From assembly GCA_963838215.1 (NCBI GenBank), contig CAWIQG010000007.1, positions 8,308 to 72,307 of the forward strand: a stretch of DNA of 64,000 nucleotides, given 5' to 3'. The notes below the pieces were generated by a model. That model worked only from the letters and a program-made list of their open reading frames with translations. It ran no database searches and was not told the DNA's origin. The stretch is from an uncultured Bacteroidales bacterium (lineage in GTDB: Bacteria; Bacteroidota; Bacteroidia; Bacteroidales; VadinHA17). This document shows positions 1 to 64,000 of the stretch, in pieces. Both the position numbers and the translations under genes were made by a program. Each line of letters starts with the position of its first letter. Position 1 is the stretch's first letter.

Positions 1-674
1 TGGTAAGAGATGTTGAACGTGGACTTGATGACAAAGATCGTTTGAACTGTTATGATGAACAGCTCTGGTTATACTACCGTGTACTTGGACAAAAACGAGA
101 TGACAATAACAAGATATACAGTTTTCATGCCCCTGAAGTAAAATGTATCTCAAAAGGCAAAGAACACAAGAGGTATGAATTTGGCAACAAAAGTAGCTTT
201 GCAATCACCAAGAAAAGTGGAATAGTAGTTGGGGCGATGGCATTTGAAGATAATATTTTCGATGGTCATACTCTTGAACCGCAACTGGCACAGGTTGAAG
301 ATCTTTTAGGTCGATTGCCTGAAGCTGCCTTGGTTGACAGAGGCTGTAAGGGGCGAAAAAGCATCATGGGGGTTAGCATTAAAATACCAGGCTCAGGAAA
401 AGGTAAAACCGCTTATCAAAAAGCCAAAGAGAGAGAGCGGTTCCGAAGAAGAGCATCAATAGAACCAATTATAGGACATTTAAAACAAGACCACCGGTTA
501 CTCAGAAATTACCTCAAAGGTGTTGAGGGTGATATGATTAACACTCTTTTGGCAGGTGCAGCGTTCAATATGATGAAGATGTTACGGAAAATCCGTAAGT
601 CTATTATCTGTGTCTTAAATGAATTTATCAAAAAATTGACTCAGGAATATAAGATCCTGGTGAATTATTGTTAA
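1..674 (+). mobile_element. IS5-family transposase, C-terminal part (5' end outside the window)
   Basis: Motifs KGKxHKxYEFGxK, DGHTL, VDRG and RRRASIEPIIGHLKQDHRLxRNYLKG..GDxIN...AAFN are typical of IS5-family DDE transposases; the frame is open from the window edge. Confidence 0.9.
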
Positions 675-682
675 AACAGACA

Positions 683-698
683 TTTTAAGGATCGACTA
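683..698 (+). mobile_element. Probable right terminal inverted repeat of the IS5 element
   Basis: TTTTAAGGATCGACTA just after the transposase stop resembles the ...TTYAGGRNCGACTA ends of this IS5 group; the left end is not in the window, so it cannot be paired. Confidence 0.5.
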
Positions 699-906
699 CT
701 TAATCTGACTGGCTAAATGGGGTCGTGCACATCGGCGTTTGCAGTAAATAACAAAGTATAGATGAAGGTCCTATATATAATAATAAAACAAAATATGAAC
801 TATTGCTTCCCAATTCCCCAAAATAATGTAAATTGAGGGTCAAATGTGAAATGTTGGCAATAGGCTTTATATCTGTATGTTATACAATATTATCGATTAT
901 GGCCTA

Positions 907-1065
907 TGTGACTGACGTGGCGAAAGCATATCTGAAGCAAAGGAAAAAGTAAAAAGGCGAAAGGCGAAAGTAACCATTTCAACAATTCAACTTCTTCAAC
1001 ATTTCAACTTTTCAACTTTTTACTTTCTCCTTTCTCCTTTCTCCTTTTCAATTGACTGACGGGGC
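907..1065. repeat. 159-bp direct repeat, copy A, bounded by TGACTGACG(T/G)GGC 13-mers
   Basis: Ungapped match to 6077-6235 with 11 mismatches in 159 (hand count). 13-mers at 909-921 and 1053-1065; internal AAAGGCG, TTCAAC and TTTCTCC micro-repeats. Confidence 0.95.
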
Positions 1066-1331
1066 TGTACTGTGATAAATCGTAAAAAACAGGGTATTTG
1101 GGAAGACATTCTAAGAAAAGTACGATATCGAATAGTCCCATAGTTAATAGTATCAGGTATCACTTTCGGAGAGTTTAAATCGATTATACAGGACGCAGGA
1201 AAAAATTGCCTGATATCAAAAGTATTGAGCATTCCTATAAGTTCTTAAGCTCATTTTTTTGCTTAAAAGATTAGAAAGTAAAAATCAATGATGTAAAAAA
1301 TCTGTATAAAATTTAATAGAAGAGGCTAAAT

Positions 1332-2159
1332 ATGGAAAAAATAATTCTGACTGGACATTCAACTATTGACGGAGCTGGTGTTAAGTTGTTTAGAGTTTTC
1401 GCTAATGATAATACGAAACTTACTGACCCTTTCCTGCTCCTGGATAATTTTGGCTCTGACAGGCCGGAAGAATATATACGTGGATTTCCCTGGCATCCGC
1501 ATAGAGGTATAGAAACAGTTACCTACATGCTTGAAGGAAAGGTTGAACATGAAGACAGCATTGGAAATAAGGGAGTAATAAACTCAGGAGATATTCAATG
1601 GATGACTGCGGGGAGTGGCATACTTCATCAGGAGATGCCAAAAGCACAAAAAGGCATGATGCAGGGGATACAATTATGGGTCAACTTGCCATCCAAAAAT
1701 AAAATGATGGCCCCAAGATATAGGGGAATTACAAGTCAGGAGATTCCGGTAATAAAAATGGATGGAATCGAGATCAAAATTATTTCCGGCACTTACAATA
1801 ATAAAAAAGGTCCTGTTACAGACTTGATTGTTGATGTAGAATATTTAGATGTTTTATTGGATAAAGGAAAGGCAATTACTTATAATATAAAAAAAAGTTA
1901 TACTACCTTTTGTTATCTGATTGAAGGAAAAGGCGATTTTGAAGGCAGCATTTTGGAAAAGAGGCAGTTGATTTTATTTAAAGATACTGCAAACCTTGCC
2001 GTGAAGGCAAAAGAAAAATTAAGGTTCATACTGGTCTCCGGAATGCCAATTAATGAACCAATTGCCTGGGGTGGACCGATCGTGATGAACACTCAGGAAG
2101 AATTGCGGATCGCGTTCGACGAACTCGATCATGCGACATTTATAAAGGCTGGTAGATGA
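1332..2159 (+). CDS. Pirin family protein (bicupin)
   Basis: DPFLLLD, GFPWHPHRGIETVTY, WMTAGSGILHQE, QLWVNLP, GPIVMNT motifs. Confidence 0.95.
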   Translation: MEKIILTGHSTIDGAGVKLFRVFANDNTKLTDPFLLLDNFGSDRPEEYIRGFPWHPHRGIETVTYMLEGKVEHEDSIGNKGVINSGDIQWMTAGSGILHQEMPKAQKGMMQGIQLWVNLPSKNKMMAPRYRGITSQEIPVIKMDGIEIKIISGTYNNKKGPVTDLIVDVEYLDVLLDKGKAITYNIKKSYTTFCYLIEGKGDFEGSILEKRQLILFKDTANLAVKAKEKLRFILVSGMPINEPIAWGGPIVMNTQEELRIAFDELDHATFIKAGR

Positions 2160-2269
2160 AGTTCAATCAAAAGACTAAATTTTCCCCTACAGGGTCTTAA
2201 ATACGAGATTCTGCATCATGACCATTATCATGAAAATAACCAAATACTCAAAGAGAAATAAGAACGCTC

Positions 2270-2396
2270 CGCTAACTCGATCAATGCCATGAAAAGCACT
2301 ACACTGAAACAGACAGCAACCAAACCAGATGGGGATCGCTAATTTTGGCTTAAATGAAAAATCCAGTATAGGTTATAAAGCAGACTCCCGTTAGCC
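2270..2396 (+). repeat. attC-like intergenic element 1
   Basis: Starts CGCTAAC and ends GTTAGCC (complementary cores); 2334-2395 matches 4358-4418 at 52/62; next ATG is 30 bp downstream. Confidence 0.6.
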
Positions 2397-2426
2397 TTAA
2401 ATAATAACAAATAACTCCTAGATCAC

Positions 2427-3326
2427 ATGAATATTAAAATCTTTTTATTAAGCCTGATTCTACTAAGCATGATGAATAAGTTTGACTTATTAAAAGCTCA
2501 GGGAGAGAGTATTGAACAGATAACAATATTTGGATCCAGGATTAAGAATCCTGTAGTGACAGATGTTAGAACTGAACAAAATAATATCTATTTTAATGTT
2601 AATAACAAATCTTTTTATCCATATATTTTTGAAGTAACATTTGGAGACTTCAGGAATTTAAGTCCCAGAGTATTCGATAAAAAAGTTACACTTTCACCAG
2701 GGATAAATAGATTATTTACTTTTAAAATACTTAATCCCAAAGAGGCTCCAGTTCTAAGCTATCAAACCAGATATTATCCGGCTAAAACAAATTCGAGTGA
2801 TCAAAAATTCAATTCATATTTGGTTCCTATCGGTAGGAATAGAACTGTTGAATTTCAAACTATCAATGATGGAAAATCAATCAAAATATTCATTGATCAA
2901 TTCGTAATGAATATTGGAGATACCGTTTTTAATTCGCGAAAAGGAATTGTGACAGCATTACCTGATAACAGCGGCGAAATTGACAGGATTATTTATAATA
3001 GTTTTGAAATCCGTCATGAAGATGGAACAATTGCAGTTTACCTGGGATTAAACTCGGACGTAAAAGTGCACAAATTGGGTCAGGTAGTCTTTCCTGGTCA
3101 GCCAATTGGTATAATAGGTGCTTCGAAACTATTGACTTTTCGAGTATATGAAATGCAGGATGAAGGGATGCTAAAGGCAATTAATATTTTATATTCAGGA
3201 CAAGATACTCATATGATTTTAGATCAAAACTTAAATGGAACAAAAGTTTTCTATTCGGCTGATATTATAAAAAAAGAGATGACTAGAAAGGAAATATCTA
3301 GATTCGATAAACATACTCTTTATTAA
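2427..3326 (+). CDS. Secreted protein with a degenerate M23 peptidase-like C-terminal domain
   Basis: N-terminal signal peptide; GDTVFNSRKGIV...IRHEDGTIAVY...GQVVFPGQPIG resembles the M23/LytM fold, but the HxH metal motif is missing. Confidence 0.7.
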   Translation: MNIKIFLLSLILLSMMNKFDLLKAQGESIEQITIFGSRIKNPVVTDVRTEQNNIYFNVNNKSFYPYIFEVTFGDFRNLSPRVFDKKVTLSPGINRLFTFKILNPKEAPVLSYQTRYYPAKTNSSDQKFNSYLVPIGRNRTVEFQTINDGKSIKIFIDQFVMNIGDTVFNSRKGIVTALPDNSGEIDRIIYNSFEIRHEDGTIAVYLGLNSDVKVHKLGQVVFPGQPIGIIGASKLLTFRVYEMQDEGMLKAINILYSGQDTHMILDQNLNGTKVFYSADIIKKEMTRKEISRFDKHTLY

Positions 3327-3342
3327 ACCTAAGGCTAAAAAC

Positions 3343-3360
3343 GAGTTATGGTTAATAAAG
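3343..3360 (+). repeat. Cassette-boundary core site (GTTATGG), inverted with 4066-4083
   Basis: GAGTTATGGTTAATAAAG matches the reverse complement of 4066-4083 (GAGTTATGGTTAGTAATG) at 16/18; it also pairs with ACTAACCATAAC at 3392-3403. Confidence 0.7.
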
Positions 3361-3521
3361 TAATTACCTGCATGTTAGAAGGCTTTTTTAAACTAACCAT
3401 AACAGATAAATCAAGGTCGTTTTACCGAGACAATGCCAGCCCATCTATCAGTATTCATCATCTGGACAAATTTCTTTCGACAAGACAACTATTGAAGGAT
3501 AGATGGTTTTCTTAAATTTCC

Positions 3522-3529
3522 TATCTTTG
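3522..3529 (+). promoter_or_regulatory. Bacteroidota -7 promoter element of the TA operon
   Basis: TATCTTTG fits TAnnTTTG, 18 bp before the antitoxin ATG at 3548. Confidence 0.6.
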
Positions 3530-3547
3530 CAATACATATTTGAAGCC

Positions 3548-3784
3548 ATGACAGCGATACAATTAAAGACTTTATTAATCCACAGGATATCGGAAATTAA
3601 CGATGTTTCTTTTCTCAGAGCATTAAAAACAATTCTTGACTCTAAGACTGAAACAGGAGTGATACAATTAACTCAAGAACAACTCGATGACATAATTGCC
3701 TCAAAGAAAGAAATAGAACAAGGATTATTCATCGAAAATAGTGCTTTAGAAAAAGAAGTTAAGCATTGGCTAAACGCAAGATAG
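3548..3784 (+). CDS. Putative type II antitoxin
   Basis: 78-aa ORF (MTAIQLK...LTQEQLDDIIASKKEIEQG) overlapping the downstream RelE/ParE gene; ATG 3548 preferred because it follows the -7 motif. Confidence 0.75.
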   Translation: MTAIQLKTLLIHRISEINDVSFLRALKTILDSKTETGVIQLTQEQLDDIIASKKEIEQGLFIENSALEKEVKHWLNAR

Positions 3785-4065
3785 TCTGGTCAAATAGAGC
3801 AAAGATTAGACTCTATGCCATACTTGATTTCTATATTGTAAGAAATAAAAGTAAGGTATATTCAATCAAACTTCAAAAACTAATTTCAAAAGAGGTCAAC
3901 CTTCTTATAAAACAACCTGATCTTGGATTAAAAACATCGGAGGAGACAACTCGGGGACTAATAATTGAGAATTACATTGTCTACTATGAGATTACTGATG
4001 ATAAAATCATTATTCATACAATCTGGGATAGCAGACAAAATCCTGACAACAAGATAATTAAATAA
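3766..4065 (+). CDS. Type II toxin, RelE/ParE family
   Basis: 99 aa, basic; KIVWSNRA..L..I..FY...PDLG.....TRGLIIENYIVYY......I.IHTIWDSRQNP is the ParE/RelE pattern. Confidence 0.9.
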   Translation: MAKRKIVWSNRAKIRLYAILDFYIVRNKSKVYSIKLQKLISKEVNLLIKQPDLGLKTSEETTRGLIIENYIVYYEITDDKIIIHTIWDSRQNPDNKIIK

Positions 4066-4074
4066 CATTACTAA

Positions 4075-4419
4075 CCATAACTCAGTCAGTATAGTTAATT
4101 GCCTTCGGCCAAAACCGGGACTCAACACAAAAGAGAGTTTTTTTAATTGGCCGGCCGACGCTCTAGCTGTCATGGTTTTTGCCGGCACCATCAAGACAAT
4201 TATATCATGACAAGACAACTCCTGCCCATTTATCTGGACTTTCCACTTTGACAACTTCATCTAGACGGGAAAACTTTCGTCCGTCAACCGGATTTTACAA
4301 AAACGCATACCAACCCTGACACAGACGACAACTGACCAAACCGCCAGAGCAAGAAGAGATCGCTAATTCTGGTTTAGATGAAATATCGATATAGGTTATC
4401 AGACAAACTCCCGTTAGCG
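4075..4419 (+). repeat. attC-like intergenic element 2 (longest copy, ~345 bp)
   Basis: Starts CCATAAC 10 bp after the toxin stop and ends GTTAGCG; 4172-4248 resembles 5829-5904 and 4358-4418 resembles 2334-2395. Confidence 0.6.
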
Positions 4420-4537
4420 TTCAGCATAAACTGCGCACAAAGAGGAATTTATAATGACAGTTTCACAATTTCTATAATAATCTGTTTCACAGCAATATTG
4501 ACAATAATCTTTCCTGGAACAGATTCAATTTGCAATC

Positions 4538-4562
4538 AAATGACGTGTAAATGACGTGTAAA
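4538..4562. promoter_or_regulatory. Tandem 11-bp direct repeat, candidate operator of the XRE gene
   Basis: AAATGACGTGT x2, upstream of the -7 motif TAATTTTG (4601-4608) and the ATG at 4630. Confidence 0.5.
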
Positions 4563-4629
4563 GTACATAATTATTACTTTAAGCATCAGTTTTTCAATTG
4601 TAATTTTGACAAAACTTAAATGCACTACC

Positions 4630-5493
4630 ATGAAACAACCAGAATTAGGGAAAAAGATTTCCGAATTAAGAAAGGATAAAGGACTTACCCAAGAGGAACT
4701 TGTTGACAAGTGTAATATAAGTGTCCGAACAATCCAAAGAATTGAGGCAGGTGAAGTTACTCCAAGGAGTTATACTGTTAAAACTATTCTTGCTGCCCTC
4801 GATTATGACCTAAGTAAAATATCAGATATGATTGATGATAATAATAAACGGAACTTCTTTGAATGGTTAAGAGATGTCCTACTTATTGATATTAACCCAG
4901 ATAAACCAGCAAATTATCTTATTAAACAAATTAACATAGCTTGGGTGTTCGGATTAATCTATTTAATTTTAATCATCCTTGGTGGAGCTGGAGCATATTA
5001 CAAAACAACACAGGATCAGATGATTTTCAGCATTCCCTTTAATATATATTTGAAAATCTCTGTCTTAATTGCATCCTTTTTCTTTCAACGTGGTTTCATC
5101 ATTGCCGGTCATTTCTTTAAGAACTACCTACTTAAGATTATGTCTTTCGTCCTAATTTTCGGAATGTTCCTACTTATCAGCTACGACATCACATCAATAT
5201 TTTATAAACCAACTGAACACTTATTTATCCTAAAAGCTTTAGCTCTAATTTTTGGAGTGATAGATATTCTTTTTGGTGTCTCTCTCATTAAGCTTCAAAA
5301 ATCACTTGGACCACTACCGATTATTGCAGGTATCTTCATTATAATCGCAGCTTGTTTTTTCTTAACATTTTCCTTGGCTTATGTAGGCCTTATCATTTTA
5401 ATTCCTTATGAGATATTAAAAATTGTGATCTTATATAAAGCAATAGAATTAATAAAAACAAAACAGATAGAAAACGAGACCATTACCACTTGA
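4630..5493 (+). CDS. XRE-family HTH regulator with a multi-pass membrane C-terminus
   Basis: MKQPELGKKISELRKDKGLTQEELVDKCNISVRTIQRIEAGEVTPR HTH followed by about 6 hydrophobic helices. Confidence 0.9.
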   Translation: MKQPELGKKISELRKDKGLTQEELVDKCNISVRTIQRIEAGEVTPRSYTVKTILAALDYDLSKISDMIDDNNKRNFFEWLRDVLLIDINPDKPANYLIKQINIAWVFGLIYLILIILGGAGAYYKTTQDQMIFSIPFNIYLKISVLIASFFFQRGFIIAGHFFKNYLLKIMSFVLIFGMFLLISYDITSIFYKPTEHLFILKALALIFGVIDILFGVSLIKLQKSLGPLPIIAGIFIIIAACFFLTFSLAYVGLIILIPYEILKIVILYKAIELIKTKQIENETITT

Positions 5494-5522
5494 CTCAGTC
5501 ACTGTTTAAGTAAAAAAAAATT

Positions 5523-5598
5523 GTCGAGTAGGTAAGGGGGAGTTTCACCCCCAAACCTCTCTCAGAACCGTACGTGAACCTCTCGATTCATACGGCTC
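5523..5598 (-). ncRNA. Group II intron 3' remnant (domains V and VI)
   Basis: Minus strand reads GAGCCGTATGAATCGAGAGGTTCACGTACGGTTC (34-nt domain V, AGC triad, GAGA loop) then TGAGAGAGGTTTGGGGGTGAAACTCCCCCTTACCTACTCGAC (domain VI, terminal AC). No RT ORF nearby. Confidence 0.92.
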
Positions 5599-5778
5599 TT
5601 CGAACTCATACAACCAGCTAAGGCTAAAAGGCACATGTTAAAAGCTCATCCCCCATTTTGGAGCTGGCCAAATTTAAATAGCCTTGAGTCCGCTGACCCC
5701 TTTGCCACTAAACACAACTTGTCCCGATTTATCGGGATGCTTTTTTGCCTTCCTGGACACTGCCATTTAAAAAATTTC

Positions 5779-5904
5779 ATCATGACACGGTAATTCCTAC
5801 TCACCTATCTGGACTAAAAAATAAATAAATGGCTTTTGCAATCCCGTCAAGACAAATTATTTATGACGAGACAACTCCTACTCATCTATCCGGACTTTAC
5901 ACTT
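5779..5904 (+). repeat. attC-like intergenic element 3 (internal segment with a partial tandem copy)
   Basis: 5829-5904 aligns to 4172-4248 (TCAAGACAA..ATGACRAGACAACTCCTRCYCATYTATCYGGACTTT); 5779-5815 is a second, degenerate copy. Confidence 0.75.
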
Positions 5905-6076
5905 CCCACATCATTCTCAGAGTAACATTTTGACTGCTTTTCATATTAAGCAAATATTATTACTAAAAAAATAGACCTATCAGTCCTGTCTTAACCTGAC
6001 TTGATTTATATCAGATTTTCATGAAAATAATGGTGCCATAGTCTGATAACGTCTTATTCTCATCAGCGCTTCTGCC

Positions 6077-6235
6077 TGTGACTGACGTGGCGAAAACATA
6101 TCTAAAGCAAAGGAAAAAGTAAAAAGGTGAAAGGCGAAAGTAACCATTTCAACAATTCAACTTCTTCAACATTTCAATATTTCAACTTTTTACTTTCACC
6201 TTTCTCCTTTCTCCTTTCAACCTGACTGACGTGGC
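6077..6235. repeat. 159-bp direct repeat, copy B
   Basis: Matches 907-1065 at offset 5170; TGACTGACGTGGC at 6079-6091 and 6223-6235. Confidence 0.95.
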
Positions 6236-6244
6236 AATGCTGTA

Positions 6245-6732
6245 GGATTTCGAATTGAGGAATCCGGATTGTGGATTGCGGATTGTGGAATTCGGATTGC
6301 GGATTTGTAACTGATAGCTTTAATCAAAAAAAAAGAGACAAGACTGATCTGCCAGTAAACAGGTTCGAACAGTTCTGGACTTAATTTTAATATTGTTCCT
6401 AAAAATTTTCACGAGTCGAAACATAAATTCCACATCAAAGATATTTCTAAGATTAATCCATGTCAATACCACTTAAGTGTTAGATAAATTTTCATCTAAG
6501 GATAATGCTGATTAGAAAATAGTTTCTTAATTTCATTCCACGATTGTGCTAACCTGTCAAAGGGACGACCGGAAACTAAAAATGAATCGCTGTTTTAAAC
6601 TAAACATTGCGGATTTGAGATTGCGGAATATCAACTTATTGCTAATTAAGAATAACAGGAGAAACTACAATAAAGAAACAATTTCACAAAAAAATCCAAA
6701 ATCTCCAATCCGAAATCCGCAATCCGAAATCT
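6245..6732. repeat. Heptamer arrays (GGATTGC-like) in inverted arrangement
   Basis: GGATTGY runs at 6245-6306 and 6606-6629; complementary AATCCGC/AATCCGA run at 6692-6732. Confidence 0.85.
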
Positions 6733-6772
6733 GGAAAATTGGAACACTATAGTGTAAACTGCTATCGGTTTC

Positions 6773-6799
6773 TACCCCCAACTCCCCTTTAGGAGGGCT
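6773..6799. repeat. REP-like short hairpin repeat
   Basis: TACCCCCAACTCCCCTTTAGGAGGGCT resembles the reverse complement of 20432-20459 (TACCCCCAACCCCATTCTAAAAGGGGCT). Confidence 0.55.
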
Positions 6800-7041
6800 T
6801 TAAGAAAGTTGATTTCAAAAGCAGCACTCAGGCAAACTGGAACGAATATATTCTTCAGCGGTGCACAGGAAAAACCACAAACACAAATAAATCATAACAA
6901 TAATATGAAATCACCAAATAAACAACCAACTGACGCCCGCAGGGCGAATGAAGACTTAAGACACTCCCCATTGAAAACTAACAGTTCAATGGTTAGAACG
7001 ATAATTTCTATTTACAATAAAATATATGATAATTAAATATA

Positions 7042-7075
7042 TAGTTGCACAACTAATATATCAGGTATATCTTTG
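7042..7075 (+). promoter_or_regulatory. Palindromic operator plus -7 promoter element upstream of the ABC permease
   Basis: TAGTTG-CA-CAACTA (7042-7055) and TATCTTTG (7068-7075). Confidence 0.5.
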
Positions 7076-7136
7076 GTATGAATAGACATAAAATGTTGAT
7101 CTATCTGTCTTTAAATGATAACCCAACTTAAATAAC

Positions 7137-9509
7137 ATGCTAAAAAACTATCTTAAATCAGCCCTGCGGTTTTTGAAGCAAAACAAGGTATTTGCAGGTA
7201 TCAATGCTTTAGGGCTATCAATAGCTCTGACCGCTTCATTTATTATGTTGCTTTATGTTGTCAATGAGTTGAGTTACGATCATTGTCATAAAAACAGAGC
7301 AAGGGTTTTCAAAGCACTCAATTACTGGGTCGATTTTAAAAGAACTGATTCCGGAACACCTTACGTACTCGCTTCTGCATTAAAGGAGGAATTTCCGCAA
7401 ATAGAAAAAGCAATCAGAGCACGTCGTATGATTGGTTTCAAGCTAAAACTCAAAGATGAATTTATAGATGTACCTGATGCTGTCGGAACTGATTCAGAAG
7501 TTTTTGACATTTTCACACTCCCATTAATTTTTGGTAATCCACATCAAGCACTTCTTGAAGATCAAAACTCAATCATCCTCTCCCGGGACTTGTCAGAAAA
7601 GATTTTTCCGGGTCAGAATCCGGTTGGAAAAGAAGTTGTCGCAATGGCAAATAACGAGAACCATGTTTTCATCGTCAATGGAGTCTTTGAAAACATTCCG
7701 GAGAATTCCACTTTCAGAGCTCAGTGTTTCGTAAACAGCAGATGGACACTTGGCCCAATTAACACCTCTTTTAAGGTTTCTAATGCAGACAAGAGTTGGG
7801 ATTATACATTCTGGAATACATGGGTCTTACTTTCAAAAGATTGTAATGCTAAATCACTCGAGAAGCAATTCAGGGCTTTTGAAATTAAAAATATAAGTGA
7901 GAAACCTCCATATAATTATTCTCTTCAGAATTTATCGGACGTCTATTTGCATTCAGATAAGGTTATTAATACTAGAATCACTGGTAGCATAAAGAGTATC
8001 AGGTTATATTCAGCCATAGCATTGCTTATTGTGCTTGTCGCAACCTTTAACTATATTATTTTGTCGATAGCTGTATCTACATACAGAACAAAAGAAATTG
8101 GAATACGAAAAACTTTTTGTGCCAGCAATAAAAAAATTAGGAATCAATTATTGGGTGAATCCATTCTTCTGGCTTTACTTGTTTTGCCAATTGCTCTTGT
8201 TTTAACATGGTTATCCCTTCCTTATGCCGGCAATCTTTTCCAGACTCAGCTTCATATTATCAACTCAAATATAATAATGTACATCCTTGTTTATCTATCC
8301 CTGACATTGCTTATTGGTTTCGTCTCAGGAATATATACCTCATATTATTTATCGGGTTTAAAGGTCATGGATATTTTGCGAAACACTATATATTCCGGGA
8401 AGAGAAAGTTATTTTTCCGTTCTGCACTAATTGTAGTTCAACTGGTTATTTTCTGCTCATTTTTATCGAGTACTCTCATAATCCGCTCACAATATCAATA
8501 TGCACTGAAAAAAGATTTAGGCTATTACAATCATGATATTATTATAATTGATCTGGGTAGGGATTTTAAAGGGTATTCGGCTTATATCAATAGCATTAAA
8601 TCGAATCCTAATGTGATTATGGCTGCAGGAACAATGGAAGGTCTTCCTATGCAGAATTCAGGAACTTTTATTATACCAAATTTTGAGGATAATAGTGTTA
8701 AAGTACAGGTAGAGGGTATGGCTGTGGATTACAATTTTTTGAAAACAATGGGCATTGAAGTAGCCAAAGGCCGTGATTTTTCACAAGAGTTTGGCAGCGA
8801 CCTGACACAATCTGCCATCTTAAATGAAACTGCCGTAAAAAGACTTGGTATAACTGATCCAATAGGAAAACTGGTTGGAAAGAGTGTTATCATTGGCATT
8901 GTAAAAGATTTCAACCTTCATTCCATTCATTCCATTATTCCTCCCCTGCATATACACATGACCGATCGATTTATTGAACAGGTAGCAATACACTACAAAC
9001 CAGGTACTCTTGTCAATATACTCCCCATGCTTAAAGCAGAATGGAAACAAGTTGCTCCGGATAGGCCATTCTCTTACACAACAATAGAAGATCTTATAAA
9101 AGATATTTACTCCAATGAGAAGAACTTAAGTAAAATCATATCCATTTTTGCTCTGTTTACGCTGTTGATTGCCGGGGTCGGATTATTTGGTCTTACCTTG
9201 TTCATAGCAAAAACCAGAACCAAAGAAATTGGTATTAAGAAGGTATTTGGGAGTTCAGGACAGTCAATTATTTATTCTTTTCTACGTGGAAATTTTATAC
9301 TGGTAACGTTAGCCGCTGTCATTTCTGTTCCAACGACTTTATACTTTATGACGAAGTGGCTAAATAACTTTGCATATAAAGTAAGAATTAATGGGTGGAT
9401 ATTTGTGATAGCTTTTGCTGTCGCTGTTATTGTTGTTCTTTTCACTGTTTATTTCCATTCTTACAAAGCATCCCGTCGTAATCCTGTGGAAGCGTTAAGG
9501 TATGAGTGA
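7137..9509 (+). CDS. ABC transporter permease, MacB/FtsX family (duplicated architecture)
   Basis: MLKNYLKSALR..., two R.KEIGI.K motifs, GIVKDFN..S.H, C-terminal NPVEALRYE. Confidence 0.95.
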   Translation: MLKNYLKSALRFLKQNKVFAGINALGLSIALTASFIMLLYVVNELSYDHCHKNRARVFKALNYWVDFKRTDSGTPYVLASALKEEFPQIEKAIRARRMIGFKLKLKDEFIDVPDAVGTDSEVFDIFTLPLIFGNPHQALLEDQNSIILSRDLSEKIFPGQNPVGKEVVAMANNENHVFIVNGVFENIPENSTFRAQCFVNSRWTLGPINTSFKVSNADKSWDYTFWNTWVLLSKDCNAKSLEKQFRAFEIKNISEKPPYNYSLQNLSDVYLHSDKVINTRITGSIKSIRLYSAIALLIVLVATFNYIILSIAVSTYRTKEIGIRKTFCASNKKIRNQLLGESILLALLVLPIALVLTWLSLPYAGNLFQTQLHIINSNIIMYILVYLSLTLLIGFVSGIYTSYYLSGLKVMDILRNTIYSGKRKLFFRSALIVVQLVIFCSFLSSTLIIRSQYQYALKKDLGYYNHDIIIIDLGRDFKGYSAYINSIKSNPNVIMAAGTMEGLPMQNSGTFIIPNFEDNSVKVQVEGMAVDYNFLKTMGIEVAKGRDFSQEFGSDLTQSAILNETAVKRLGITDPIGKLVGKSVIIGIVKDFNLHSIHSIIPPLHIHMTDRFIEQVAIHYKPGTLVNILPMLKAEWKQVAPDRPFSYTTIEDLIKDIYSNEKNLSKIISIFALFTLLIAGVGLFGLTLFIAKTRTKEIGIKKVFGSSGQSIIYSFLRGNFILVTLAAVISVPTTLYFMTKWLNNFAYKVRINGWIFVIAFAVAVIVVLFTVYFHSYKASRRNPVEALRYE

Positions 9510-9577
9510 TTTACAGCTTAAATTAGTCTAAAAAAGCTAGTTGTCATGACTATAATCGGCCAAATCATATTGACAAC

Positions 9578-9610
9578 AAAAAAAAGGTCGGGATTATTCC
9601 CGCCCTCTTT
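9578..9610. terminator. Probable bidirectional terminator
   Basis: A-tract, GGTCGGGA/TCCCGCCC imperfect stem and TCTTT between convergent genes. Confidence 0.55.
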
Positions 9611-9673
9611 AACCTGGTATTACCAATTATATAAACAGATGATTATATTATCAATCGGAATTATATAATCTGG

Positions 9674-10420
9674 TTATTGATTTGCTTTTTTAAACCAAAT
9701 GAACCATGCAGGACTGGAATAACCGGCAGGAACAGCTGTATTACTATTGGCATCTGTCTTTGGAGGAATGGGTACAAGAACATCATTCCCCAACTTCCAG
9801 TTTACAGGAGTCATAACTTTATCTGCTGCTGTTGTTTGCAGTGCTGTTACTATTCTGAGGAGTTCATCAGTGTTTCTTCCGACACTCATCGGGTAAAAAT
9901 AGATTGCCTGAATTATATCATTAGCGTCAATAACAAAAACCCCTCTTACGCTTTTAGTTGAATTTGTTGCTGCATGTATCATACCGTATTTCTTTGATAC
10001 TGATAAATCCTTGTCATCAACAAGCGGAAATTTTATTTTGACCAGACCCCTGTTGTTGAGGTTGATGTTTTCCATGGCTTTTTTCCACTGAACATGTGTA
10101 TCGAGAGCATCTGTAGATACAACTACAAGTTTAACTCCCAGTTTGTCGAATTCGTCCTGCAAATATGCAAGCTCAAGAATCTCTGTTGAACAGACAGGAG
10201 TAAAATCCTGTGGATGACTGAATAAAATTTTCCATTTGTGCCCGAAGTCACCTGGAAAATTAATAGTTCCGTTAGTCGACTCAGCCGTAAAAGAGGGAGC
10301 GGTTTCACCAATCAAGGGAATTCTGAAGTTTCTGTCTTCTTTAGGTTTTGAAGACTGATCCTGCGACCACAATTGTGTCACTGAAAAGGCAACTAAAACA
10401 AACAACAACAACTTTTTCAT
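9674..10420 (-). CDS. Peroxiredoxin (Prx6/1-Cys type) with signal peptide
   Basis: LFSHPQDFTPVCSTE, VRGVFVID, YPMSVGRNTDE..R...ALQ, TPVNW; hydrophobic N-terminus MKKLLLFVLVAFSVTQLWS. Confidence 0.92.
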   Translation of the reverse strand: MKKLLLFVLVAFSVTQLWSQDQSSKPKEDRNFRIPLIGETAPSFTAESTNGTINFPGDFGHKWKILFSHPQDFTPVCSTEILELAYLQDEFDKLGVKLVVVSTDALDTHVQWKKAMENINLNNRGLVKIKFPLVDDKDLSVSKKYGMIHAATNSTKSVRGVFVIDANDIIQAIYFYPMSVGRNTDELLRIVTALQTTAADKVMTPVNWKLGNDVLVPIPPKTDANSNTAVPAGYSSPAWFIWFKKANQ

Positions 10421-10764
10421 AATGATCTGATTTAAAATTAATATTTATATTTTAATTTAGACCAATTAAACATAGCAAAATTAAAATTGTTCAGTATTAG
10501 TTTAATTTTTGCTTTAATATCCAAGATTCCTGACGATTGCACCGTTGATTTCAATTTAAAAACAGAATGAATGATTAAAGACACTAACCATAACTCTAAG
10601 GGTTCTATGAAAAGCGCTGCCCCGGGTTTATGACTTGGTATTGACTGAACAGTTTAATCATAAACAGACAACTTTCAGCTTTATTACTGGAATTTGAAAT
10701 AAAGTCTGACACTATTAAATTGAATGAAAAAAGTTTAATTTTGCGAAAAAATATCAGGTAATTT

Positions 10765-11391
10765 ATGACTCCAAAACAACACTATAATGCTTTATTAGCA
10801 GAAAAAGTAATCAGGGAATTTAATAGCCACAATATCCAGGGATTCTACTTTGAAACAAAGGAGGAAGCTCTAAAAAAAGTCCTTGAGATTATTCCTGAAG
10901 ATAGTGTGGTTTCTTGGGGAGGTTCATCAACGCTAAATGAAATTGGATTAATAGATTCCCTGAAAAAAGGTAAATATAATATCCTGGATCCAAATGCTCA
11001 ACAAGGTAGTGCTGAAAAGAAAATAATTGCTCAACAGGCATTAAACTCAGATTACTACTTAATGAGTGCTAATGCCATTTCTGCCTCCGGAGAACTGGTG
11101 AATATTGATGGTATTGGCAACAGGGTAGCTGCGCTAATTTTTGGCCCAAAAAATGTAATAGTAATAGCAGGATTAAATAAGGTCGAACAAAATTTGGATT
11201 TGGCTATACTTCGTGCAAAAACCAAAGCTGCATCACTTGTCGTTCTGCGTTATAGTAAAAGTGATATATCTTCATTTGAAGAACTATTAAATAAGGCTCA
11301 AGACATCTGCAGTCAGCTTGTAATTACTACTATGTCTACATTTAAAGACAGAATCAGAGTAATTCTTATAGGTGAATGTTTAGGTTTTTAA
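10765..11391 (+). CDS. LUD-domain (lactate utilization LutC/YkgG-like) protein
   Basis: WGGSSTL, SANAIS..GELVNIDG.GNRVAA..FGPK.VIVIAGLNK motifs; -7 motif TAATTTTG at 10736-10743. Confidence 0.85.
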   Translation: MTPKQHYNALLAEKVIREFNSHNIQGFYFETKEEALKKVLEIIPEDSVVSWGGSSTLNEIGLIDSLKKGKYNILDPNAQQGSAEKKIIAQQALNSDYYLMSANAISASGELVNIDGIGNRVAALIFGPKNVIVIAGLNKVEQNLDLAILRAKTKAASLVVLRYSKSDISSFEELLNKAQDICSQLVITTMSTFKDRIRVILIGECLGF

Positions 11392-11594
11392 AATCAGGTC
11401 TTTAAATTGAATAATCAATCCTTTGTTCGGTTCTGTTCTACTTAATTACCGGAAATTGTAAAAAATAAGCTTTTGATTTAATGATATAGACAAACAGCAG
11501 ACTATTATCCATTTTTAACGCACTTACCATGTATAATTGAAGCTCAGTGCAGCTAATCTTCGATCCCCTAAGGTAGTTCACTTAATGCTCGCTG

Positions 11595-11634
11595 ACTCCG
11601 CAGCAAGCAATGGAGAACGCGCTTGCGGGGATTC
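11595..11634. repeat. 40-bp GC-rich hairpin repeat, copy 1
   Basis: ACTCCGCAGCAAGCAATGGAGAACGCGCTTGCGGGGATTC; 37/40 identical to 61850-61889. Confidence 0.9.
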
Positions 11635-11755
11635 ATCTTTAATCAACTCTCCAACATTGAATCTTGCTATCACCACGTTCACAAAAGACGCCGACCAGCA
11701 TCTTTTCAGGTTATAAATATTTATCTTTAGGAGATTACGACAAGAATTTTGCATT

Positions 11756-12868
11756 TTGAATAAAAATCTCAATATTGTTACCCTTAATATCCCGTATCCC
11801 CCCGACTACGGAGGAATGATAGATACTTATTATCGAATTCAAACCCTTCATAATCTGGGAGTACAAATTCATCTGCATTGCTTTGAATATGGCCGTCATC
11901 ACTCAAAAGAACTGGAATCACTCTGCGAATCAATAAATTATTATCCCAGGAGATCAGGTCCTCTTCAGCATTTCACTTTGATGCCATATATAGTTGCAAG
12001 TCGAAAATCCAGAATACTGCTGAATAACCTGTTAAGAAATGATTATCCTGTTCTCTTTGATGGCTTACATTCCACTTATTATATCAACCATCCAGTTCTG
12101 AGCAATCGTATAAAACTGGTTCGGGTCCACAACATTGAGCACAGATATTACCGGAACCTGGTTAAACAGGAACCTCATCTGATCAAAAAAATCTATTTTT
12201 TTACTGAATCATTAAAACTGAAACAATATGAAAAAGTACTTGGTAAAACAGATTATGTTTTACCAATATCATTAGGTGAACATGAGTATTTTGATAATGA
12301 ATATCATAATTCTGTTTTTTTACCTCCCTTTCACCCATATAACAGATCTGAAAGTTTACCGGGGACCGGTGAATATATTTTGTATCACGGAGATTTATCA
12401 ATAAATGAAAATGTTGCGATTTCAGAGTTCCTCATTTCTGATGTGTTTTCCAAAGTCCCATTTCACTGTATTATTGCGGGTAAGAATCCTCCGTCAAAAC
12501 TCACAATTAAAACATCATCATATAAAAACATTAGAATTATCCCTGACCCTGATAACGACGAGATGAACAGGCTGATAAAGGATGCACATATTAATATTCT
12601 TCCGGCTTTGGCATCTGAGGGTTTTAAAATTAAATTATTAATTGCACTTTATGCCGGGAGGCATTGCCTGGTTAACAATATTATGATTAAAGAGAATAAA
12701 TTGGGCAGTCTTTGCAATATTACAGACTCCGGAGAAGATATGGTTAAAAAAATACTACTATTAATGAATCTGCCATTTACCACAGAAATAATGCACAAAC
12801 GGGAAGCAGTTTTATCAGAATACTTTGACAATATCAGAAATGCAAATAGAATACTGGCATTAATATAA
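11756..12868 (+). CDS. GT-B fold glycosyltransferase (GT4-like)
   Basis: IPYPPDYGG, HNIEH.YY, GDLS, IAGKNP, GFKIKLL.AL motifs. Confidence 0.85.
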   Translation: MNKNLNIVTLNIPYPPDYGGMIDTYYRIQTLHNLGVQIHLHCFEYGRHHSKELESLCESINYYPRRSGPLQHFTLMPYIVASRKSRILLNNLLRNDYPVLFDGLHSTYYINHPVLSNRIKLVRVHNIEHRYYRNLVKQEPHLIKKIYFFTESLKLKQYEKVLGKTDYVLPISLGEHEYFDNEYHNSVFLPPFHPYNRSESLPGTGEYILYHGDLSINENVAISEFLISDVFSKVPFHCIIAGKNPPSKLTIKTSSYKNIRIIPDPDNDEMNRLIKDAHINILPALASEGFKIKLLIALYAGRHCLVNNIMIKENKLGSLCNITDSGEDMVKKILLLMNLPFTTEIMHKREAVLSEYFDNIRNANRILALI

Positions 12869-12949
12869 GATCACTTAAGAGATCATAATTGCTACATATT
12901 GGTTGCTGTTTTTAGCATTGCCTAAACAATAAGATGTTAAATGCTAAAA

Positions 12950-13912
12950 TCAGATACTTTTCCCGGCGAGACGTGTCATCCCATAGTACGCGCTTCCAAG
13001 TAATGAACCAGATGATCCGAGATTTGCTCTTTCGATCTTTACTTCTGATCTGCAGTTTTCAAGTGAGTTCGCGAATGCACTTTTTTTAATCATTGAGAAA
13101 TAGCTATCGCGCGCTTCCGACATACCTCCTCCGACTATAATGATTTCAGGTGCAAAAATAGTAATTAGATTAGCCAGACCTATTCCAACCAGTTCAGCAT
13201 TTTCTCTGACAACCTTAACTGCAACAGGGGCATTCTTATAACTCAACTCAAAAATCTCCCTGCAAGTCAGTCTCAATTTTTTCTTATCATGAGCAGTTCC
13301 AATTTCTTCATAATACCTGCGAACAATTGCTGAGGCAGAAGCAAAATGTTCAAATGATCCTCTGATTCCTTTATCGCTGATACCGTTGTCAAAATTAATA
13401 ATCATCTGACCTACTTCCCCACCTGCATTATTAACACCTCTGTAAAGCTTCCCATTGATTATTATTCCACCACCTATACCTGTGCGAAGGGCTACAAAAA
13501 TAATATTATGATAGCCCTTGGCAGCACCAAATATGTGCTCTGCAATTGTCATCATATTTGCATCATTGCCGACATAAGCAGGAAGTCCGGTTTCTTTATT
13601 GACTAGAAAAGCCAAAGGCACATTCGTCCAGTTTTCGATACCCTGATCTGGTCCGAGTACAATTCCGGACTTATGATCAATAAATCCTTTTGCAGAAATA
13701 CCAATACAAATTGGATTAATACTCTCCGGGGCTACTGTTTGTCTTATCTCCCGGATAGCTTCAAGAAGTTTTGAGATAATATAATCCCTCGATTGCTTCT
13801 GATTCAGAGAATAAGATTTTACTGCCAGAATTTCACCTGTTATCTTTACAACAGCTATTTTAAGAGAATATCGTCCAATGTCAGCTCCTATGGCTGTAGC
13901 ATGATTGTACAT
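12950..13912 (-). CDS. ROK family sugar kinase
   Basis: IGADIG, NDAN...AE..FGAA, TGIGGGIIING.LYRG....GGEVG, G.FEHFAS; no N-terminal HTH. Confidence 0.9.
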   Translation of the reverse strand: MYNHATAIGADIGRYSLKIAVVKITGEILAVKSYSLNQKQSRDYIISKLLEAIREIRQTVAPESINPICIGISAKGFIDHKSGIVLGPDQGIENWTNVPLAFLVNKETGLPAYVGNDANMMTIAEHIFGAAKGYHNIIFVALRTGIGGGIIINGKLYRGVNNAGGEVGQMIINFDNGISDKGIRGSFEHFASASAIVRRYYEEIGTAHDKKKLRLTCREIFELSYKNAPVAVKVVRENAELVGIGLANLITIFAPEIIIVGGGMSEARDSYFSMIKKSAFANSLENCRSEVKIERANLGSSGSLLGSAYYGMTRLAGKSI

Positions 13913-14155
13913 TTTTTGTCATTTGTTTGTGTTGTACAAAAATAACTTTAAATAACAATAATTGATTAAATGCAGTGAATTATAAATCAGGTAGCAAGGT
14001 GCGAGATCCATTCAACAAAACACCATTCTACATGCAGCATGCACCTTTCATCTGATCTTTGCCTTTTTAAATATTCTACTCACATAAAATAAATCATGAT
14101 GCTTATCAGTAAATATTTTTGATAACTTTGGCATAAGTTTATTTATGAGACCTTT

Positions 14156-14764
14156 ATGATAGAAAAAATCAGGGAAATATTTAATAATGAAGCATCTGCA
14201 ATTAAAAAAATTCCAATTACAAAAAGTTATGAAGATGCAATCGGAATAATTCACCGGCAGGTTCATGGTAAGAATGGTAAGCTGGTTACCAGTGGGATGG
14301 GAAAAGCGGGTCAGATAGCCCATAATATTGCAACCACTTTCAGTTCCACAGGAACTCCTTCGGTATTTCTTCATCCGAGTGAAGCCCAACACGGCGACCT
14401 GGGAATTCTTCAGGAAAATGATGTTCTGCTGGCAATTTCCAATTCGGGAAAAACCAGGGAGATCATTGAGTTAATTGATCTAAAAGACAACCTCTATCCA
14501 GGAATTCCTGTAATAGTTATAACTGGCAATGAGAATAGTCCACTGGCACAAAAAGCCGATTGTTTTATCTCGACTGGTGCTCCTGCTGAAGTCTGCCCTC
14601 TGGGACTTACTCCAACTACATCCACAACAGTTATGACGGTAATCGGAGATGCACTTGTCGCGCTTATGATGGGTAAAATCGGATTTAATGCAGGAGATTA
14701 CGCAAAAAGGCACCATGGTGGATACCTTGGTATAAAATCGAGGGAAATTTCCGGGAAAGATTAA
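14156..14764 (+). CDS. SIS-domain sugar-phosphate isomerase (KpsF/GutQ-like, no CBS domains)
   Basis: SGMGKAG.IA..IA.TFSSTGTPS.FLHPSEAQHGDLG, SNSGKT, EVCPLGLTPTTST, HHGG.LG. Confidence 0.9.
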   Translation: MIEKIREIFNNEASAIKKIPITKSYEDAIGIIHRQVHGKNGKLVTSGMGKAGQIAHNIATTFSSTGTPSVFLHPSEAQHGDLGILQENDVLLAISNSGKTREIIELIDLKDNLYPGIPVIVITGNENSPLAQKADCFISTGAPAEVCPLGLTPTTSTTVMTVIGDALVALMMGKIGFNAGDYAKRHHGGYLGIKSREISGKD

Positions 14765-14770
14765 CCTGAA

Positions 14771-15247
14771 CTATAATGTGTTGCCTGGTTTGTCACTTTT
14801 AATAGAATCCAGAGTACTCTCGAGAGTTTCCTGAAATTTGTTGGCATTTTCGATCCATTTCAGAATTTTTTCATTTGCCACCGGATATTCCGGAGTCCGC
14901 ATTGACACTGTTCTGTAAGCATAATCCTTTAATTCAGTAACATTCTCCAGAACTTTCATAAAATAAACTCTGAAAAATGAATCAGTAATAAAAAAATATC
15001 TTTTTCTGTCAGATGCAAATGTCTTGTAATCAATTATTTTATTTTGAAGAAGGTAATTCAGGGAATTGCTCACTGAGCTTTTACTGGCCTTAAAATACTT
15101 CACCATCTCATCAAATGTTTTTTCAGGAGGATCAGTCACTGTGAAATAGGCAACAATCCTTCCCTGCATCGGTGTCAGACCGAATTTTTCAAATACTTTA
15201 CCGGTCTCTTCAATAGTTTCGTGATTTTTTTTCTCCTGATTTAACAT
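14771..15247 (-). CDS. GbsR/MarR-family transcriptional regulator
   Basis: IEETGKVFEKFGLTPMQGRI...TFDE.....KASKSSVSNSLNYL winged-HTH pattern. Confidence 0.85.
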   Translation of the reverse strand: MLNQEKKNHETIEETGKVFEKFGLTPMQGRIVAYFTVTDPPEKTFDEMVKYFKASKSSVSNSLNYLLQNKIIDYKTFASDRKRYFFITDSFFRVYFMKVLENVTELKDYAYRTVSMRTPEYPVANEKILKWIENANKFQETLESTLDSIKSDKPGNTL

Positions 15248-15281
15248 GATTCCAAAATTTGTTATTGTTCACTTTAAATGC

Positions 15282-15378
15282 TATGGCTCAACGGCTTAAT
15301 GGCTCAGAGGCTTAACGGTAAAACAAACTGAAGTACACTGCGCTTTTATGCCTTTACGCTGTTACGCCTTTGTGCAGT
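15282..15378. repeat. Octamer micro-repeat arrays in the divergent promoter region
   Basis: ATGGCTCA/ACGGCTTA x4-5 (15282-15320) and YGCCTTTA-like x4 (15340-15378). Confidence 0.7.
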
Positions 15379-15516
15379 AGCGTACAAATTTAAAATAATT
15401 CCTGATCAGTTCTATAACTTTTGAACTAAAAAAACAAATTTATTTTTCCTTGGTTCAGTCATTTAAAAAGATTAGTTTTGAAAACTTCAGGGTAGAATTA
15501 AACAATAATTAAATTT

Positions 15517-16863
15517 ATGACTATGACGACTAACAATTCATCAAACAGTATCAGCAGAAAAGATTATATTTTTTCAATATCCATAATCGGTCTGTTTTTT
15601 TTCATATTCGGATTTGTTACCTGGCTTAACGGGATACTCATTCCTTTCCTCAGGACTGCCTGTGAATTAAATGATTTTGAAGCCTATTTTGTAACTTTTG
15701 CGTTCTATGTCTCTTATCTTGTTATGGCATTGCCATCGTCTGTAGTACTTAAAAAGACAGGTTTTAAAAACGGAATGTCACTTGGATTATGGATAATGGC
15801 AGCAGGTGCGCTTATTTTCATTCCTGCAGCAATGACCAGAACTTTCGGCCTTTTTCTCTTAGGGTTATTTGTTGAAGGAACAGGATTGGCCCTCCTCCAA
15901 ACAGCATCAAACCCATATATAACTATTATAGGTCCCCCTGAAAGTGCAGCTAAGCGAATAAGTATCATGGGGATTGCAAATAAATTTGCCGGTGCAATTG
16001 CCCCTATAATCCTGGCCAGTATTATACTGAAAGATTCAAATGTATTACAGGAAAAACTCTCAAAGGCTGCCGATGCAGTAACACGAGCCAATTTACTCAA
16101 TGAATTATCCGGCAGGGTTATTATGCCTTATATTGTGATGGCAGTAATCCTGGTTCTGCTTGGTCTTTTATTGCGTTTTGCACATCTCCCCGAAGTAGAT
16201 ACTGATGCTGAAGATGAGGCAAGTGGTGAATCAAATGCAAAAAAAACAAGCATCTGGCAGTTTCCCCATCTTCTGCTGGGCGTTGTTGCATTGTTCTTCT
16301 ATGTTGGAGTGGAAGTTATTGCCGGTGACAGTATAATAAGGTATGGTCAGTCAATAGGCATTGCGATGGTTTCTGCAAAATATTTTACTTCGCTTACTTT
16401 ATTGAGCATGATACTCGGGTATCTTATAGGTATTATTTTTATCCCGAAGTACCTCAATCAGGTTACTGCTTTAAAAATTTGTACCATTCTTGGGGTGATT
16501 TTTTCTTTATGTGCCATTCTTTTCCCGGCTCATCTTGTTTTCACAATGTCGTTTATTGACATTATGACATTTAAGCCCATCCAGCTTGTATTGCCCGTAA
16601 CAGTATTGTTTGTCGCACTTCTTGGACTTGCTAACGCTCTTGTTTGGCCTGCAATGTGGCCTTTGGCTCTTAATGGATTGGGAAGATTCACAAAAACCGG
16701 ATCAGCCATGCTTATTATGGCTATAGCCGGAGGTGCAGTAATACCTTTAACTTATGGCAGACTTGCTGTCGCATTTTCAACTCAATCAGCTTATTGGATA
16801 TGCGTCCCGGCATACCTTATTATTATGTTTTATGCGTTTATAGGTCATAAAATAGGGAAATAA
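15517..16863 (+). CDS. Sugar MFS transporter, FucP/GluP (glucose/galactose, NagP-like) family
   Basis: LFFFIFGFVTWLNGILIP, LLQTASNPY...GP.ESAA.R, FFYVGVEV, MAIAGGA; -7 motif TAGTTTTG at 15473-15480. Confidence 0.92.
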   Translation: MTMTTNNSSNSISRKDYIFSISIIGLFFFIFGFVTWLNGILIPFLRTACELNDFEAYFVTFAFYVSYLVMALPSSVVLKKTGFKNGMSLGLWIMAAGALIFIPAAMTRTFGLFLLGLFVEGTGLALLQTASNPYITIIGPPESAAKRISIMGIANKFAGAIAPIILASIILKDSNVLQEKLSKAADAVTRANLLNELSGRVIMPYIVMAVILVLLGLLLRFAHLPEVDTDAEDEASGESNAKKTSIWQFPHLLLGVVALFFYVGVEVIAGDSIIRYGQSIGIAMVSAKYFTSLTLLSMILGYLIGIIFIPKYLNQVTALKICTILGVIFSLCAILFPAHLVFTMSFIDIMTFKPIQLVLPVTVLFVALLGLANALVWPAMWPLALNGLGRFTKTGSAMLIMAIAGGAVIPLTYGRLAVAFSTQSAYWICVPAYLIIMFYAFIGHKIGK

Positions 16864-16864
16864 T

Positions 16865-17959
16865 ATGGGTTTTAACCTTAAAGAAATATATGACTTATTT
16901 GTTACGGATGGTACCTTTCTTAACGGGGAACCTTTTGGCAGCGGACATATTCATGATACATTCAGGATAGAGACAGTTGAAAAAGACAAGGACGATTATA
17001 TACTTCAGCGTCTCAACACAAAGATTTTTAAAAATATTCCGCAACTCCAGAATAATATTGAAAGAGTCACCATTCATTTAAGAAAAAAAATAGAAGCTAT
17101 ACAAGGTTCCAATATCAAAAGAGAGTGCCTGAGACTGATCCCTTCCAGGGATGGGAAAAGCTGGATAATTGATAATGATGGTAATTACTGGAGAATGTAT
17201 ATTTTCATTTCCAACCATCGTTCCTATAATGTGGTTGATAGCCCTGATAAAGCATTTGAAGGTGGCAAAGCGATTGGCCGTTTCCAGGCAATGTTGTCTG
17301 ATATGAAGGAGGATCCACTTTTCGAGACCATTCCATGGTTTCATAATATAGAAAAACGACTTCAGACACTTATTCTTAAAATAAGCGAAAACCCGGTTGG
17401 ACGCGCAGGAATTGTCAGCGACGAAATAAATCAGGTTCTTAATCGGGCAGAAGAGATGAAGATTATATTAAAACTGGGGAAAGAGGAAAAGATTCCTGTA
17501 AGAATTACCCATAATGATACTAAATTCAATAACATACTGCTTGATGAAAACGACAAAGCGTTATGTGTTATTGATCTCGACACTGTAATGCCCGGATATG
17601 TCCATTATGACTTTGGTGATGCCATAAGAACTGCCGCAAATTCCGCTTCAGAAGATGAAAAAGATCTTTCGAAAATTAAAATGGATATTATTCTTTTTGA
17701 GGCATATTCTGAAGGGTACCTTTCTGAAACCGGTCAAACATTGAACGATATAGAGAAAGAATACCTGGCATTTGCGCCTATATTAATTACATACACTATT
17801 GCGGTCCGCTTTCTTACGGATTTTATTGATGGTGATAATTATTTCAAAATCAATCACGAATTCCATAATCTTCAAAGAGCAAGGGCTCAGCTCAGACTTA
17901 TGATGAGCATGGAAGAGCAGTATGAATCTATGAAGAGGATCATCAGGAACTTAATATGA
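16865..17959 (+). CDS. APH-fold sugar kinase (N-acetylhexosamine 1-kinase/MdsC-like)
   Basis: G.GHIHDT, YILQRLN, R.THNDTKFNN, VIDLDTVMPG...YDFGDAIR, RFLTDF..GD.YFK, HNLQRARAQ. Confidence 0.85.
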   Translation: MGFNLKEIYDLFVTDGTFLNGEPFGSGHIHDTFRIETVEKDKDDYILQRLNTKIFKNIPQLQNNIERVTIHLRKKIEAIQGSNIKRECLRLIPSRDGKSWIIDNDGNYWRMYIFISNHRSYNVVDSPDKAFEGGKAIGRFQAMLSDMKEDPLFETIPWFHNIEKRLQTLILKISENPVGRAGIVSDEINQVLNRAEEMKIILKLGKEEKIPVRITHNDTKFNNILLDENDKALCVIDLDTVMPGYVHYDFGDAIRTAANSASEDEKDLSKIKMDIILFEAYSEGYLSETGQTLNDIEKEYLAFAPILITYTIAVRFLTDFIDGDNYFKINHEFHNLQRARAQLRLMMSMEEQYESMKRIIRNLI

Positions 17960-18012
17960 GGTACAGATAAAACGCCTTGCAACATACAACATTTTAAAGA
18001 AATAGATTCACT

Positions 18013-18636
18013 ATGGACAAAATGGATTGGACAAAAGATGAAATTAAGTTCCTGAAAACTATAACCGATCCTGATAAAATTCAGGGCTTTCTTGATTCAA
18101 TCGATTATAATCCAGGTTACGAATGCCGGTCACCCCGATGGGTGATTAAAAAGAGATCGGCCCATTGTTTTGAGGGTGCCCTTTTTGCTGCAGCAGTACT
18201 GCAGTTTATCGGATATCCTCCATTATTAGTTGACCTGAAGGCCTATAATGATGATGATCATGTTATTGCAGTTTTTAAACAAGAAGGTAAATGGGGGGCA
18301 GTAGCTAAATCGAATTTTACAACTTTAAGATACAGAGAGCCAGTTTATCGCTCACTTCGGGAGCTTGTTATGTCTTATTTTGATTTTTATTTCAATATTG
18401 TCGGGGATAAGTCTTTACGATCGTACTCTCTCCCATTGGATCTTTCAATTTATAATTCCCGCAAATGGGTAATAACGGATGAAGATCTTGAATTTATCGG
18501 TGATAAACTGGAGAAAATCCGTCATTATCCGGTGGTGGATAACAGAATGATAAAAAGCCTCAGTAAGGCAAGTGATACTATGCTTAAAGCAGGTATGATG
18601 GGTTCTAATGTGGAGGGACTCTTTAAACCAAAATAG
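18013..18636 (+). CDS. Conserved hypothetical protein with a papain/transglutaminase-like Cys-His pattern
   Basis: AHCFEGALFAAA, DDDHVIAVF, WGAVAKSN, REPVYRSLRELVMSYF. Confidence 0.65.
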   Translation: MDKMDWTKDEIKFLKTITDPDKIQGFLDSIDYNPGYECRSPRWVIKKRSAHCFEGALFAAAVLQFIGYPPLLVDLKAYNDDDHVIAVFKQEGKWGAVAKSNFTTLRYREPVYRSLRELVMSYFDFYFNIVGDKSLRSYSLPLDLSIYNSRKWVITDEDLEFIGDKLEKIRHYPVVDNRMIKSLSKASDTMLKAGMMGSNVEGLFKPK

Positions 18637-18805
18637 AAATGAATTGGGAATGGGAAATAGATACGGAAGGGATCCGGTCGAAAAAAATGGTTATTTATTT
18701 ATCTGATTATCTTAGTATTATATAGGATGTTTACTTTACGGTCGAAAATACTTTTTGTATTTATCCCGATATTGCCTACTTTTGAAACCGCTAAAATATT
18801 CTTGT

Positions 18806-20362
18806 ATGGATTTATCGGGTAAGTATTATAAAGCCTTCGTCGACAGACAGGAGGCTATAAAGAAGCAATATAGTTCCAAACAGGCCGAGAAACAGCATTC
18901 AAAAGGAAAGCTAACTGCTCATGAACGTATCAGCCTTCTATTTGATAATGGAACTTTTGAAGAGATTGACGAATTCGTAACCCCTGCAGATCAACCGGTG
19001 GAATTCGGAAAAGTTGAAAGATCTTATGGCGATGGAGTCATTGTTGGCCATGGGAAAGTGAATGGCCGTCTGGTTTTCTCCTATGCCCAGGATTTTATAA
19101 TAATGGGAGGATCGCTGGGAATTGTTCACGCTAAAAAAATAGCTAAAATACAGGAAATGGCGTTGAAGATGGGCGCTCCGATTATAGCTCTTATCGATTC
19201 AGGCGGAGCAAGAATTCAGGAGGGTGTTGCCAGTCTCAGTGGATATGCCTCAATCTTCCAGAATATAATACATTCCTCAGGAATAATTCCGCAGATCTCA
19301 GTAATTATGGGTCCGGCTGCCGGAGGGGCTGTCTACTCTCCTGCCCTTACCGACTTTGTCTTCATGGTTAATCATACAAGCTATATGTTCGTCACCGGTC
19401 CAAGTGTTGTCAAAGAGGTATTAAATGAAGATGTATCATTTGACGGACTAGGAGGAGCAGAAATTCATGCCCGTAAAAGCGGCGTAGCTCATATGATTTA
19501 TGATGATGAGGAAAATACCATCCTTGCACTAAAGAAGTTTTTGTCCTATCTCCCTTCCAATAATGTTGAAAACCCTCCGGTAGTTGCTGATGACGGATCT
19601 GTAAGCGACATTAATGAAAAACTGAGGGATATTGTACCCGATGATCCTAATAAGGCGTATGATGTTAAGGATGTTATAGGTCAGATTGCTGACAGGAACA
19701 GTTTTTTTGAAACATCTGAACTTTTTGGATCCAGTCTTGTCACAGGATTTGCCAGGTTAAAAGGTAAAACAATTGGTGTTGTAGCCAATCAGCCTAAAGT
19801 TCTTGCCGGAGTACTGGATATTGATTCTTCAACAAAAGGCGCCAGATTTATAAGGTTTTGTGATGCATTTAATATTCCAATAATCACTCTCGAAGATGTT
19901 CCGGGTTTCCTCCCCGGGGTAGATCAGGAACATGCTGGTATTATCAGGCATGGTGCAAAAATGCTTTTTGCATACAGCGAAGCTACCGTTCCGAAAATAA
20001 CCATAATTCTCCGTAAAGCGTATGGTGGAGCTTTCATTGTCATGAACAGTAAAAACCTTGGTGGTGACTTCAGCTTTGCCTGGCCATCTGCTGAGATTGC
20101 TGTTATGGGTCCGGATGGAGCTGTAGCCATTCTATACAGAAAAGAACTTTCTGAATCAAAAAACCCTGTTGAACTGAAAAAAGAGCTGGTTAAAAAATAC
20201 CGCGATAAAATTGCAAATCCTTTTATCGCTGACGAAAGTGGTTATATTGATGAGGTAATTGATCCTGCTGTTACCAGGAAAAAGATTGTCTCTGCGCTAA
20301 ATGCTCTTAATAACAAATGGGTTAAAGTTCCGGCAAGGAAACATGGGAATATGCCGCTGTAA
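18806..20362 (+). CDS. Acyl-CoA carboxylase carboxyltransferase (beta) subunit, PccB-like
   Basis: DSGGARIQEG, GPAAGGAVYSPALTD, RFIRFCDAFNIP, GIIRHGAK, RKAYGGA, RKHGNMPL. Confidence 0.95.
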   Translation: MDLSGKYYKAFVDRQEAIKKQYSSKQAEKQHSKGKLTAHERISLLFDNGTFEEIDEFVTPADQPVEFGKVERSYGDGVIVGHGKVNGRLVFSYAQDFIIMGGSLGIVHAKKIAKIQEMALKMGAPIIALIDSGGARIQEGVASLSGYASIFQNIIHSSGIIPQISVIMGPAAGGAVYSPALTDFVFMVNHTSYMFVTGPSVVKEVLNEDVSFDGLGGAEIHARKSGVAHMIYDDEENTILALKKFLSYLPSNNVENPPVVADDGSVSDINEKLRDIVPDDPNKAYDVKDVIGQIADRNSFFETSELFGSSLVTGFARLKGKTIGVVANQPKVLAGVLDIDSSTKGARFIRFCDAFNIPIITLEDVPGFLPGVDQEHAGIIRHGAKMLFAYSEATVPKITIILRKAYGGAFIVMNSKNLGGDFSFAWPSAEIAVMGPDGAVAILYRKELSESKNPVELKKELVKKYRDKIANPFIADESGYIDEVIDPAVTRKKIVSALNALNNKWVKVPARKHGNMPL

Positions 20363-20459
20363 GGGCGCAGGGCGCAGGGCGAAAGGCGAAAGGCAAAAGA
20401 CAAAAATCAATGTTTTAATACAGACAGAATTAGCCCCTTTTAGAATGGGGTTGGGGGTA
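20361..20459. repeat. Heptamer array plus REP-like hairpin inside the carboxylase operon
   Basis: (A/C)AGGGCG/AAAGGCG x5-6 at 20361-20405 (same heptamer as in the 159-bp repeats); hairpin 20432-20459 related to 6773-6799. Confidence 0.75.
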
Positions 20460-20512
20460 AAAAATCATCGACAGGTGACATTCCATAGAACTCCGGAATT
20501 AAAATATATAAA

Positions 20513-22018
20513 ATGAAAATAAAAAGGATATTAATTGCTAACAGGGGCGAAATTGCAGTCAGGATCATGAAGACTGCCCGAAGTATGAAAATTGAAACAG
20601 TTGCTGTTAAAACGGCAGTTGAACCAAATGCAATGTATCTTTCATTAGCCGACATGATTTATGATAATACTGAAGATGTCACTGAAATACCTGTCTTTCT
20701 GAACATCGAAAAACTTATAGCAATTGCACTGAAAACAAATTCCGATGCTCTTCACCCGGGTTACGGCTTCCTCGCAGAGAATGCTTACTTTGCCCAAAAG
20801 TGCAATGATAATAAAATAGTTTTCATTGGCCCCTCTCCTGATGCGATTTATAAAATGGGTAACAAAACTATTGCACGGAAGATTGCCTTAGCCAGTGAAA
20901 TTCCAATGGCTATGGGAAGTGAAGACAATATTTCCAATGAAGAAGAAGCTGCTGTTGTTGCCAAAAAAATTGGTTATCCTGTAATAATAAAAGCTGCTTC
21001 CGGAGGTGGAGGAAGAGGTATGAGGATTGTCCGGAAAGCTGATGAAATGGAAAAGATGTTCATAATTGCAAGCAAAGAGGCAGAAAAAGCTTTTAACGAT
21101 CCATCAGTATTTATCGAAAAATATATAGAAAATCCGAAACACATTGAATTTCAAATACTCGGCGACACTCATGGCAATGTTATACATCTTGGAGAAAGAG
21201 AGTGTTCAATTCAGAGAAAACATCAGAAACTTCTGGAGGAAGCTCCATCGTGTGCCCTGAATGAGAAGCTCAGGAAAAAGATGGGCAATATGGCTGTTCA
21301 GATAGCAAAGGCGGTCAACTACTATTCAGCCGGAACGGTTGAGTTCCTTCTTGACTCTGATAAAAATTTCTATTTCATGGAAATGAATACACGGATACAA
21401 GTGGAACATCCTGTTACAGAGATTATCACAGGAATTGACCTCATTGAACAGCAAATTAGAATCGCTTGCGGAGAATCGCTAAAGTATAAACAGGAAGATA
21501 TAAAACTTCATGGATGGGCGATAGAATGCAGAATAAACGCAGAAGATGTTCAGGCAGGATTTGCCCCTGACCCAGGGAAAATTGAAAGCTTGCACATGCC
21601 TTCTGACTCATGCGTAAGAATTGATTCAGGCGTTCAGTCAGGTTCTTCGATAGTTTCAAGCTACGACTCAATGATAGCCAAACTGATTGTTAAAGGTAAA
21701 GACAGGAAAGAGGCAATAAAGAATTGCAAAATGGCCTTGGATAAAGTTTGGATCAAAGGGACAAAAACTACACTGCCGTTCTTCCGGATGCTGGTACGCC
21801 ATCAAAAATTTCAGGATGGTACTTTTACAACAGCATTTATTGAAAAAGACCTGGATAAGTACTATTTCAACAGCGAATATGAAGAGATGCTGGCAGCATG
21901 GCTTGCAACAAAATTATTTATTGAAGAGAACCTGAATGATGACAGCATCAACATCGATTTTGAACATGGGAAAGAGATGAGCCCGTGGTTACTGAATAAA
22001 AGAATTAATCAGTTTTAA
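20513..22018 (+). CDS. accC: Biotin carboxylase subunit
   Basis: ILIANRGEIAVRI, HPGYGFLAEN, GGGGRGMR, ERECSIQRKHQK, EMNTRIQVEHPVTE, YDSMIAKL. Confidence 0.93.
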   Translation: MKIKRILIANRGEIAVRIMKTARSMKIETVAVKTAVEPNAMYLSLADMIYDNTEDVTEIPVFLNIEKLIAIALKTNSDALHPGYGFLAENAYFAQKCNDNKIVFIGPSPDAIYKMGNKTIARKIALASEIPMAMGSEDNISNEEEAAVVAKKIGYPVIIKAASGGGGRGMRIVRKADEMEKMFIIASKEAEKAFNDPSVFIEKYIENPKHIEFQILGDTHGNVIHLGERECSIQRKHQKLLEEAPSCALNEKLRKKMGNMAVQIAKAVNYYSAGTVEFLLDSDKNFYFMEMNTRIQVEHPVTEIITGIDLIEQQIRIACGESLKYKQEDIKLHGWAIECRINAEDVQAGFAPDPGKIESLHMPSDSCVRIDSGVQSGSSIVSSYDSMIAKLIVKGKDRKEAIKNCKMALDKVWIKGTKTTLPFFRMLVRHQKFQDGTFTTAFIEKDLDKYYFNSEYEEMLAAWLATKLFIEENLNDDSINIDFEHGKEMSPWLLNKRINQF

Positions 22019-22032
22019 ATCAATCCATAATA

Positions 22033-22560
22033 ATGGTAAACGATAAATTCCATATAAAAAAGCTCTATGCACTTTCATCGGAAAACAGAAAATTCAGTTT
22101 TTCTCTTCCTCTGAAGCAAACAATCAGGATTGGAAAAAGGGATTATGATGTTAAACTGAAGGCTGATGAAAAATATGGCACCTATATTTTGTGGAAGAAC
22201 CGGAAGTACCCTGTTGAAATTATCCGGTCACGTCAAAACAAATATGAGATCCTTTTTAATGACATAAGTTATACTTTCACAGTTGAGACACCTTTCTCAC
22301 TTAAAAGGATGAAGGTATTGAATTCGAAAAGAGGAAAGGTTGAAAAGGAGTTCATTAAAGCTCCCATGCCAGGGAAAATAATTGATGTTCTGGTAAGAGA
22401 AGGATCCAGTGTTCTCAGGGGTGAACCTGTTGTGATACTGGAAGCGATGAAAATGCAAAACGAAATATTATCTCCGGTAAATGGATTGATTGTAAAAGTC
22501 ACAGCCAGGACAAATACCAACGTTATGAAGGATGATCTCCTTGTTGAGATTAAATTATAG
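22033..22560 (+). CDS. Biotin carboxyl carrier protein
   Basis: APMPGKI...EAMKMQNE biotinylation motif. Confidence 0.93.
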   Translation: MVNDKFHIKKLYALSSENRKFSFSLPLKQTIRIGKRDYDVKLKADEKYGTYILWKNRKYPVEIIRSRQNKYEILFNDISYTFTVETPFSLKRMKVLNSKRGKVEKEFIKAPMPGKIIDVLVREGSSVLRGEPVVILEAMKMQNEILSPVNGLIVKVTARTNTNVMKDDLLVEIKL

Positions 22561-22598
22561 ATTTCAGCATTATTTCTTCTCTATTTCCTGATTCCTAA

Positions 22599-23327
22599 TC
22601 AATTATACTTCTTATTCTGAAAATGATAGAATAGTACCAGAATGCAACCAAATGTAATTATGATTGATATTGTTCCGTAAACAAGGCTTTCAGCAGGGAC
22701 AGAAGTTATCCATGCACAACTTATCCAGTACAATGGAGAAAAAAATGCAAAATAATTCCAGGGATGATGGAAAAGTAGCCCGAATGGGATTGCAGCCAGG
22801 AAAATCCCATATAACTTAGAAAGAGTCCGTCCTCTGGCTTTATCTGCTGCAAGGCTTCCTGTAAAAATAAAAACAAAACCTGTCTGGGATGACAGAAGAA
22901 TAGTAACAAAAGTGGTTCTTAACCATCCCTCGGTCGGGACGGGATTAGTAATAATGATAGTCAGCAACACTATAATAAAACTCAGAAAACCTGATCTTAT
23001 CATTCGTATAGCGAGAGAAAATAGATTACGGATTGGTGTTGCAATACTGAAATGAGCTACGTCCAGATTGTACTCATCGAAAAACATAAATGCATGTATA
23101 ACACCAAAAACAGCAGGAATTGCAGAAATAATAATAATCTCCGTTAATGTAAAATAGTTACTGATCAGCATGTCAGTTTTAACAGAGACAAAACCGGAGA
23201 TCAGCAAAAAAGTGAGTTTAAGAAAGATTGCAAGTATTAGAGGAGTCAGTATCGCCGCCAGAAGCTTTGGATTACCTGCAATATACCTTATATCAGCATT
23301 TAATAATCCTTTAAATCTGGCCCACAT
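22599..23327 (-). CDS. ABC-2 type exporter permease-like membrane protein
   Basis: About 6 TM helices; resembles fluoroquinolone-export permeases (FMFFDE...ATP, FSPLYW). Confidence 0.6.
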   Translation of the reverse strand: MWARFKGLLNADIRYIAGNPKLLAAILTPLILAIFLKLTFLLISGFVSVKTDMLISNYFTLTEIIIISAIPAVFGVIHAFMFFDEYNLDVAHFSIATPIRNLFSLAIRMIRSGFLSFIIVLLTIIITNPVPTEGWLRTTFVTILLSSQTGFVFIFTGSLAADKARGRTLSKLYGIFLAAIPFGLLFHHPWNYFAFFSPLYWISCAWITSVPAESLVYGTISIIITFGCILVLFYHFQNKKYN

Positions 23328-23350
23328 AATTCTTTAATCGCAATAAATGA

Positions 23351-23383
23351 AACAAAAGAGGTTTCCCGCTGGTGAGAAACCTC
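23351..23383 (-). terminator. Intrinsic terminator after pepD
   Basis: GAGGTTTC-N10-GAAACCTC stem followed by TTTTGTT on the minus strand. Confidence 0.7.
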
Positions 23384-23392
23384 CCGTATTTT

Positions 23393-24853
23393 TTAGCTTT
23401 TAACAGGAATATGCTTAAGCGTGCCAACAAGGAAATCCCAGAACCTCTTCACTGAAGCGATATTAACCTTCTCATCAGGAGAGTGCGGGTATTTGATTGT
23501 CGGACCGAAGGAGATCATATCGAGGTTTGGGTAAACACCACCAAGAATGCCACATTCGAGACCAGCATGAATGGCTTTTCTTTCAGGAATTTTTCCAAAC
23601 ATATCTTTGTAAACGTCGCTCATTGTTTTCAGGATTGGAGATTGTATATTTGGTTTCCATCCCGGGTAGCTGCCAGTTAGGGTAACTTCAGCTCCGATCA
23701 ATTGAAAAACAGCTGCAATCCTCCATGCTGTTGACTCTTTCGCGGAATCAACAGAGCTGCGTGTAAGACAATAAGTTTCAAACTTGCCTCCTATACATCT
23801 GACTATTGCAAGGTTGTTCGATGTCTCAACCAATCCTTTCATAGCCTGACTCATTCGTACAACTCCATTTGGACATACAAACAAGGCCCTTATGATCCTG
23901 TATTGTTCGCCCTGGTTCATTACTTTGGGGGGGAGTGCAACTTTTTCAAAAGTGAACGACATATCCGGCTCAGTATCTGAGAATTCTGCTCTGTAGATCA
24001 TTTCATAACCCTTCACAAATTTTTCAAATTCTTTTGCCTTAATTTCGGGTATAAGAACAATTGAGTAGGATTCCCTTGGAATTGCATTCCTCAGGTCGCC
24101 ACCAGCTGCTTCAGCCAGCCTTATACCAAAATCATTCTCTGCCTGCATAAGAAACCTGAACATTATCTTGCTGGAATTAGCTCTTCCCAAAGCAATATCA
24201 ACTCCAGAATGACCTCCCTTTAGACCCTTAGCAACAATTTTATATGCAATCATTCCTTTAGGAGGCTTTTCTTCCGCATAATCCTTTTTAATATTTACAT
24301 CAATTCCACCTGCACAACCAACGTAAAGTTCACCCTCATCCTCAGAGTCAAGATTCATCAGAATATCGCCTTTCAGCAGACCTTTTTTAAGTCCGAAAAC
24401 ACCTGCCATTCCTGTTTCTTCATCAACAGTGAAAAGCGCTTCGATCGGTCCATGAGCTATGTTTTTTGAAGCAAGAACTGCCATTGCCGCTGAAACTCCT
24501 ATTCCATTATCAGATCCAAGTGTTGTACCATTTGCTCTTACCCATTCCCCGTCAATAATGGTTTCAATAGGATCTTTTTCAAAATCGTGTATCTTATCGC
24601 TGTTTTTCTGAGGTACCATATCGAGATGTGCCTGGAAAATCACACCTTTCCGGTGTTCCATACCTTTTGTAGCTGGTTTCCTGATAATTACATTACCAAC
24701 TTTATCCACAGCTGTTTCAAGGTTGTTTTTTTTGCCAAACTCCTTCATAAACTCAATCATCTTTTGTTCATGTTTTGAAGGACGCGCGATCTGTGTTATT
24801 TCATGGAAATAATTCCACAATTCTTTTGGTTCAAGATTACGTATGTCGGTCAT
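23393..24853 (-). CDS. pepD: Aminoacyl-histidine dipeptidase (M20C)
   Basis: QAHLDMV, TTLGSDNGIG, TVDEETGM, NLDSE, GGHSG, IHAGLECG, HSPDE. Confidence 0.95.
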   Translation of the reverse strand: MTDIRNLEPKELWNYFHEITQIARPSKHEQKMIEFMKEFGKKNNLETAVDKVGNVIIRKPATKGMEHRKGVIFQAHLDMVPQKNSDKIHDFEKDPIETIIDGEWVRANGTTLGSDNGIGVSAAMAVLASKNIAHGPIEALFTVDEETGMAGVFGLKKGLLKGDILMNLDSEDEGELYVGCAGGIDVNIKKDYAEEKPPKGMIAYKIVAKGLKGGHSGVDIALGRANSSKIMFRFLMQAENDFGIRLAEAAGGDLRNAIPRESYSIVLIPEIKAKEFEKFVKGYEMIYRAEFSDTEPDMSFTFEKVALPPKVMNQGEQYRIIRALFVCPNGVVRMSQAMKGLVETSNNLAIVRCIGGKFETYCLTRSSVDSAKESTAWRIAAVFQLIGAEVTLTGSYPGWKPNIQSPILKTMSDVYKDMFGKIPERKAIHAGLECGILGGVYPNLDMISFGPTIKYPHSPDEKVNIASVKRFWDFLVGTLKHIPVKS

Positions 24854-25160
24854 TTTTAATTCGTTTTAAATTTCAAATTTTTAACTCATTAAAATTAGTA
24901 CAATTTGTGAATAAAAACAATGATAAATTGAGGTATAAGACTAAATCATCCACTTAAATATTTTACTTGTTTTTTATATTAAAAAAATGTCGAAAACTTA
25001 ATTATTGAATAATTTGAATTAAGTACCAATTTTATTACTTTGTGACACCTGATTATGAAAATAAAAAGAAATGTAACTAATATAAAATGAACAACATATC
25101 AATTTATAACAATATAATATTCTTACTTAAGTGCGAAATTAGTCATTTAAAAACCTCAGA

Positions 25161-26147
25161 ATGATATTCCTCTATATTGTTATAGCGTTAGTTCTGATAT
25201 TTGACTTTCTTAACGGATTTCATGATTCAGCTAATTCCATAGCAACAGTTGTCTCAACAAAAGTTCTCTCCCCATTGGCTGCAGTTATTATGGCTGCCTT
25301 CTTCAATTTTATTGCATTTACTGTTTTCCCGTTAAGAGTTGCTCATACTATTGGTAAAGGTGTTGTAAATCCTGATGTTCTGAATCTTACAGTTATTGCA
25401 GCTGCACTTGTAGCTGCAATTACCTGGAATCTACTTACCTGGTGGTGGGGACTCCCTTCAAGTTCATCTCATACATTGGTAGGTGGACTTATAGGTGCTG
25501 CTGTGTCACATTCGGGGATTAGCTCAGTGGTGTTTTCAGGTGTAATAAAAATAGTTTTGTTTATTTTTATAGCGCCAATTATAGGTATGATTATGTCATT
25601 TACAATTTCCACTATTGTAGTTTATATTTTCAGAAATTATACTCCTTCAAACGTCGATAAGTTATTTCGGAGATTACAAATTATTTCTTCATCTGCTTTT
25701 AGTCTGGGACATGGGGGCAATGATGCACAGAAATCGATGGGTATAATCTGGGCAGCTCTAATTGTATCAGGATTGGCTACTAAAAATGATCCGATTGCTT
25801 TATGGATAATTCTTTCATGTCAGTCTGCAATTGCGTTTGGGACGATGTTCGGCGGATGGAGAATTGTTAAAACGATGGGACAGAAAATTACCAAACTGAA
25901 ACCATTTGAGGGCTTCTGTGCAGAAACATCGGGAGCGCTGACACTTTTTGGCGCAACACATTTTGGGATTCCGGTCAGTACAACTCATGTAATCACAGGT
26001 GCAATAATCGGTGTTGGTGCCAGAAAGGGAGCTTCAGCTGTTAAATGGGGTGTTACTAAAAAGATATTCTGGGCTTGGATACTCACAGTACCGATAAGTG
26101 CAGTCATTGGAGGTATTATGTATCACTTTTTCAATTGGATCTTTTAA
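25161..26147 (+). CDS. PiT-family inorganic phosphate transporter
   Basis: NGFHDSANSIAT, PSSSSH, HGGNDAQK, PVSTTH. Confidence 0.95.
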   Translation: MIFLYIVIALVLIFDFLNGFHDSANSIATVVSTKVLSPLAAVIMAAFFNFIAFTVFPLRVAHTIGKGVVNPDVLNLTVIAAALVAAITWNLLTWWWGLPSSSSHTLVGGLIGAAVSHSGISSVVFSGVIKIVLFIFIAPIIGMIMSFTISTIVVYIFRNYTPSNVDKLFRRLQIISSSAFSLGHGGNDAQKSMGIIWAALIVSGLATKNDPIALWIILSCQSAIAFGTMFGGWRIVKTMGQKITKLKPFEGFCAETSGALTLFGATHFGIPVSTTHVITGAIIGVGARKGASAVKWGVTKKIFWAWILTVPISAVIGGIMYHFFNWIF

Positions 26148-26190
26148 GCTTGCCGATAGTATTGGGTTACCATTATTTAAAAAACATAAT

Positions 26191-26841
26191 ATGAATATTG
26201 ATAAATTTCTCAAGTTTTTTGTGCCAAAGGATCATTCCTTTTTCCCTCTTTTTGAAAGTGACGCACAAAACCTGGTTAAAGCAGCGGTACTTCTTAAAGA
26301 GCTAATGTCCAGTACAGAAATCGAAGATCATGAAAGAATCAATAAAGAGATCAAAGATATTGAGCATATAGGCGATCAGATAACTGATAAAACATACGTT
26401 CAGCTCAATAAATCATTCATTACCCCTTTTGACAGGGAAGATATTCATGAATTGACAGCACATATTGATGATGTTGTAGATTCAATAAATGGTATCAGCA
26501 GAAGGATCTGTCTTTATAAACCAAAAAAGCTAATACCTATCTACAAGGAAATGGCAGATGTGATCTGTGATGCTGCAATGCAGATCGAAGTAGCTATTCA
26601 TTGTCTTAAGGATCCAATTGCCAATAAAGAAAAAATAAGGCAGGCATGCACTAATGTTACTGTTATTGAGCACAAGGCAGATGAACTTTACTTTGTAGGC
26701 GTATCTGAGCTATTTGAAAAAGAAGAAGATACGAAAGAATTGCTTAAAAATAACAAAATTCTTGAGATTCTTGAAAGGTGTGTGGATGAAGAAGAAGATG
26801 TTACAGATACCCTTAAATCAATCCTCATAAAGATAGCATAA
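26191..26841 (+). CDS. DUF47 (PhoU-like) Pit accessory protein
   Basis: EH.GD.IT......LNKSFITPFDREDIH.L...DDVVD; directly follows the pit gene. Confidence 0.92.
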   Translation: MNIDKFLKFFVPKDHSFFPLFESDAQNLVKAAVLLKELMSSTEIEDHERINKEIKDIEHIGDQITDKTYVQLNKSFITPFDREDIHELTAHIDDVVDSINGISRRICLYKPKKLIPIYKEMADVICDAAMQIEVAIHCLKDPIANKEKIRQACTNVTVIEHKADELYFVGVSELFEKEEDTKELLKNNKILEILERCVDEEEDVTDTLKSILIKIA

Positions 26842-26869
26842 AACTATAAATACTAGGTTCTCGGTTGTA

Positions 26870-26904
26870 GTATGCGGTATATTTACCTAAATTATACCGC
26901 ATAC
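26870..26904. terminator. Hairpin between convergent genes
   Basis: Perfect 12-bp stem GTATGCGGTATA/TATACCGCATAC with an 11-nt loop. Confidence 0.7.
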
Positions 26905-26921
26905 CATAAACTTCAAATCTC

Positions 26922-28598
26922 TTATCTTTTAATATTCGGCAACTCCAGTCCGTAACCTTTCTTTTTATCTTCTGCTTTAAGAAGGAATGCAAACAGCAGG
27001 GAAAGTACGCTCAGGGTGGTGAACAGAACCAGGTCGAAGAAATAATTATATCTCAGGTTCAATCTGCTCTTTTCAATAATCGGATAAATAGCTTCTGATG
27101 TTTTAATTTCGATATCCTTATCAAATTTCCCTTTATCTCCTGACGGATTAATGCCTGAAAGTGCACTGGCTGTACTTGCTGAGATACTGCTTTTCAGACT
27201 TATCATATCAGAAAGTGAAGTCGGAGCAGACTCATAAGTAGTATTCTGCACAAGTGAGTCAATTGTACGGCTGCTGGCTTTCTCGGCAAGCTGGGAGATT
27301 TCTTTAGCTGTAAGATTAAAGGATTTTGCAGATAATATCCGTTGATAGGCACTGGTTACTGCCTCTTTTACAGCTATTTTATTAGGTGTTACATGGGGAT
27401 TTGTGGAATTAAGAACTATTCCTAACAATAGTGGAATTATCCATAATCCAATATTTTGAATCCAGAAGATCACAGCATAAGCTGTTCCCAGCTGCTTTTC
27501 CGGTATAATTTTTGGAACCGAGGGCCACATTGCAGCAGGAACCAACGAAAAACCAATTCCAAGAATAATTACGACAGAGGCTGCGAGCCACCATGCATTA
27601 AATATTGGAATGGTCAGCATACTATGAACAAAAATCAAAATAAACGAACCGATAATCATGATAGTTGCACCTTTCCCTTTTTTGTCATAAACTGTACCGA
27701 ATAATGGTGTTAGAAAAATAGTTCCAAAAGGCAGCAAACCGGGAATAGCTCCTGCAAGGTTTGGATTAATATGATATTTATTAATCATCAGATCGGTCGC
27801 ATAAAATAAAAACGGGAAAACTGCGGAATAAAACAAAACGCAGAGAATGGCAATATACCAGAATCCTCTGTTCTTGATAATGAACAAAATATCTTTAAGT
27901 TCAAAAGCATCTTCTTTGGCATTACTATTTGAGCTCTGAGCAATTGAAGCATCCAGTTTCCTGTCCATGAATGTGTAAATAATAAATGCAGATAATGCAA
28001 TCAGCATAAATACAAAGGCCAGCAAAACCGGAGATGAGTAGGAATATGTTCTTGCCACCGGTAAGGCTATAAATAGTGCCAGAGCCGTACCAAGCCTGGC
28101 TATTGACATCTGCATACCCATTGCCAGAGCCATTTCTCTTCCTTTAAACCATTTTACCACAGCCTTCGAAACCGTGATTCCGCCTGCTTCGGTTCCAACC
28201 CCAAATATTCCGAATCCGATTGCTGAAATTATTACCTGTGTTTTTATTCCAAAAATCAAAGCTCCTTCAGGGAACACGTGTCTGAGTGCCCAGTAATTAA
28301 GTCCTGTTCCGATTGCCATCATGGATGTGGCAGCAAGACCGGTAAAACGCACCCCCATTTTATCGAGGATAATTCCACTAAAAATAAGCATGAACAGAAA
28401 TACATTGAACCATGTATATGAAGATGTATATATCCCGAAATCAGAACTGTTCCATCCCAAAACACTTTCAAGCATTGGTTTAACGGGGGAAAGGGCATAA
28501 TTAAAGAAATATGCTCCGAACATTGAGAATGATACGATTATAAGTGCGGTCCATCTTGCCTTCTTCGAATCACGTAAAGTATTGATTATTTGTTCCAT
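26922..28598 (-). CDS. MFS transporter (MFSD1-like), paralog with a large late-loop insertion
   Basis: 12-TM MFS pattern (GIILDKMGVR, KWFKG.EMALAMG, LCVLFYSAVFPF, WPSVPKIIPE.QLGTAY); about 100 extra hydrophilic residues before the last TM. Confidence 0.9.
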   Translation of the reverse strand: MEQIINTLRDSKKARWTALIIVSFSMFGAYFFNYALSPVKPMLESVLGWNSSDFGIYTSSYTWFNVFLFMLIFSGIILDKMGVRFTGLAATSMMAIGTGLNYWALRHVFPEGALIFGIKTQVIISAIGFGIFGVGTEAGGITVSKAVVKWFKGREMALAMGMQMSIARLGTALALFIALPVARTYSYSSPVLLAFVFMLIALSAFIIYTFMDRKLDASIAQSSNSNAKEDAFELKDILFIIKNRGFWYIAILCVLFYSAVFPFLFYATDLMINKYHINPNLAGAIPGLLPFGTIFLTPLFGTVYDKKGKGATIMIIGSFILIFVHSMLTIPIFNAWWLAASVVIILGIGFSLVPAAMWPSVPKIIPEKQLGTAYAVIFWIQNIGLWIIPLLLGIVLNSTNPHVTPNKIAVKEAVTSAYQRILSAKSFNLTAKEISQLAEKASSRTIDSLVQNTTYESAPTSLSDMISLKSSISASTASALSGINPSGDKGKFDKDIEIKTSEAIYPIIEKSRLNLRYNYFFDLVLFTTLSVLSLLFAFLLKAEDKKKGYGLELPNIKR

Positions 28599-28712
28599 GA
28601 TTAATTTTTTTTGGTTATAAGTTTCTGACGGGTAAATGTAATTAATAAATTTTTTAAACGAATTAATCGGCCAACTATTTCATTGGATACAATTCATGAT
28701 AAAAATTAAGAT

Positions 28713-30101
28713 TTATTTCTTAATATTAGGAAGTTCAAGGCCATATCCTTTTTTCTTGTCTTCCGCTTTAAGCAGGAATGCAAAAACCAGGGCAATTATA
28801 CCAAAACTCATAAAGATAAACATTGGTAATGTATAATTGTAAGTAGTTACGTAACTTCCTTCCACCAGAACTTTACCGGTAATACAATATTTATCGAGAA
28901 CCCAGCCAATAAGAAAAGGAACTCCCCATAATCCAATATTCTGGACCCAGAAAATCAAAGCATATGCCGTTCCCAGCTGCCTTTCCGGAATAATCTTTGG
29001 CACCGATGGCCACATTGCGGAGGGCACTAATGAAAATCCAATTCCCAAAATAAGGATTAAAAATATCGCAAAGAAATAACTGTTAAAAAGTGGGATTGCA
29101 AAAAGAAAATGTACAAGAATGATAAGCATTGAACCAATTATCATTATTGTAGCACCCTTTCCTTTTTTGTCGTAAAGGCTCCCAAAGAACGGGGTAAGGA
29201 GAATATTCCCAAAAGGCAGCAATGAAGGTATAAGACCTGCATAATAATCATCCACGCCAAATTTATTGATCATTAAATTTGTGGCATATTTCAGAAAGGG
29301 GAACACCGCCGAATAGAAAAGAACACAGAGAATTGCAATGTACCACCATCCTCTATTGGAAACAATTGACCAAAGATCTTTTATTTTAAATGCTTCTTCA
29401 GGTTCTTCATCATTTCCTTCTGCTGCCAAAGCCAGGGATTTATCAAGTTTCTTATCCTGAACACAATAAACAAAAAACGAAAGTAATCCAATACATAACA
29501 AAATCAGACAAATAAGTACAGGAGCAGAAACATGTCCAAATTTTAATGCTACCGGTAAAGATGAGGATAACGCAACCGCTGTTCCAAGCCTCGCTATTGC
29601 AAGTTGCAATCCCATAGCCAAAGCCATTTCATGACCTTTAAACCATTTAACAATAATTTTCGAAACTGTAACACCTGCAACTTCACATCCGACTCCAAAT
29701 ATTGCAAACCCTATAGAAGCTAACCATACCTGTGCGGGAAATGTCCAGATTATTGTCCAAGTTTGTCCGTCCAGAGAATGTGTGGATACTGCATAATATT
29801 TTATACCAGCGCCGATAATCATAACAATACCTGAAACTATTCCTGTGAATCTGACACCCATCTTATCGAGGATTATCCCTCCAAAAATGAGAAAGAAGAA
29901 AAATACATTAAACCAACTATAAGAACCCGAAAACCAGCCATAAGAAGTTGCCGACCAATGCAATTCTTTATCAAGCATTCTTTCAAGGGGTGACATAACA
30001 TCAGTTAAATAGTACCCTGCAAACATTGTAAATGCTACAATAAGCAATGCTGTCCAGCGTGCGACTTTAGAATCACGAAGAGTATTGGTAATTGTTTCCA
30101 T
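28713..30101 (-). CDS. MFS transporter (MFSD1-like), tandem paralog
   Basis: Same motifs as its neighbour and a near-identical C-terminus (FAFLLKAEDKKKGYGLELPNIK); start METITNTLRDS aligns with MEQIINTLRDS. Confidence 0.9.
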   Translation of the reverse strand: METITNTLRDSKVARWTALLIVAFTMFAGYYLTDVMSPLERMLDKELHWSATSYGWFSGSYSWFNVFFFFLIFGGIILDKMGVRFTGIVSGIVMIIGAGIKYYAVSTHSLDGQTWTIIWTFPAQVWLASIGFAIFGVGCEVAGVTVSKIIVKWFKGHEMALAMGLQLAIARLGTAVALSSSLPVALKFGHVSAPVLICLILLCIGLLSFFVYCVQDKKLDKSLALAAEGNDEEPEEAFKIKDLWSIVSNRGWWYIAILCVLFYSAVFPFLKYATNLMINKFGVDDYYAGLIPSLLPFGNILLTPFFGSLYDKKGKGATIMIIGSMLIILVHFLFAIPLFNSYFFAIFLILILGIGFSLVPSAMWPSVPKIIPERQLGTAYALIFWVQNIGLWGVPFLIGWVLDKYCITGKVLVEGSYVTTYNYTLPMFIFMSFGIIALVFAFLLKAEDKKKGYGLELPNIKK

Positions 30102-30302
30102 AAATGGTTGCTTAGTTGAATTTAAGAGGGTGAAAGTAATTAATATATTTCTCAAACAAATTAAAAATACTTTTATTTCGGAACCATTTTACTTCAGAAT
30201 TGTTAAATTATAATTAAGATAAATATGCTACATTTGGCGAATTGTTGACGATCTCAGATTATTAAATAATTCTTATATTAAAGTTTGTGAAGGACATATA
30301 TC

Positions 30303-30830
30303 ATGAAAAAATCTGTTACACTTATATTTTTTGTACTGGTTTCCTTGATTTCATTTTCTCAACAAAAGATAAAATGGTACACAATTGAAGAAGCTGAAAA
30401 ACTTAATAAAAAGGATCCCCGACCGATTTTTATAGACACTTATACTGATTGGTGCGGATGGTGTAAAAAAATGGATAAAGACACTTTCACGAATTCAGTG
30501 ATTTCTGATATCCTTAATAATAAATTTTATCCGGTTAAGTTTAATGCTGAAGGAAAAGATAGTATTAATTTTCTCGGTCACACCTATATAAATGACGGTA
30601 AATCAGGAAATGCCCATCAGCTTGCAGTTGCACTTTTACGGGGACAATTATCTTATCCGACAGTTGTTTTCCTGACTGCTCAGAAAAACGGCGAATTACA
30701 AGCTTCTCCGGTTCCAGGTTACAGGGAAGCAAAAGACATGGAAATTTTGCTAAGCTTCTTTGCAGATAAAGCTTACGAAACTCAGAAATGGGATGATTTT
30801 CAGAAGAGTTTTCAGGGGAAAGTGAAGTAA
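30303..30830 (+). CDS. Exported thioredoxin-fold protein (DUF255/SoxW-like)
   Basis: Signal peptide, YTDWCGWCKKMD, FYPVKFNAE, SYPT; -7 motif TACATTTG at 30229-30236. Confidence 0.9.
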   Translation: MKKSVTLIFFVLVSLISFSQQKIKWYTIEEAEKLNKKDPRPIFIDTYTDWCGWCKKMDKDTFTNSVISDILNNKFYPVKFNAEGKDSINFLGHTYINDGKSGNAHQLAVALLRGQLSYPTVVFLTAQKNGELQASPVPGYREAKDMEILLSFFADKAYETQKWDDFQKSFQGKVK

Positions 30831-30837
30831 TACCCCT

Positions 30838-31959
30838 CTACTTTCCGATAATATAATTCGATGGCAGCTGAATAATCTCTCCAAACTGGTAAACAAGCCT
30901 TCTGGAATTGAATAATATATCAGGTCCTTTGCTGATTTTCATTTTTACCACATCCGGAACCCTGTAAAATAATTTATCAAACGAAGGCGCTTCTGTCTCT
31001 GCTTTTTGTTTCTTAATTATTGTGAGATTTTTAGTTTTATGTTCGGGAATAAGTTCTACAGTTACAGGAATTCCTACTTTTGCTGTACCTGCAACCGGTC
31101 CTGTTAATTCGGAGAATTGGAACAGTGTTACTGGTTTTCCAATCATTGCTTTTTCAGGAATTACCTGGTATGAGAATGTTTTGGTTTCTTTTAGGGTTTT
31201 ACCAGTGAATAATTCCGTATATTCCTTTTCGAGACGATTAATCTCATCTATTGCAGCTTCATTCTGCGGAAAGACATTAGCTTCGCCTGTAAGAATAAGA
31301 TGCTTTCCATCTCTCATTTCCATAAGTCTTTTGGCAGCCTTCTCAGCCAGCTGATCAAGAGTAAGCTTTTTTTTCTTTTCCACTATGTAAGGTATCCGGA
31401 TGAATGAGGAATCGACATTTACGCGTTTATAAAGTGTATCAGTCTCCTGCTGAAAGTATTCATCTGATCCAAGATCATAATAGCTGTTCTGAGTGATCTC
31501 TGAATCGCTTGTCGCGTTCTGCCGCTTTTCCGAATAATATGTCACCGGGTTCAGATCAAGAATAAGACCCTCTTTCTTTAGTGCCAGAATATTTGTCTGA
31601 AAAAGAGTATTGCTTTCAATTACATAAAACTCAGAAGGATCCAGCTCCTCGTTAGTTTTGACTGTCAGGTCCTCTATTGACCAGTATTCATTTTCACTCT
31701 GAATAACATTATCAAGACCAAGCAGATCGCCGGCATATCGCGCATACGGACCTGGCTTTTCTATTGTCCTTTCCATTTTTACATACACGGTAAACACAGT
31801 CCTTGGCAGACCATACACAATACTTCCTTCCCTGAGCTTGACTGTATCAGACAGAGGTAAAATAATGATCTTCGGTTCAGCAAGCTTCCTGTTTGTAAAA
31901 CATGAAGATGTGAATAATAAAAATATCAGATATATGGATAGCCTTGGAATAGTTTTCAT
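30838..31959 (-). CDS. DUF4831-like lipoprotein
   Basis: Lipobox FTSSC; YGLPRT, PGPYARYA..LLG, EY.ELFTG, YRVP, QFG motifs. Confidence 0.75.
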   Translation of the reverse strand: MKTIPRLSIYLIFLLFTSSCFTNRKLAEPKIIILPLSDTVKLREGSIVYGLPRTVFTVYVKMERTIEKPGPYARYAGDLLGLDNVIQSENEYWSIEDLTVKTNEELDPSEFYVIESNTLFQTNILALKKEGLILDLNPVTYYSEKRQNATSDSEITQNSYYDLGSDEYFQQETDTLYKRVNVDSSFIRIPYIVEKKKKLTLDQLAEKAAKRLMEMRDGKHLILTGEANVFPQNEAAIDEINRLEKEYTELFTGKTLKETKTFSYQVIPEKAMIGKPVTLFQFSELTGPVAGTAKVGIPVTVELIPEHKTKNLTIIKKQKAETEAPSFDKLFYRVPDVVKMKISKGPDILFNSRRLVYQFGEIIQLPSNYIIGK

Positions 31960-31971
31960 ATTGTGTGTTTT

Positions 31972-32010
31972 AAGTTCAAAGTTTAAAGTTCAAAGTTTTG
32001 ATGTTTAAAA
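31972..32010. repeat. Heptamer array (GTTYAAA)
   Basis: AAGTTCAAAGTTTAAAGTTCAAAGTTTTGATGTTTAAAA filling the intergenic gap. Confidence 0.7.
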
Positions 32011-32012
32011 AT

Positions 32013-33533
32013 TCACGCTTCAGTTTCTCTTATTTTATTGAACGCATTTCCCAGATTCATAATTATATCTGACGCAATAATTGATTCATAACACGATCTT
32101 TTAGCAGCTATATCACCTGCAAGACCGTGAAGGTAAACTCCTAAAACAGATGCATTTTCAGGTGTATAACCTTGCGCAAGCAAAGATAATATTATTCCTG
32201 TAAGTACATCGCCGCTACCGGCAGTCGCCATACCGGGATTACCGGTGCTATTGAACATTACTTTTCCTTCAGGGGTTGTGACAGAAGTATGAGCCCCTTT
32301 AAGAACAATTATACATTTATGTTTTTGGGAGAATTCAACCTGACTCTTAAGTCTGGTAAAACTATTTTCCTGTTTTTCTGTAAGTCGTTCAAATTCTTTA
32401 GGATGTGGAGTAAGAACTGTTCCGGCAGGTAAAAGAGAAAACAACTTTTTATTTAAAGAGAGGATATTAAGTGCATCAGCATCAATTACCATTGGCTTTT
32501 TACATCCGGATAACAAACTATGAAGGGCTTTTTGAGTTTCCAGTTCGATCCCAATGCCAGGGCCTATACCTATAGCACTGAAAGAGTCAGTGTTTCCTAT
32601 TTCTGAAATAAAGTCCTGGGCTAAGTCTGTTCTTATCATTGTCTCAGGAGAAGCGCTTTGTATAATCAGACTACCACATGAAGGTATGTGACATGTTATC
32701 AATCCAATACCTGTTCTAAGAGCTGCCATGGCTCCCATGACTGCAGCACCCATTTTATCCAAAGACCCTGAAACCAGCAAGCCATGACCAAAATTTCCTT
32801 TATGATCAAATTTATTTCTTTTCTTAAGCAAAGGAGCAATATCACTCTTATCCAATAATATATAAGACGAATACGTATTTCTTATTATATTGCTGTCTAA
32901 ACCGATTGGTAACACTTCCCACTCTCCGACATATGGAGCATTTTCGGCAAACATAAATGCGAGCTTGGGGAATTGAAAAGTAAGAGTGAAATCGGCTTTT
33001 ATAACACTGGCAAAGGAATTTTCACAATTATCTTCACCAAACAACCCTGATGGAATATCAATGGAAATAACTGTCGGATCAATCTCGTTTATCTTTTTTA
33101 TCACCTCGCCCGCTAATCCTTCAACCGGATGTGTCAGTCCGGAACCGAAAATTGCATCTATTACGATATCACCTGAAGAGATAGTCGGGAACTGATTTGC
33201 ATTTGTTATAAAATCCAGACTGATAGCTGTTTCCGTTTCCAGACGCTTCCTGTTAAGCTCCCAATCGGCTGATGTCTTTTCAGTATAATTAACATAATGT
33301 ACTTCAGCATCATACCTGTTATTGACCAGCAACCTGGCAAGAGCAATACCATCTCCTCCATTGTTACCCGGACCTGCAAAAACAACGAAGTGTGCAGATC
33401 GTCCAAACTTGTCTGTTATCCATCTGAACAGCTGTCCTGCAGCTCTCTCCATAAGATCAACGGATGCAATAGGTTCCTGCTTAATGGTGTACTCATCAAT
33501 TTCTCTTATCTGCTTACAACTGAAAATTTTCAT
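32013..33533 (-). CDS. nnr: Bifunctional NAD(P)H-hydrate epimerase/dehydratase
   Basis: LMERAA, GPGNNGGDG, DAIFGSGL, DIPSG (YjeF_N); HKG.FG, GPGIG, DADALN, TPHPKEF, GNPGMATAGSGDVLTG (YjeF_C). Confidence 0.95.
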   Translation of the reverse strand: MKIFSCKQIREIDEYTIKQEPIASVDLMERAAGQLFRWITDKFGRSAHFVVFAGPGNNGGDGIALARLLVNNRYDAEVHYVNYTEKTSADWELNRKRLETETAISLDFITNANQFPTISSGDIVIDAIFGSGLTHPVEGLAGEVIKKINEIDPTVISIDIPSGLFGEDNCENSFASVIKADFTLTFQFPKLAFMFAENAPYVGEWEVLPIGLDSNIIRNTYSSYILLDKSDIAPLLKKRNKFDHKGNFGHGLLVSGSLDKMGAAVMGAMAALRTGIGLITCHIPSCGSLIIQSASPETMIRTDLAQDFISEIGNTDSFSAIGIGPGIGIELETQKALHSLLSGCKKPMVIDADALNILSLNKKLFSLLPAGTVLTPHPKEFERLTEKQENSFTRLKSQVEFSQKHKCIIVLKGAHTSVTTPEGKVMFNSTGNPGMATAGSGDVLTGIILSLLAQGYTPENASVLGVYLHGLAGDIAAKRSCYESIIASDIIMNLGNAFNKIRETEA

Positions 33534-33762
33534 CGCTATTGTAAATTGTTTTACAAATTTACATTCTTCATCCATTATTAAAAAGCAACTTGTAAATAAT
33601 GAATGTTAACAAGTGGGGAAAGCAGGTTTTTCTTCAAAAATAGATTAATATATTTGTTTGTTATCAGCTTGTATCAATCAACGCGTATATCATAATTTAG
33701 TACGCTATAGAAAGAAAATCAGTTATTTGATCCTGAATTAATTATTAACAAATAAACTAAAT

Positions 33763-35586
33763 ATGCTTAAAAATCATCCCAGGGGACTTCTCGTAGCTTT
33801 CTTCTCAAATATGGGTGAAAGGTTCGGATTTTATACAATGATGGCTATTCTTGTTCTTTTTCTTCAGGCCAAGTTTGGACTTTCAGCTGAAAAAGCAGGT
33901 GGTATCTATAGCTGGTTCTATTTTAGCATATATGCCCTGGCTCTGGCAGGTGGAATTCTTGCTGATGCGACAAAGAAGTATAAATTGGTTATACTTGCCG
34001 GTATTATAATAATGTTCGCCGGTTATATTATTATGGCTATACCGGGGATGACACTGACTATCACTATTATCGGACTCTTTACTATTGCTCTTGGCAATGG
34101 TTTATTCAAAGGCAACCTGCAGGCTGTCGTCGGACAGATGTACGATGATCCGAAGTATTCCGCATTGAGAGACTCAGCTTTTATGATCTTTTATATGGGG
34201 ATAAATGTCGGGGCATTTTTTGCTCCCTTTGCTGCTACCGGTATACGCAACTGGTGGCTCAAAGCCAATGGATTTACTCATGATGGCACTCTCCCATCTC
34301 TTTGTCACCAGTACATAAATGGTACACTGACTGATACGACAGCTTTACAGCAGCTAGCTAACCATGTAAGTCTTAATGGCCCGGTGACAAATCTGGCAGG
34401 CTTTACCGGCAAATATCTTGAAGTTTTCTCTAAAGGTTACAATTATGCTTTCGGAATTGCAGCAGGAGCTATGGTAATTTCCCTGCTGGTCTATATATTT
34501 TTTAACAGGTTGCTTCCAAATAAAGAAAAGGTTATTGCAGAAACAGGAACTAAAATTGAATTTAAACCTATGATTCTTCTTGTTTCACTTGCTGCAATGG
34601 TAATTACTGCCTTCGCTATGAAGTTCATCAACGGTCTGGCTACTGGGTTTGCATTTGGATTATTTGCCGGTTTTATTACCTGGATCATTTTGAGTTCACG
34701 TAAAGAAGAAAGAACACGTACCACCGCACTGGTTCTTGTTTTTATAGTTGTGGTTTTCTTCTGGATGTCATTTCATCAGAATGGTCTTACTCTCACATTG
34801 TTTGCCAGGGATTATACGGCTAAACAGGTGTCTCCATTTACCAATTTCTTTTTCACATTGCCATCGATGCTGGCTTTTGTGGGATCCATAGCAGGACTTG
34901 TTTTACTGATACGTAAAAACCTGAAAAAAAATGCCAGGATAGCCGGAGCAGTAATTTTTGCAATAGCTTTTATATACTCATTTTATCTTTTAACCGGGTT
35001 TGATATTACCGATTTATTAAAGAAATGGATCACTCCGTTTGGAGTGCAAAATGCCATCTCACCGGAAGTTTTCCAGTCATTTAATCCACTTTTCATTGTT
35101 GCATTGACTTTCCCGGTAATGGGTGCCTTTGCGTGGTTATCAAAAAAAGATTTAGAACCTTCAACCCCTAAAAAAATAGGAATTGGAATGGTGATTGCTG
35201 CTGTCGGATTCATAGTTGTACTTTTTTCGTCAAAAGGACTTCCTTCCCCATCATCTTTGGCAGGGGCTCCTCTTAATGATATAAACAGAGTTTCACCATA
35301 CTGGCTCATAAGCAGTTATCTCATACTTACAATAGCTGAACTTTTCCTCAGTCCAATGGGATTATCATTTGTTTCTAAAGTGGCACCATCGAGGTTCCAG
35401 GGACTGATGCAGGGCGGCTGGTTGCTTGCAACGGCAGTCGGTAATAAGTTATTGGTAGTTGGTACAATCCTATGGGATAAAGTGTCATTGACCACACTTT
35501 GGTTAGTATTTATCTTGTGCTGTCTTGTCTCCACCACCTTCATATTCTCAATAATAAAAAGACTTGAGAAAGCAGGTCATAGCTAA
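33763..35586 (+). CDS. POT/PTR-family proton-dependent peptide transporter
   Basis: HPRGL, NMGERFGFY, GNGLFK.N, FYMGINVGA, FQSFNPLFI, AELFLSPMGLS. Confidence 0.93.
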   Translation: MLKNHPRGLLVAFFSNMGERFGFYTMMAILVLFLQAKFGLSAEKAGGIYSWFYFSIYALALAGGILADATKKYKLVILAGIIIMFAGYIIMAIPGMTLTITIIGLFTIALGNGLFKGNLQAVVGQMYDDPKYSALRDSAFMIFYMGINVGAFFAPFAATGIRNWWLKANGFTHDGTLPSLCHQYINGTLTDTTALQQLANHVSLNGPVTNLAGFTGKYLEVFSKGYNYAFGIAAGAMVISLLVYIFFNRLLPNKEKVIAETGTKIEFKPMILLVSLAAMVITAFAMKFINGLATGFAFGLFAGFITWIILSSRKEERTRTTALVLVFIVVVFFWMSFHQNGLTLTLFARDYTAKQVSPFTNFFFTLPSMLAFVGSIAGLVLLIRKNLKKNARIAGAVIFAIAFIYSFYLLTGFDITDLLKKWITPFGVQNAISPEVFQSFNPLFIVALTFPVMGAFAWLSKKDLEPSTPKKIGIGMVIAAVGFIVVLFSSKGLPSPSSLAGAPLNDINRVSPYWLISSYLILTIAELFLSPMGLSFVSKVAPSRFQGLMQGGWLLATAVGNKLLVVGTILWDKVSLTTLWLVFILCCLVSTTFIFSIIKRLEKAGHS

Positions 35587-35759
35587 GAATTATAATTTCA
35601 TTAATGGATTTATGGATTTAACTATAATGTTTATTTAATAAAACCTAAATAATTTAATATTTGTAATTTATTACAGGATATTACCTTCTTTTTACTATTT
35701 TTGTGACCTGATAATATGCATCCATTGAGATGCATTTTCATTTTATTAAGCACTTAACT

Positions 35760-38189
35760 ATGAAAGTCCTGAAATTTGGAGGCACTTCCGTAGGATCGCC
35801 TGAACGGATAAGGGGAGTAAAAAAAATAATTGAATCGGAATCCTCGCCTTGTGTAATTGTCATATCTGCATTTCAGGGAGTTACTGATGAACTGAAGCAA
35901 ATCAGCGAGCATGCCTCTACAAGAAATAATGATTATACGATACTTCTGGAGAAGATAATTCATAAACATATCGAATATGCAAAACAACTGATAATCAAGG
36001 ATAAGCAGCAGCCTGTCCTTGAAGCAATTGAAAATATCTTTAATGACCTCCGGGAAACTCTCAAGGGAATTTATCTTCTTCGTGAATTAAGCAAACATGC
36101 TCTTGATCAGGCGTTGAGCATCGGAGAGTTACTATCATCTCTTATAATAAGCAACATTATTAATAACAGCATCAGACTTGACTCGCGGGACTTTATAAAA
36201 ACTGACAGCAATTTTGGATATGCATCAGTTGATTTCACTCTGTCAGATAGTCTTATCAGAAAGAATATCACTGAAACTGTAAAAAATATCATACTTCCGG
36301 GTTTCATTGCCAGCAACTCAAAGGGAGAAACGACCACCCTGGGAAGAGGTGGTTCGGATTATACTGCTGCTATAGTTGCAGCTGCTCTTGATGCAGAGGT
36401 ACTTGAAATATGGACCGATGTCGATGGGTTCATGACAGCCGATCCCAGGAAAGTTGAGAAGGCTTATGCAATTGAGAGCCTTACCTATTCTGAAGCTATA
36501 GAGCTATCTCATTTTGGTGCAAAAGTAATTTATACTCCTACACTCAGACCAGTTTATAAGAAACACATCCCGATATTAGTTCTTAACACATTCAATCCCG
36601 GATCAAAAGGAACTATCATCAGTCATAAATCATCTGATGATAACAAAAGTCCTATTAAAGGAATTTCATCTATTGATCATATTGATCTGATCACATTGCA
36701 GGGTACCGGCATGGTAGGTGTTACAGGAACTTCCATGCGGCTGTTTGGAGCGCTGGCAAAACAGAATATCAATATCGTTATGATAACACAGGCATCGTCG
36801 GAATATTCAATAACCTTTGCTGTAACTCCTGCTGATTCAACACTGGCTGGAGAGGCTATACATGAGGAATTTAAAAATGAGATAAATCTTAATAAGGAAT
36901 TAAAAGTTCTGATTGAAAAGAATCTTTCTATAATCGCAATCGTGGGTGAAAGAATGAAAAACACTCCCGGAATATCAGCAACCCTCTTTAAATCTCTTGG
37001 CAGAAACGGAATAAACGTAATAGCCACTGCACAAGGTTCTTCTGAATTAAACATTTCGGTTGTTATAAAAAATGAAAATCTTAAAAAAGCGCTTAATGTA
37101 ATTCATGATGGATTTTTCCTTTCCCGGTATAAGGAAATGTACCTTTTTATTGCAGGTACCGGCCTGGTGGGATCCAGCCTGTTGAAACAGATCCAGCACC
37201 AGTCTTCCATTCTTCTCAAAGAACATAACCTTAAAGTAAACCTGATGGGTGTTACCAATTCAAGGAAAATGTTAATTGATAAAAAGGGCATTTCACTCGA
37301 GAATTACAGGGATATCCTTAAAACATGCGGAGAAAAGGGAGAAATGTCAGGTTTCATTCAACAGATGACCAGACTTAATCTAAGGAATGCTGTATTCATT
37401 GATTGCACGGCTGATTACAATGTGGCATCACGATACAGGGAGATACTTTCAAAGTATGTTTCCATTGTAACTGCAAATAAAATTGCCTGTTCCTCGGAAT
37501 ATAGTTATTATCAACAGCTTAAATCAATTGCAAATGAACGTGGAGTGAGGTTTATGTACGAGACCACTGTTGGTGCCGGATTACCGATTATTAAAACTAT
37601 CAGCGATCTTATTGTAAGCGGCGACAAAATACTTAAGATTGAGGCTGTACTTTCAGGAACCATGAATTTCATTTTTAATGAACTTGGTCCGGAAACGCCT
37701 TTAAGCAGTGTAATCAGGAAAGCAAGGGAAAAAGGTTATTCAGAACCTGATCCACGAGTGGATCTAAGTGGAACAGATGTTGTAAGAAAAATTCTTATCC
37801 TGGCTCGCGAAGCAGGTTATCCGATTGAAAAAGAAGATGTTATTGTTAGCAAATTTCTTCCTGATGAATGTTTTAAAGGTGATCTGAACGATTTTTTCGA
37901 AAAAGTCAAAGAATACGATACTGAATTTGAACAAAAAAGGAAGGAACTTGTAAAACAGAACAGGAAGTGGAGATTTTTTGCTACTCTCGATCAGGGGAAG
38001 GCGAAGGTTGAACTTCTGACCATTGGCATTGATCATCCTTCTTTTAACCTTGAAGGAAGCAACAATATCATACTGTTAACAACCAACAGGTATCATGAAC
38101 TTCCGCTTGTGATAAAAGGATATGGTGCAGGAGCTGAAGTCACTGCTGCTGGTGTTTTTGCAGATCTGATGAGGGTCGTCAATGTGTGA
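35760..38189 (+). CDS. thrA: Bifunctional aspartokinase/homoserine dehydrogenase
   Basis: MKVLKFGGTSV, TTLGRGGSDYTA, WTDVDG.MTADPR, ACT domains, GTGLVG, YETTVGAGLP, GYGAGAEVTAAGVFAD. Confidence 0.97.
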   Translation: MKVLKFGGTSVGSPERIRGVKKIIESESSPCVIVISAFQGVTDELKQISEHASTRNNDYTILLEKIIHKHIEYAKQLIIKDKQQPVLEAIENIFNDLRETLKGIYLLRELSKHALDQALSIGELLSSLIISNIINNSIRLDSRDFIKTDSNFGYASVDFTLSDSLIRKNITETVKNIILPGFIASNSKGETTTLGRGGSDYTAAIVAAALDAEVLEIWTDVDGFMTADPRKVEKAYAIESLTYSEAIELSHFGAKVIYTPTLRPVYKKHIPILVLNTFNPGSKGTIISHKSSDDNKSPIKGISSIDHIDLITLQGTGMVGVTGTSMRLFGALAKQNINIVMITQASSEYSITFAVTPADSTLAGEAIHEEFKNEINLNKELKVLIEKNLSIIAIVGERMKNTPGISATLFKSLGRNGINVIATAQGSSELNISVVIKNENLKKALNVIHDGFFLSRYKEMYLFIAGTGLVGSSLLKQIQHQSSILLKEHNLKVNLMGVTNSRKMLIDKKGISLENYRDILKTCGEKGEMSGFIQQMTRLNLRNAVFIDCTADYNVASRYREILSKYVSIVTANKIACSSEYSYYQQLKSIANERGVRFMYETTVGAGLPIIKTISDLIVSGDKILKIEAVLSGTMNFIFNELGPETPLSSVIRKAREKGYSEPDPRVDLSGTDVVRKILILAREAGYPIEKEDVIVSKFLPDECFKGDLNDFFEKVKEYDTEFEQKRKELVKQNRKWRFFATLDQGKAKVELLTIGIDHPSFNLEGSNNIILLTTNRYHELPLVIKGYGAGAEVTAAGVFADLMRVVNV

Positions 38190-38251
38190 ATAAATTAACA
38201 GCTGCATAAAGAACATTTGAGTGAAGAACATTAGAGCAAACGAATTTAAAA

Positions 38252-39622
38252 TTGAAAAGTAAACCTTTAAAATATTATTCGACAAACCGAATGTCACCTG
38301 AAATAACCTTCAGAGAGGCTCTTCTAAAAGGATTAGCACCTGATGGCGGACTCTATTTACCTGATTATTTTCCATCAATATCACTGAAAGAGCTTGAAAG
38401 TTTTTCCTGTAAAGAGTATCATGAAATAGCTTTTATAGTTCTTAATAATCTCATCGGTGAAGAGATTAATAAAAACGATCTTCAAAATATATGTCGCGAA
38501 GCATATAACTTTGAAGTGCCTCTTGAAAAAGTATGTAATCGTAAATATATCATGAGGCTTGATCAGGGACCAACTGCATCGTTCAAGGATTTTGCAGCAC
38601 GTATGATGAGCAGGCTAATGCAACATTTCCTGGCTCTTAATAATCAACACCTTACAGTATTGACTGCCACTTCGGGCGATACCGGAAGCGCAGTTGCAAG
38701 TGCTTTTTACGGGCTCAAAAACATTGACGTAATTATATTATTTCCTAAAAATGAAGTGACCTTTATGCAAAGGAAACAGATGACGACACTGAATGACAAT
38801 ATAAGGGTCATTGCCATTGATGGAAAGTTCGACGATTGTCAGAGGCTGGTCAAAAAGGTCTTTCTGGATCCATCATTGTCAGGGATTTCCCTTTCATCTG
38901 CTAATTCTATTAATATCGGGAGGTTACTGCCCCAATCATTGTACTATTTTTATGCATGGTCGAAACTCTCATGTGATGTCGGTGAAAAGGCGATCTTCAG
39001 TGTTCCTTCAGGTAATTTCGGAAATCTGATGGGTGGACTTACTGCGTTAAAAATGGGTCTTCCTGTAAAGCAATTTATTATTTCGACAAACGAAAATAAT
39101 GAGGTCCCCGAATTTTTAAGAACAGGGATTTATAAATCAATCAGTCCATCAAAAAATTGTATTTCAAATGCGATGAATGTTGGTCATCCCAGCAACCTGG
39201 CAAGAATAGTTGCACTTTATGGTGGAATGATGGATGAAACCGGAAATATTACTAAAGCACCTGACCTTAAGAAAATGCATGAAGATCTTTTTGCAGTTGA
39301 GGTAACCGATGTAGAAACAAGGGGAGTAATTGCTGAAGTCTATAAACGTTATAATATTCTGCTTGAACCCCATGGAGCCATTGCCTGGAAAGGAATAACT
39401 GAATATTTAAGATTTAGTAAGTATTGTAATTCAGAAAAGCAACTTTTTATATCTGTTGAAACGGCTCATCCGGCAAAATTCCAGGAAGAACTTAAGCAAA
39501 TTATCAATGTCAGCCCTGCCCTGCCTGTTTCTCTTGCCGGCATTTCGGCAAAGAATGAATACTTTGTCCAAATGGAAAATAAGTATGAACCGTTAAAAGA
39601 ATTTATATTTAAGAACTACTAA
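38252..39622 (+). CDS. thrC: Threonine synthase
   Basis: GLAPDGGLY, GPTASFKDF, ATSGDTG, SANSINIGR, VPSGNFGN, ETAHPAKF. Confidence 0.96.
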   Translation: MKSKPLKYYSTNRMSPEITFREALLKGLAPDGGLYLPDYFPSISLKELESFSCKEYHEIAFIVLNNLIGEEINKNDLQNICREAYNFEVPLEKVCNRKYIMRLDQGPTASFKDFAARMMSRLMQHFLALNNQHLTVLTATSGDTGSAVASAFYGLKNIDVIILFPKNEVTFMQRKQMTTLNDNIRVIAIDGKFDDCQRLVKKVFLDPSLSGISLSSANSINIGRLLPQSLYYFYAWSKLSCDVGEKAIFSVPSGNFGNLMGGLTALKMGLPVKQFIISTNENNEVPEFLRTGIYKSISPSKNCISNAMNVGHPSNLARIVALYGGMMDETGNITKAPDLKKMHEDLFAVEVTDVETRGVIAEVYKRYNILLEPHGAIAWKGITEYLRFSKYCNSEKQLFISVETAHPAKFQEELKQIINVSPALPVSLAGISAKNEYFVQMENKYEPLKEFIFKNY

Positions 39623-39636
39623 TTAAAATTATTTTT

Positions 39637-40248
39637 ATGTATATAATATGTTCTGATCTTGAAGGGGTTTTTGTACCGGAAATATGGGTAAATGTTGCTA
39701 AGCAGACAGGAATCGATGAACTTAAACTTACAACCCGTGATATTAGTGACTATAATGTCCTGATGAAGCGGAGATTAGAATTATTGAAGCAATATAATCT
39801 CACATTACCTGATATTCAGAAGGTGATCTCACATCTCGAACCACTACCGGGAGCATTGGAATTTGTTGACTGGCTCCGTGCACGTATGCAGCTTATTGTT
39901 GTTTCCGACACATTTATTGAATTTGCCGATCCCCTGCTTAAACAATTGAGATATCCAACACTTCTGTGCCATCATCTGAGTGTTGACTCGAGCGGTAACA
40001 TTATAAACTATAATCTCAGACAGAAAGATGCAAAAAAAATGGTGGTTGAAGCATTACAAAACCTTAAATATAAGGTAATTGCTATAGGTGATTCTTATAA
40101 CGATATAGCGATGCTTCGGAAAGCGGACTTTGGAATATTATATAACCCTCCTATAAATGTGGCTGATGAACACAACGATTTGAGAATTGTAAAATCATAT
40201 AATGAAATTAAGGAGATCATTTTGCAACTTATTGCCAGGCAAGATTAG
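39637..40248 (+). CDS. thrH: Phosphoserine phosphatase/homoserine phosphotransferase (HAD)
   Basis: DLEGVFVPEIW..VA..TGI.EL.LTTRD..DY..LM, SDTF.EFA, GDSYND..ML. Confidence 0.92.
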   Translation: MYIICSDLEGVFVPEIWVNVAKQTGIDELKLTTRDISDYNVLMKRRLELLKQYNLTLPDIQKVISHLEPLPGALEFVDWLRARMQLIVVSDTFIEFADPLLKQLRYPTLLCHHLSVDSSGNIINYNLRQKDAKKMVVEALQNLKYKVIAIGDSYNDIAMLRKADFGILYNPPINVADEHNDLRIVKSYNEIKEIILQLIARQD

Positions 40249-40271
40249 CCGTATCAATTTCTTAAGAATTA

Positions 40272-40293
40272 TACTGTTAATTAATTAACAGTA
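40272..40293. promoter_or_regulatory. Perfect 22-bp palindrome upstream of the cytochrome operon
   Basis: TACTGTTAATTAATTAACAGTA is its own reverse complement; core TGTTAA-N4-TTAACA. Confidence 0.5.
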
Positions 40294-40385
40294 AGTCCGG
40301 ATAATTAAATATTTTCAGATTGGGTCAGGAGTGATACAATATTTTCCTATTTTTAACTTCTATTCATACCCAAAACCTGACTATC

Positions 40386-41885
40386 ATGAAACTGCCACCA
40401 TCCTCCAAAAACTGGCTGACAATCATAGGTTCCATTATTGCAGGTATCAATCTGTTGTTAATCATAGTGTTATTTATAATTTCCTCGATTTTTGACAAAG
40501 GAAGCACTAACATTGGTTTGTTCATATATATTATTCTGCCAGGATTCCTGATTTTAGGATTGTTATTGATTCCTGTCGGAATGATCCATGAAAGAAGAAG
40601 AATCCGCAGGAGTTTGGTTCATGAAGCATCCAGACTTCCCGGTATTGATCTTAATAATCCAAGTCACAGAAATGCTTTCATCATTTTTTCAGTCACCACA
40701 ATTATTATACTTTTCCTCTCCACGCTGGGAAGTTTTGAAGCTTATCATATAACAGAATCAAAAGAGTTTTGCGGTACATTATGCCACCGGGTAATGGAAC
40801 CTGAGTATACTGCCTACCAGAATTCTCCTCATGCCAATGTTTTATGTGTAGAATGTCATGTAGGATCAGGAGCATCATGGTACGTGAAATCAAAATTATC
40901 GGGGTTGCATCAGGTTTATGCAGTTCTTACAAATACCTATCCCAGGCCAATTGAGACGCCACTTCACGACCTGCGTCCGGCAAGAGAAACCTGTGAAAAA
41001 TGTCATTGGCCGCAAAAATTTTATGCGCGTACTTTATGGACAAATAAATATTTTCTTGCCGATTCAATGAATACTGAATGGGATATAATGCTTCAGATGA
41101 AGACCGGTCCGGAATACAGTGGTCTGGGCCTGAAAGAAGGAATTCACTGGCACATTAACCCTGCCGTTAACATTGAGTACATTTCAGAAAATGATAAACG
41201 GGAAAATATCACTTATGTAAAATATACCAATAGATCTACAGGGGAGGTCACTGTTTACAGAAATAAAGATAATTCTATCTCAGACAGCCTCATTTCTGCT
41301 TCAAAAACAAGGACAATGGATTGCATTGATTGTCACAACAGGCCCTCCCATAATTACAACTCACCATCTGTGTACTTCAATAAAGCTTTGCTCACCGGAG
41401 CAGTTTCAAAGGATATCCCTTTCGTTAAAAAGGTCTCAATGGGAGTATTAAAAAACACTTTCCGCGACAAGGATACAGCTTTATTAACAATTAAAGACAG
41501 TTTAAACAGTTATTACAGATCGGGTTATAATGATTTCTATTCTAGTAATAAAGATCTGATAAACAGTTCCATTGCAAATATTCAGAAAGCATTCAGCCAG
41601 AATACTTTCCCAAATATGAAAGTGACTTATGATATATATCCTGAACATATCGGACATCTTGAATCTGATGGCTGCTTCAGGTGTCACAACGATGCTTTTA
41701 AATCGGATAATGGACGAAAAATAACAAAGGATTGTAATCTATGTCATTCAATTGTTGGACAAGGGAAACAAGGATCGCTGGAGTACACCAATATCAAAGA
41801 GTCACTGGAATTCAGGCATCCGGTAGATATCGGCATGGCCTGGAAAGAAGCCAATTGTTCGGAATGCCACAAATTCCTGTATTAA
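40386..41885 (+). CDS. Membrane-anchored multiheme cytochrome c (NapC/NirT-like N-domain, 7 heme motifs)
   Basis: 3 N-terminal TM helices; CGTLCH (CX3CH), CVECH, CEKCH, CIDCH, CFRCH, CNLCH, CSECH; H.VM.PEY.AY..SPHA NapC-like signature. Confidence 0.9.
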   Translation: MKLPPSSKNWLTIIGSIIAGINLLLIIVLFIISSIFDKGSTNIGLFIYIILPGFLILGLLLIPVGMIHERRRIRRSLVHEASRLPGIDLNNPSHRNAFIIFSVTTIIILFLSTLGSFEAYHITESKEFCGTLCHRVMEPEYTAYQNSPHANVLCVECHVGSGASWYVKSKLSGLHQVYAVLTNTYPRPIETPLHDLRPARETCEKCHWPQKFYARTLWTNKYFLADSMNTEWDIMLQMKTGPEYSGLGLKEGIHWHINPAVNIEYISENDKRENITYVKYTNRSTGEVTVYRNKDNSISDSLISASKTRTMDCIDCHNRPSHNYNSPSVYFNKALLTGAVSKDIPFVKKVSMGVLKNTFRDKDTALLTIKDSLNSYYRSGYNDFYSSNKDLINSSIANIQKAFSQNTFPNMKVTYDIYPEHIGHLESDGCFRCHNDAFKSDNGRKITKDCNLCHSIVGQGKQGSLEYTNIKESLEFRHPVDIGMAWKEANCSECHKFLY

Positions 41886-41963
41886 AGATAAAAGACAAAA
41901 GGGAAAATTTAACTGAAAGACTGTAAGACCGCAAGACAAAAGTAAAAGCAAAATTAATCCAAT

Positions 41964-43505
41964 ATGATATCAGATACATTCAAAAACAGGTATGTCCCTT
42001 ATTTTCTGGCACTGCTAAGAATCGTTATTGGCTGGCATTTTTTGTATGAAGGAATAGTGAAAATAATGAATCCAGCCTGGACCGCCAGACCATTCCTGGA
42101 AGGTTCGCGCTGGATATTCGGAGATTTGTTCCGATGGATGATTTCGGGTAATACAGGTATGTGGATCATCGATACTGTTAATGCATACGGACTTACATTG
42201 ATCGGACTTGCATTGATTTTGGGAATTTTTACCAGACTAGCCTTATGGAGCGGTGCAACTCTTTTATTTATGTACTATCTGGCTTATCCTCCTTTCGGTG
42301 GTTTCAGTTATGGCGCACCGTCCGAAGGCAGCTATCTGATTGTTAATAAGAACCTTATTGAGCTCTTTGCAATGATATTGCTTGCTTTGACCGGATCAGG
42401 TAAGTTTTTTGGATTGGATATGTTACTGAAAAACAAAAAAAGTACTCTTCCTGAGAAATCAGACCCTCAGGAAGAATCTGATTCTCATAAAAGTAATTCC
42501 CGGAGGGAATTAATAAAAGGACTTGCAGGAATACCATTCCTTGCCATATTTGCCGGAGCATTTATAAAGAATTTAACTGAAGCCGGGCCTGATGCTGTTT
42601 CAGGCGCCACAATTAAAGTTGATTTTAAACAAATAAATGATCTCAAAGGCAAATTACCTGTAGGGAAACTCGGAAACCTCACAATAAGCAGGATGATAAT
42701 GGGTTGCAATCTCATCGGAGGATGGTCACATGCACGCGACCTGATTTATACAGATAAACTTTTCAAAGCTTATAATAATGAAAGAAAAATAATTGAAACC
42801 CTCTATCTTGCGGAGCAGGCAGGAATAAATACAACCTTTATGGTGACTCAGCACTATCCTACTTTTAATAAATATAAAAACATTTATAACAGTAATATGC
42901 AGTCGATCTGTCAGGCTATGTTGCCTGAAAAAGATTTTTTCTCAAATATTAACCTTGCCATAAAAAGCAGACCCACTGCAATTTATATTCAGGGAGCAGA
43001 GGGTGACAGATATGCTAGCACTGGTAGACTGGATATGATTTATAAAGCAATTGAGTACATAAAAAAACAAGGCTTCCCTGCCGGTGTCGGAGGACATTCT
43101 TTAGAGACAATAAAGGCATGCGAAAGAGAAGGTATCCCTGCAGATTTCTATGTAAAAACCTTCCATCACGATAAATACTGGTCTGCACACCCGATTGAGA
43201 ATCGCGAAGAATACAGTGTAATTGGTCCCGGTTCTCCTGATCATAATAAATTTCATGAGAACATGTGGGATCTTTTTCCCTTACGTACTATTGAGTATAT
43301 GAAAGAGGTGAAAAAACCATGGTTTGCTTTTAAGGTACTGGCTGCCGGAGCCATTGAGCCCAAGGTCGGATTCCGGTATGCATTCGAAAACGGATCCGAT
43401 TTTATTTGCGTAGGGATGTTCGATTTTCAGGTCATTGATAATGTAAATACTGCCACTGAGATCCTTGGAGATATTAAAAATCGTGAAAGAGAATGGTTCT
43501 CCTGA
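41964..43505 (+). CDS. DoxX/DoxD membrane domain fused to an aldo-keto-reductase-like barrel
   Basis: LRIVIGWHFLYEGIVK...IGLALILG.FTR...VNKNLIE...G..FGLD (DoxX), then SRRELIKGL, then LGNLTISRMIMGCN...AFKVLAAGAI.P...FRYAFENG.DFICVGMFDFQ. Confidence 0.8.
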   Translation: MISDTFKNRYVPYFLALLRIVIGWHFLYEGIVKIMNPAWTARPFLEGSRWIFGDLFRWMISGNTGMWIIDTVNAYGLTLIGLALILGIFTRLALWSGATLLFMYYLAYPPFGGFSYGAPSEGSYLIVNKNLIELFAMILLALTGSGKFFGLDMLLKNKKSTLPEKSDPQEESDSHKSNSRRELIKGLAGIPFLAIFAGAFIKNLTEAGPDAVSGATIKVDFKQINDLKGKLPVGKLGNLTISRMIMGCNLIGGWSHARDLIYTDKLFKAYNNERKIIETLYLAEQAGINTTFMVTQHYPTFNKYKNIYNSNMQSICQAMLPEKDFFSNINLAIKSRPTAIYIQGAEGDRYASTGRLDMIYKAIEYIKKQGFPAGVGGHSLETIKACEREGIPADFYVKTFHHDKYWSAHPIENREEYSVIGPGSPDHNKFHENMWDLFPLRTIEYMKEVKKPWFAFKVLAAGAIEPKVGFRYAFENGSDFICVGMFDFQVIDNVNTATEILGDIKNREREWFS

Positions 43506-43508
43506 ACA

Positions 43509-44354
43509 CTATTTAAGAATTTCCGTAGTGTACCGATCGGCAATTTCAGTCTGATCTTTTGACAAACCGGAAATAATAATAACCAGATTTTCCTTCCAGG
43601 CCAGGAAAATTGTGCCATTATATCCGTCTTTTAACATAAACTTACCACTCCCCGATTCCACAATATCAATTCCTGTTGCAGTAAGATAGGCTTCTGCGGA
43701 CTTCTTTGCCTCTTCAGGAGAATTGGTTTCCATGATAAAGATTGTAAAGTTATCGCTTCCAAGTTCGTAAGTTGCCTTATAAGCTTTATTCAAAAACTTG
43801 TGTCCCAGGACGCTTTCATTTATATATGATTCCTCGTTTTGTTTTTTACCAGTTTCAGGGAACTTAGAAAGCACAGCAGGCATTTTTGAATCTCCTTCAA
43901 GCATGCTGGAAACATTAAGAGCCAATGATTCAGCTGATTTCAATGTCTTTTCGCTTTTTGAATATATCCTGATCTTGACATAGTATTTTCCTTTAAAGAA
44001 ATTTATTGCCCCGTCAGCAATATATCCCTGGGCACCAAGATTCATGAATTTGAACGAAGGAGAACGCTCAGTTGAATATATACCGAAAGCCATTGTATTA
44101 TCACTAAGACGATAAATTTCAAGCTTAATAACATTCTTTCCTTTCTTATATTCTGCAACATGCAGGTCAGCAAAACCGTAAGAAAGATAAGTGTCGGCAG
44201 CACCGTCAATAAAATCCCATAAATTTTCAGGTCCATAAACCGGATAGTTTGTGGTCAGCTTGTAGCCTTCAAGTTCCGGAAAGGCAAACTCCTGGGCAGA
44301 AACTGATCCAAAAATTCCAATCAGAAGAGAAACGGTTAAAAATTTATTTTTCAT
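43509..44354 (-). CDS. Exported DUF6599-like protein
   Basis: Signal peptide; NLWDFIDGAADTYLSYGF, EIY......AFGIYS, F.KG.YYVKI. Confidence 0.7.
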   Translation of the reverse strand: MKNKFLTVSLLIGIFGSVSAQEFAFPELEGYKLTTNYPVYGPENLWDFIDGAADTYLSYGFADLHVAEYKKGKNVIKLEIYRLSDNTMAFGIYSTERSPSFKFMNLGAQGYIADGAINFFKGKYYVKIRIYSKSEKTLKSAESLALNVSSMLEGDSKMPAVLSKFPETGKKQNEESYINESVLGHKFLNKAYKATYELGSDNFTIFIMETNSPEEAKKSAEAYLTATGIDIVESGSGKFMLKDGYNGTIFLAWKENLVIIISGLSKDQTEIADRYTTEILK

Positions 44355-44410
44355 TGTTAAATAACTGATTTGAATTACATTAGAAAAAATTGCAATCTAC
44401 CATAAATTTA

Positions 44411-45622
44411 TTAAGTCAGAAAATCTGCAGGAACATTCACAAGCCTTGATATATCTTTAATTTTCTCTTTTATGTTGAAATTTTTAGTGCAATTTATGTT
44501 GCATGAATTACACCCTTTACATGGATTATCATCTGTACTCAGCTCACTGATCAGAGAATAAGCCATTGACATATTTGAATATCCATAGGCATACATGTAT
44601 GCCCGCATCAGATCAGGAACAGGAAGATGCTTCAGACATGCTGTAGTACATTTACTGCATCCGGTACAATAAAGACCGGTTTCAGCACTTGCGATTATCA
44701 TATCTTTCTTTTCCCCTTCAGTTAGTGAAATGTCAGCCAGTATTTTAACGTTAATATCAAGCTGATCGAAGTCAGTCATACCGGGAATTGTAGTAGTAAT
44801 ATCAGGATTTGATAAGGCCCATTTTAACGCAGCTGTTGAATTAATCGGTTTGTTTTTTTCTTTGTCGAGAAATCCCCCTCCGGCCATAGTTTTCATAGCA
44901 ACAATACCTATTCCGGCCTGACCGGCTTTTTTAATTGCACTGTTTAATTCATTTATATAGCTCTGTTTAAAATTATAAGCTGTCAGAATCACATCCAAGT
45001 TATCAGTTGCAGCTGCAGCATTAATAACCTCCGGCTCATTCATGTGGGTTGAAAATCCAATTGCTCTTGTCTTGCCATCTTTTTTAAGTTTTCTGAGAGC
45101 ATTAATAATAGGCTTATATTCAAGTAACTCCGGACTGCGTACATCATGAATATACAGAATATCAACATAATCCATCTTTAGTCTTGATAGACTGGTATTA
45201 AATTTTGCCATGAAATCTTCAGCTGTGGTCTGGTCTGAAGGTTTTCCTTCCTTGTCAACACCAGCCGGCTTAACTTTTGTAGCAAGGAAAAATGAATTTC
45301 TGGGATAGTCTTTTAAAAGATTTCCGAGCATATTTTCATTATTTCCATTCTGGTAACCATTAGCAGTATCAAAAAGTTTTATTCCTTTTTCATAAGCAGC
45401 TTTACAGAGGTTTGGATTGTCGGCTCTCATCACGCCAAAGCTTATAACAGGGATCTTCATTCCTGTCTTCCCAAGAGTTCTGTATATAATATTTTTCTCC
45501 TGCCCGGATGATGCATGTGATTTGGAAGATGCTCCATTAACTATTGAAGGGGATAAAACCATCATTCCGGCGGCACCTGATATTCCTGTCTTAAGAAATC
45601 CTCTCCTGTTTATGCTTTTCAT
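44411..45622 (-). CDS. Tat-exported aldo/keto reductase with a C-terminal 2x[4Fe-4S] domain
   Basis: NRRGFLK Tat motif; YRTLGKTG, FDTANGY, ATK, IH, AMKTMAGG; CTGCSKCTTAC and CKGCNSCNINC. Confidence 0.9.
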   Translation of the reverse strand: MKSINRRGFLKTGISGAAGMMVLSPSIVNGASSKSHASSGQEKNIIYRTLGKTGMKIPVISFGVMRADNPNLCKAAYEKGIKLFDTANGYQNGNNENMLGNLLKDYPRNSFFLATKVKPAGVDKEGKPSDQTTAEDFMAKFNTSLSRLKMDYVDILYIHDVRSPELLEYKPIINALRKLKKDGKTRAIGFSTHMNEPEVINAAAATDNLDVILTAYNFKQSYINELNSAIKKAGQAGIGIVAMKTMAGGGFLDKEKNKPINSTAALKWALSNPDITTTIPGMTDFDQLDINVKILADISLTEGEKKDMIIASAETGLYCTGCSKCTTACLKHLPVPDLMRAYMYAYGYSNMSMAYSLISELSTDDNPCKGCNSCNINCTKNFNIKEKIKDISRLVNVPADFLT

Positions 45623-45632
45623 GGTATAAAGT

Positions 45633-46385
45633 TTATTTTAATTTTCTGATTCGCACATCAATATTGCTATTCTTTAAAAGCTTTAAAATTATTTTAGTAT
45701 TAGTATCTCCGTAATGGTATGGGTACAGAATTTTCGGTCTAAAAGCAAGAGCAGCATCCGCGACCATTTCAGGAGTCATGGTATATGGCAGATTCATCGG
45801 AAGAAAAGCAACATCTATATTCTTGAGTGCTTTCATTTCAGGGGTGTTTTCAGTATCTCCTGCAATATAGAACCTCTTATCACCGATAGTCAGAACAAAA
45901 CCTATCCCTACTCCTTTCGGATGAAAAGGCTTACCCGGGGCACGTTCATTAACAATATTATATGCAGGTATTGCTTCAATAATAATGTTATTGATTTCCT
46001 GTTTGTCACCGGCTTTCATTGCCTTAGCCCAGGGAACTTTTGCAACGGAGATTTCGTTAGAGAACATTATGGTTCCCTGTTTTTTAAGATCATTTATTAA
46101 TTTAGGATCGAGATGATCTCCATGCTCATGGGTAACCAGGATAAGGTCGGCTTTGGGAAACTTATCGTAGTTGCCAGAGCTGCGCACCGGATCAAAATAT
46201 ATGATAAAGCTGTTTACCTTGAACATAAGCGATCCATGCCCGATAAAGTACATTTCAACTATTCCTGCAGAAGTATTTATTTTGTCAGAAGCAGGAAAGT
46301 TCTGAGAATAAACCGGAATGTTCATTGAAATAATAATTATGGTAAAAGAAACTCTTAAAACTCTGATTAAATAACTGTTGCCCAT
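45633..46385 (-). CDS. MBL-fold metallo-hydrolase, probably exported
   Basis: GHGS, DP, THEHGDH, YIAGDT, LPMNLPYTM, YPYHY. Confidence 0.9.
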   Translation of the reverse strand: MGNSYLIRVLRVSFTIIIISMNIPVYSQNFPASDKINTSAGIVEMYFIGHGSLMFKVNSFIIYFDPVRSSGNYDKFPKADLILVTHEHGDHLDPKLINDLKKQGTIMFSNEISVAKVPWAKAMKAGDKQEINNIIIEAIPAYNIVNERAPGKPFHPKGVGIGFVLTIGDKRFYIAGDTENTPEMKALKNIDVAFLPMNLPYTMTPEMVADAALAFRPKILYPYHYGDTNTKIILKLLKNSNIDVRIRKLK

Positions 46386-46541
46386 TTTATTAAATTTTAA
46401 TTTCACAATATACAAATATTTGCATTAGCCGATTTAAGCTTTAACTTTCTTTAAGTTTTATATGTCTTTGTGCTGGGAAGAAGAATTATTGCAAAAAACC
46501 TGTCTGAAATTAAAGGCAGGTTTGAATATCATATCTCAGTT

Positions 46542-49500
46542 TTATTCAATTCTGATTCCCATCACCAGGATATCGTCAATCTGGGGTGTTTGTCCCCTCC
46601 ATTCCTTAAGGTTATTATCGAGAAGTTCTTTTTGTTTGCTCATTGGATAATTCTGGATATCAAGTATAAGATTTTTAAATGCTTTTTTCATAAACTTGCG
46701 GCCATTCGGCCCACCAAACTGGTCGATGTAGCCATCCGAAAAGAGATAGTATGATATTCCTTTCTCAAGAGGCCAATCGCGAAAAACGAATTCTTCATTC
46801 ATTCTTGTAGAAATTCCAATAGGCATTTTACTGGCATATATGGTCTCAAGCAGATACTTGCCATTCGACATAGAACCGTCAGGTTTTTCGGTGGAATCGT
46901 CAAGCCAGTTTTTTGCTTCATCTTCTGTCATCTTTCTTACTCTGAAACAGGGATTATAGGCCCCTGAGTATTCTATCATGTTTGTGTTGTAGTCAATTAT
47001 CAGAAGGGCCATATCCATACCGTCTTTTGCTTCATCATCACTGCCGACCTGTTTTAATGATTCAGTGACATGAAGACGTAATTCACGCAGTATTTCATTA
47101 GCACGCGGAGCGTAGTCCTTGTCAATTATCTCATCAAGGAAAGACATTCCCAGAAGGCTCATAAAGGCTCCTGGGACTCCATGCCCTGTACAATCGGCAG
47201 CCACAATATAAAGTCTTTCCCCTTTTTTTGTCATCCAGTAAAAGTCACCGCTAACAATATCCCTTGGTTTGAAAAGAACAAAGAAATTTCTGATATTTTC
47301 CTTAAGGATAGCTTCAGACGGAAGCAATGCCATCTGTATCCTGCTTGCATAGTGAATGCTCGATTCAAGTTCCTCTTTCTGCTTAACCACAACAGCGGTC
47401 CGTTCAGCGACAATTCCCTCAAGCCGTATATTCTCATTCTTAAGTTTTTTGGTATAAGCTTTTACTATTGCAAAAATTATCAGAAAGGAAGCTAAGGCAA
47501 ACCCGATAAAAGCAATGATTGTGTTGTACCATGGTTTCAGAATTATGAACTCATATTTTAGTTCATTCCCGTTAAGACCAGTAAATGTTCTTGTTCTTAC
47601 TTTAAATGTATAACGACCATATGGAAGATTTGTATAATCTTTCTCCGGATATTTGGCTTCCATTGTGTTACCGAAAGATATACCTTCCCACTTTGACCAG
47701 TCTTTATCATAACCTTCAAGCATATAACTATACTCTGTGAGTAATTCCTCTGTATAAAATGGAGTAGTCCATTCAAAGGATATCGTATTCATTTCATATA
47801 CAAAAGCCTGGACAGTTTTTGATGTACTGGTCAGTAACGGAACTCTTCTTCCGGGTTCATTGCTTTTAAAGAATGTTCCATCCATAACAACAGAATCATA
47901 TCCGGCAATAATTTTTACAAAAGAAGTATTTACACTGGCCGAATCTGTTTTAAGATCTGATTTATCCGCAACATAAACTGCTTTCGATTTCAGAAAATAT
48001 ATTTTACCTTCTGAATCCATTATACTCATCAATGGAACATTAGGCAGCAGACGGAGAACACCACAATAACTTTCAATACCATTTTCTTTATTTCGAAACA
48101 GCATTTCAATATTGGCTTTATCAATTCCACTGAACCATAGATCATTATCATTGTCAAGAAAAAGATTTTGCGAGAATTTATCTTCAGAATATCCGGCAGT
48201 TAAGTGGTTGTCTTTGATAAATCTATCAGCTGATTTATCATATCTCAGAATGCCTTTGGCTGCAGTAATATATAATTCATCCTTTATGTTATGTATTGAT
48301 AGCATTTTTATATCAGCTATCCCATTTTCAGGTCCGTATTTTGATAAGGAAGTATCTTTCCCGTTTATTTTCAGGTTATAGATTGAAGAAGGATCATCAG
48401 TTAAAAGCCATACTCCACCCTCCTTTTTTTCTACAATTCCGGATATCGCTCCGGATATTTTTTTGATTCTGTCAATATAATACCATTTGTGTCCGTCATA
48501 TTTAAGGATAACCAAACCACCTGGTTCAAGACCCAAATAAACAATTTCAGGATCAATCGAAGACTGCAATATTTTCTTTACATTATATTTAACAGATTGG
48601 TTACCATGTAAATTAAAACAAATACTTTCAATTCTTTTAACAATATCATTTTTTGAGATTTGTAATAATCCATTTAAAGAACCTGCAAGCAAAACATCAC
48701 CTGAAGCAGATTTAATAACTTTCAGAGGAAAAACCTGAGTACTTATTCCTGCCACTTTCTTAAATCCAACATTATTCTTATCATCAATGAAACTTTTAAG
48801 AACACCGGCATCAGTGGATAAGTAAAAACTACCCGCGAATTCACAGATATCATTTACACCTGATTCTATACCCTGCTTTTCAGAAAATTCTGTGAGTGGA
48901 AGATTAAAATAGGCTTTGCTTAAAACTCCCTGCGTTGAAATCCATAATTCAGATTTACTTTTATAATCACAAAACATTGCATATATCGTATTGTCCTCAA
49001 GTCCGGAGTTCTCCTTTTTAATCTGTTGAGTAAGCTCTCCTGATCTGTTAAAAATGAGTATCCCCTCCTGATTGGTAGTGCCGATTGCAAACAAATGATT
49101 TTTAATTTTTGCTCCGGCATATACACTTACTTCTTTTAATTTTTTATTTAATTTCTCATTAATAAAGCTACTATTTACATTTCCTGTATTAAAATCATAT
49201 AAAAACAAACCATCATAATAAGTACCAATAAGTATCTTGCTTTTGTTATATGGCAGCATTACTGTACAAATCTTTTTCCTGAAAAAATCTCCTCCCGGCA
49301 ACGGCAATACAATTGTGTCTTTTAATTCATAGAGTCCTCCTTCATTATCTGAAATAATCAGCTTGTCGTCAATCTTTACAAGACGGAATGCATCTACAAG
49401 GTTGAACCTAAATAAATTAATCTTTGTCAGGAGGTCTTTGTTAATATCATATACATAAATGAATCTCGGGCTAAGGAATAGTACTTTATCATTTTCCACA

Positions 49501-49901
49501 ACTATCGAATAGACTAATTTTATTTCAGGAATTGAGTCGATCCGTGAAGCAAGGGAAATATACTCCGGTTTCCCATTTACGCTCGGTTGAATATAACCAA
49601 ACTCAAAAGCAGCACCAACATACACAATTCCCCTTGAATCGGATTCCAGCGAATAAATTCTTGGATTATTCCCAATCTGTATTTTTGACCATTTAATTCC
49701 ATCATAACGAATTACCCCCCTGTCCTGATTTCCAAAATAGACATTTCCAAATATATCTTTTGTAATGCACCAGTTTTGCTCTGACCCCTGGGTAATCTGA
49801 GTGATATAATTCCTGATAACAGGTACACCATACCTGTTAACTTGTCCCGGTACTTTAAATCCCAAAAAAAAGAGAATAAGCAATATCGCGACTTTTTTCA
49901 T
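46542..49901 (-). CDS. Membrane sensor Ser/Thr phosphatase (beta-propeller + Y_Y_Y + SpoIIE/PP2C)
   Basis: Signal peptide, propeller repeats, YSYMLEGYD..WS.W...YTNLPYG.YTFKV, TM helix, PRDIVSGDFYW, ADCTGHGVPGA, DGMD, SDGYIDQFGG, DDILV. Confidence 0.92.
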   Translation of the reverse strand: MKKVAILLILFFLGFKVPGQVNRYGVPVIRNYITQITQGSEQNWCITKDIFGNVYFGNQDRGVIRYDGIKWSKIQIGNNPRIYSLESDSRGIVYVGAAFEFGYIQPSVNGKPEYISLASRIDSIPEIKLVYSIVVENDKVLFLSPRFIYVYDINKDLLTKINLFRFNLVDAFRLVKIDDKLIISDNEGGLYELKDTIVLPLPGGDFFRKKICTVMLPYNKSKILIGTYYDGLFLYDFNTGNVNSSFINEKLNKKLKEVSVYAGAKIKNHLFAIGTTNQEGILIFNRSGELTQQIKKENSGLEDNTIYAMFCDYKSKSELWISTQGVLSKAYFNLPLTEFSEKQGIESGVNDICEFAGSFYLSTDAGVLKSFIDDKNNVGFKKVAGISTQVFPLKVIKSASGDVLLAGSLNGLLQISKNDIVKRIESICFNLHGNQSVKYNVKKILQSSIDPEIVYLGLEPGGLVILKYDGHKWYYIDRIKKISGAISGIVEKKEGGVWLLTDDPSSIYNLKINGKDTSLSKYGPENGIADIKMLSIHNIKDELYITAAKGILRYDKSADRFIKDNHLTAGYSEDKFSQNLFLDNDNDLWFSGIDKANIEMLFRNKENGIESYCGVLRLLPNVPLMSIMDSEGKIYFLKSKAVYVADKSDLKTDSASVNTSFVKIIAGYDSVVMDGTFFKSNEPGRRVPLLTSTSKTVQAFVYEMNTISFEWTTPFYTEELLTEYSYMLEGYDKDWSKWEGISFGNTMEAKYPEKDYTNLPYGRYTFKVRTRTFTGLNGNELKYEFIILKPWYNTIIAFIGFALASFLIIFAIVKAYTKKLKNENIRLEGIVAERTAVVVKQKEELESSIHYASRIQMALLPSEAILKENIRNFFVLFKPRDIVSGDFYWMTKKGERLYIVAADCTGHGVPGAFMSLLGMSFLDEIIDKDYAPRANEILRELRLHVTESLKQVGSDDEAKDGMDMALLIIDYNTNMIEYSGAYNPCFRVRKMTEDEAKNWLDDSTEKPDGSMSNGKYLLETIYASKMPIGISTRMNEEFVFRDWPLEKGISYYLFSDGYIDQFGGPNGRKFMKKAFKNLILDIQNYPMSKQKELLDNNLKEWRGQTPQIDDILVMGIRIE

Positions 49902-50147
49902 GCTAAAGCCGATTTATTAACATTGTTAATTCTAATATAAAAATACGAATTTTATGTTTTATAACTATCTGTAATCTCTAATAAATTATTTCTTGTGCCT
50001 GAATATCAATTATTAGCTTCGATATCAATAATTCAGGATATTCATTTTAAGTCTTAATCAAATTTATCCCGATCATATCTGGTATTTATTGAATTTTTAA
50101 TAACTTGCCGACAGAATTTAGGGTATAGCGTTAATTAATTAACATTG

Positions 50148-53100
50148 ATGCGTTTAGGGAAAGATAAACAGGCTATTATATTAGCAGTTTTTCTGCTTTT
50201 TTCAGCATCAGCTGGTGGACAGGCAGGAAGAAGTTACAAATACCAGTTTGATGGTAATTTGCAGAAAATCGATGTCATTGCCGGAAATCAATCTCTTATC
50301 ATAAATTATTCAATATCAGAGATTAACATTGGAAGTGTTATCAATGATCATGGTTCCTTTTTCCGTGTGTCCATACCAGGGCACGTTTCCACTTCAGATC
50401 CGGGCAAACCTGAGCTTCCTGTATTCAGCCGTTTGATCACAATTCCTGACGGTTCTGATTATAGAGTAAAGATTTCTGAAATCAAATCATCCAGGATCAA
50501 TCCTTCAGAGGGAAAAATCGAAGGTGTACTTTTCCCGGCTCAGGAAGGGGAAACGAAGGAAATACAGCAAAAGAAACCTGAATTTTCAATTGACAAAGCT
50601 GTTTATGCAACCCGGGGAATTATCGCATCCGACACTGTCAGAATTGAATCATTAGGCACCGTAAGACGTAAAAAACTGTCGAACCTGTTTATTTCCCCGG
50701 TAAAATATAATCCGCATTCGAATATATTGGAAGTTATTACATCAATGAAGATTGAGATAACTTTTTCAAACAAAGGTAAAGTAGTATCAAAATCTCTTTT
50801 CCCTGAATCGACGCTTTTTAATGAATCTCTTTCAAAAGCAGTGCTTGACTACAATACCGGGGATGTAATTCCCGGATATTCGAACCAGCCTGTTAAGATG
50901 GTAATCATAACCGACACTGCCTTCAAAAAGCTGCTGCAGCCATTCTTCAAATGGAAAACACAGAAGGGCATTAAACTGCAGGTACTTTATAAAGGAACAG
51001 GACTGGCCGGAAATACTTATACTCAGCTGAAGGATACACTGACAAAGATTTACAATGCTTCATCTGGAACCAATCCTCCTCCTGAATACCTGCTTATAAT
51101 CGGAGATGTCAACAGGGTGCCTTATTACGGTACAGGTAATGTTACTGACATGTATTACGGAGAATTTGATGGTGACGGTGATTATATTCCTGATATGTAT
51201 ATCGGCAGGCTGCCTGTCACCGACACAACCGACTTAAAATCTGTTGTTACTAAAATAATTCAATATGAGAAGTTTACATTTGCCGATACAAATAATTTCT
51301 ATTCCCGGGCAATCGCCACTGCCGGCGTCGATGCAGACTATGCAAACTATATGAATGGACAGGTAAACTATGCTGTTACAAATTACCTGACACTTTCAAA
51401 TAAAATATCCGGAGTTCCTTTTTATTATTTTCAAGATTTAGATCAAACAGGAGCAGCACTATCCAGAAAAGATTCAATAATAAATTTAATTAATAATGGC
51501 ACTTCATTCATTAATTATACCGGACATGGTGAATCTGATGGATGGTTATCTCTGAATATTTATTCAACGGATATACCTGGGCTTAAGAATAAATACATGT
51601 ATCCTTTGGTGATAAGTAATGCCTGCAATACCAGCCAGTTTAACACCACTTCTTTTGGAAATAAAATGGTAACAACCGCTGATAAGGGTGCAATAGGTTT
51701 TATCGGATGCTCAAATGACTCTTACTGGGATGAGGATTTTTACTGGTCCGTCGGGCCACAGACTCCTTCTGCAAATCCCACTTATCAGGCAACGGATCTT
51801 GGAGCTTACGATCGGCTGTTTCATACACAAGGGGAATCTCCTTCAGATTGGTATTTCACAATGGGACAGATTAATTATGCAGGAAATCTTGCTGTAAGTG
51901 CAAGTACATCGTCAAGGAAGAAATATTACTGGGAGACCTATAATCTGGTTGGTGATCCCAGTGTTATTCCTATTCTTGGGAAACCTGTACCTTTCAATGT
52001 CTCCCTGCCCGATACACTTCCAAACGGGATGAAATCATTATCGCTGAATGTTGATCCTTTTGCATACGTAGCCGTTTCACATTTTGATACTCTATGGGAT
52101 GCTTCATACTCCAGTCCATCAGGATCAGTAATGCTTAAGATGCCGGGACTGTCAAATGATTCCTGCCTTATCGTAATAACAGGTCAAAACAGAGTGCCTG
52201 TCATAAAGACAATTCATTTTTCGAATATGACCAAAGAATTTATTAATCTGACATCTACAAGTATAAATGATAATCTGGGAAATGGCAATGGGCTGGCTGA
52301 CTTCGGCGAGAAATTTTATCTTAATCTGAAAGTGAGTAATCTTGGCCTGACAGATGCCTCAGGACTTTATGCAAAAATATCGTCATCATCCGACCTGATA
52401 ACAATTGACAATGATTCAACATATATCGGGACACTACCTGCCAAATCGGATGTTATTCTTTCAGATGAACTGGCTATTACTGTTTCAGACGATGTCCCGG
52501 ATAAGGGAATAGTGACCATGAACCTGATTCTGAAGGATCTTAAATCGGAAAAGCATTACACGTTTGATTTCACGGTACATGCACCCAACCTTCAGATAAT
52601 CAGCTGTACACTGGATGATTCTCTCCTTGGAAATGACGATTACATTGCCGATCCGGGAGAAACTTTTAATCTGATATTCGAGGTTCGCAACCAGGGGACC
52701 AGCGATGCATCAGGTCAATTCAGTATTGTTAATCCGGAAAATGATCTCATTATTCCTGAACCACCAATCAAATCAGGTATACTGAAATTCGGTGAGGTTA
52801 CAAATGTTCCGGTAACAGTAAAATTATCAGATACTGTTTTATCAGGCAGTTATGTTTCAGTTTTATCGACGCTCGATTGCGGCCCGTATATTGCAACTAA
52901 AGATTTTACTTTTCGTGTTGGTAAGGTAAGGGAAAGTTTTGAAGCGGCATCATTTAATATTTTTCCATGGATCAATATAAGTTCGATCCCATGGACCATT
53001 ACTTCAGGAACTTCTTATGATGGTGCTCTTTCTGCACGATCGGGAGCTATCTCTGATAATGGTACCACTTCCTTAATGATAAGGACCCTTTATGCAAAAG

Positions 53101-53939
53101 CCGATTCTCTTAAATTTTTTTACAAAGTATCATCTGAAACCGGTTATGATTTCTTTTCATTCAAGCTTAATGGCATTGAAATGCTTAAAGAATCAGGAGA
53201 GATCCCATGGACTCCGGAAGCTGTTGCCATACCCGCAGGATTGAATAAGATGGAATGGATTTATATGAAAGATGGTTCCGTATCCAAGGGCTCAGATTGT
53301 GCCTGGATCGATATGATTGATTTTACTGCTGGATCAGGTTCTGTCAGATATATCCAGAAAGATCTTGATGTTGCAAAAATTGTAACTCCAATTCTAAAGG
53401 ACCGGTTTGGACAGGGAACTGTGACAGCAAAGGTTCTGAATCTTGGTAAAGACACATTAAATGGCTTCAACCTGGCCTACCAGGTAAATGACTATTTTCC
53501 TGTAAGACAACATTTCGGAAATACTGTTATACCTTATGGTGATTCGGTTTCTGTCTCCTTTCAGACTAAAGAGGATATGTCAAAACTGGGCTATTATAAT
53601 TTTGTAGTATATGGATATGACAACAACGATGATTATCTGTTAAATGACACTACGAGCGTAGATATTCAAAACATCGACATTCTTGATTCACTTGTTATAT
53701 ACCCAAATCCCTTTAAAGATCAGTTTACAATATTTATTAATTCTTATATAGCTGACAAACTTCAGATATCAATAAACAATGTCTCAGGAATTGAATTATA
53801 TAATGTTGAAAAAGAGACTGCTATTGGTAAAAATTCAATAATTATTACTGATCTCAGGTTATTACCGGGTCTCTATTATCTTAATGTCCGGGGAGTTACA
53901 ATTAATAAGACCATACCTGTTATAAAAGCAAGCAAATAG
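50148..53939 (+). CDS. Gingipain-like C25 cysteine peptidase with propeptide and T9SS C-terminal domain
   Basis: GKPELP propeptide, YLLIIGD, IGRLP, NYTGHG (His), SNAC (Cys), YNLVGDP, Ig-like repeats, IYPNPF...GLYYL CTD. Confidence 0.9.
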   Translation: MRLGKDKQAIILAVFLLFSASAGGQAGRSYKYQFDGNLQKIDVIAGNQSLIINYSISEINIGSVINDHGSFFRVSIPGHVSTSDPGKPELPVFSRLITIPDGSDYRVKISEIKSSRINPSEGKIEGVLFPAQEGETKEIQQKKPEFSIDKAVYATRGIIASDTVRIESLGTVRRKKLSNLFISPVKYNPHSNILEVITSMKIEITFSNKGKVVSKSLFPESTLFNESLSKAVLDYNTGDVIPGYSNQPVKMVIITDTAFKKLLQPFFKWKTQKGIKLQVLYKGTGLAGNTYTQLKDTLTKIYNASSGTNPPPEYLLIIGDVNRVPYYGTGNVTDMYYGEFDGDGDYIPDMYIGRLPVTDTTDLKSVVTKIIQYEKFTFADTNNFYSRAIATAGVDADYANYMNGQVNYAVTNYLTLSNKISGVPFYYFQDLDQTGAALSRKDSIINLINNGTSFINYTGHGESDGWLSLNIYSTDIPGLKNKYMYPLVISNACNTSQFNTTSFGNKMVTTADKGAIGFIGCSNDSYWDEDFYWSVGPQTPSANPTYQATDLGAYDRLFHTQGESPSDWYFTMGQINYAGNLAVSASTSSRKKYYWETYNLVGDPSVIPILGKPVPFNVSLPDTLPNGMKSLSLNVDPFAYVAVSHFDTLWDASYSSPSGSVMLKMPGLSNDSCLIVITGQNRVPVIKTIHFSNMTKEFINLTSTSINDNLGNGNGLADFGEKFYLNLKVSNLGLTDASGLYAKISSSSDLITIDNDSTYIGTLPAKSDVILSDELAITVSDDVPDKGIVTMNLILKDLKSEKHYTFDFTVHAPNLQIISCTLDDSLLGNDDYIADPGETFNLIFEVRNQGTSDASGQFSIVNPENDLIIPEPPIKSGILKFGEVTNVPVTVKLSDTVLSGSYVSVLSTLDCGPYIATKDFTFRVGKVRESFEAASFNIFPWINISSIPWTITSGTSYDGALSARSGAISDNGTTSLMIRTLYAKADSLKFFYKVSSETGYDFFSFKLNGIEMLKESGEIPWTPEAVAIPAGLNKMEWIYMKDGSVSKGSDCAWIDMIDFTAGSGSVRYIQKDLDVAKIVTPILKDRFGQGTVTAKVLNLGKDTLNGFNLAYQVNDYFPVRQHFGNTVIPYGDSVSVSFQTKEDMSKLGYYNFVVYGYDNNDDYLLNDTTSVDIQNIDILDSLVIYPNPFKDQFTIFINSYIADKLQISINNVSGIELYNVEKETAIGKNSIIITDLRLLPGLYYLNVRGVTINKTIPVIKASK

Positions 53940-53976
53940 TGTAATTTTTACACTTTATTATACAATCTTTGTAATT

Positions 53977-54567
53977 ATGTCAATCACAATACCTACACGG
54001 GAGATGGCTTTAAACTTGTTTAAGAAATATAACAAATCAGAGAGTCTTTTAAAGCATGCGTTTTCAGTTGAAGGAGTAATGAGGTATATGGCAAAGAAAT
54101 CAGGTGAAGATGAAGAAAAATGGGGAATAATAGGATTAATCCATGACCTTGATTATGAGATGTATCCTGATCAGCATTGCATGATGACAGAAAAGATATT
54201 AAAAGAAAATAACTGGCCGGAAGAATATATCAGAGCAGTATTGAGCCACGGATGGGGTCTTGCATCAGATGTTAAGCCAGAATCGATGCTTGAAAAGACA
54301 ATGTATGCAGTAGATGAGCTGACAGGTCTCGTTGCAACAAGTGCTCTGGTAAGACCATCTAAAAGTGTGATGGATATGGAGGCCAGATCAGTTAAGAAGA
54401 AATGGAATGATAAAAAATTTGCTGCAGGTGTAAACCGGTCAGTAATAGAAAGAGGGGCTGAAATGCTTGGTGTCAGTCTGGATGAACTGATTACGGATTG
54501 TATTATGGGAATGAGGACGATTGCAGAAGAGATTGGGTTAGGGGATAAAAAAGGCTGCATCAATTGA
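53977..54567 (+). CDS. HD-domain (HDIG-like) hydrolase
   Basis: SLLKH...VE.VM, GLIHDLDYE, H, A.DELTGL..A.ALVRP, FAAGVNR. Confidence 0.9.
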   Translation: MSITIPTREMALNLFKKYNKSESLLKHAFSVEGVMRYMAKKSGEDEEKWGIIGLIHDLDYEMYPDQHCMMTEKILKENNWPEEYIRAVLSHGWGLASDVKPESMLEKTMYAVDELTGLVATSALVRPSKSVMDMEARSVKKKWNDKKFAAGVNRSVIERGAEMLGVSLDELITDCIMGMRTIAEEIGLGDKKGCIN

Positions 54568-54578
54568 TACAGCCTTTT
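54549..54578. terminator. Bidirectional terminator overlapping the HD gene stop
   Basis: AAAAGGCTGCATCA-AT-TGATACAGCCTTTT near-perfect inverted repeat. Confidence 0.7.
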
Positions 54579-54597
54579 ATTACCATTTAGAATATTA

Positions 54598-55329
54598 CTA
54601 CAATATTTTGAGTTTAACATTTTTGAACCAGACATCATTGCCGTGGTCCTGAAGGCCGATATAACCCTCTTTTGCTGTATTAAGGAACCACGTATAATCC
54701 TTGAATTTTGAGTTTAGAACCATCTTTTTCCAGTCTTCTGTCCATAGATGGTATTCAACCACATTAGCACCATTCTGAGAATATACAACAGTTCCCTGGT
54801 AAACCAGAATATGTACGTGGTTCCATTGGCCTGCAGGTTTGGTATTCTGAGGTTTTGCAGGAATAAGGTCATAGAGTGATCCGGCCATCCGGTTTCCGTC
54901 CACTCCAAGCTTGGCATCCGGATGTCTTTCATTATCAAGTAGTTGCATCTCGGGGGCCGATTTCCAGATGGGTTCACCAGGAATCTCCTGTGCCATAATA
55001 AATATTCCGCTGTTGCCTCCCTCTGAAATCTTCCAGTCCAGATCTAACTCGAAATTGCTTAGTTTCTTATCGTAGATAAGATCACCTCCGTTACCAGCCT
55101 CACCAGTTCCAGAACCTATGCAATGAAGACAACCATCAACAACATCCCACCCTTCTTTAGGGAAAGCCGGTTTGTTGTAACCGCGCCAACCTGTTGTAGT
55201 TTTACCGTCAAATATTGAGACGTATCCATCATCTTTTGCCGGAGCTTTTTTTGCTTTATCCTGTGATAAGCATGGTGTTGCAAGCCCAATGACAAGGATG
55301 CATGATAAAATAATGTTAATTAGCTTCAT
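54598..55329 (-). CDS. DUF1080 (3-keto-glycoside hydrolase/hydratase family) protein
   Basis: FDGKT..GW, NFEL..DWK....GNSGI, EMQLLDN, AGSLYD, G.WN, GYIGLQDHG..VWFKN. Confidence 0.92.
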   Translation of the reverse strand: MKLINIILSCILVIGLATPCLSQDKAKKAPAKDDGYVSIFDGKTTTGWRGYNKPAFPKEGWDVVDGCLHCIGSGTGEAGNGGDLIYDKKLSNFELDLDWKISEGGNSGIFIMAQEIPGEPIWKSAPEMQLLDNERHPDAKLGVDGNRMAGSLYDLIPAKPQNTKPAGQWNHVHILVYQGTVVYSQNGANVVEYHLWTEDWKKMVLNSKFKDYTWFLNTAKEGYIGLQDHGNDVWFKNVKLKIL

Positions 55330-55402
55330 ATATTTCAAAAATTAAAGGTTAATAGTCAAAAATTAAAAATTACGGATTAAGTGAACCAATAATCAATGTA
55401 AA

Positions 55403-56902
55403 TTATACTGGCATATCAGGTAATGTAAAACCTTTGCGATAAGTATGTTTAACCATCTCAGTTGCAAACTGTTTCGCATTAAGCTTAATGTCAGGCCTAT
55501 CAAACTTTGGATCGCCATCCACGATTTTAAAATTATCTGAAATGGTGAGTCTTACACTGTCATCATCACCGATATTTGTGAACTCCATTTTTTCGCCGTT
55601 CCATTCGAGTTCTTTATTCAAACCCTGAAGTCTGACTGCAAGAACTCCCATAACAACCATTTCGTTGAAGGGACCAGCTTCTGAGAAATCAGATTTAGAT
55701 TTAACTCTGCTTTCCGGGCTTTCTTTGCATGCACGTACCCAATCCATTTCATGGCCACCGTTCATTGCATTTGCAACTCTTCTTTCAGTTTTTGGAACTA
55801 CAGGTACACGGCCTGATAATAACCAGGGGTTTTTGCCATAGCACCCACAGATCAGTGTATCTTTTGTACCGTGGAAAATAACACCACCACCACCGTCATT
55901 CATATCTTTTCCGGCAGGCCAGCCAGCTGGTTTAGGAGGTTCTAATCCACCGTCATACCAGGTCACTTGTACCTGAGGGTATTTGATTTTTGAGCCTTTT
56001 GGTGCAATTCTTTCAGGAAATGTAAGAGTAACCATCTGAGCATTAGGCGCGCAGTCGGTCAATAATAGCGTTGAACTTCCCTGAGCTTTTATCGGGTATC
56101 CCAGTTTAAGAGACTTAAATATCGGATGCATAATATGGCAAGCCATATCACCAAGTGCACCTGTTCCAAAATCCCACCAGCCTCTCCAGTTCCAGGGAGT
56201 GTAGATGCTGTTGTACGGACGCATCCGGGTAGGGCCAATGAAAAGATCCCAGTTAAGCGTATCAGGAACCCATTCACCTTTCGGGACATTTAATCCTTGT
56301 GGCCATATCGGCCGGTCAGTAAATGCTTCAACTTTCTTCACATCACCGATCTCGCCATTCTGCATCCATTCAATTGTCTGGTTTACACCTTCATCTGATG
56401 AACCCTGGTTACCCATCTGTGTGGCAACTTTATATTTTGCTGCCAGTTTTGTCAATAGCCTTGATTCATAAACAGTGTGCGTCAGAGGTTTCTGGCAATA
56501 AACATGTTTGCCAAGCTGGATAGCATTTGATGCAACGATGGCATGTGAGTGGTCAGCAGTTGCCACAATTACCGCATCAATTGATTTTCCCATTTCATCG
56601 TACATCTTTCGCCAATCCCAATATGCTTTGGCATTTGGATTAGAGTCAAATACTCTTTTTGCATAACCCCAGTCGACATCGCAAAGTGCGACAATATTTT
56701 CGGTCGGGGCAACGTGCATCAGGTTTGAATTACCCATGCCACCTATACCAACAACAGCGATATTAAGCTTATCACTTGGAGAGGGAGTTTTACGGCCAAT
56801 GCCACTAACAACTGAACTTGGTAGTATAGTCAGACCTGCAGCCACAGCACCGGTCGTTCCCAGAAATGTCCGGCGTGTAATTTTTTTTGAATTTTCTTTC
56901 AT
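55403..56902 (-). CDS. Tat-exported Gfo/Idh/MocA oxidoreductase
   Basis: TRRTFL Tat motif, GIGGMG, ALCDVD, ATADHSH, HVYCQKPL, QMGNQG, WRGWWDFGTGALGDMACH. Confidence 0.93.
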   Translation of the reverse strand: MKENSKKITRRTFLGTTGAVAAGLTILPSSVVSGIGRKTPSPSDKLNIAVVGIGGMGNSNLMHVAPTENIVALCDVDWGYAKRVFDSNPNAKAYWDWRKMYDEMGKSIDAVIVATADHSHAIVASNAIQLGKHVYCQKPLTHTVYESRLLTKLAAKYKVATQMGNQGSSDEGVNQTIEWMQNGEIGDVKKVEAFTDRPIWPQGLNVPKGEWVPDTLNWDLFIGPTRMRPYNSIYTPWNWRGWWDFGTGALGDMACHIMHPIFKSLKLGYPIKAQGSSTLLLTDCAPNAQMVTLTFPERIAPKGSKIKYPQVQVTWYDGGLEPPKPAGWPAGKDMNDGGGGVIFHGTKDTLICGCYGKNPWLLSGRVPVVPKTERRVANAMNGGHEMDWVRACKESPESRVKSKSDFSEAGPFNEMVVMGVLAVRLQGLNKELEWNGEKMEFTNIGDDDSVRLTISDNFKIVDGDPKFDRPDIKLNAKQFATEMVKHTYRKGFTLPDMPV

Positions 56903-56999
56903 TGTCAGCAAGATTAAAATTTATTATTGATTCATAAAATTAATAATATTTAATTAAGTCAACGATCGGAGATGCCATATTTAAGAATAATTAAGTAAT

Positions 57000-57791
57000 T
57001 TACAATTCTCTGATCCATATATTTCTGAAAGCTACAGGATTTCCATGATCCTGTAATTCAATGCTTCCAGGACCATGTTTCTTAATGAAATATTCTGGTA
57101 TTCCTATATATTCAGTTGGTCCCCTTAAGCTTACATTATTCTGAACCAATACGCCGTTTTGAAGAACCGTAACTCTTGGAGACGTCAAATATGTTGTAGT
57201 ATCATTATTAAAAGTGGGTGCTGTATATATAATATCATACGATTGCCATTCTCCCGGTTTTCTGCAAACGTTTACCAGGGGAGCATACTGTTTATAAATA
57301 CTGGCAGCCTGACCATTACGATAAGTACGATTATTATAACTATCAAGTACCTGTACTTCATAAAGTTCCTGTAAGAAAACACCGCTATTACCCCTGCCCT
57401 GACTATCACCTGTCACTTCAGAAGGTGTTTTCCATTCGACATGCAATTGAAAATTAGTGAATTTACGCTTTGATTTTATATAACCTGCACCTTTGACACT
57501 GATCAGTTCACCATCCTTAACAATCCATTTTGTCGGGTTTCCCTGAGTATCGGTCCATTCCATATTTACATCATTACCATTGAATAAAACAATAGCATCA
57601 GAAGGTGCCTCTTTATCAGTGGCGCCGGGTTGAATGATTTTTACTTCCGGCTCCCATATCTCTGTCATCCCCGGTGTCATCTTCTCGGGTTCAGGATACT
57701 TTGTTGCAGCAGGTTTGGTTGCTTGCTGAGCCTGTCCTGAGCTATAAACATAAGTGACAAGCATTAAACTGAAAATCAATAGTTTTTTCAT
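57000..57791 (-). CDS. DUF1080 protein
   Basis: Signal peptide; PSDAIVLF.G, FQLHVEW, QGRGNSGVFLQ..YEVQVLDS, GEWQSYDI, LQDHGNPV.FRNIWIREL. Confidence 0.92.
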   Translation of the reverse strand: MKKLLIFSLMLVTYVYSSGQAQQATKPAATKYPEPEKMTPGMTEIWEPEVKIIQPGATDKEAPSDAIVLFNGNDVNMEWTDTQGNPTKWIVKDGELISVKGAGYIKSKRKFTNFQLHVEWKTPSEVTGDSQGRGNSGVFLQELYEVQVLDSYNNRTYRNGQAASIYKQYAPLVNVCRKPGEWQSYDIIYTAPTFNNDTTTYLTSPRVTVLQNGVLVQNNVSLRGPTEYIGIPEYFIKKHGPGSIELQDHGNPVAFRNIWIREL

Positions 57792-58154
57792 AGTTTTGTA
57801 AATTAATAAAATTATATTTTATGTACTTAATAATCAAATAATTAATCCAAATATCTGCAATTCTTTGTAAGAGTCATATAAATAAAATTCAGATTCTAAC
57901 CGGATTATAAAATTAGAAATTTTTTATAATAGCCAGATAAGTTATACAGGTAATAATATTAATGCCTTTATCAAGGGAAAGAGATAAATTGCTGTAAATG
58001 ATTAAATACGATCTTTTAAGGTCCGATCAAATCATTTTATTCTATTGAATTACTTTGCATTAAACTTTGGTTACTTTGTATTTAAATCAGATTAACCAAC
58101 AGGTCATAAAAGTCATTCAAAAAGTATCGATAAGTAAAAGAAAAATCAGATCAG

Positions 58155-58631
58155 ATGGAAACAAAATATTTTGCTCTCAGCTCAAATGAAACAAGTAAAC
58201 TTGTAAAAATAATCCAGATATTATTTGGTATTATCTGCATTGCAATCGCCATCTTCTGGCTGATCTTCAATTTCAAGTCATTAACGAATGATGGGACACT
58301 CTGGATAACAATTCTATTCCTTTCAGGGTTTGGATTTTACCAGATTTGGTCCGGATCGGGTCGTGCAACAAGCTTTATTGAAATTGGAGTTGATAAAATA
58401 AGGCTTAAAAAGAATCCAATGCTTTCACCTGTAGAGATGCCTGCTATGGAAATTGAAAAAATTGAGTTGTTTCCTCTTAACGTCATCTTCTTCTTAAAAA
58501 CAAAAAAAAAGATATTGCTCCGGTTCGGGACTACATATCATGAAACAAATGAAAAAATAAAAGATGAAATTTTACGCTTTGCCGGATTAAATAAAATAAC
58601 CCTGGAAATAGTTCAGGAAGAGTTAAGATAG
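58155..58631 (+). CDS. Hypothetical membrane protein (2 TM plus soluble domain)
   Basis: 158-aa ORF with two hydrophobic helices, filling an intergenic gap. Confidence 0.7.
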   Translation: METKYFALSSNETSKLVKIIQILFGIICIAIAIFWLIFNFKSLTNDGTLWITILFLSGFGFYQIWSGSGRATSFIEIGVDKIRLKKNPMLSPVEMPAMEIEKIELFPLNVIFFLKTKKKILLRFGTTYHETNEKIKDEILRFAGLNKITLEIVQEELR

Positions 58632-58673
58632 AACGATGCAACGGCACGACGGCATAACGGCGCAAAGGCGTTA
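58632..58673. repeat. Octamer micro-repeat array (AACGGCRY-like)
   Basis: AACGATGC AACGGCAC GACGGCAT AACGGCGC AAAGGCGT between convergent stops. Confidence 0.75.
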
Positions 58674-58676
58674 CTG

Positions 58677-58922
58677 TTAATTCTTTGGTTTCCTGCCTGA
58701 CAGGAAGGCTATTAAAGAATATACAGCACAAATAATCAGAAGCCTGAAAACAAAATTTATAAGCATATCACTTACCGAGTGGGACCCTTTGTCAATGACA
58801 ATAAAGGAATAAATTGCATAAGCAAATCCGAATGATAAAACAAGCCATCCGGTTAAAGATATTGGAATATAAAAAAACCCGACTCGTTTAAACCAAGTAA
58901 AATTCATTTTGCTGAGATTCAT
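58677..58922 (-). CDS. Small hypothetical membrane protein
   Basis: 81 aa, 2 TM, WFKR.G.FY.P.S..GW N-terminus; start overlaps the upstream stop (ATGA). Confidence 0.7.
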   Translation of the reverse strand: MNLSKMNFTWFKRVGFFYIPISLTGWLVLSFGFAYAIYSFIVIDKGSHSVSDMLINFVFRLLIICAVYSLIAFLSGRKPKN

Positions 58923-59344
58923 AATGAGTAGATTAATAAAATCAATAGTGAGAAGATTATTATTAAGACATTAAACCAGACTTCCCATAAGAAGTTCATT
59001 ATTTTTGGATTTCCTGATAAAAAATAGATTTTCCTTATGCTGAAGAAGTTCATTATAATAAATACTAATGGAATAATGAGAAAGAATACAACAGAAAAAA
59101 TTTTTTCTCTGCCTGAAAATTCATGAAGAATTGAAATTAAAGTTGAATGTTTCATATAAATGCTCTTCATTAAGAACATAATGATGATATATAGAGGAAT
59201 AGTCAGCCACCACCAGCACAAAACGGATTTGTCTTTAGCGTTTGAAATTGCATCTGGCAGTATGTCACGGTTCTCTGACCGGGTAACTTCAGATTTTTTC
59301 ATCTCTGTCAATTCATTTTCAAAGTTTTGCGTTTCCATAGCCAT
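58919..59344 (-). CDS. Hypothetical membrane protein (3 TM)
   Basis: Charged N-terminus then three hydrophobic helices; translationally coupled to the next ORF. Confidence 0.65.
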   Translation of the reverse strand: MAMETQNFENELTEMKKSEVTRSENRDILPDAISNAKDKSVLCWWWLTIPLYIIIMFLMKSIYMKHSTLISILHEFSGREKIFSVVFFLIIPLVFIIMNFFSIRKIYFLSGNPKIMNFLWEVWFNVLIIIFSLLILLIYSL

Positions 59345-59583
59345 AATGTAAAAAGTTAAGTCTGGTCGTATTTATTCTGAAAGTAAATGATCAAATTATA
59401 TTGTCTTTTATAAAGGTATTCATGGTTCGATTTTGTCATATATATTGACAATCATTACGGTAAAAATAATTCTAATGTCCGAGAACAGAACAAAGGTGTA
59501 AATAATTTTAACAATTGTTCGCATAAATAAAAAGAGTTGAAGGTTAATAATTAATGTAATTTTGTATTAATAATTCTGATCCT

Positions 59584-60600
59584 ATGTTATCTCTTTTCAG
59601 GAAAGACGGCAACAAACTTGAATGCCTTTTATGTCCTCATTTTTGCAAAATTGCAGCAGGCAAAACTGGCATCTGCGGTGTCAGAAAAAACAATGGAAAG
59701 GAAATTGAGCTACTGACTTACGGAGTTATTTCAGGTTATTCACTCGACCCCGTTGAGAAAAAACCTTTATATCATTTTTTCCCTGGAAATAATATTTTAT
59801 CTATCGGATCTTATGGTTGTAATATGAAATGTGACTTTTGCCAGAATTTCAACATATCCCAGAAGATCCCCGGAAGCCTGATCGCAGAAGCAGCTCCTGA
59901 AAAAATTGTCAGGGATGCTCTTTCTGTTGAAAAGAATATTGGGATCGCATTTACTTATAATGAACCGATAATCTGGTTTGAGTTTATGAAAGACGTTGCT
60001 CTGGCTGCTAAAGCTGAGGGACTATATACGGTTATTGTAAGCAACGGATATGTTAACAGCGAACCACTGTCAGAAATAATTCAATTTGTTGATGCATTTA
60101 ATATTGACATGAAGGCGTTTAACAATAATTTTTACCGGAAAGTAACAGGTGCTGATATTGAACCGGTTAAAGATTGTCTGAAGCTGATTTCAAAATCCGG
60201 AAAACACCTCGAAATTACTACTCTTATAATACAGGGACTGAATGATGATGAAAAGGAAATGGCTTTACAGTCGGAATGGATCGCAGGTGAGCTTGGAAAA
60301 GATGTCCCTTTTCATCTCAGCAGATACTTCCCGATGTACAAACGCGACGATCCGGCCACATCGCAGGAAACTCTGAACAAGCTCTTTGAGATAGCTTCTG
60401 AAAATCTTAATCATGTTTATATTGGCAATACGATTTCAGATCAGGGACAAAACACAAGTTGTCCAGAATGCGGCACAATCGTAACAAAAAGATCGGGATA
60501 TAAAACCTGGTTGTTAAACCTGGATAATGAAGGAAAATGCAACAGTTGCGGAACTCCGGTATACAAATACTTTACTTTTTCTTCTCCGTCAAGATGCTGA
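59584..60600 (+). CDS. amrS: AmmeMemoRadiSam-system radical SAM enzyme
   Basis: CLLCPHFC.......GICGVR, DPVEKKPLYHF.PG, GCNMKCDFCQN, TYNEP, HLSRYFP, CPECG...C..CG. Confidence 0.9.
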   Translation: MLSLFRKDGNKLECLLCPHFCKIAAGKTGICGVRKNNGKEIELLTYGVISGYSLDPVEKKPLYHFFPGNNILSIGSYGCNMKCDFCQNFNISQKIPGSLIAEAAPEKIVRDALSVEKNIGIAFTYNEPIIWFEFMKDVALAAKAEGLYTVIVSNGYVNSEPLSEIIQFVDAFNIDMKAFNNNFYRKVTGADIEPVKDCLKLISKSGKHLEITTLIIQGLNDDEKEMALQSEWIAGELGKDVPFHLSRYFPMYKRDDPATSQETLNKLFEIASENLNHVYIGNTISDQGQNTSCPECGTIVTKRSGYKTWLLNLDNEGKCNSCGTPVYKYFTFSSPSRC

Positions 60601-60865
60601 GCCTTTTAAAAAGTTTATCAACGCCTGAAATAAGATCCTTTTCTAACAATTTATAATACGCTTTCACTATTTTAGGATTATCCTTACCGTCAGGGTTGTT
60701 TACCCTCGCAATCAGATCGTTTCTGAAACTCACTGCATCAGAAATGATAGCTGACAGTTCATCAGGTTTATTTTCAGGATGCACGCCGGAATAGATAAAA
60801 CAATCTGAAATCACTTCAAAAATCAGGGAGTCAATATTTTTTTTCAGTCCTCTTATACTTGCCAT
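60572..60865 (-). CDS. Small conserved hypothetical protein
   Basis: 97 aa helical protein MASIRGLKKNID; -7 motif (CAAATATA on + strand) at 60894-60901. Confidence 0.75.
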   Translation of the reverse strand: MASIRGLKKNIDSLIFEVISDCFIYSGVHPENKPDELSAIISDAVSFRNDLIARVNNPDGKDNPKIVKAYYKLLEKDLISGVDKLFKRLSILTEKKK

Positions 60866-60932
60866 AAAACAGGGGTTTGAATTAATAAGTTTACAAATAT
60901 AATAATTTATCCTTCAGTCTGTTCAAAGGATC

Positions 60933-61763
60933 TTATAATTCAGGCCTGAAAAGCCTGATACTATCCTCAACTTTCGCCATATAGAGTTGTCTTAATCTTT
61001 GTACCAGGGGCGGTTTGACATCAAAGAATTTATCATCGATGCAATAAAAAGGAAGTACCATTGGTGATGTCCCTGTCATAAAAACTGCTTCAAATTCTGA
61101 AATATCTTCAATGTTTACACAGGCAAAATCCACTTTGATCTGATTTTCCCTGCATATTTCAAGAATGTGTTTTCTTGTAATGCCATTCAGAATAACATTA
61201 TCAGGAGCAGTCACAAGTATTCCGTTCTTCAGAAAAAAAATATTGGAACGGCTTCCTTCAGTTATGAAATTGTTTCCATTCACAAGAAGCGCTTCATAGG
61301 CGCTTTCATGAATGAGTTTATGATAGATTGAAGACCTCAGTTTATGATTGATAACCTTAGATTCAGGATCTTTCCGTTCAGCAAAAAAGAGGATGCCTTT
61401 AACCCCTTTTCTGTATTGTTCTTCAGATGGATAGACAGGCTCGATTAAATAGATGAGATAATTATCGGAATTGTTATTGTAGTTAAAGACGATTTTAAGG
61501 TTCATCTCTTTTTTCCTGTCTGCTCTCGTGAGGTCAATGATGGCTCTTCTCAAAGTTGGAACATCAGCAAGCTGTTTTTTTTGCTGAAGCTTAACACTTG
61601 TTGTCAATCTCTCCATGTGGTCGTTGAAAAAAACCGGATTCCCCTTTATCATCCTGATGACTTCATAAACTGAATCACCTTCATAAACCAGCGAGTTATC
61701 AAACTGTTCTGCCGGTTGGAGCTCACCGTTGAGTATAAATTTTTTCCCGTAGCATTCATTCAT
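60933..61763 (-). CDS. PLP-dependent aminotransferase class IV (BCAT/ADC lyase-like)
   Basis: VYEVIR, H.ERL..S, ER..PESK, ITEGSRSNIF, LNGITR, FMTGTS. Confidence 0.88.
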   Translation of the reverse strand: MNECYGKKFILNGELQPAEQFDNSLVYEGDSVYEVIRMIKGNPVFFNDHMERLTTSVKLQQKKQLADVPTLRRAIIDLTRADRKKEMNLKIVFNYNNNSDNYLIYLIEPVYPSEEQYRKGVKGILFFAERKDPESKVINHKLRSSIYHKLIHESAYEALLVNGNNFITEGSRSNIFFLKNGILVTAPDNVILNGITRKHILEICRENQIKVDFACVNIEDISEFEAVFMTGTSPMVLPFYCIDDKFFDVKPPLVQRLRQLYMAKVEDSIRLFRPEL

Positions 61764-61849
61764 GATAAACCTATTTTCACGAAACAAAAATACAAACTCT
61801 CATTCAATCTGCCCTCAATTCTGATTATATTCGTAACCATTATTGAAGA

Positions 61850-61889
61850 ACTTCGCAGCAAGCAACGGAGAACGCGCTCGCGGGGATTC
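61850..61889. repeat. 40-bp GC-rich hairpin repeat, copy 2
   Basis: ACTTCGCAGCAAGCAACGGAGAACGCGCTCGCGGGGATTC; 37/40 identical to 11595-11634. Confidence 0.9.
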
Positions 61890-61907
61890 CAGATGAGATT
61901 TCGACAC

Positions 61908-63278
61908 ATGTATGCGATTGTTGATATAGAAACTACGGGAGGCAGTGCACGGATTGAAAAGATCACAGAAATTGCTATATATCTGCATGATGGAAATAAG
62001 ATAACGGGAGAATTTGTTTCGCTTGTCAACCCGGAACGGAATATACCATATTTTATTACCAATCTGACAGGCATAACAAATGAAATGGTTGAGGATGCGC
62101 CTTGTTTTTTTGAGATTGCCAGAACAATAGTAGAATTAACCGAAGGAAGAACTTTCGTGGCACATAATGCCAGATTTGATTATTCATTTATCAGGCAGGA
62201 ATTTAAATCGCTGGGTTTCAATTATAAAAGGAATATTCTTGATACTGTTTCCCTCAGCAGAAAACTTCTCCCGGGCCATAGATCTTACAGTCTGGGCAAT
62301 ATCTGCAAGGATCTTAGGATTTCAATAAATGGGAGGCACAGGGCAGCCGGAGATGCTCTTGCAACTGTAAAGCTATTAGAAATTCTTATTGCAAAAGATC
62401 GCGAAATTAACGGCACAAGATCAATTTTGCTTAAGAGTACAATGTTTTCAAAATTGAATCCAAAACTCGACATAACTAAAATTGAAAACATACCGGAAGA
62501 ACCAGGGGTTTACTATTTCTACAACGAGAACGGGGATCTCATTTACATTGGAAAAAGCCGTAATCTCCAGCAGAGGATAAGTACTCACCTTTCGAATAAT
62601 ACAACTAACCGTTCGATGGAAATGCGCGATCTTATTGCTGACATTTACTGGGAGACAACCGGAAGCGAGCTTATTGCACTTCTTAAGGAATCATTCGAAA
62701 TAAAAGCCAATAAACCGGTTTATAACAGGGCACAGCGAAGAACAGGCTTTCAGTGGGGTATTTTCAGCTTTGTCGATAATAACGGGTACATCAATTACCG
62801 TTACGGGCAGCTCAATAGTGATGATTCACCGGTCTCAGTTTTCACTTCAAGAGAAAAAACAAAATCGAAGCTCAGTTCACTGGTTGAAACTTATAGTCTC
62901 TGCCAGAAATTAGTGGGATTGTACGAAACGGAAGGTGCATGCTTTCATTATCATGTAGGTATCTGTAAAGGTGCATGCTGCGGAAAAGAGAGTGCAGAGG
63001 AATATAATGAACGGGCAGCCAGAGCATCAGAAGAGTTCATTTTTACCCGACGGAACTTTTTTATAATTGATAAAGGAAGAAATGCCGAAGAGCGCTGTGC
63101 AGTGAAAATAATGAACGGGAAGTATGCCGGATACGGATATTTTGATATAAATGAAATGGGATTCGGCCTTTCTGCCGTCCACGAATGTATTAAGCCATCA
63201 GCAGATAACCGTGATATCCAGGTAATTCTGAAAAGCTATTTAAAAGGGAACCATGTGGAGAAGATTATAGAATTCTGA
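61908..63278 (+). CDS. DnaQ-like 3'-5' exonuclease fused to a GIY-YIG (UvrC/Cho-like) nuclease
   Basis: MYAIVDIETTG, VAHNARFD, HRAAGDA (DEDDh); PEEPGVY.F...G..IYIGKS.NL..R...H (GIY-YIG); C...CF.Y....CKGAC. Confidence 0.92.
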   Translation: MYAIVDIETTGGSARIEKITEIAIYLHDGNKITGEFVSLVNPERNIPYFITNLTGITNEMVEDAPCFFEIARTIVELTEGRTFVAHNARFDYSFIRQEFKSLGFNYKRNILDTVSLSRKLLPGHRSYSLGNICKDLRISINGRHRAAGDALATVKLLEILIAKDREINGTRSILLKSTMFSKLNPKLDITKIENIPEEPGVYYFYNENGDLIYIGKSRNLQQRISTHLSNNTTNRSMEMRDLIADIYWETTGSELIALLKESFEIKANKPVYNRAQRRTGFQWGIFSFVDNNGYINYRYGQLNSDDSPVSVFTSREKTKSKLSSLVETYSLCQKLVGLYETEGACFHYHVGICKGACCGKESAEEYNERAARASEEFIFTRRNFFIIDKGRNAEERCAVKIMNGKYAGYGYFDINEMGFGLSAVHECIKPSADNRDIQVILKSYLKGNHVEKIIEF

Positions 63279-63315
63279 TTCATAAGTACTTTCTCGGTAA
63301 AATAAAATCCGTTAC

Positions 63316-63437
63316 CCACGGAGTATCACAGGGTTGCACGGAGTTATCATGTAGTTGATTCCGTAAATTAAACGTGAACCACAGATCATAGATTATTTAA
63401 CAGTGGTACTCCGAGTTTACTCAGTGTAACTCCGTGG
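63316..63437. repeat. Inverted pair of decamer arrays (CACGGAGTTA-like)
   Basis: CACGGAGTAT CACAGGGTTG CACGGAGTTA (63317-63346) faces GTACTCCGAG, TTACTCAGTG, TAACTCCGTG (63406-63436). Confidence 0.8.
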
Positions 63438-63452
63438 TTAAGGGAAGATTAA

Positions 63453-64000
63453 TTATTCATGAAACCGGTATCCTATACCAGATTCAGTAATAAGTAACTT
63501 TGGTATTCCAGGATTGTCCTCAATTTTTTTACGAAGCTGGGCTACGAATACTCTTAAATACTGCGTCTGCCCAATATATCCGAAGCCCCATATTTCTTTC
63601 AGTATGTACTGATGAGTTAATACTCTGCCTGAATTTTTTGCAAGAAGTGTCAATAATGCATATTCTGTTGATGTAAGTTTCAAGACATGGTCATTCTTAC
63701 GGGCCACATGATTTGCCAGATCAATTACGAGTGAGCCGAAAGTTAAACAATGATTATCTTCAATTCCGGGTGTTTGCCGCATTGCTACTCTGATTCGAGC
63801 AAGAAGCTCACCAGTTCTGAAAGGTTTTGTGAGATAGTCATTTGCCCCAATATCCAGTGCATTGATTATATCATCTTCCGAATTCCTTACCGAAAGAATT
63901 ATAATTGGGTTCTGATACCATTCCCTTAATTTTTTCAGTATTTCGATGCCATCAGTATCGGGCAATCCCAGATCAAGTAAAATCATTTCAGGATGATATG
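63453..64000 (-). CDS. kdpE: OmpR-family response regulator, KdpE-like (N-terminus outside the window)
   Basis: LLDLGLPD.DG, GANDYLTKPF...ELLARIR, G.VLTHQYILKEIWG.....TQYLRVFVAQLRKKIE..P..P.L.ITESGIGYR. Confidence 0.85.
   Translation of the reverse strand, partial: YHPEMILLDLGLPDTDGIEILKKLREWYQNPIIILSVRNSEDDIINALDIGANDYLTKPFRTGELLARIRVAMRQTPGIEDNHCLTFGSLVIDLANHVARKNDHVLKLTSTEYALLTLLAKNSGRVLTHQYILKEIWGFGYIGQTQYLRVFVAQLRKKIEDNPGIPKLLITESGIGYRFHE

Follow-up and report, generated by a model that had tools for sequence, protein, structure and literature searches.

To our knowledge, integrons count as the only machinery that bacteria dedicate to the capture of gene cassettes, with IntI and short attC hairpins as their defining parts. 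The integron core and inverse core follow the consensus GTTRRRY and RYYYAAC, with which the TAAC...GTTA ends reported below overlap. Canonical attC sites are about 57-141 nt long and mostly stay below ~150 nt.

The closest known system to the locus studied here is rAID-1, going by its published description. Recombinase-associated acquired interbacterial defence clusters of gut Bacteroidales contain repetitive intergenic sequences that were termed reminiscent of integrons (Ross et al. 2019, bioRxiv 10.1101/471110). They were recognized by a 5' recombinase sharing at least 44% identity with B. fragilis BF9343_RS08045 and at least two co-directional downstream genes with a GC content of at most 41%, and they carry orphan immunity genes as cargo (bioRxiv 10.1101/471110). 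The mechanism of rAID-1 cluster growth was stated as unknown in 2025 (PMC12247911). As described in these texts, rAID-1 hinted at a Bacteroidales analogue of the integron and left its sites and mechanism open.

In this study, we analyzed a 64-kb window (the whole stretch of DNA under study) and the genome to which it belongs. The array at 2262-5910 of the window is very probably a decayed, recombinase-less satellite of the cassette-capture system of an environmental Bacteroidales genus, with the anatomy and mechanism given below. This system shares with rAID-1, as published, a Bacteroidales host and repetitive intergenic sequences. Its main array, on contig C4, is co-directional and low in GC (35.5%; recombinase, 40.6%), as described for rAID-1, while the window array has no adjoining recombinase. 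The 41% threshold is weak here because the whole genome has a GC content of 38.2%. In contrast to the published account of rAID-1, the host lineage is environmental (peat or soil type), and the scanned cargo consists of phage-defence, restriction-modification and toxin-antitoxin genes, with no orphan immunity genes among them. The ~290-350-nt sites with a fold, a crossover core and an attI-like partner also differ, a distinction drawn from the text description of rAID-1 and not from its motifs.

The likeness to integrons is extensive. In both, a primary site and then a cassette array come after a recombinase. Cassettes end in imperfect palindromes with conserved outer boxes and paired ends, the start of each cassette can pair with the inverse core of that same cassette, and the core that holds the crossover contains GTT. 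The sites are specific to a lineage, toxin-antitoxin and defence genes are carried as cassettes, and satellite arrays occur without a recombinase. However, the recombinase here has no IntI insert, is nearest to archaeal XerA, has two extra N-terminal modules and is co-oriented with the array. The sites here exceed those of integrons two- to threefold in length and contain direct repeats as well as a side hairpin, and some cassettes are multi-gene blocks.

Recombinase and main array

The main array is headed by a tyrosine recombinase of 501 aa (C4:1076848-1078353) with an Xer-like core and two extra N-terminal alpha/beta modules. The original prediction had proposed a search for an IntI-like recombinase. 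Such a search with the IntI model TIGR02249 did lead to the enzyme that heads the arrays, which was the best of 11 matches in the genome, but its 190.8 bits remained below the cut-off of 265, as did the other matches (0/11 above). The alignment fell into two stretches, with residues 227-405 corresponding to model positions 2-180, a separate match to positions 244-314, and positions 181-243 skipped. The IntI insert is missing from the protein. Its nearest relatives in the PDB were XerA (4a8e, 5hxy), and IntI4 (2a3v) came third, again in two stretches. Separate XerC/D-like genes of 300 aa are also present in the genome.

The array spans at least 61 kb of defence genes and begins at a unique attI-like site behind the 3' end of the recombinase gene. 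This site ends in ...CGA|GTTAG and is followed by co-oriented cassettes. Recombinase and array have the same orientation, and nearly all ORFs lie on the + strand. An HMM of the conserved attI-like sequence had a single match in the whole genome. The start of the first cassette, as predicted from the first site, was found as an exact match of 9-10 nt behind the recombinase gene and after the conserved sequence in 4 of 5 arrays. The two-module recombinase adjoins the attI-like sequence in 7 or 8 genomes. The genome is a MAG, in which the window array and the recombinase lie on different contigs and C4 breaks inside a site.

Cargo was scanned by Pfam in 19 cassette ORFs (14 from the C4 array and 5 from the window), with most small ORFs outside the scan; in the C4 array, 18 ORFs were scanned and 4 had no match. 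The families matched were HsdM, HsdS, SIR2, TIR, STAND NTPase, McrBC, DndB, D12 methylases, ParE, pirin and XRE. None of the 19 cassette ORFs matched an immunity family. Some units between detected sites are multi-gene blocks of 16-23 kb. In environmental Bacteroidales, the platform thus serves as a store of defence genes of the restriction, TIR, STAND and McrBC types.

Recombination sites and cassette ends

Pairing with end HMMs gave 35 complete sites in six genomes. Their left boundary is nnnnnnTAAC-N-CGG and their right boundary is CCG-GGCC-GTTA-nnnnnn. Very long attC-like sites had been predicted, and the intact sites bear this out, with lengths of 258-466 nt that cluster near 290 and 350. 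Of the 17 terminal pairs given by RNAalifold, 13 show compensatory change. In a 42-pair structure, 91.6% of cells were paired against 82.5% after shuffling, and two-sided change occurred in 125 cells against 37.8; neither value was reached in 500 shuffles (0/500 each). Two-sided change was seen in 22 of the 42 pairs, and slid controls were 30-57% paired. G-U pairs are almost absent, so the fold fits DNA and not RNA. Besides a side hairpin and a third stem, the interior of the site, enclosed by an end stem of ~17 bp, holds one, two or more copies of a 55-60-nt unit. An intact site folded only modestly better than shuffles (z -1.76 and -2.10). No Rfam family matched the sites, the intron excepted, and no target duplications flank the site copies.

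Between neighbouring sites, the left flank of the later one is complementary to the right flank of the one before it, as seen in 28 adjacent pairs from six genomes. Twelve of the 28 pairs matched at 6/6 variable positions. The summed matches were 116 compared with 55.6 +/- 6.9 after shuffling, a total reached in 0/20,000 shuffles. The two flanks of the same site never matched at 6/6 (0/35 sites). Another 12 of the 28 pairs matched at 4/6 positions or fewer, some of them spanning the 16-23-kb blocks. These results indicate that cassettes are discrete units cut at GTTA, as in integrons, and the cassette array of the original prediction is supported. The layout of a cassette is TTAnnnnnn, gene(s) and nnnnnnTAAC, then a site of 258-466 nt ending in CCG-GGCC-G.

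The site was present in 11 of 24 same-genus genomes and in 0 of 16 genomes from other families, in agreement with the suggestion of a lineage-specific system. Among 201 genomes of the order, the right-end signature exceeded its control only in the two that are members of the genus. At 5 of the 7 loci examined, sites lay downstream of the recombinase and shared its strand; none were found downstream in G016 (5.2 kb) or G008 (18 kb). Randomly placed spacers or an invariant gene content in relatives had been named as evidence against cassettes. We found that the sites lie between co-oriented genes and that the genes between them differ. Relatives have the same layout with different genes, and a comparison of 8 array stretches found no shared coding cassette. 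Contigs of 4 metagenome runs showed no recombination product, only repeat pile-ups and repeat-to-repeat joints. Look-alikes of the site occur in great abundance in metagenome contigs from soil and peat.

The array in the window

The homologous spacers first noticed between the window genes are all present in the sequence and were recovered by repeat search and BLAST. Positions 2334-2363 and 4358-4387 are 87% identical (family D9), and 2367-2398 and 4390-4421 are 84% identical (family D8). The segment 4188-4248 is 80% identical to 5844-5904 and 67% to 5763-5823 (family D2); by BLAST, 4172-4248 and 5829-5904 share 80.8% over 78 nt. The fragments 3426-3449 and 3456-3490 belong to families D6 and D5. 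The window repeat family had 35 nhmmer matches in the whole genome; with these and the end rule over 28 adjacent pairs, the spacer homology exceeds chance.

Cassette 1 carries the pirin gene (1332..2159, + strand, as are all features below unless stated; Pirin 1.4e-37, Pirin_C 2.4e-26). Its 5' boundary was not found, the expected start GTTAGCGGAG being absent from the first 8 kb of the window. Site 1 (2262..2396) has a left box CGCTAAC at 2270-2276 and a right box CCCGTTA that ends at 2393. It is a short "B-type" derivative, and it folded no better than shuffles (z +1.56 and +1.72). Its ends TAAC-N-CGG...CCGTTA are common to copies at C4:40167, C4:37193, C6:260690 and C6:226348, and its right arm (2334-2389) shares homology with the right end of an IS that targets sites. 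Cassette 2 (2390..3339; ORF 2427-3326) encodes the M23-like protein. Its near-inverse ends had been noted, and the start GTTAGCCTTA (2390-2399) is indeed complementary to the end TAAGGCTAAA (3330-3339) at 9/10 positions. Site 2 is reduced to AACGA (3340..3344); in the sequence, only these bases separate the left box of cassette 2 from the beginning of cassette 3. The attI-like HMM matched this region (3328-3356) at chance level (E 1.5).

Cassette 3 (3345..4071) holds the toxin-antitoxin pair, an antitoxin candidate (3548-3784) and a ParE-family toxin (3766-4065; ParE_toxin 2.9e-9). The inverse ends noted around this pair were recovered as 23-nt arms at 3343-3365 and 4061-4083 that are 87% complementary (inverted repeat I14), with cores GTTATGGTTA (3345-3354) and TAACCATAAC (4072-4081) matching at 10/10. 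The end rule is thus obeyed by this cassette at 10/10 positions and by the M23-like cassette at 9/10. A second TAACCATAAC at 3394-3403 is followed by fragments of the internal unit of a site (3426-3490). TATCTTTG at 3522-3529 is a putative promoter, which we assume from the Bacteroidetes -7 box.

Site 3 (4072..4416) had been proposed, as 4075-4419, to be the full recombination site. Instead, it is a site of A type in which an IS right-end remnant has taken the place of the right end: the A-type left arm and centre run from 4072 to ~4345, the remnant occupies 4358-4412, and the crossover core GTTA lies at 4413-4416. It was recovered by nhmmer as a match at C7:12380-12654 (224 bits). The bottom strand, which had been suggested for folding, has lost the terminal stem and is no better than shuffles (-34.2 kcal/mol, z +0.14).

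Cassette 4 (4413..5522; ORF 4630-5493) starts with GTTAGCGTTC and encodes the XRE-HTH membrane protein (HTH_3 1.9e-11). The left box expected for its site is occupied by an antisense group II intron domain V-VI fragment (5523..5600, - strand; RF00029, 61.5 bits vs a gathering score of 40). Two internal-unit copies of ~55-60 nt remain from site 4 (5763..5904; D2 repeats; nhmmer matches at C7:14065-14123 and 14136-14205), and its right end is absent. The gene calls of the original prediction held for pirin (1e-37), ParE (3e-9) and HTH_3 (2e-11), while Peptidase_M23 was below the Pfam cut-off (24.4 < 28.7 bits) and the antitoxin candidate had no Pfam match.

In support of cassette mobility, the XRE cassette recurs in G007 at 94% identity (query 3340-4454 = window 4413-5527) and in G001 at 79%. 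The G007 match starts at the crossover predicted for the window, 4413. In both genomes a matching left box AACGCTAAC comes next, and in G001 it is followed by a complete site. G007 carries CCGAAACGCTAAC where the window has the intron fragment. Every site in the window has suffered damage, whether from an IS remnant, from a group II intron fragment or from near-total deletion, and no intact site end occurs anywhere in the 64 kb, as expected of the decaying array without recombinase that had been proposed. The four surviving cassettes (pirin, M23-like, ParE-type toxin-antitoxin and XRE-membrane) are probably immobile now. The window itself is only a worn-out side array, and its own value is limited.

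Alternative explanations and proposed mechanism

A canonical integron remnant (CALIN), left by a true IntI acting on ordinary attC sites, is extremely unlikely. Left boxes such as ACCTAAC and GCCTAAC fit the inverse-core consensus, and the cassette-end rule is the same as in integrons. A review also lists integrons detected in Bacteroidota (PMC8618304). However, no protein of this genome reaches the TIGR02249 cut-off (best 190.8 vs 265), and the recombinase is co-oriented with an array whose attI-like site lies behind the 3' end of its gene. The sites of 258-466 nt are also longer than canonical attC sites, mostly below ~150 nt. The array is therefore integron-like in its cassette logic, as predicted, but it is not an integron in the strict sense because its recombinase is Xer-like and has no IntI insert.

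A reading of the repeats as structured RNA transcripts (3' UTRs, terminators or sRNAs) or as a MITE family, with the look of an array incidental, is very unlikely. An RNA fold cannot explain the complementarity of flanks between different adjacent sites 200-2,600 nt apart, or a match that starts at the unique site behind the recombinase. Conserved and covarying stems, many copies in one orientation and the abundance of look-alikes in soil and peat would suit this explanation, but G-U pairs and Rfam matches are nearly lacking, the intron being the only match. Target duplications are also lacking, and the IS, the one clear transposon here, comes with inverted repeats and a duplication of its own. 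Growth of the arrays by homologous recombination or tandem island integration, the neighbouring recombinase being a chromosome-dimer or island integrase with no role at the sites, is quite unlikely. Homologous exchange would not preserve a cassette-specific 6-nt extension paired across each cassette. Separate XerC/D-like genes of 300 aa are present, and the two-module recombinase adjoins the attI-like sequence in 7 or 8 genomes. Hybrids of A-type and IS-derived sequence show that homologous or illegitimate events do happen; the 16-23-kb blocks also fit such events, as do genomes with sites and no full-length recombinase match, namely G004 (11 sites) and G023 (8 sites).

For the cassette-capture system that we favour, the recombinase probably cuts inside GTTA, both in the attI-like site and in the sites. 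Cassettes would probably be excised as circles and inserted, by analogy with the action of IntI on attI and attC. A folded single strand or a cruciform is the probable substrate, the single-strand mechanism being our conjecture. It is possible, although we would stop short of calling it probable, that Bacteroidota own a second, mechanistically parallel integron. This joint reading would comprise an Xer-like recombinase without the IntI insert, two N-terminal modules that read the 55-60-nt direct repeats like arm-type sites, and giant folded sites of 290-470 nt. Defence cassettes of one or several genes would be exchanged at GTTA between a unique attI-like site and the sites, and the system would be widespread and numerous in the communities of peat, soil and permafrost, where every current integron finder would overlook it. 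Surveys that look for cassettes with attC models would then undercount the whole phylum. The crossover core, the attI-like partner, the covariation-supported fold, the unit copy-number variation and the cassette-end rule now give a testable anatomy. With it, the long-open question of how such arrays grow becomes directly testable.

Mobile elements were also found at the sites. Known parasites of integron attC sites are the IS1111-attC elements and the group IIC-attC introns. Similarly, a 1.72-kb IS sits here in two different sites, both times at the identical point of the right core, CCGT^, and group II introns lie within or adjoin sites in the window, C1 and G001. The IS differs from IS1111-attC elements in that it encodes a DDE transposase (DUF772, DDE_Tnp_1_6) and not one of the IS110/IS1111 type. 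The intron fragment of the window has a 95% copy at C1:75937-76014, behind a 419-aa RT-maturase. This C1 intron comes after a terminator-like hairpin and not after the site itself.

The recombination site and its fold

A search of the seven contigs (C1-C7) of the window's own genome with the full form of the site (A element) was performed using BLAST and nhmmer, and 35 matches were found. Most are + strand copies within C4:1081624-1140005, and this contig terminates inside a copy. Further copies are located at C1:71563-73975 (- strand) and at C4:41k, 743-744k, 867k, and 927-931k. The window corresponds to C7:8308-72307, and its own copy lies at C7:12380-12654 (window 4073-4347). No unique continuation of the C4 end was found, and this end resembles other sites as family members only. 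The start of C2 is 100% identical to C5:9647-9946, the start of C3 to C2:37218-37517, and the end of C6 to C7:68119-68418, and C3 terminates in a long tandem repeat of short period. These observations indicate that the assembly is not fully resolved.

Alignments gave a left end of nnnnnnTAAC-N-CGG-N followed by a stem arm, and a right end of a stem arm followed by CCG-GGCC-GTTA-nnnnnn. Using HMMs of the two ends, 35 complete sites were paired in this genome and five relatives. Their length was 258-466 nt, with clusters near 290 and 350. In alignment A1, one length class differed from another in the number of whole copies of an internal unit of 55-60 nt. The copies of direct-repeat family D2 in the window are this unit. 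A short coding ORF (M-T-R-Q-L-L...) in the internal repeat was ruled out because the frame is lost in other copies.

RNAalifold analysis of 36 sequences yielded 17 terminal pairs, with compensatory change in 13. Our structure of 42 pairs comprised a terminal R box, a CGG/CCG helix, two stem segments, a side hairpin, and a third stem. In this structure, 91.6% of cells were paired compared to 82.5% in shuffles, and both-side changes occurred in 22 pairs and 125 cells compared to 13.9 and 37.8 in shuffles. The observed values were reached by 0 of 500 shuffles, and slid controls were 30-57% paired. One-sided (G-U) changes were almost absent from the stems, as expected for DNA pairing. The energy of an intact site was -42.7 kcal/mol (z -1.76) for the top strand and -49 kcal/mol (z -2.10) for the bottom strand, so that thermodynamics by itself gives only a modest signal.

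The sites are also occupied by mobile elements. An insertion sequence (IS) of 1.72 kb has 17-bp inverted repeats agreeing at 15 of 17 positions and a (G)CCGT duplication. Its two copies, at C4:1128327-1130046 and 1131653-1133371 (12327-14046 and 15653-17371 of stretch L035), are 99.6% identical, and both were inserted at CCGT^, the identical right-core position, in two different sites. This shared insertion point suggests that the IS parasitizes the recombination site in a site-specific manner. A full group II intron encoding a 419-aa RT-maturase lies antisense within the C1 array.

Cassette boundaries and the array recombinase

The six variable bases left of TAAC in one site were complementary to the six bases right of GTTA in the preceding site. 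All six bases matched in 12 of 28 adjacent pairs and at least five in 16. The summed matches were 116, compared to 55.6 ± 6.9 (maximum 87) with shuffled partners, and none of 20,000 shuffles reached 116. When the flanks were compared within a site, no 6/6 match was observed (0 of 35). This complementarity is the integron core/inverse-core relation, and it would place the crossover in or at GTTA. The position of the first cassette start could therefore be predicted. In four of five arrays, with relative G018 as the exception, an exact 9-10-nt match to this prediction lay behind the recombinase gene, and before each match there was a conserved sequence with the ending ...CGA|GTTAG. An HMM of this attI-like site, which lies at C4:1078529-1078666 in the window's genome, gave matches adjoining the recombinase in the window's genome, in relatives G007, G010, G014, G016, and G018, and in stretch L030, with a weak match in G013. 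The match was the single one in the whole genome of the window.

The array recombinase is a protein of 501 aa encoded at C4:1076848-1078353. IntI is not used by the system: the C-terminal 275 aa scored 190.8 bits against TIGR02249 (cut-off 265), in two stretches that skipped model positions 181-243, which we take to be the place of the IntI-specific insert. The same region scored 220.4 bits against the XerA-type model NF040815 (cut-off 220). The nearest solved structures were XerA (4a8e and 5hxy), followed by IntI4 (2a3v). In predicted models, residues 4-71 and 127-196 formed two similar beta-beta-alpha-beta-beta-alpha-beta modules with a disordered linker between them. The pLDDT of these modules was ~80-90, and the model averages overall were 69 and 72.5. 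Pfam gave no match for the modules, and Foldseek against the PDB gave none at E <= 0.001; LAGLIDADG enzymes and the XPB damage-recognition domain, which appeared as weak top rows, were unconvincing as relatives. The N-terminal modules may bind the internal repeats of the site. We infer the recombination mechanism of the cassette system from its anatomy.

State of the window array

The repeats and boundary motifs listed in the original prediction were all present in the sequence and were recovered by repeat search (direct-repeat families D2, D5, D6, D8, and D9 and inverted repeat I14) and BLAST. In the Pfam scan, the four units were a pirin, an M23-like protein of weak score (24.4 bits, under the cut-off), a ParE-type toxin whose upstream partner had no Pfam match, and an XRE-HTH membrane protein. 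At site 1 (2262-2396), a short derivative (B-type) is present, and its right arm is homologous to an IS right end. Site 2 (3340-3344) has only AACGA left. Site 3 (4072-4416) is of the full type; its folding is lost, and its last ~60 nt are the same IS remnant as in site 1. In place of site 4, there is an antisense fragment of a group II intron (5523-5600) along with two stray internal units. The whole 64-kb window lacks any intact site end. Neither the B-type element nor the hairpin at 3343-3404 had a better fold than shuffled sequences (z -0.8 to +1.7). The top match of the attI-like HMM in the window (3328-3356, E 1.5) was at chance level. We conclude that the window contains a real decayed cassette array, as had been proposed, and that it belongs to an integron-like system without IntI.

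A recombinase fragment at C7:5925-6080, 2.2 kb ahead of the window, was considered as a remnant of a local platform. This was ruled out because the fragment, which shares 41% identity with the array recombinase across 44 residues, is no nearer to it than to the other recombinases of this genome. The left box of site 1 (GAACGCTCCGCTAAC, 2262-2276) is the complement of the XRE cassette start (GTTAGCGTTC, 4413-4423), except for a 5-nt duplication, which hints at an older cassette order.

Other repeats were observed around the array. A 167-nt long-hairpin repeat flanks the entire array in direct orientation (907-1073 and 6077-6243, 92% identical). Of its roughly six genomic copies, four lie close to other satellite cassette arrays (C4:39015, C4:45621, C4:937716, and C6:287872), and the repeat yields spurious Rfam miRNA-family matches. 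With gathering and E-value thresholds, Rfam detected the intron, chance miRNA-family matches on the D1 hairpin, and nothing else. Tandem 14-nt ATTGCGGATT-type repeats at 6242-6320 and 6692-6735, with an inverted copy ~390 nt off (D3, D4, I4, and I5), resemble both ends of a small inverted-repeat element. Positions 1-705 are the 3' part of another IS (DDE_Tnp_1, weak match), which has five copies in the genome at 99.9% identity, one adjoining a solitary site at C4:744k.

Relatives, cargo, and the shared XRE cassette

Full-length recombinase homologues were found in 7 of 40 relatives searched (51-80% identity), and by named records the group lies among uncultured environmental Bacteroidales. Same-strand sites followed the recombinase gene in G018 (11 in 8 kb), L030 (7), G014 (4), G007 (3), and G010, and none was found in the 5.2 kb (G016) or 18 kb (G008) searched downstream. 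Of 41 genomes, 12 contained site DNA, and every one of these belongs to a single genus (11 of 24); it was detected in none of 16 genomes of other families. No full-length recombinase matched in G004 (11 sites) or G023 (8 sites). Among 201 genomes of the order, the right-end signature exceeded the control only in the two that belong to the genus. The eleven sites of G018 (L021 9454-17449) are separated in seven cases by just 183-406 nt, gaps too small for ordinary genes, which may be empty or micro-cassettes.

Look-alike sites were abundant in peat, soil, and permafrost runs. In all four runs, 2,168-2,797 contigs covered the three sites located in a 5-kb test stretch, and the cassette interiors of this stretch were nearly bare. 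The contig joints in these runs were repeat to repeat, and this pile-up does not demonstrate excision. At most 16% of the words were present in any public run.

The array cargo of the window's genome included a STAND NTPase with a phosphoesterase domain, DUF1883-TIR, HsdM, HsdS, SIR2-like, two D12 methylases, two DndB-type proteins, and AAA_5 with McrBC. The GC content was 35.5% in the array compared to 38.2% in the genome. As described in the parts of the preprint consulted, the rAID-1 clusters of gut Bacteroidales consist of a XerD-like recombinase and then co-directional low-GC genes with integron-like intergenic repeats (Ross et al., bioRxiv 10.1101/471110). The window's system appears to be a variant of this kind. 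No description of the present site architecture was found in the literature consulted, including PMC8138268 and PMC8618304.

A tblastx comparison of eight array stretches gave site-to-site matches only, and the cargo is therefore wholly different between these relatives. The XRE cassette was found in G007 at 94% identity, spanning exactly window 4413-5527 and starting with GTTAGCGTTCAGC as in the window, and in G001 at 79% identity. In both relatives, the predicted left box ...AACGCTAAC-A-CGG comes after the cassette, and in G001 a complete ~320-nt site terminating in CCGGGCCGTTAT comes next. Judging from these sequences, the XRE cassette appears to have moved. In G001 (L044 317-1905), a sense group II intron encoding a 488-aa RT lies within ~15 nt of the XRE cassette start and displaces the GTTAGCG core. 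Intron 3' ends were located at contig edges in many relatives.
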